Below are positions 1-15,992 of a DNA stretch of 15,992 nt, piece by piece; positions within the stretch are counted from its first letter, which is position 1; every line of letters begins with the position of its first letter. The position numbers and the translations under genes were made by a program. The stretch is from Candidatus Hodarchaeaceae archaeon (GTDB lineage Archaea; Hadarchaeota; Hadarchaeia; Hadarchaeales; Hadarchaeaceae). The stretch lies in the NCBI GenBank assembly GCA_030018135.1, contig JASEGJ010000024.1, positions 1-15,992 on the forward strand. The letters are read 5' to 3'. Under the pieces are notes generated by a model. The model searched no databases, was not told the origin of the DNA, and saw only the letters and a program-made list of their open reading frames with translations.

Positions 1-202
1 GGTTCACCAGCAGGTGGTCCAAGCCGTTGTGCGCAAACATGAAGGTCATCGCGCGGGCCCACTCGCCATCCACAAGCGTCGCACCGGATATCCCGAGGCT
101 GGTCGCGCTGAATTGCCCATCGTTCTCGAGCGCAAAAACGAAGATGCATACGAGGGCAATGAGGAGGACAGCGGCGAACGGGTTTTTGTTTCTCCTACCC
201 AT
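1..202 (-). CDS. Rhomboid family intramembrane serine protease, 5' part (runs off the window edge; not in the ORF track)
   Basis: Manual translation from the ATG at 202 gives MGRRNKNPFAAVLLIALVCIFVFALENDGQFSATSLGISGATLVDGEWARAMTFMFAHNGLDHLLVN. This has a TM helix, a GEWxR..T.MF.H loop and the HxxxxHxxxN rhomboid motif. A GGTGA RBS lies just upstream. Confidence 0.85.
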   Translation of the reverse strand, partial: MGRRNKNPFAAVLLIALVCIFVFALENDGQFSATSLGISGATLVDGEWARAMTFMFAHNGLDHLLVN

Positions 203-212
203 ACCATCACCG

Positions 213-350
213 CTATTCCTCCTCCCGATCTTTCACCTCCCAGTAGCGCAGCACGTGCCCTCGCAACATCGCTTTCCTCGCCCTGAGGCGCCAAAGCGCG
301 TAGCCCGCCGCGCATATCGCGAGCACGCCGATGCTTAGTTCGGTTACCAT
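213..350 (-). CDS. Small single-TM hypothetical protein (45 aa; not in the ORF track)
   Basis: Manual translation: MVTELSIGVLAICAAGYALWRLRARKAMLRGHVLRYWEVKDREEE*. It has a hydrophobic helix followed by a basic patch. It sits between a TATA box and the rhomboid gene and stops 10 nt before the rhomboid ATG. Confidence 0.6.
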   Translation of the reverse strand: MVTELSIGVLAICAAGYALWRLRARKAMLRGHVLRYWEVKDREEE

Positions 351-388
351 TTTTCATCCCCTCGGGATTTCCAACCGATGGGCTGCGG

Positions 389-396
389 TATATAAA
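389..396 (-). promoter_or_regulatory. TATA box (TTTATATA) for the small-protein/rhomboid operon
   Basis: Consensus archaeal TATA box about 40 nt upstream of the ATG at 350. Confidence 0.6.
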
Positions 397-464
397 TAAA
401 AGACTTGTGAAACTATCCTCCATTTTCCATCACCTGTTCTACAGTTCAACAAAATGCCATTTTT

Positions 465-510
465 CCGTCGTTCGGTCGATGGAGCGCCGTCGTTGCGGTC
501 AAATGGAGCC
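465..510. repeat. Imperfect tandem direct repeat, 2 copies of 22-24 nt
   Basis: CCGTCGTT-CGGTCG-ATGGAGCG (465-486) is followed directly by CCGTCGTTGCGGTCAAATGGAGCC (487-510), in intergenic DNA. Confidence 0.65.
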
Positions 511-565
511 ACAGCTGATCCTGGAAAAGCCCGCCTAGGAACTAGGTCGCGTCGAGAGATGGCCT

Positions 566-829
566 TCAGGGCAAATCCCCGAGCAGCCTCTTATAATTTC
601 TGAGCCACTCGTGCCCCTTTTCGGTAGTCACATATACCAGCGGCGATCTCACCCTGACCTCCACCAACCCTGAATTGAGGGCCTCGGTTAGGTACTTCTT
701 GCGCTGGGCGAAGTTCAGGTTAGCTCGGTACATGATGTGGGTGCCCCTAGCACCCTCTAAGGCAGCGGTTAAAATATCGGCAAATATCTCGACTCGACCC
801 CTACGCCGCCAGCTTGGAACCGTCACCAT
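566..829 (-). CDS. Winged helix-turn-helix transcriptional regulator (archaeal HTH_45-like, 87 aa)
   Basis: RRGRVEIFADIL...THIMYRANLNF...YL..ALNSGLV...YVTTEKG..WL is the typical small archaeal wHTH pattern. I moved the start to the ATG at 829 because the upstream extension is promoter DNA. Confidence 0.88.
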   Translation of the reverse strand: MVTVPSWRRRGRVEIFADILTAALEGARGTHIMYRANLNFAQRKKYLTEALNSGLVEVRVRSPLVYVTTEKGHEWLRNYKRLLGDLP

Positions 830-876
830 ACCCCTATTAAAGTAGAACTCAAAGCCATTTAAGCCTTTTGAATTTC

Positions 877-896
877 TTTGATACATGTGTATCAAA
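877..896. promoter_or_regulatory. Palindromic operator, copy 1: TTTGATACA-TG-TGTATCAAA
   Basis: Perfect 9-bp inverted arms just upstream of a BRE/TATA-like element (minus strand CAAAAGG-CTTAAAT, 870-857) of the wHTH gene. A second copy is at 4000-4015. Confidence 0.75.
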
Positions 897-936
897 AAAC
901 GCTTGAATGTAACTATTTTGTGTTTGGGAACCCACC

Positions 937-1236
937 TTAGCTCTCCTGTTTTTTCTCCACACGTTTACGCTGCCGCTCCGCTTCCGGCTGACCTCCACGC
1001 GGAACGATCCTGAACCGCCTATACCTCTCGAGCTCCCTGAGCATCGCTTCGCTGGGCTTGGGAACTCCTGTATCCCCGTACAGCCACAACAGGAAGCCTG
1101 TCATCCAGATGGCGACGGCAGACCAAAACGCGGCTCGAGCGCCCAATGCGCGGGCGGGATCGATCAAAGCCCAGAATATGAACCACACCATCGCCAAGAT
1201 CATCAAAAATTTCCCGAGTTCGGTCCTTGCGACCAA
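937..1236 (-). CDS. Hypothetical membrane protein (2 TM helices, charged C-terminal tail)
   Basis: Two hydrophobic segments (FLMILAMVWFIFWALI; AAFWSAVAIWMTGFLLWLY). It fills the gap between genes on the same strand. The TTG start is uncertain. Confidence 0.7.
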   Translation of the reverse strand: MVARTELGKFLMILAMVWFIFWALIDPARALGARAAFWSAVAIWMTGFLLWLYGDTGVPKPSEAMLRELERYRRFRIVPRGGQPEAERQRKRVEKKQES

Positions 1237-1307
1237 GATAAGCCCCCGATTCTTTCACCCTAAACATCGGCTCGGACCAGTAAATAAGTTCCCGAAGCGC
1301 GGCCAAC

Positions 1308-2132
1308 TCAAGCCGGCCCTATCCTGGCGTCTATGACCACATGGTCGACGCCCGGGGCGAAGCGCTTGATCACGCGCCTGCCCAAGATCTCGACATCGCG
1401 CGCTGCAGCCGCGGCCGCTATGCGCTCGACCGGCCGCTCGAACCTCAGCGGCGTGGGCACGCTCTCGTGGTAGTGGATGACGCCGCCCGCTGGCTTCAAC
1501 ACCTGTACCGCGATCGGCAGGTACCTCCCCGCAACGTGCAGGATGCCCATTATCACCCGATCCGCCGCGCCGCGGGGGGCCACCTCTGCGCAATCTCCGA
1601 AGAGGGGATTCACGACCGGCCCGACGCGGTTGATCCTGATGTTCTCGCACAGGTAGCGATACGCCGTCGGGTTGAGCTCGATCGCGTAGACCGCGCGCGG
1701 CTTCGCATGCTTGGCTATGGGTATGCTGAACTGCCCGATGCCCGCAAACATGTCGACGACGACCTCGCCCGGTCGCACGAGCTTTGCGATGCGGCCCCGC
1801 TCGTGGAGGTTGCCCGCCGCAAACATCACCTGCGCCATGTCCAGCTTGAAGAGACAACCGTGCTCCTTGTGTACGGTCTCCGTGACCTGCTCGCCGGCGA
1901 TGACCCTGAGCTGAGGTCTCCTGTAGCGGCCGACTATCGGGCCCTCCCGCAGCGCGACCGTGCGTACACCCTTCAATCGCATCAGCGCCCGCGCGACGTC
2001 GGCGGACTTAGGCAAGAGCTGGGGCGGCAAGGCCAAGATGGCCACATGGCCTATGCGATCGAAGCCGGAGGGCAGGAGCTCCAGCTCCTCAGCGGTAAGC
2101 GAGTCGCGCAGGGCTGTCCTCAAGTAGCCCAC
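1308..2132 (-). CDS. taw2: tRNA(Phe) 4-demethylwyosine(37) aminocarboxypropyltransferase Taw2 (Trm5/Tyw2 class I SAM-binding family), 274 aa
   Basis: Motifs VVVDMFAGIG, AIELNP, ADRVIMG, IHYH and KRFAPGVDHVVID are present, and the N-terminal D1 domain of Trm5 is absent, as in Taw2. The start is the GTG at 2132 after a GGTGGTGA RBS; the longer ORF overlaps the upstream gene. Confidence 0.85.
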   Translation of the reverse strand: MGYLRTALRDSLTAEELELLPSGFDRIGHVAILALPPQLLPKSADVARALMRLKGVRTVALREGPIVGRYRRPQLRVIAGEQVTETVHKEHGCLFKLDMAQVMFAAGNLHERGRIAKLVRPGEVVVDMFAGIGQFSIPIAKHAKPRAVYAIELNPTAYRYLCENIRINRVGPVVNPLFGDCAEVAPRGAADRVIMGILHVAGRYLPIAVQVLKPAGGVIHYHESVPTPLRFERPVERIAAAAAARDVEILGRRVIKRFAPGVDHVVIDARIGPA

Positions 2133-2142
2133 TTCACCACCA

Positions 2143-3573
2143 CTAGCGCTTGGGCTTGGGCTTGACGACGCCGACGACCTCCAAAAATTTGAGCCCGACG
2201 CCCCGCTCGACCGCCCCTTTAAGAATCCGCTTATCCGTGGTCCTGCCAAATGCCTTGAGCGGGATCGTCGCGCCGGCCATGGTCGGGTGACCGCCCGCCG
2301 AGCCGATTTCCTCGAACGCCTCCTTTAACACCTTGCCGAGGTGCAGCCTGATATCGCTCGTGCGGGCCGATACGTAGACAGCATCCTGAACTATGCCGTA
2401 GACCAGAACCGTCATGGTGCCCTCGCGCCTCAGGAGGTGATCGGCCGCCTGCGCTATCGCATCGCGATCCTTGACGAAACCGACGTTTGCTATGAGGTAG
2501 CCCCCCTTGAGCTTGCTGGCCCGAATCGCGCGCGCGAGCACGTCGAGCGTGTCGGGCGAGACCGCCGGCGACTGCAGCTTGGCCAGTTGCTCGACGTTTA
2601 TGAAGCGGCGGAGATACTCAAATGCATCGAAGTCCAGCGGGGTGGCTCCGCGCGTGAAGTTCATGGTGTCGGTCAGGATGCCGAACGCCAAGGCCGTGGC
2701 GATCGAACCGTCCAACTCGATGCCCGCGTATCTCAGGTAATTTGTCAGGAGGGTGGCGGTCGCCCCGACGGTGGTGATGTCCTGATACCTCGCCTTTACT
2801 TCGCCCGATGGCACCGAGTGGTGGTCGATCACTATCGTCGGTACGGCGTCCTTGGGCAGCGCGCAGTTCGCATGCGTCGCGACATCCACGAGCGCGAATG
2901 CATCGTATTCCTCGAATTTCACATCGTCCAAGAGCGTGTGGCGAAGCTCGATGTTTAAGAGGTTGACCAGGGCGCGGTTCTGCTGATGCCCTATCTCGCC
3001 GTCGTAGACTATGTCGGAATCGATGCCGAGGGTGCCCAAGTAGCGCTTCAGTGCGACGCCGCTGGCTATGCTATCCGGGTCCGGGTTGGTCTGAAGCACT
3101 ATAGCCATCTTTCCGCTGAACCCCCTTAGCAACGCCCCCAGCTTCTTCTCCTTCGCCATCGCGGTGAGCTCCTCAAACTTTTTCAGCGTGAAGTTCGCGA
3201 GGATCTCGGTCAACGGAATGGCCTCGCTCGCGCCAAATTTTTTGACCTCCGGCACCTCAGCCTCGTCCGAGACCCTTGCCACGACCACCGGATCTATCTT
3301 GAGTTCAAGCTTCAGCTGGTTGATCGCGCCGAGCGCTCGCTCGATGGTTCGAAAGTTTGAAGTCAATATCAACACGACTTCTGCGTTCTCGACGCCCGCC
3401 TGCTTCAACACATCGGTTTGACAGAAATTTCCCACGATGGCGTTGTAGCCCATGCCCTTCAGCTGCCTGACTTTTTCCTCGTCCTGGTCGACGATGACGA
3501 GTTCTGCGCCCCTCCCCTTGAGCTTGCTCGCCAGAGTGAAGCCGACGTCACCGCAGCCCAGCAATAGGTACAC
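2143..3573 (-). CDS. TrkA-N (RCK_N) domain fused to a DHH/DHHA1 phosphoesterase (NrnA-like), 476 aa
   Basis: N-terminal Rossmann GCGDVG; DHH-family motifs NPDPD, LVD, IDHH, GILTDT, SAR and SAGGH..AG; GGTGA RBS. Confidence 0.92.
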   Translation of the reverse strand: MYLLLGCGDVGFTLASKLKGRGAELVIVDQDEEKVRQLKGMGYNAIVGNFCQTDVLKQAGVENAEVVLILTSNFRTIERALGAINQLKLELKIDPVVVARVSDEAEVPEVKKFGASEAIPLTEILANFTLKKFEELTAMAKEKKLGALLRGFSGKMAIVLQTNPDPDSIASGVALKRYLGTLGIDSDIVYDGEIGHQQNRALVNLLNIELRHTLLDDVKFEEYDAFALVDVATHANCALPKDAVPTIVIDHHSVPSGEVKARYQDITTVGATATLLTNYLRYAGIELDGSIATALAFGILTDTMNFTRGATPLDFDAFEYLRRFINVEQLAKLQSPAVSPDTLDVLARAIRASKLKGGYLIANVGFVKDRDAIAQAADHLLRREGTMTVLVYGIVQDAVYVSARTSDIRLHLGKVLKEAFEEIGSAGGHPTMAGATIPLKAFGRTTDKRILKGAVERGVGLKFLEVVGVVKPKPKR

Positions 3574-3633
3574 CCATTCACCGCGGATAATTTATTTGGC
3601 CATGTTATATATTGTTTCATCGGGGGTGGGTGA

Positions 3634-3954
3634 ATGGCGAGGTTGCTCGTGGTCGAGCTCGTCGTCACGCCGTTGGGAACCGCGAAGACCGGGCTCAGCG
3701 ACTACATCGCGAGGGCCGTACAAGCTGTCAAGGCATCCGGCGTTAAGTATCAGGTCTGTCCTACGAGTACGGTCTTTGAGGCGGAGGATCTGGAAACGGC
3801 GTTTAGGGTCGCAAAGGCGGCGCACGAGGCGGTGCTCGCGACCGGGGTAAAACGGGTGCTGACAACACTGAGGGTCGACGATCGCTTGGATCAACCCAAG
3901 AGCATGGAAGAACGCGTTAAGAGGGGTAGCCGCAAAGGTAAAGTGATAGCATAG
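3634..3954 (+). CDS. MTH1187/DUF77 family thiamine-binding protein
   Basis: VVELVVTPLGT..TGLSDYIA...SGVKYQVCPTSTVFE...RVLTTLRVDDRLD matches the family pattern. A GGGTGA RBS and a TTATATAT TATA box lie upstream in a divergent promoter. Confidence 0.92.
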   Translation: MARLLVVELVVTPLGTAKTGLSDYIARAVQAVKASGVKYQVCPTSTVFEAEDLETAFRVAKAAHEAVLATGVKRVLTTLRVDDRLDQPKSMEERVKRGSRKGKVIA

Positions 3955-3999
3955 GCAACCCATTTTTCGCGGTGTCATTATTGCTCATGTTAAACTTTA

Positions 4000-4015
4000 T
4001 GATACACGTGTATCA
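4000..4015. promoter_or_regulatory. Palindromic operator, copy 2: TGATACACGTGTATCA
   Basis: Perfect 16-bp palindrome, 15/16 identical to 879-894, upstream of the GGAAAATATATTT promoter element of the PUA-nac operon. Confidence 0.75.
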
Positions 4016-4077
4016 AAAAAAGCGCGTCTTGTGGAAAATATATTTGAAGCCGAGCAATTTGGTGATAGGGTGGATCC

Positions 4078-4572
4078 TTGGACGAGCCGACGCCGCAGGA
4101 ACTTCAAAAGCTACGCGCCGTAGCCGATTACCAGTTCGACAGGGGCGTTGGGACGAGGCTTTTTCCGGATGACATCAAGGTTCTCAGGACGGGGGGAAGG
4201 GTGCGCCAAGTTAAGCTCGGCCCAGATCTGCTCTGCGCTGTCCGCGCCTCGGATGGTTTCATAGTGCTAAACCGCAGGGGGGCCGAACTCGTCCACGCCG
4301 CGTTAAAGTACCCGCGCCTCCGCGTCGTGGTCGCGGACGACGCCGCCCCGTTCATCGCGGATGGAAAGACGGTGTTCGCGAAGCACGTCGTCGGGGCCGA
4401 CCAGGAGATAAGGCCGGCAGAGGAGGTCCTCGTGGTGAATAAAAACGACCGCCTGCTGGCGAGCGGCAGAGCCTTATTGGCCGGCGAGGAAATGCTAGCG
4501 TTCAAGGTCGGCAAAGCCGTGAGCGTCAGGCGGGGATTTGGAGGTGGTCGAGATGTACCGCGGGAGGATTGA
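4078..4572 (+). CDS. Stand-alone pre-PUA/PUA RNA-binding protein (similar to the C-terminal domains of archaeosine TGT)
   Basis: LRAVADYQF..G.G..LF...RASDG...RVVV...PFIADGKTVFAKHV..AD.EIRP.EEVLVV...GRALL.G.EM..F..GKAV.VRRG. Confidence 0.9.
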   Translation: MDEPTPQELQKLRAVADYQFDRGVGTRLFPDDIKVLRTGGRVRQVKLGPDLLCAVRASDGFIVLNRRGAELVHAALKYPRLRVVVADDAAPFIADGKTVFAKHVVGADQEIRPAEEVLVVNKNDRLLASGRALLAGEEMLAFKVGKAVSVRRGFGGGRDVPRED

Positions 4573-4894
4573 CCGGCGTCAGATGGAGCGCATGATGAGG
4601 CAGGCGGGGCTGAAGATGACCGAACTGCAGGGGGTGCGCGAGGTCGTCATCAAGCTTGCGGACCGCGAGGTGGTGATACCAAACGCGCGGGTCTCGCTCA
4701 TGGAGGTGGCGGGCCAGCGCACCTATCAGATAACCGGCGAGGAGGTCGAACGAAGGCCGGAGCCCGAGGTCAGCGAGGAGGACATCAAGCTCGTGATGGA
4801 TCAGGCTGGCGTCGACAGAGGAGCCGCGCTTCGGGCGCTGAGGGAAACTGAAGGTGACCTAGCAAAGGCGATTTTGAAACTAAAGGGCGGCTGA
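4553..4894 (+). CDS. nac: Archaeal nascent polypeptide-associated complex protein
   Basis: NAC domain (RQMERMMRQAGLKM.EL.GV.EVVIK...TYQITG) plus a UBA-like tail (EEDIKLVMDQAGV..A..AL....GDLAKAILKL). The ATG at 4553 follows a GGAGGTGG RBS. Confidence 0.95.
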   Translation: MYRGRIDRRQMERMMRQAGLKMTELQGVREVVIKLADREVVIPNARVSLMEVAGQRTYQITGEEVERRPEPEVSEEDIKLVMDQAGVDRGAALRALRETEGDLAKAILKLKGG

Positions 4895-4905
4895 TGCCAG
4901 CCATT

Positions 4906-5112
4906 TCACCGCGTGAACAGAATCGCCGAAAGCAGGAAAAGCAGGATCAGCAGGGGCGAGGTCACGAAGTAGAAACCGTCGCTCCTGTAAACGTAGATCA
5001 GCCACCATGGAACGCGGGCAAAATCTATGTACTTCCCGAGTATCGGCAGTAGCACCAGCGCGACGCCGATGACGATCAGCACGATGCCTGCCCAAGTCAG
5101 CGGGTGCGTCAT
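4906..5112 (-). CDS. Small membrane protein, 2 TM (DUF2905-like)
   Basis: TM - short beta region (YVYRSDGFYFVT) - TM. It follows the B3/4 gene directly on the same strand. Confidence 0.7.
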   Translation of the reverse strand: MTHPLTWAGIVLIVIGVALVLLPILGKYIDFARVPWWLIYVYRSDGFYFVTSPLLILLFLLSAILFTR

Positions 5113-5124
5113 GCGCACGCCCAG

Positions 5125-5787
5125 CTAAAGGATTTCGCTCCTCTCCAGGTGCCCGCCGCAGTAGCTCTTCGAGTACTTCGCCACCGCCGCGAGTGCCGCC
5201 TCAACGCGCTCGCGACCTATGCCCGGAGCGTTCCAAAGCACCATGAGCGCGTTCGTCGTCTTGTTGGTCACCATCGCAGCTTTGGCGTCCCCCAAAGTGT
5301 ACGCCGACAACAGCTTTTCGTCGTCGCGGAGCACGATTTCGTTGAGCTTCGGGCTGAGCCTCCGCCCATCGATGAGTTCGAAGGGCTCGGTCTCCTTGGC
5401 GAGGGTTGTCACGGCCTGCCCCTTGAGCCTATCAGCATCGTAGACGCCGATGACGACCCAGTTCTCGACGGTCGCGAGCAAGCAGGAGTCGACGACGTTG
5501 TTGATCGCCGGAAAGCGATCGTCGAGCGCCCTGCGGAGCAGGTATTCCGGCGCCGGGCGATAGCTGGAGGGGTCAGCACCCATCGACTTGAAGAATGCTC
5601 TATATGTCTTAGCCTCAGGTATGTCCAGCACCAGAACCGCGCCGTAGCGCGCCTTGAGGTCGCTGAACACCTGGCGCTTCCGCTCGACCAGCCCCTCGAC
5701 GGTGGGCTCGACCGTTATCCCGCTGACCAAGGCATAAGCGGCGATGAAGTCCGGATATCTCTCTCGCACAGATGGATTCAACTTCAT
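5125..5787 (-). CDS. Free-standing B3/B4 domain protein (PheRS-beta editing-domain homolog)
   Basis: YRAFFKSMGADPSSYRPAPEYLLRR...FPAINNVVDSC...IGVYDADRLKG...EIVLRDD is the B3/4 signature. Confidence 0.9.
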   Translation of the reverse strand: MKLNPSVRERYPDFIAAYALVSGITVEPTVEGLVERKRQVFSDLKARYGAVLVLDIPEAKTYRAFFKSMGADPSSYRPAPEYLLRRALDDRFPAINNVVDSCLLATVENWVVIGVYDADRLKGQAVTTLAKETEPFELIDGRRLSPKLNEIVLRDDEKLLSAYTLGDAKAAMVTNKTTNALMVLWNAPGIGRERVEAALAAVAKYSKSYCGGHLERSEIL

Positions 5788-5887
5788 TCCTCAACCCCTG
5801 CTTATCTATGCTGGGTACCTTTTTAATCGTTCTGATTAACAGGCACTTTTTTACTCGGCACCGACGAAGTTTCCATTTAGCTGCTCG

Positions 5888-6478
5888 ATGACGGTCGAGA
5901 ACTTGAAAGTCCTGCCGCGATCGTTTTACGAGCGCGACACAGCGGAGGTCGCGCGGGCGTTGCTCGGGAAGATTTTGGTCAATCGAACGCCCGAGGGCAG
6001 GGCCAGCGGCAAGATCGTCGAGACCGAAGCCTACTATGGCGAAGGCGACCCCGCTTCTAGAGCATCGCGCAGGCGCACGCCACTCAACGAGATCATGTGG
6101 GGGCGCGGTGGGATGGCGTTCGTGTATATGGTGCATGCAAACTGGCTCTTCAACGTCGTCACCGAGCGCGAGGGCGTGCCCGGAGCCGTGCTCGTGCGCG
6201 CCCTAGAGCCGCTCGAGGGCATCGACCTCATGCGGAGGCGCAGGCGAATCTCGAACGAGCTGGAGCTGACCTCCGGCCCCGGAAAGCTGACGCGGGCGAT
6301 GGGGATCACGCGCAAGCATCACGGGCTCGATCTCACTGATGCCAAAAGCGAGCTGGCGATAGTCGAAGGCGAACCCCGGCGATTTTCGATAGCCAGCTCA
6401 CATAGGGTAGGGGTCAGCGCGGACCTGAAGCGGGAACTCAGGTTCTACATCGAGGGGAACCCGTTCGTCTCGAAGTAG
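5888..6478 (+). CDS. mpg: DNA-3-methyladenine glycosylase (AAG/MPG family)
   Basis: FYERDTAEVARALLGK, GKIVETEAY, AVLVRALEPLEG, LTSGPGKLTRAMGI, RVGVS and RFYIEGNPFVS. Confidence 0.96.
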   Translation: MTVENLKVLPRSFYERDTAEVARALLGKILVNRTPEGRASGKIVETEAYYGEGDPASRASRRRTPLNEIMWGRGGMAFVYMVHANWLFNVVTEREGVPGAVLVRALEPLEGIDLMRRRRRISNELELTSGPGKLTRAMGITRKHHGLDLTDAKSELAIVEGEPRRFSIASSHRVGVSADLKRELRFYIEGNPFVSK

Positions 6479-6486
6479 CTGGGCGG

Positions 6487-6936
6487 CTACCCGTAAGCCA
6501 CGTCTATGCCGAGGTCGCGGCGCAGCTTCTCGAGCTTGGCCCTCAGCTCGCCGTCGAGCCTCTGCTGCTTTTCTGAGAGGAACTCCCTGACGGGCGGGCG
6601 GGCTTCGAGATATTGTCCTAAACCAGCGGCGATGATGACGCTATCCCTCTGCGTTGGGTGCGGGGAGAGCATGCCGAATGGCATCGGCGACCCCTGCCTT
6701 ATCAGCTCGCGGATGCGGTCGTCCATCCGCTCAGCTGCGAGCTTCGCGCCGGCGCCGACGAGCTCGTAGGGGGTGCGGAACTCGCCCTTGACCTGCCAAA
6801 GCCCGACCTTGGGGCCGTAGAAGAAGAAGTCCTGGTTCCCCCACTCATCCCTGCTGCTGAGCATCCGCCAGCCGCGCGGGCTCCGCTTGTAGCGGCGGAG
6901 CATCTCCTCCATTACCTCCGCGAGTGACTTGACCAT
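6487..6936 (-). CDS. Hypothetical protein, 149 aa (probable host gene; the true start is MVKSLAEV)
   Basis: ATG at 6936 with a GGTGG RBS at 6941-6945. It is the C-terminal part of the 260-aa track ORF, whose N-terminal part belongs to the nucleotidyltransferase in the adjacent element. Confidence 0.75.
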   Translation of the reverse strand: MVKSLAEVMEEMLRRYKRSPRGWRMLSSRDEWGNQDFFFYGPKVGLWQVKGEFRTPYELVGAGAKLAAERMDDRIRELIRQGSPMPFGMLSPHPTQRDSVIIAAGLGQYLEARPPVREFLSEKQQRLDGELRAKLEKLRRDLGIDVAYG

Positions 6937-7014
6937 GTGACCACCGCTGATCCTTTCACACTTAATCTGTGAGTCCCTGCTAAAATGTGTTCTTAACAAT
7001 GCCCTATTTTGCTT

Positions 7015-7042
7015 TGGTGCGGCCGGCGGGACTTGAACCCAC
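7015..7042 (-). repeat. att-like duplicate of the tRNA-Gly 3' end (T arm, 3' acceptor strand and CCA)
   Basis: 7016-7040 GGTGCGGCCGGCGGGACTTGAACCC matches 8123-8147 GGTGCGGCCGGCGGGATTTGAACCC at 24/25 positions, in direct orientation. Confidence 0.93.
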
Positions 7043-7065
7043 ATGCTTGACATTTTTAACCAATT

Positions 7066-7619
7066 CAATTCTTTCAATTTTTCTTCAACGCCCGCTTTTC
7101 TCGCTCGACTTCGTGTGTACCTCCAATTTATTTCCTCAAAGTGGGTCGCAATCAGTGCCATGGCCTGATCGCAGTCCAGCTCCGAGCGCCAATGTACGCA
7201 TGCGTTCAGCCGGTCTACAATAAGGTCCTCGATCCCGATCACGAAGACCACGTACTCGCCTATCTTCACCGCTTCACGAGTTTCTCGTCGCCGGAGAGGG
7301 CGGAGGCCGGGATCTCTATCGCGGTGTCCGTCGGCTCAAAATACCAGTGGCGACCGATCCGTTTGAACCCGAACGCTTTGAGCAAATCCTTCAGTTCTTT
7401 CAAACCTGGACAGACCAGATCGTTGTCGAAGGTGCGATACTCCCCCAGCGTGTAGAATTCGACCGCACGCCCCCCGACGAGGATGGGGCGGAGTCGATGT
7501 CTCTCCATCCCTTTGGTGATGATGCCCAGCACCAACATGTTTTTCTTCAACGGGTCGGGGACATTCTTGGCGGCCTCGAGCTCCTTCCTGAGTCGTGCGA
7601 TTCCACCGGCGACGCTCAA
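7066..7619 (-). pseudogene. Pol-beta superfamily nucleotidyltransferase (DUF6036/AbiEii-like), ~185 aa, split by a 1-nt frameshift at ~7269; no stop codon before att
   Basis: The N-half (7266-7619) has PILVGGRAVEFYT..YRTFDNDLV (GG...DxD). The C-half (from 7269) has VIGIEDLIVDRL..CVHWRS..D...INWRY...RARKAGVEEKLKEL. Adding one G (CGG[G]TG) joins them as LVKRVKIG. The split may be a sequencing error. Confidence 0.8.
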
Positions 7620-8044
7620 ATTTGCACCTCATAAGTATTTGGGCCGATTTTCCTCACTTCACCGCGCTTCAACGCGGCCACCCATCTCCGCCGCCCGACT
7701 TCACAGAAGAACCGCCGCTCTTCGTCGCTCCTCGGCTTTCTGCGGATCGGTCTCGATCTCGGTTTGAGCGCGAGCCGTTTCCGCGAAAATTCCGTTTTTT
7801 TCTCCACGTAGGCCCCGTAGTCTATTTCCCTCTTAGCGAGGGCGATGAGCTTTTGAAAATAAGCCGGATTCACCCGCCTGAGCTCCTCCGCAAAGTCGAG
7901 CGTCCCCGCGATGCTCTTGGCCACTTGCCGCTCGGCGGCCGTGAACGTCTGGGCCCTTTTCCACCCCAGCTCCCGGGCTATTTCCACGTACCTTTTCCCG
8001 ACCGCCCGGAGATAAACCGCTCTCATCTGCTTGGTTGTTTTCAT
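7616..8044 (-). CDS. HTH DNA-binding protein (N-terminus similar to Tfx/sigma-70 region 4; basic C-terminal half); candidate antitoxin or regulator
   Basis: TTKQMRAVYLRAVGKRYVEIARELG..RAQ....E is an HTH pattern. Its stop overlaps the NTase start (TTGA), and a TATA box lies ~27 nt upstream. Confidence 0.75.
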   Translation of the reverse strand: MKTTKQMRAVYLRAVGKRYVEIARELGWKRAQTFTAAERQVAKSIAGTLDFAEELRRVNPAYFQKLIALAKREIDYGAYVEKKTEFSRKRLALKPRSRPIRRKPRSDEERRFFCEVGRRRWVAALKRGEVRKIGPNTYEVQI

Positions 8045-8047
8045 GAA

Positions 8048-8078
8048 TAAATATAATATAATATATTTACTTTAAAAA
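8048..8078 (-). promoter_or_regulatory. TATA box (TTTTTAAA, 8078-8071) and inverted-repeat operator TAAATATA-N6-TATATTTA (8048-8069)
   Basis: Perfect 8-bp inverted arms lie between the TATA box and the probably leaderless ATG at 8044. Confidence 0.65.
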
Positions 8079-8124
8079 ATGTGTCGTTTGATTCAAGTAC
8101 CGCCGACGGTTCGCCATAAGGAGG

Positions 8125-8223
8125 TGCGGCCGGCGGGATTTGAACCCGCGCCACGAGCGTGGCAGGCTCGAGTCCTTTTTGGAAGCGCCTTCCAACGCTT
8201 TAACCAAGCTAGACTACGGCCGC
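8125..8223 (-). tRNA. tRNA-Gly(GCC) with a 25-nt intron at position 20a/21 (intron 8177-8201)
   Basis: The spliced 74-nt sequence GCGGCCG TA GTCT AGCTTGGTT|A GGAC T CGAGC CTGCCAC GCTCG TGGC GCGGG TTCAAAT CCCGC CGGCCGC A folds as a full cloverleaf. The splice motif has a TTGG/CCAA helix, TTA and AAA bulges and an AAGCG/CGCTT intron stem. Confidence 0.96.
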
Positions 8224-8247
8224 ACAGAACAAAATCAACCGCCGTGA

Positions 8248-8263
8248 TAATTAAACTTTTGCG
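8248..8263 (-). promoter_or_regulatory. BRE-TATA of the tRNA gene (CGCAAAAG-TTTAATTA)
   Basis: Consensus archaeal promoter ~25 nt upstream of tRNA nucleotide 1. Confidence 0.7.
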
Positions 8264-8414
8264 CTCTTCTGATGGATACAGTTGATGTCCAATAAAGTCC
8301 GATTAAATCGCTCAAAAACGAAAAAGAAGCAATTATAAGGCTATTTAAAATGTATCAACTACCAACTGCAGAAGAGCGACTTTTGTAATGCGTCCACTCC
8401 GCCGACTTCAACGC

Positions 8415-10063
8415 TCATCCGATGAGGGCGGAGATAAACTGCCCGCCTATCAGGGCGCCGGCCGTGAACACGCCCATCGCCACCGGCAGGGACTGCGCGA
8501 CGATCATGCGTTTGGCCAACCGATCGTCGCCCACCTCGATCTCCACCGCACACGACATCAAAATCGAGGTGAGGAGCAGGATGTAAAGCCCGAGCACGAA
8601 TAGAAAAGCCGCGGGCGGGACGGGCGAGCTGGCGGTCAAAAATGAGGCGGCGGAAGCCCTGCCCGACAGCACCCCCTGAAAGCGGGCGGTCACCGAGGCG
8701 ACGAGCGGGGCGAAGAAGAGCGCGACGAGCGCATCGAGGTCACGACCTCGCCGAGCGAACGGCGGATGTCCAGCTCAACCCGCTTCAGCTCCTTCAGATG
8801 GTCGGCCATCCGAAGGGTCGCCGCGCCGGCAGCACTCGTGCTGCGCTCGATGATATCGACGAGCATGCGCAGCGCGCTGCGGATCGTCCGGGAGTTGGCC
8901 CCACGAAGCGCTCCTCCCTCCAGGTCAAAAAGGGCGGCGCGCAGTCCCATGCCCCCGAACCTGATGTTGATGGAAACCCTCGAGTACAGGTCGGCGACCT
9001 CGCTGCCGCGCATGGCGTTCGCGACGTGCTCAAAGGCGTCCTCCGCTGGCCGCCCCTCGGCTATCCTATTGCCGAGCTGCACGAGCGAATCGCAGAACTC
9101 CCTCTCCATCCGCTCGATCGCGCTACGCGTTTCATATGCCCGCCGATAGGTGCGATGAAGATAGGTCGCAACACCCGCCGTTACGCCCCAGAGACAGGCG
9201 AGCGCGCGGATATCGCTCGGGGCCCCGCATAAAAAGCTGATCGCTGGTGGCACCGCCCCAAGCACCAAGGCGAGCAAGCCGGCCCTCGGGCGGTTCGTTT
9301 CAACCGCTACCTCAGGGGGTGGAAAGGCGGCCAGCGGCAGGAGCACTCCGATGCTGTAGATCATGAGCGTGGGTAGGTGAAGCCCGGCCGCGAAACCTTG
9401 CATTCGCTCATATGTGTCCTGCAGGCTCACCTCGAGGGCCCGGTCCAGCACCTGCAGGCGGCTCGCCTCCGTGCGTTCGGACGCCGAACTCCTGATCAAG
9501 TGGATCGAGCGCTTGAGGCCCTCGCACCACCTCCCCCACCGCTGCCCGAATCGCTCCAGCGCCCCGTCCACGCTCACGTGCGCGCGCAAGCATGACCGCC
9601 AAAGGAAGTCTTTGAGGCTCTGACCAAGCGGGCCACCGATGTGTTCAGCCGCAAAGCAAGCGGAGCGCTCGAGGTTCGGCACCACCTTCATCGACATCGA
9701 CATGTAGCCTACGAGCATCGGCGCCTCGCCAAGTCCGCGAACGCGCTCCCGCTCGGCCCGCCAACTCGGGTACCAGCCGACCAGCGCGAACGCGAGCGGC
9801 GGTGCCAAAGCGAGGGGTGCTAAGAAAGGTAGGGGCAGGCCGACGAGCAAGACCATTGCGGCGGCGGTCAGCGCCAACGATGCCCCCGATGCTAGCGCGA
9901 GGAGTGCGAGCGCAGCGACCTCATCCGGCTGAACCTCGAGACCGGCGAGTTCCAAATTGTCGCGCAGCTCGTCGCTGGCCCATCGCGCGCATCTAAACAT
10001 TTTGAATTTGCCAGCCGTTCGACAGGCCCCCACGTAGAGCGAATCCAGCGATCTCAAGTTCAA
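8415..10063 (-). CDS. Type II secretion system F / TadC-like membrane platform protein with two T2SSF domains; apparent frameshift at ~8726
   Basis: First domain: EAPMLVGYMSMSMKVVPNLERS. Second domain: EFCDSLVQLGNRIAEGRPAEDAF. Multiple TM helices, overlapping the ATPase stop. ORFs 8690-10063 and 8415-8693 join as ..TSMRSVALFFAPLVASVTARFQ.. if one G is added (TCG[G]TC). Confidence 0.85.
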
Positions 10064-12264
10064 ATCCCCTCCGAAACCGCCCGACTATGCAACTTTGTTT
10101 TGACGGCCTGTCGGAGCCACCCACACCAGCCCTTGAATATCTCATCGCAGGCAACGCCCCCGCGCCGCAGTTGCCTCTCGAACAAGCAGTGAAGGGTTAT
10201 ATTGGAGCGCACGACGAACTCGGCCTCGAGCAGTTCAAGCCTACCAAGCTCATCAGCGACCCTGACCAACTCGGCGTGAATTTTCGCCCTGAGGTCGAGA
10301 TTTTCGAGGACCTCTTTTTGCCCGGTCCCCCATTTCCTCGCGATATCCCCGATTATTCGGGATCTGGGCTTTACGAGCGCCGGCGTGGGTTCCAGTTCAT
10401 CGCTCGCCGGGTCGTAGCTCATCAGATCCTCAAATCCACCCTCGCTGGCTGGGTCGGCCCTCCAGCCCTTGCGGACCTCAGTTATCTGCGTTACCCTCCG
10501 GCTGCGGCTGACCCCGCCCCTGTGCCTGATCAACGACGCAACCACGATGGCGTCGGTCGCCTTGAAGGAGCTGGGCGAGATGCCCAAGTCTTGGACGACC
10601 CTCTCAAAAACGTCGTACGCGCTTGAGCCGTGGATTGTCCCCATGACGGAATTTCCGGCGGCGCCGACGCGCATCGCTTCGTACAGGGTCTTCGCCTCCA
10701 AGCCGCGAACTTCGCCTATGACGAGCACGGATTCGCCGAGCCGAAGGGCTGCGCGCAGCGCTTCTTGAGCGCTTAGCTCCGCTCCGCTGGTGGCGACCGC
10801 TGCCTGAGTTCGAAGCGCCTGCACCTTGAAGCCGAGGGAGCGGAATTGAGCTATGGGCAACTCGGCGGTATCCTCGAGCGCGATGATCCGAAATTTTGGC
10901 AAAATCTCCAACATGAGCGCGCCCAGCAACGAGGTCTTGCCAGCGCCTCGACTCCCCGTCACCAACAGCGATATTTGGCCATCCACCAACAGGCCGAGCA
11001 AGCCAGCGGCTTTGGGCGTCAGAAATCGCCTGCGCACAAGCTGGGGGAGCGTCCAGGGCGTCGGCTTGTGCCTGCGCAGCGCGAACGCAAAACCCTCGGG
11101 GCTGAGCGGCCGCCCGATGGCCGCGACCCGCACCCCGCCTAGGTCGAGATCGAGCACCGGGTCGGCTTCGGAGAACGGCCTGCCGCTTATCGCGCGAAAC
11201 CTAGAAATCAGCGACTCTGCATCATCCGGCGTAAGGTAGATGTTGGTAAGGCTCTCCTCGAAGTCGCGGTGATATATGTGAACAGGTGTCTTGCCAACCG
11301 GGGCATCGACATACATATCCTGCACTTTCGCATCCGAGAGCAGGGTCTCAAATATTCCCAACCCGGCGGTGAACTTCGCAAAGTGGCATGCCAACCCTTC
11401 GACATCCTCCCTGGAGATGTCGAGTCCGTCCTCGAGCGCAAGCCTCGTCATCAGTCTTACGCCAAGATGTTTTAGTTGCCTACGCGCCTCAAGGGGATCC
11501 AGCTGGGGCCCCTCCTGTCGCTCGTCCAGCAATGCCCGCCGCGCCCTGTGTAGCAGGACCACATGCTCCGGGGACAGTCGATATTCGAGCGGGATCAGAA
11601 AGTACAAGTGCTGCAGCTCGTTCGAGAGGCGGTAAATGCGCACCTCTCCCCCCTCAAGCTTATAAGCGTCGACCAGCTCGGCCTCGGATGGCGGCTCGAT
11701 CGAAACGCGGGACGTCAAAAAACATGGCCTGATGAGGGGGCTCAAAAGTTTGGCATAACCGTCTCGATTTTGCCCGTTCTTTAATGTACCAACGAGCTTC
11801 GTGCGTCCCAGCGAGGATACCATGGGCTCAAGAAAGCCCTCCGAAAAGGCATTCCTACACTCCACGCACTTCTTCGCGCCCTGCTTCGCCCTCGCGCGGA
11901 GTTCCTCCAGCATCAGTTTAAGCTCGGCGTGGGCTTGCAACGGGTCTCCCGGCAACGTGTCAATCGCGTGCTCGACTCGCCCCCTTCTCTCGTCCTCGCA
12001 GCGTTTGCAATCGCTTGAGGTTAGATGTTTGAGCGACCAGTGTCGATGTCCATCCAGAAAGCGTGCAAGCTCCATCAGTGCTTCAAGACCTTCGCCCCTG
12101 TACTCCCGCTCATAAACATCGGCCAAGACCACCGCGTTAACCCTCGAGTGATCGGCCAACCTCCGGACGACCTCGCCCATGCATGCTCGCGAGTGCTCGA
12201 TGGACGCGCCCTGTCGACATCCGCCGCACTTAAACCTCAAAACCCGCTCATTGCCAAGAGTCAT
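10060..12264 (-). CDS. Type II/IV secretion system (VirB11/TadA/ArlI family) ATPase with a Cys-rich N-terminal region
   Basis: Walker A GSRGAGKT, Asp box IALEDTAEL, Walker B LVIGEVRG, His box MGTIHG. CxxC motifs CGGC, CKRC and CVEC in the N-terminus. The true start may be slightly upstream. Confidence 0.95.
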   Translation of the reverse strand: MTLGNERVLRFKCGGCRQGASIEHSRACMGEVVRRLADHSRVNAVVLADVYEREYRGEGLEALMELARFLDGHRHWSLKHLTSSDCKRCEDERRGRVEHAIDTLPGDPLQAHAELKLMLEELRARAKQGAKKCVECRNAFSEGFLEPMVSSLGRTKLVGTLKNGQNRDGYAKLLSPLIRPCFLTSRVSIEPPSEAELVDAYKLEGGEVRIYRLSNELQHLYFLIPLEYRLSPEHVVLLHRARRALLDERQEGPQLDPLEARRQLKHLGVRLMTRLALEDGLDISREDVEGLACHFAKFTAGLGIFETLLSDAKVQDMYVDAPVGKTPVHIYHRDFEESLTNIYLTPDDAESLISRFRAISGRPFSEADPVLDLDLGGVRVAAIGRPLSPEGFAFALRRHKPTPWTLPQLVRRRFLTPKAAGLLGLLVDGQISLLVTGSRGAGKTSLLGALMLEILPKFRIIALEDTAELPIAQFRSLGFKVQALRTQAAVATSGAELSAQEALRAALRLGESVLVIGEVRGLEAKTLYEAMRVGAAGNSVMGTIHGSSAYDVFERVVQDLGISPSSFKATDAIVVASLIRHRGGVSRSRRVTQITEVRKGWRADPASEGGFEDLMSYDPASDELEPTPALVKPRSRIIGDIARKWGTGQKEVLENLDLRAKIHAELVRVADELGRLELLEAEFVVRSNITLHCLFERQLRRGGVACDEIFKGWCGWLRQAVKTKLHSRAVSEGI

Positions 12265-12309
12265 TAGCGCATGTTCGCAGCCCGCGAAGGTACCACTCCG
12301 CCATTGATT

Positions 12310-12561
12310 TCAAGTCCCAACCCCGGCGATGACATCGACTTTTGAGCTCAACCTAATCAAATCGGCACGGACTTCCGCAAGCTGGGCATCGAGTTTCTCG
12401 TAGAGCTTCATCAGCTCAGCAAGATGTCCCTCCAGCGCCGACACCTGCCGCTCGAGCATCCGCAGCCTTTGCTCGTCCGCGTGTACCGCATCTCTAAGTT
12501 TAGCGATCCAACCGCTGTGCTCGGCTAGCACTAACTCATGCTCACGCGATCTCCCGAACAT
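12310..12561 (-). CDS. Coiled-coil hypothetical protein, 83 aa (weakly ArlC/FlaC-like)
   Basis: Heptad pattern LRMLERQVSALEGHLAELMKLYEKLDAQLAEV. It is in the operon, directly upstream of the ATPase. Confidence 0.7.
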   Translation of the reverse strand: MFGRSREHELVLAEHSGWIAKLRDAVHADEQRLRMLERQVSALEGHLAELMKLYEKLDAQLAEVRADLIRLSSKVDVIAGVGT

Positions 12562-12567
12562 TCCCGC

Positions 12568-13143
12568 TCAGCCCCCTGATTTCCCGCAGGTCCGCGAGCC
12601 AGCTTGAAACCCGAGTCTCTCGGCGGTTGTGCGGTCCTTAAGTGCCCTTCGCCAAGAGTTGCCAGCCCTGCTCAAGTAGCTCATGAAGAGTACCCATGTG
12701 CGCTCGCCGATGGCGCCTTCGTCACGCAGCTCCTCGAGCAACTTTCTAAGGTCCACGTCGGACAACTTCCACCCGATGCGCCAGCGCGCCAATCTGAGTC
12801 GCTTCGCATTTTCGACTAAGAACTCTCGAAGCGCGAGAACCTCGTCCTTAAGTCTGATTAAATCGCGCTGCGCAAAGCGCGCCCAATCGGCTTGGAGCGC
12901 CCCATCCTGTTTGAGGTTAACCACGGATTGCGAAAGCCTCGCAACCGCGGCATTGAGCGATGCCGCCAGCTCGCTCAGATGCTCGCGATCCCGGGCATCC
13001 AGCTCGTGGGTATTTAAAAAAGTGTTCGCAGCGTTGCTCGTCGCCACCGCCCCCGCGTGGGCGGAGTTCAAGTTTGATTGCGGGATCCCAAGAAAGCGAT
13101 CAATCGTAGATAGGAGACCATCAAACGTCGATTCCTCCCGCAT
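12568..13143 (-). CDS. Alpha-helical hypothetical protein (~191 aa); possible frameshift near 12612
   Basis: ATG at 13143 after a GGTGA RBS (MREESTFDGLL...), helical/coiled-coil composition. The alternative frame gives a more protein-like C-terminus, VSSWLADLREIRGLSGNVREIA*. Confidence 0.7.
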   Translation of the reverse strand: MREESTFDGLLSTIDRFLGIPQSNLNSAHAGAVATSNAANTFLNTHELDARDREHLSELAASLNAAVARLSQSVVNLKQDGALQADWARFAQRDLIRLKDEVLALREFLVENAKRLRLARWRIGWKLSDVDLRKLLEELRDEGAIGERTWVLFMSYLSRAGNSWRRALKDRTTAERLGFQAGSRTCGKSGG

Positions 13144-13402
13144 CCCCATCACCCATCTTCCCCAACCAGTGCTCAACCTCGCGCAACTTCCGCTCGTGGG
13201 GCAACCCGGGCTTTGCTCCCGACAAGCGAGTCAACTCGCCCCGTAACGTCACAAGTAAATCCCGCTCGGCGAGCTGCAACAGCTTAGGCAAGGACAGTTC
13301 AGTTTTTCTTTGGAGGTGGCGCGAGCGCTCGATCCAGAATAGACTGGCATGCCAACTTACGGCTACCGCGAACACCAAAGGCAGAAAGTCCAATTTGCCC
13401 AT
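13121..13402 (-). CDS. Hypothetical protein with an N-terminal membrane anchor; first gene of the pilus-like operon
   Basis: Hydrophobic N-terminus LDFLPLVFAVAVSWHASLFW. A TTTTAAAT TATA box lies ~25 nt upstream of the ATG (leaderless). Confidence 0.65.
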   Translation of the reverse strand: MGKLDFLPLVFAVAVSWHASLFWIERSRHLQRKTELSLPKLLQLAERDLLVTLRGELTRLSGAKPGLPHERKLREVEHWLGKMGDGDAGGIDV

Positions 13403-13530
13403 CCAAACTTAGGGCGAGAGTAATTTAAAAGGAGAAAATTGCGTGGCTCCAAAGCCTCGTAGCGGCACGCCAACAGCTATTTGTTCAAGCGGAGAAGACA
13501 AAGCTGGGTGCCCCCCTGACGGAGAAAATT

Positions 13531-14529
13531 GTGTTTAAGCGATTGCCCATCGCGCCTAGGCCGAGCGAGCTTTTAGCTAGAGCGTTCAGGCGGGCATCCA
13601 AGGCAGCTGGCGCCGTGCGTGCGCGTGGGAGGTCGATAGAACTGGCGAAACGGCGCGAGGAGCAGCGCGTCAAGGCGGCGAGCCAGATTGTCCGCAAAGG
13701 CCTCTCAAAACTCATCGACGGCACGCCATCGCTTTCCAATTTGCCGCCGTTTTATCGGGAGCTCGCCGATGCTTTGGTCGGCATCGATAGAATGAAAAAA
13801 ACCCTAGGTGCGATAGATGGAACAGTTGGGATAATCGACAAGCTGGAGCGTGAACATCTGAGGAGACTTCGCGCCGCCCGTTCACCAGCGGAAGCGACGG
13901 CGGTACGAAAACAAGCGTACGGCAGGATTTCTTCGGTTGTGGAACGGGCGGGCGGTCATTTGACGTTCTTGCGGGAGGCTGCCATCAAGCTCGCCAACCT
14001 CCCGTCGGTTTACGTTGACGTGCCAACCATCGTCATAGCCGGCTATCCAAATGTTGGAAAGACGGCGCTGTTACGCCAGCTCACGGGTTCTGAGCCGGAA
14101 ATCGCCCCCTATCCGTTTACCACCAAGGGCCTGCAGCTTGGTTACTTTGAACATGCCCGCCGGCTTTATCAGGTGATCGACACGCCTGGACTACTCGATC
14201 GACCGCTTGAAAGGCGTAACCCAATCGAACGACAAGCCATTGCCGCACTGCAAAACCTTGCGGATGTCGTCGTCTTCTTACTTGACCCTTCCGAGACCTG
14301 CGGCTACGACATGAAGAGCCAGCTCCACCTGCTCGAGGATATTCAAAAAACATTTGCGGGCGTCCAGATACTGCCGCTGATGAACAAGGCGGACCTGCTC
14401 GATGAGGATCAAACACGACGAGCGCGCGAAGCGTGCCGAAGGGCGATTTTTATTTCTTCCTTGACTGGGATGGGCATACAAGACTTGCTGCGCGAGATGT
14501 TAAAAGCGTTGAGTTCGAGTGAGCCCTAG
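13531..14529 (+). CDS. NOG1 family GTP-binding protein (ribosome biogenesis)
   Basis: N-terminal helical domain (LPPFYREL; AYGRISSV), G1 GYPNVGKT, G2 YPFTTKG, G3 DTPGLLDRP..RNPIE, G4 NKAD. Confidence 0.95.
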   Translation: MFKRLPIAPRPSELLARAFRRASKAAGAVRARGRSIELAKRREEQRVKAASQIVRKGLSKLIDGTPSLSNLPPFYRELADALVGIDRMKKTLGAIDGTVGIIDKLEREHLRRLRAARSPAEATAVRKQAYGRISSVVERAGGHLTFLREAAIKLANLPSVYVDVPTIVIAGYPNVGKTALLRQLTGSEPEIAPYPFTTKGLQLGYFEHARRLYQVIDTPGLLDRPLERRNPIERQAIAALQNLADVVVFLLDPSETCGYDMKSQLHLLEDIQKTFAGVQILPLMNKADLLDEDQTRRAREACRRAIFISSLTGMGIQDLLREMLKALSSSEP

Positions 14530-15573
14530 CCCTTCGACGCGAATTCTCCCGGGCTGCCCCTCCTGTCCATCTACCTCGAACTTGACGCCGAGGATTTGCT
14601 CGACCAATGCCATGTTCGTCAAGGAGTGGGACGTGAGCTCAGCGCTCGTCACCTCTGACATGCCCTCCGCTAGGGCCATGTAGGAGATGAGCTGATCGGT
14701 GAGGTAGCGGTCGAGTGCCTTGTCCGCTCCGAGTTGATTTAATAGGCTTTCCGCAGCCTCCCGTCCAACTTGCTCCGCCGGCTTCCCTGGTCTACCTAAG
14801 CTGCTGGCCCCCAAGATCGCGCCTCCCTCGGTTTCAGCCCAAAGCGTGATTCCCGTCCCGGGGCCGAGATGGGGGTCGCGAGCTGGCTCGTACGCCTCGG
14901 TTTTAATCTCCACATTCGTGTAACCAGCCCTTAACAACGTGAGTTTCGCGGCATGAGCTTGGCGGGTGGCTATATGCTTCGGTAGCCTAACGCAGTGGGA
15001 GATGCCCCTGATGCTCACAACCTTGCCTGGCTCCGTTAGATTAAGTGCGGTGAGCTTTGATACGGGTTCGATCCTGGCGCGCACAATCCCCCCGCCCCGA
15101 GGATAATGACCTCTGCGAACCAGCTCCACTTCGCCCACGTAACCCATCTTACGCAACACTGGCAGGGTGACATTTGCCAAAAACTCGACCGAGGGGGCCA
15201 TGGGGACATCGCTGCCGCCGATGATCTCGACCTCGATTGTTTTTTCGGCGAAAGCGGCTGCTGGCATTAGCGCCTGGAGAACAAGGGTAATGCTTCCGGC
15301 GGTGCCGATATCAACGCGATATCTGCCGCCCTCCATAATGCCCGGCTCAAACGTGAGCTCCATTGAGTGATGCGCGAGGCCTTGAACCTTGGCGTTCGTG
15401 AGCTTGGCCAACGCCTCTACACCGTGCATGTGCTGAGGCTGGAGCCCGGGCTTCGGCCGCTTGGCTCGGATATTGTAGATGTGAATTGGCCTTCGGCTAA
15501 CTGCGCTCAACGCAAGCGCCGTCCGCATGATGGCGCCTCCGCCCTCCCCAATCGAACCGTCGATGTCTATCAT
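14500..15573 (-). CDS. rtcA: RNA 3'-terminal phosphate cyclase
   Basis: IDGSIGEGGG, IRAKRPKPGLQPQH, DIGTAGSITLVLQ, RRGHYPRGGG, LTDQL, and the catalytic-His region TSHSLTN. Confidence 0.96.
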   Translation of the reverse strand: MIDIDGSIGEGGGAIMRTALALSAVSRRPIHIYNIRAKRPKPGLQPQHMHGVEALAKLTNAKVQGLAHHSMELTFEPGIMEGGRYRVDIGTAGSITLVLQALMPAAAFAEKTIEVEIIGGSDVPMAPSVEFLANVTLPVLRKMGYVGEVELVRRGHYPRGGGIVRARIEPVSKLTALNLTEPGKVVSIRGISHCVRLPKHIATRQAHAAKLTLLRAGYTNVEIKTEAYEPARDPHLGPGTGITLWAETEGGAILGASSLGRPGKPAEQVGREAAESLLNQLGADKALDRYLTDQLISYMALAEGMSEVTSAELTSHSLTNMALVEQILGVKFEVDGQEGQPGRIRVEGLGLTRTQRF

Positions 15574-15613
15574 CGGCTAAAGATAGCTTTTCAAGATATA
15601 AGAAGAATCATAA

Positions 15614-15934
15614 ATGTTGGTGGCAGTCGTGCTCGAATTTCAAAGCCTTGTTTTGAAGTTTGTCTCGGCGGTACCTCGGGGCAAGGTGACCACTTACAAA
15701 GAGCTCGCTCGGACCTTAGGTAGGCCCCGCGCGTATAGGGCGGTTGGGAACGCCCTATCTAAAAATCCCCGCCCGCTCGAGATCCCGTGCCATCGCGTCG
15801 TAAGGTCCGATGGCAAAATTGGCGGGTATAAGTTCGGCAGCGAAAGGAAAGCGAAATTACTTATCGAAGAGGGCATCGAGGTCAAGGGCGGAAAGTTGGA
15901 GCTTAAAAAATACATGTTTAGGTTTAAAAAATGA
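15614..15934 (+). CDS. ogt: Methylated-DNA-protein-cysteine methyltransferase (MGMT C-terminal domain only)
   Basis: VPRGKVTTYKELA, RAVGNALSKNP, active site IPCHRVV, GGY..G..RK..LL.EEG. The start may be the GTG at 15629. Confidence 0.92.
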   Translation: MLVAVVLEFQSLVLKFVSAVPRGKVTTYKELARTLGRPRAYRAVGNALSKNPRPLEIPCHRVVRSDGKIGGYKFGSERKAKLLIEEGIEVKGGKLELKKYMFRFKK

Positions 15935-15992
15935 TGCTATAGGAGTGTGCAAAATTAAAAAGCCTTGATGGTCAAAGCTAATCTTGCGCAGG

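Follow-up and report, generated by a model that had tools for sequence, protein, structure and literature searches.

The window, as we call the whole 15,992-nucleotide stretch of DNA that was analysed (contig JASEGJ010000024.1 of Candidatus Hodarchaeaceae archaeon, an uncultured inhabitant of hot springs), carries a tRNA-Gly gene beside an islet of 1.08 kb (7041-8122), which holds two genes only and is bracketed by a direct repeat of the tRNA 3' end (Table 1). The two copies of the repeat are identical at 24 of 25 nucleotides, and two matches with at most three mismatches to the repeat occurred in 0 of 200 dinucleotide-preserving shuffles. The initial annotation had described this duplication with the same identity, and only its start coordinate was off by one. 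The left copy has one mismatch to the adjacent tRNA, and two mismatches to each of two other tRNA-Gly-like 3' ends of the genome. Since the 3' end of the tRNA is duplicated around the insert, the arrangement bears the signature of site-specific integration. The GC content of the islet is 0.54, compared with 0.61-0.62 in the flanks. Two translationally coupled genes without a recombinase had been reported here, and both points stood: the ORFs of 142 and 117 aa between the repeats overlap by 4 nt (TTGA), and no match to the integrase family (PF00589) or to another recombinase was found within 7041-8122. Apart from overlapping frames, no further ORF of at least 60 aa lies between the repeats.

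The tRNA gene was identified by its match to Rfam RF00005 (57.3 bits, E 2.5e-10). Its D-loop has 32 nt, compared with 4 in the Rfam model, and in the Rfam alignment its anticodon loop reads CUGCCAC, giving the anticodon GCC. ARAGORN found no tRNA at this position in its default mode; with introns allowed it called Ser(cga), which we regard as a mis-call, and the Rfam alignment was preferred. On the islet side, the DNA match to the corresponding cassette of another Hadarchaeota genome, G004, stops at 8082. The upstream region of the partner gene, as we call the 142-aa ORF, contains an inverted repeat with 11-nt arms (8048-8058 and 8059-8069); in G004 and on the metagenome contig L101 the inverted repeat reads GTAAATAT-N6-ATATTTAC. 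The region (8045-8082) is a possible TATA box or operator.

Table 1. Features of the islet and of its tRNA-Gly target, in window coordinates
Feature	Position	Strand	Basis
DUF6036-group nucleotidyltransferase gene, pseudogene here	7004-7619	minus	translated frames, alignment with intact orthologues
Left copy of the 25-nt direct repeat (24/25), in place of the last few codons of the nucleotidyltransferase gene	7016-7040
Partner gene, 142 aa	7616-8044	minus	ORF list, profile searches
AT-rich conserved upstream region with inverted repeat, candidate TATA box or operator	8045-8082	minus
40-nt spacer from the tRNA 3' end to the conserved cassette, absent from the other cassette copies	8083-8122		alignment A3
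Right copy of the 25-nt direct repeat: 3' half of the tRNA T-loop, 3' strand of the T-stem, 3' strand of the acceptor stem, discriminator, CC	8123-8147
tRNA-Gly(GCC), intron-bearing, ~28-nt D-loop insert; integration target	8125-8223	minus	Rfam RF00005

The nucleotidyltransferase gene and its predicted fold

The longest ORF of the enzyme gene in the window has 117 aa (7266-7619, minus strand) and a TTG start. It contains the GG-x14-DxD motif (LVGGRAVEFYTLGEYRTFDNDLV) by which the product had been recognized as a nucleotidyltransferase, and it continues in another frame, as the earlier mention of a "repaired" enzyme had implied. The lesions are a 1-nt deletion near 7269 and a 5-nt CAATT tandem duplication (7061-7065 and 7066-7070). 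With both indels removed, the frame crosses the left repeat and ends at TAG 7004-7006. Neither indel is present in a sister population represented by the X1 and X2 contigs, and the orthologues of G004 and L101 are intact. Judged by its reading frames, the enzyme gene is a pseudogene in the window genome. Both indels could instead be assembly errors, because no sequencing run with the exact sequence of the window was found. The pol-beta motif G[GS]...DxD and a third acidic residue are all present across the two frame pieces. In the family alignment A1 (G004 numbering), G49 and D65 are invariant, while G50, D67 and E102 are at least 90% conserved, and the family shares the C-terminal motif EDLIIDRLNA.

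Searches of Pfam, NCBIfam and PADLOC with the enzyme pieces and the partner of the window returned nothing significant, and the intact G004 enzyme had no significant match in Pfam, in PADLOC or, by sequence, in the PDB, its Pfam matches being sub-threshold only (NTP_transf_5, E 0.058; DUF2204, E 0.076). The profile of the enzyme family matched no PDB sequence at E <= 1, no Pfam or NCBIfam resistance family matched the enzyme, and a word-index search returned no longer proteins sharing its N-terminal piece. The Pfam matches at E <= 0.001 among 46 aligned homologues of the G004 enzyme (27-74% identical) were to DUF6036 (30), DUF2204 (21) and NTP_transf_5 (8), and phmmer connected the G004 enzyme to members carrying PF19502 with E-values down to 1e-45. 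By this transitive homology, the enzyme probably belongs to the DUF6036/DUF2204 group (PF19502, PF09970). No member of alignment A1 matched Pfam AbiEii at E <= 0.001. The PADLOC AbiEii models were weakly matched by 12, 1 and 1 of the 46 homologues (best E 2.8e-4) and left the G004 enzyme unmatched.

An AF2 model of the intact G004 enzyme (pLDDT 96.6) predicts a bi-lobed, MenT-like fold. The VIA Z values were 12.8 for MenT1 (8an5_A), 12.3 for 5uvd, 11.9 for ANT(2'')-Ia, 11.5 for MenT3 (6y5u) and 10.1 for LnuA, and in this predicted fold MenT1, MenT3, ANT(2'')-Ia and an uncharacterised fungal protein are tied within ~1 Z. The superpositions on MenT1 and MenT3 cover 163-168 residues (MenT1 8an5_A: 163 aligned, rmsd 3.6), and Foldseek returned E-values of 6e-4 for 8an5_B and of 4e-4 to 7e-4 for ANT(2'')-Ia. 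The initially proposed likeness to MenT and AbiE toxins thus survives at the level of the fold, which is nearest to MenT1 and MenT3 but equally near to ANT(2'')-Ia, whereas membership in the DUF1814/AbiEii family does not survive. That the fold lies as near to the small-molecule enzymes ANT(2'')-Ia and LnuA as to the MenT toxins speaks against a toxin.

The partner protein

Profile comparisons identify the partner as a fusion of an HTH-like N-terminal part (approximately residues 1-65; 7850-8044) with a C-terminal part (approximately residues 72-142; 7619-7831) that is a copy of a nucleotidyltransferase-associated basic module of ~70 aa. The sole Pfam match of the partner at E <= 0.1 was HTH_23 on residues 5-34 (E 0.012), and its G004 orthologue matched Sigma70_r4_2 (E 0.084), so that the HTH assignment is weakly supported by profiles. 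Of the protein initially described as an HTH with a basic C-terminal half, the HTH is retained at this strength and as one of several N-terminal domains, while the basic half turned out to be a full and widespread module. The partner had also been set apart from HEPN and AbiEi proteins, and rightly so: Pfam gave no HEPN match in the partner or in 33 members of its family, no toxin family matched in the same set, and PADLOC returned no match for the partner at E <= 1, AbiEi/COG5340 included.

The AF2 model of the whole partner, built with 3 sequences, was poor (pLDDT 54.6) and was kept out of the fold search. The Atlas leads were HTH_23, Terminase_5 and Sigma70_r4_2 for the partner and unnamed small Bacillota proteins for the stand-alone module, all below 0.9; for the C-terminal part, the winged-helix leads FtsK_gamma and Mrr_N were weak (TM < 0.5). 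The ~70-aa partner has the conserved pattern RRKPR..DEE..W..G.L..G.R.Y. The dN/dS values are ~0.07-0.2 for the partner and enzyme genes alike, by which the gene pair is evidently under purifying selection.

Conservation of the gene pair

By the module HMM, the partner lies directly beside the enzyme in 62 of 80 genome loci (51 downstream, 11 upstream), and in 12 of 16 loci missed by this HMM a divergent ORF of ~70 aa was recognized by eye at the same place. In the 51 downstream partners, the open frame begins within the enzyme gene, at a median of 27 nt from its end. Co-occurrence of the two genes, a check that the initial annotation had proposed, was therefore observed, and the partner, there called atypical, does not stand by itself: its C-terminal module adjoins the enzyme family across bacteria and archaea. 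On these counts, partner and enzyme constitute a conserved two-gene system of many bacterial phyla and several archaeal lineages, which has no name. The partner homologues (120 of 149 matches listed) are called "hypothetical" or nothing, except for two "MazEF antitoxin" labels. These labels refer to the AbrB-type N-terminal domain of the homologues.

In archaea, the C-terminal module appears to be combined with varying N-terminal domains of DNA-binding type, as is seen in antitoxins. An hhalign comparison related residues 70-141 of the Hadarchaeota partner to the AbrB-type partners (probability 95.2, E 2.7e-8), and a second hhalign of the shared module gave a probability of 92.4 (E 5.1e-7). 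The module is joined to MazE/AbrB-type domains in Methanoperedens-type loci (E down to 4e-6), the only type of N-terminal domain with a significant Pfam E-value; in other Hadarchaeota it is joined to an RHH-like domain (VAPB_antitox, E 0.009, sub-threshold) or to a wHTH-like domain (HTH_11, E 0.04). Most bacteria have the module as a separate protein that is encoded downstream of the enzyme and has no DNA-binding domain. HTH_17 is fused to the enzyme itself in 11 loci, 10 of which have the partner downstream.

The neighbours of the bacterial pairs are housekeeping genes, and the order FtsW-pair-GluRS recurs in related Chloroflexota. Among the 49 neighbours that were scanned, GluRS and RNase III occurred two times each and SepSecS once, and there was no integrase or transposase. 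The viral contigs scanned contained no relative of the partner or of the enzyme, within the limits of back-translated patterns, and distant homologues of the enzyme (24-32% identity) were found in 6 of 72,556 plasmid records. On a Sulfurimonas plasmid, an annotated wHTH gene that is unmatched by the module HMM overlaps the enzyme homologue upstream. The housekeeping surroundings in bacteria, the empty viral contigs and the six plasmid records count against the reading of the enzyme as a toxin.

Cassette copies in Hadarchaeota and their mobility

The partner is present in 2 of 66 genomes of the phylum and the enzyme family in 26, and the partner had two matches among 1.84 billion representatives. 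Three copies of the cassette were found in Hadarchaeota, in three different contexts. Besides the tRNA-Gly site, these are, in G004, the space between the genes for the CCA-adding enzyme and LigT, which adjoin directly in G000 and at least eight other genomes of the family, and, on the metagenome contigs L100 and L101, the space between RtcB and archease. Each of the three sites has a relation to tRNA, and this could instead be a sign of a housekeeping role. The tRNA-Gly and the right flank have orthologues in two genomes, G003 and G013, where no cassette follows the tRNA; the genes of the left flank lie on another contig there, so that neither genome offers a precise empty site. In the nearest genera, the local synteny around the tRNA-Gly is broken. 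By its occurrence in few genomes and at different sites in two other lineages, the cassette is accessory and mobile in Hadarchaeota and, as had been expected, not part of a syntenic core.

In the sister population, the cassette occupies the same tRNA-Gly, with record 8 of X2 spanning the left flank into the islet. The window and the sister population differ at 42 of 1153 nt in the islet and at 154 of 1529 and 104 of 934 nt in the flanks, which corresponds to 96% identity for the islet vs ~90% for the flanks. Because the sister copy is less diverged than its flanks, the comparison suggests that the small, 1.1-kb form itself was exchanged recently. Neither a circle joint (8122>7041) nor an empty-site joint (7015>8148) was seen among metagenome contigs; runs X3 and X4 yielded contigs over both flanks, with none in the islet and none joining across. 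No RNA sequencing run containing the sequence was among the matches listed.

The islet resembles tRNA-targeting integrative elements in that a repeat of the tRNA 3' end brackets lower-GC, foreign DNA beside an intact tRNA. Unlike tyrosine-integrase islands, it encodes no integrase and spans 1.08 kb only, and its short repeat of 25 nt runs into the end of a cargo gene. The genome of the window has three PF00589 matches, on contigs C33, C22 and C1; a 2.5-kb element of this genome has an integrase flanked by tRNA-like repeats, and a further integrase adjoins two tRNAs. An integrase acting in trans on the islet was considered, and the one element that was examined has a different repeat sequence and gave no link.

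Concerning origin only, and compatible with any function of the pair, the islet may be what remains of a larger element with an integrase at the tRNA-Gly after an internal deletion, a stump rather than a self-moving unit. We take this as a serious possibility, though we lean slightly against it. The lack of a recombinase inside the islet would agree with such a deletion, as would the position of the enzyme 3' end, which in the window and in G004 alike abuts the partial tRNA copy (the distal att position); the repeat of the window even takes the place of the last codons of the enzyme, and the two integrase loci just described lie in the same genome. However, the 1.1-kb form also occurs in the sister population, where it has diverged less than the flanking DNA. 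The third copy (L100/L101) lacks any att remnant, and the 66 genomes of the phylum, the metagenome contigs and the viral contigs yielded no larger element with the cassette.

Discussion

Nucleotidyltransferase toxins such as MenT and AbiEii block translation and form a class that is recent and so far small. As delimited by homology, the pair described here consists of an enzyme family separate from MenT/AbiEii and of a previously unnamed partner family. A full-text literature search returned nothing for "DUF6036" and only unrelated work for "DUF2204".

The best explanation in our judgment, one that we would accept and doubt in equal measure, is a toxin-antitoxin-like module that has decayed here to an orphan partner, an antitoxin or regulator. 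The islet (7041-8122) is in this reading an accessory cassette with one promoter, two translationally coupled genes and no recombinase gene, and probably represents the Hadarchaeota form of a widespread system made up of a ~190-aa two-lobed DUF6036/DUF2204 nucleotidyltransferase and a ~70-aa basic partner. In the Hadarchaeota form, the partner has an extra N-terminal HTH and sits upstream. The C-terminal module of the partner would bind and silence the enzyme, and its HTH would repress the shared promoter. Once freed, the enzyme would transfer nucleotides to a cellular target and cause growth arrest; by analogy with the MenT toxins, this target may be tRNA 3' ends, and the outcome would be a toxin-antitoxin or abortive-defence module. 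A broken enzyme beside an intact partner is the pattern expected if the enzyme is the toxin, and with two frame-breaking indels in the enzyme gene an orphan antitoxin or regulator would be left here. The polarity of the module is ambiguous, with the enzyme first in 51 of 80 loci and an HTH on the enzyme in 11. Because the window copy is decayed, it is the family and its mobility that deserve interest, more than the locus itself.

According to the available parts of two reports, MenT toxins lengthen the acceptor ends of tRNAs, and MenA1 obstructs the active site (PMC7450476, PMC10435456). The present pair is similar to MenAT1 in its ~190-aa two-lobed pol-beta-type enzyme, for which MenT1 is the best structural match of the G004 model, and in the small partner encoded alongside, with ~70 residues vs the 68 aa of MenA1; as in MenT, the GG...DxD motif is accompanied by a third acidic residue (E102, G004 numbering). 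Unlike MenT and AbiEii, the enzyme probably belongs to DUF6036/DUF2204 and not to DUF1814, whose specific C-terminal motifs III and IV, in the available part of PMC7450476, include K189 and D211 of MenT3. Unlike in MenAT, the partner comes from an unrelated, unnamed family, the pair is mostly enzyme-first, and the GG-DxD spacer has 14 residues. AbiE likewise combines a nucleotidyltransferase with a DNA-binding partner that has an N-terminal (w)HTH, and family members are weakly similar to AbiEii models, but the partner here has no AbiEi/COG5340 match, and the window and G004 proteins match no PADLOC model. With type II toxin-antitoxin systems the pair shares adjacent, overlapping small genes conserved as a pair, and, like type II antitoxins, one C-terminal module seems to be joined to HTH-like, MazE/AbrB-type, RHH-like and wHTH-like N-terminal domains in different archaea; unlike these antitoxins, the module is mostly alone and downstream in bacteria, and in 11 loci the HTH is on the enzyme.

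We find it unlikely that the nucleotidyltransferase is non-toxic and works with the partner in a two-subunit activity that modifies or repairs RNA or tRNA 3' ends, or as a regulatory pair, with the partner targeting or tethering the enzyme to nucleic acid. Such a role would suit the location of all three Hadarchaeota copies beside the tRNA-Gly, the CCA-adding enzyme/LigT or RtcB/archease, the GluRS, RNase III and SepSecS genes among 49 neighbours that include no mobile-element genes, the conserved local synteny in bacteria, which suggests vertical inheritance, and the weak winged-helix leads for the C-terminal part of the partner. However, the RNA-related neighbours are few and kin-dependent, and tRNA genes are classic integration sites anyway. 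The sporadic occurrence in the phylum (partner in 2 and enzyme family in 26 of 66 genomes), the non-homologous sites of the cassette, the breakage of the enzyme with retention of the partner, and the antitoxin-like swapping of N-terminal DNA-binding domains also argue against it.

Another possibility, quite improbable in our view, would be a reversed polarity like that of type VII HEPN-MNT systems, in which the small basic protein is harmful and the nucleotidyltransferase neutralises or regulates it by nucleotidylylation. MNT antitoxins are nucleotidyltransferases, as stated in the accessible part of PMC11586414, the enzyme comes first in 51 of 80 loci, and the HTH_17 on the enzyme in 11 loci, 10 of them with the partner downstream, matches the usual upstream placement of a DNA-binding antitoxin. 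The pair differs from HEPN-MNT in having no HEPN partner, however, and the partner matches no other toxin family. If the partner were the toxin, the state found here, a broken enzyme with an intact, conserved partner, would be expected to be harmful; the archaeal DNA-binding domains are on the partner, which sits upstream; and the architecture of the enzyme is two-lobed and MenT/AbiEii-like. A small-molecule nucleotidyltransferase of the resistance type (ANT(2'')-Ia/Lnu-like) that, under a transcriptional regulator, detoxifies a compound and does not act on the cell's own RNA is very improbable. In fold, ANT(2'')-Ia (Z 11.9; Foldseek E 4e-4 to 7e-4) and LnuA (Z 10.1) are as close to the enzyme as MenT is, and an adjacent HTH regulator would suit an inducible resistance gene, but the enzyme has no sequence-family match to these proteins, its weak sequence similarity is to AbiEii models and not to ANT families, no Pfam or NCBIfam resistance family was matched, and a conserved, overlapping ~70-aa partner, usually without a DNA-binding domain, is unlike resistance genes and is not known as a feature of ANT(2'')-Ia or LnuA.

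If the pair is a toxin-antitoxin module, as in the reading that we favour, it adds a family spanning many bacterial phyla and several archaeal lineages, and illustrates clearly how one neutralising module is combined with several different DNA-binding domains. A more far-reaching proposal, which we regard as doubtful, is that the "RRKPR" protein and its DUF6036-type nucleotidyltransferase make up a new toxin-antitoxin or defence family, widespread in bacteria and archaea, whose toxin acts on tRNA 3' ends, and that in Hadarchaeota it would exist as a recombinase-less cassette captured time and again at tRNA genes and at loci for tRNA-end repair (CCA-adding enzyme/LigT, RtcB/archease). If true, capture at repair loci would tie a tRNA-damaging module physically to enzymes able to undo the damage. 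For archaeal genomics, the copies point to very small, recombinase-less cassettes that are exchanged between Hadarchaeota lineages at tRNA genes.

Anatomy of the islet

The initial annotation described a direct repeat of a tRNA 3' end, identical at 24 of 25 positions, around two overlapping genes without a recombinase, and our analysis confirmed this observation. The window makes up the entire contig C16 (15,992 nt) of a genome (G000; 1.1 Mb in 45 contigs) that is rated 93% complete and contains the islet once. In 200 shuffles of the window, no second match to the repeat was found, and the 25-nt repeat is an integration signature. The two ORFs overlap by 4 nt between the repeat copies. The downstream ORF contains the GG-x14-DxD motif of the nucleotidyltransferase ("the enzyme"), and the gene carries on in another frame, which is stop-free through the left repeat and into the adjacent gene. 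Neither an ORF listing nor family profile scans detected a recombinase in the islet. Its GC content is 54%, that of the flanks 61–62% and that of the genome 55.5%.

Features of the islet and of the contig C22 recombinase locus
Feature	Sequence	Position	Strand	Remarks
tRNA-Gly(GCC)	window	8125-8223	minus	Rfam, 57.3 bits; single tRNA in the window by Rfam
Right repeat	window	8123-8147		final 25 nt of the tRNA
Left repeat	window	7016-7040		one mismatch to the right copy
Partner ORF	window	7616-8044	minus	142 aa
Enzyme ORF	window	7266-7619	minus	117 aa, TTG start
tRNA genes near the contig C22 recombinase	L122	3782-3873 and 3961-4045

The Rfam alignment places a long insert (~28 nt) in the D-loop of the tRNA, a non-canonical intron position, and gives the anticodon loop as CUGCCAC, which identifies a tRNA-Gly(GCC). 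ARAGORN did not call this tRNA in default mode and, with introns allowed, gave it a wrong identity. By eye, the orthologue in G003, one of the nearest genera, has an additional insert past the anticodon arm (L016 2408-2519). Just upstream of the tRNA, the intergenic stretch 8262-8398 is variable among populations, with ~137–143 nt swapped for 13–20 other letters in contigs from metagenome runs X1 and X3/X4. Left of the islet, a 150-aa gene (6490-6939, minus strand) has no family match (best Pfam E 0.085); in G003 and in G013, the other nearest genus, it is likewise found beside the gene for methylpurine-DNA glycosylase.

An intact enzyme gene in a sister population

The islet lies at the same place in contigs of X1 and X2, two hot-spring metagenome runs of one study. 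One sister contig (5500-8028) reaches from the left flank into the islet, and another (6999-8151) covers it from repeat to repeat. They differ from the window at 42 of 1153 positions in the islet, and at 154/1529 and 104/934 in the flanks. Given that the islet is less diverged than its flanks, we infer that its exchange or acquisition postdates the split of the lineages.

Relative to the window, the sister contigs are 5 nt shorter at 7061 and carry an additional G after 7269, exactly the two sites at which the window departs from the cassettes of G004, a genome of another genus in the family, and of the metagenomic contig L101. Once the 5-nt CAATT duplication is taken out, the frame reads VKNVKHVGSSPAGRTKAK, crosses the left repeat and meets a stop at 7004-7006. 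Since the sister contigs have neither indel, the enzyme gene is, by sequence comparison, intact in that population and doubly broken in the window. A search for sequencing runs containing an exact match to the window found none, so an assembly error could still account for the indels; a 5-nt tandem duplication and a separate 1-nt deletion resemble real decay more. The window locus is a decayed copy.

Distribution and genomic sites

Among 41 genomes including G000, a DNA search found the cassette elsewhere only in G004 (77% identity over window 7066-8082), where the enzyme is intact (192 aa) and the partner has 141 aa. A partner profile matched 2 of the 66 genomes of the phylum, and 2 proteins in 1.84 billion cluster representatives, one being a weak match to an unrelated repeat protein. 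In G004, the cassette is flanked by the CCA-adding enzyme and LigT genes, which are convergent; a 3' fragment resembling tRNA-Ser and a gene for a 184-aa membrane protein share the interval. The two flanking genes abut in G000 and in at least eight other family genomes (≤100 nt between matches), and are 0.4–4.2 kb apart in at least nine further ones. As the gap differs among genomes and is closed in G000, the site is variable and G004 carries an insertion there. A third copy, on metagenome contigs L100/L101 (~70% amino-acid identity), lies between RtcB and archease, 440 nt from a tRNA and without a repeat; by eye, the corresponding gap of G000 instead holds two LAGLIDADG-endonuclease-like ORFs (191 and 118 aa). 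The RtcB gene of G000 itself (L102; contig C11, ~68.2–72.7 kb) has an intein-sized insert, with its N-terminal part in a separate frame through a frameshift or assembly error. G003 and G013 retain the orthologous tRNA-Gly and right flank with no cassette there; because the left-flank genes of both lie on different contigs, neither represents a precise empty site.

All three Hadarchaeota copies thus adjoin a tRNA gene or enzymes that make or mend tRNA ends. Because these are three linked observations, and tRNA genes are common integration sites, the regularity may reflect either chance or a functional tie.

The three copies share ~45 nt upstream of the partner ATG, containing an inverted repeat, GTAAATAT-N6-ATATTTAC in G004 and L101 and with 11-nt arms in the window. 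Their homology stops a few codons short of the natural stop of the enzyme. With dN/dS of ~0.07–0.2 for both genes (pairs with unsaturated dS), both are under purifying selection. A ~75-nt sequence of G004 (L005 2563-2640) starts like a tRNA acceptor 3' end read on the complementary strand. It has no Rfam match and is present in multiple copies per genome across many Hadarchaeota (80–90% identity; L112–L117). One G004 copy, located 86 nt upstream of the partner gene, occupies the place that tRNA-Gly has in the window.

Origin of the islet

No gene inside the islet could catalyse integration, and the genome has three tyrosine-recombinase genes. One encodes a 296-aa integrase, whose N-terminus overlaps one repeat of a 2.5-kb element on contig C1 (~16640-19200; L121 1144-3693) bounded by 36-nt direct, tRNA T-arm-like repeats (89%, spacing 2514). 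The repeat of this element differs from that of the islet and so provides no link between the two. By eye, the element also holds a 158-aa HEPN-like and a 99-aa RHH-like ORF; Rfam finds no tRNA there, and ARAGORN with introns allowed reports a tRNA-Ile with a 2555-nt "intron". The second (contig C22 10789-11286; L122) has two tRNA genes at a distance of ~500 nt and could be part of a further integrated element.

The islet could be a stump, left when a larger element that carried the pair as distal cargo was deleted. The abutment of the enzyme 3' end on a partial tRNA copy, in both the window and G004, fits this origin, which we regard as a fair contender, though a somewhat doubtful one. In the sister population the islet is equally minimal and less diverged than its flanks, and the third copy has no repeat at all; these observations fit exchange of the small cassette itself.

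The enzyme and its fold

The window enzyme pieces and the G004 protein gave no significant Pfam, NCBIfam or PADLOC match. The G004 enzyme has 81 homologues at E ≤ 0.01; of 46 aligned, 30 match DUF6036, 21 DUF2204 and 8 NTP_transf_5, and 12 weakly match one PADLOC AbiEii model (best E 2.8e-4). The conserved GG, DxD, E102 and EDLIIDRLNA helix are all present in the window's two pieces. Enzyme paralogues occur in other Hadarchaeota, in 26 of the 66 genomes of the phylum.

An AF2 model of the G004 enzyme (pLDDT 96.6, pTM 0.90) retrieved a fungal nucleotidyltransferase-like protein, ANT(2'')-Ia and MenT1 as top Foldseek matches (E 2.6e-4 to 7e-4). VIA-align gave its highest score to MenT1 in complex with the antitoxin (Z 12.8), followed by 5uvd (12.3), ANT(2'')-Ia (11.9), MenT3/TglT (11.5), TM1012 (10.8), LnuA (10.1) and JHP933 (10.0). 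The modelled fold is related to that of MenT/AbiEii systems and is tied with the antibiotic transferases ANT(2'')-Ia and LnuA; as these scores lie within ~1–2 Z, fold alone cannot separate a tRNA-directed toxin from a small-molecule transferase. According to PMC7450476 and PMC10435456, MenT toxins attach nucleotides to the acceptor ends of tRNAs, and MenT1 is blocked by MenA1, a 68-aa helical protein.

A conserved partner module

In 80 genome loci encoding enzyme homologues, upstream ORFs were examined first. By BLAST, the window partner clusters with upstream ORFs of 91 aa from Methanoperedens-type and Aenigmatarchaeota loci and one Bacillota locus. The common part is the C-terminal half (residues 70-141 versus 21-91; hhalign probability 95.2, E 2.7e-8; BLASTP E 6e-5). 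The N-terminal halves are dissimilar, and three of the 91-aa ORFs match MazE_antitoxin (AbrB/SpoVT type; E 4e-6 to 5e-4). In six-frame ORFs, a first HMM of this module placed it immediately downstream of the enzyme at 34 of the 80 loci and upstream at 11; a second, built from 48 sequences, gave 51 downstream, 11 upstream, 2 elsewhere and 16 none. Visual inspection of these 16 showed, in 12, a divergent ORF of ~70 aa that follows the same pattern and overlaps the enzyme stop. The stand-alone module (~70 aa) aligns over its full length with residues 72-142 of the partner in the window. No Pfam family covers it, 33 members yielding one MazE and two stray matches. Among 120 listed of its 149 homologues (E ≤ 0.001), names are absent or "hypothetical", save two JGI "MazEF antitoxin" labels, which refer to the AbrB-type N-domain. 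Eleven enzymes carry an N-terminal HTH_17, with a small partner downstream in ten; the eleventh contig ends 125 nt past the gene. In the upstream partners of the paralogues from other Hadarchaeota, this module follows an N-domain that is either RHH-like (VAPB_antitox E 0.009, sub-threshold) or wHTH-like (HTH_11 E 0.04).

Likely function

Type II antitoxins combine a conserved module with interchangeable DNA-binding domains, in a gene overlapping that of the toxin. The module, with its swapped DNA-binding-type N-domains and its overlap with the enzyme gene, has this architecture, and the pair is most likely a putative toxin-antitoxin-like module. The enzyme would be the harmful component, the partner C-module would neutralise it, and the N-terminal HTH would autoregulate through the conserved inverted repeat. 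A broken enzyme beside an intact, conserved partner in the window fits this polarity.

Several findings count against this assignment: the enzyme-first order at most loci, the HTH on 11 enzymes, the fold shared with antibiotic transferases, the scarcity on plasmids (few) and scanned viral contigs (none), and bacterial neighbours that are housekeeping genes. Of 49 neighbours scanned, none is an integrase or transposase, and they include FtsW/RodA (3), GluRS (2), RNase III (2), SepSecS (1) and HEPN (1). The initial annotation's interpretation as a toxin-antitoxin or defence cassette is supported in part, through the conserved pairing and the fold near MenT/AbiEii.

A full-text literature search under the family names, the only names used, returned no paper for DUF6036 and one unrelated paper for DUF2204; the pair may have been described under another name. 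The value of the present work lies in the recognition of an unnamed, widespread enzyme–partner pair related in fold to MenT/AbiEii systems, and of a recombinase-less cassette apparently exchanged among Hadarchaeota. A plasmid locus (L131 2128-3031) of a cultured bacterium, Sulfurimonas paralvinellae GO25, could be a tractable relative for experiments: it encodes a distant enzyme homologue (HMM E 9e-32) and, upstream and overlapping it, an annotated wHTH gene in which the module HMM finds no module, and a reverse-transcriptase-like gene lies just upstream.
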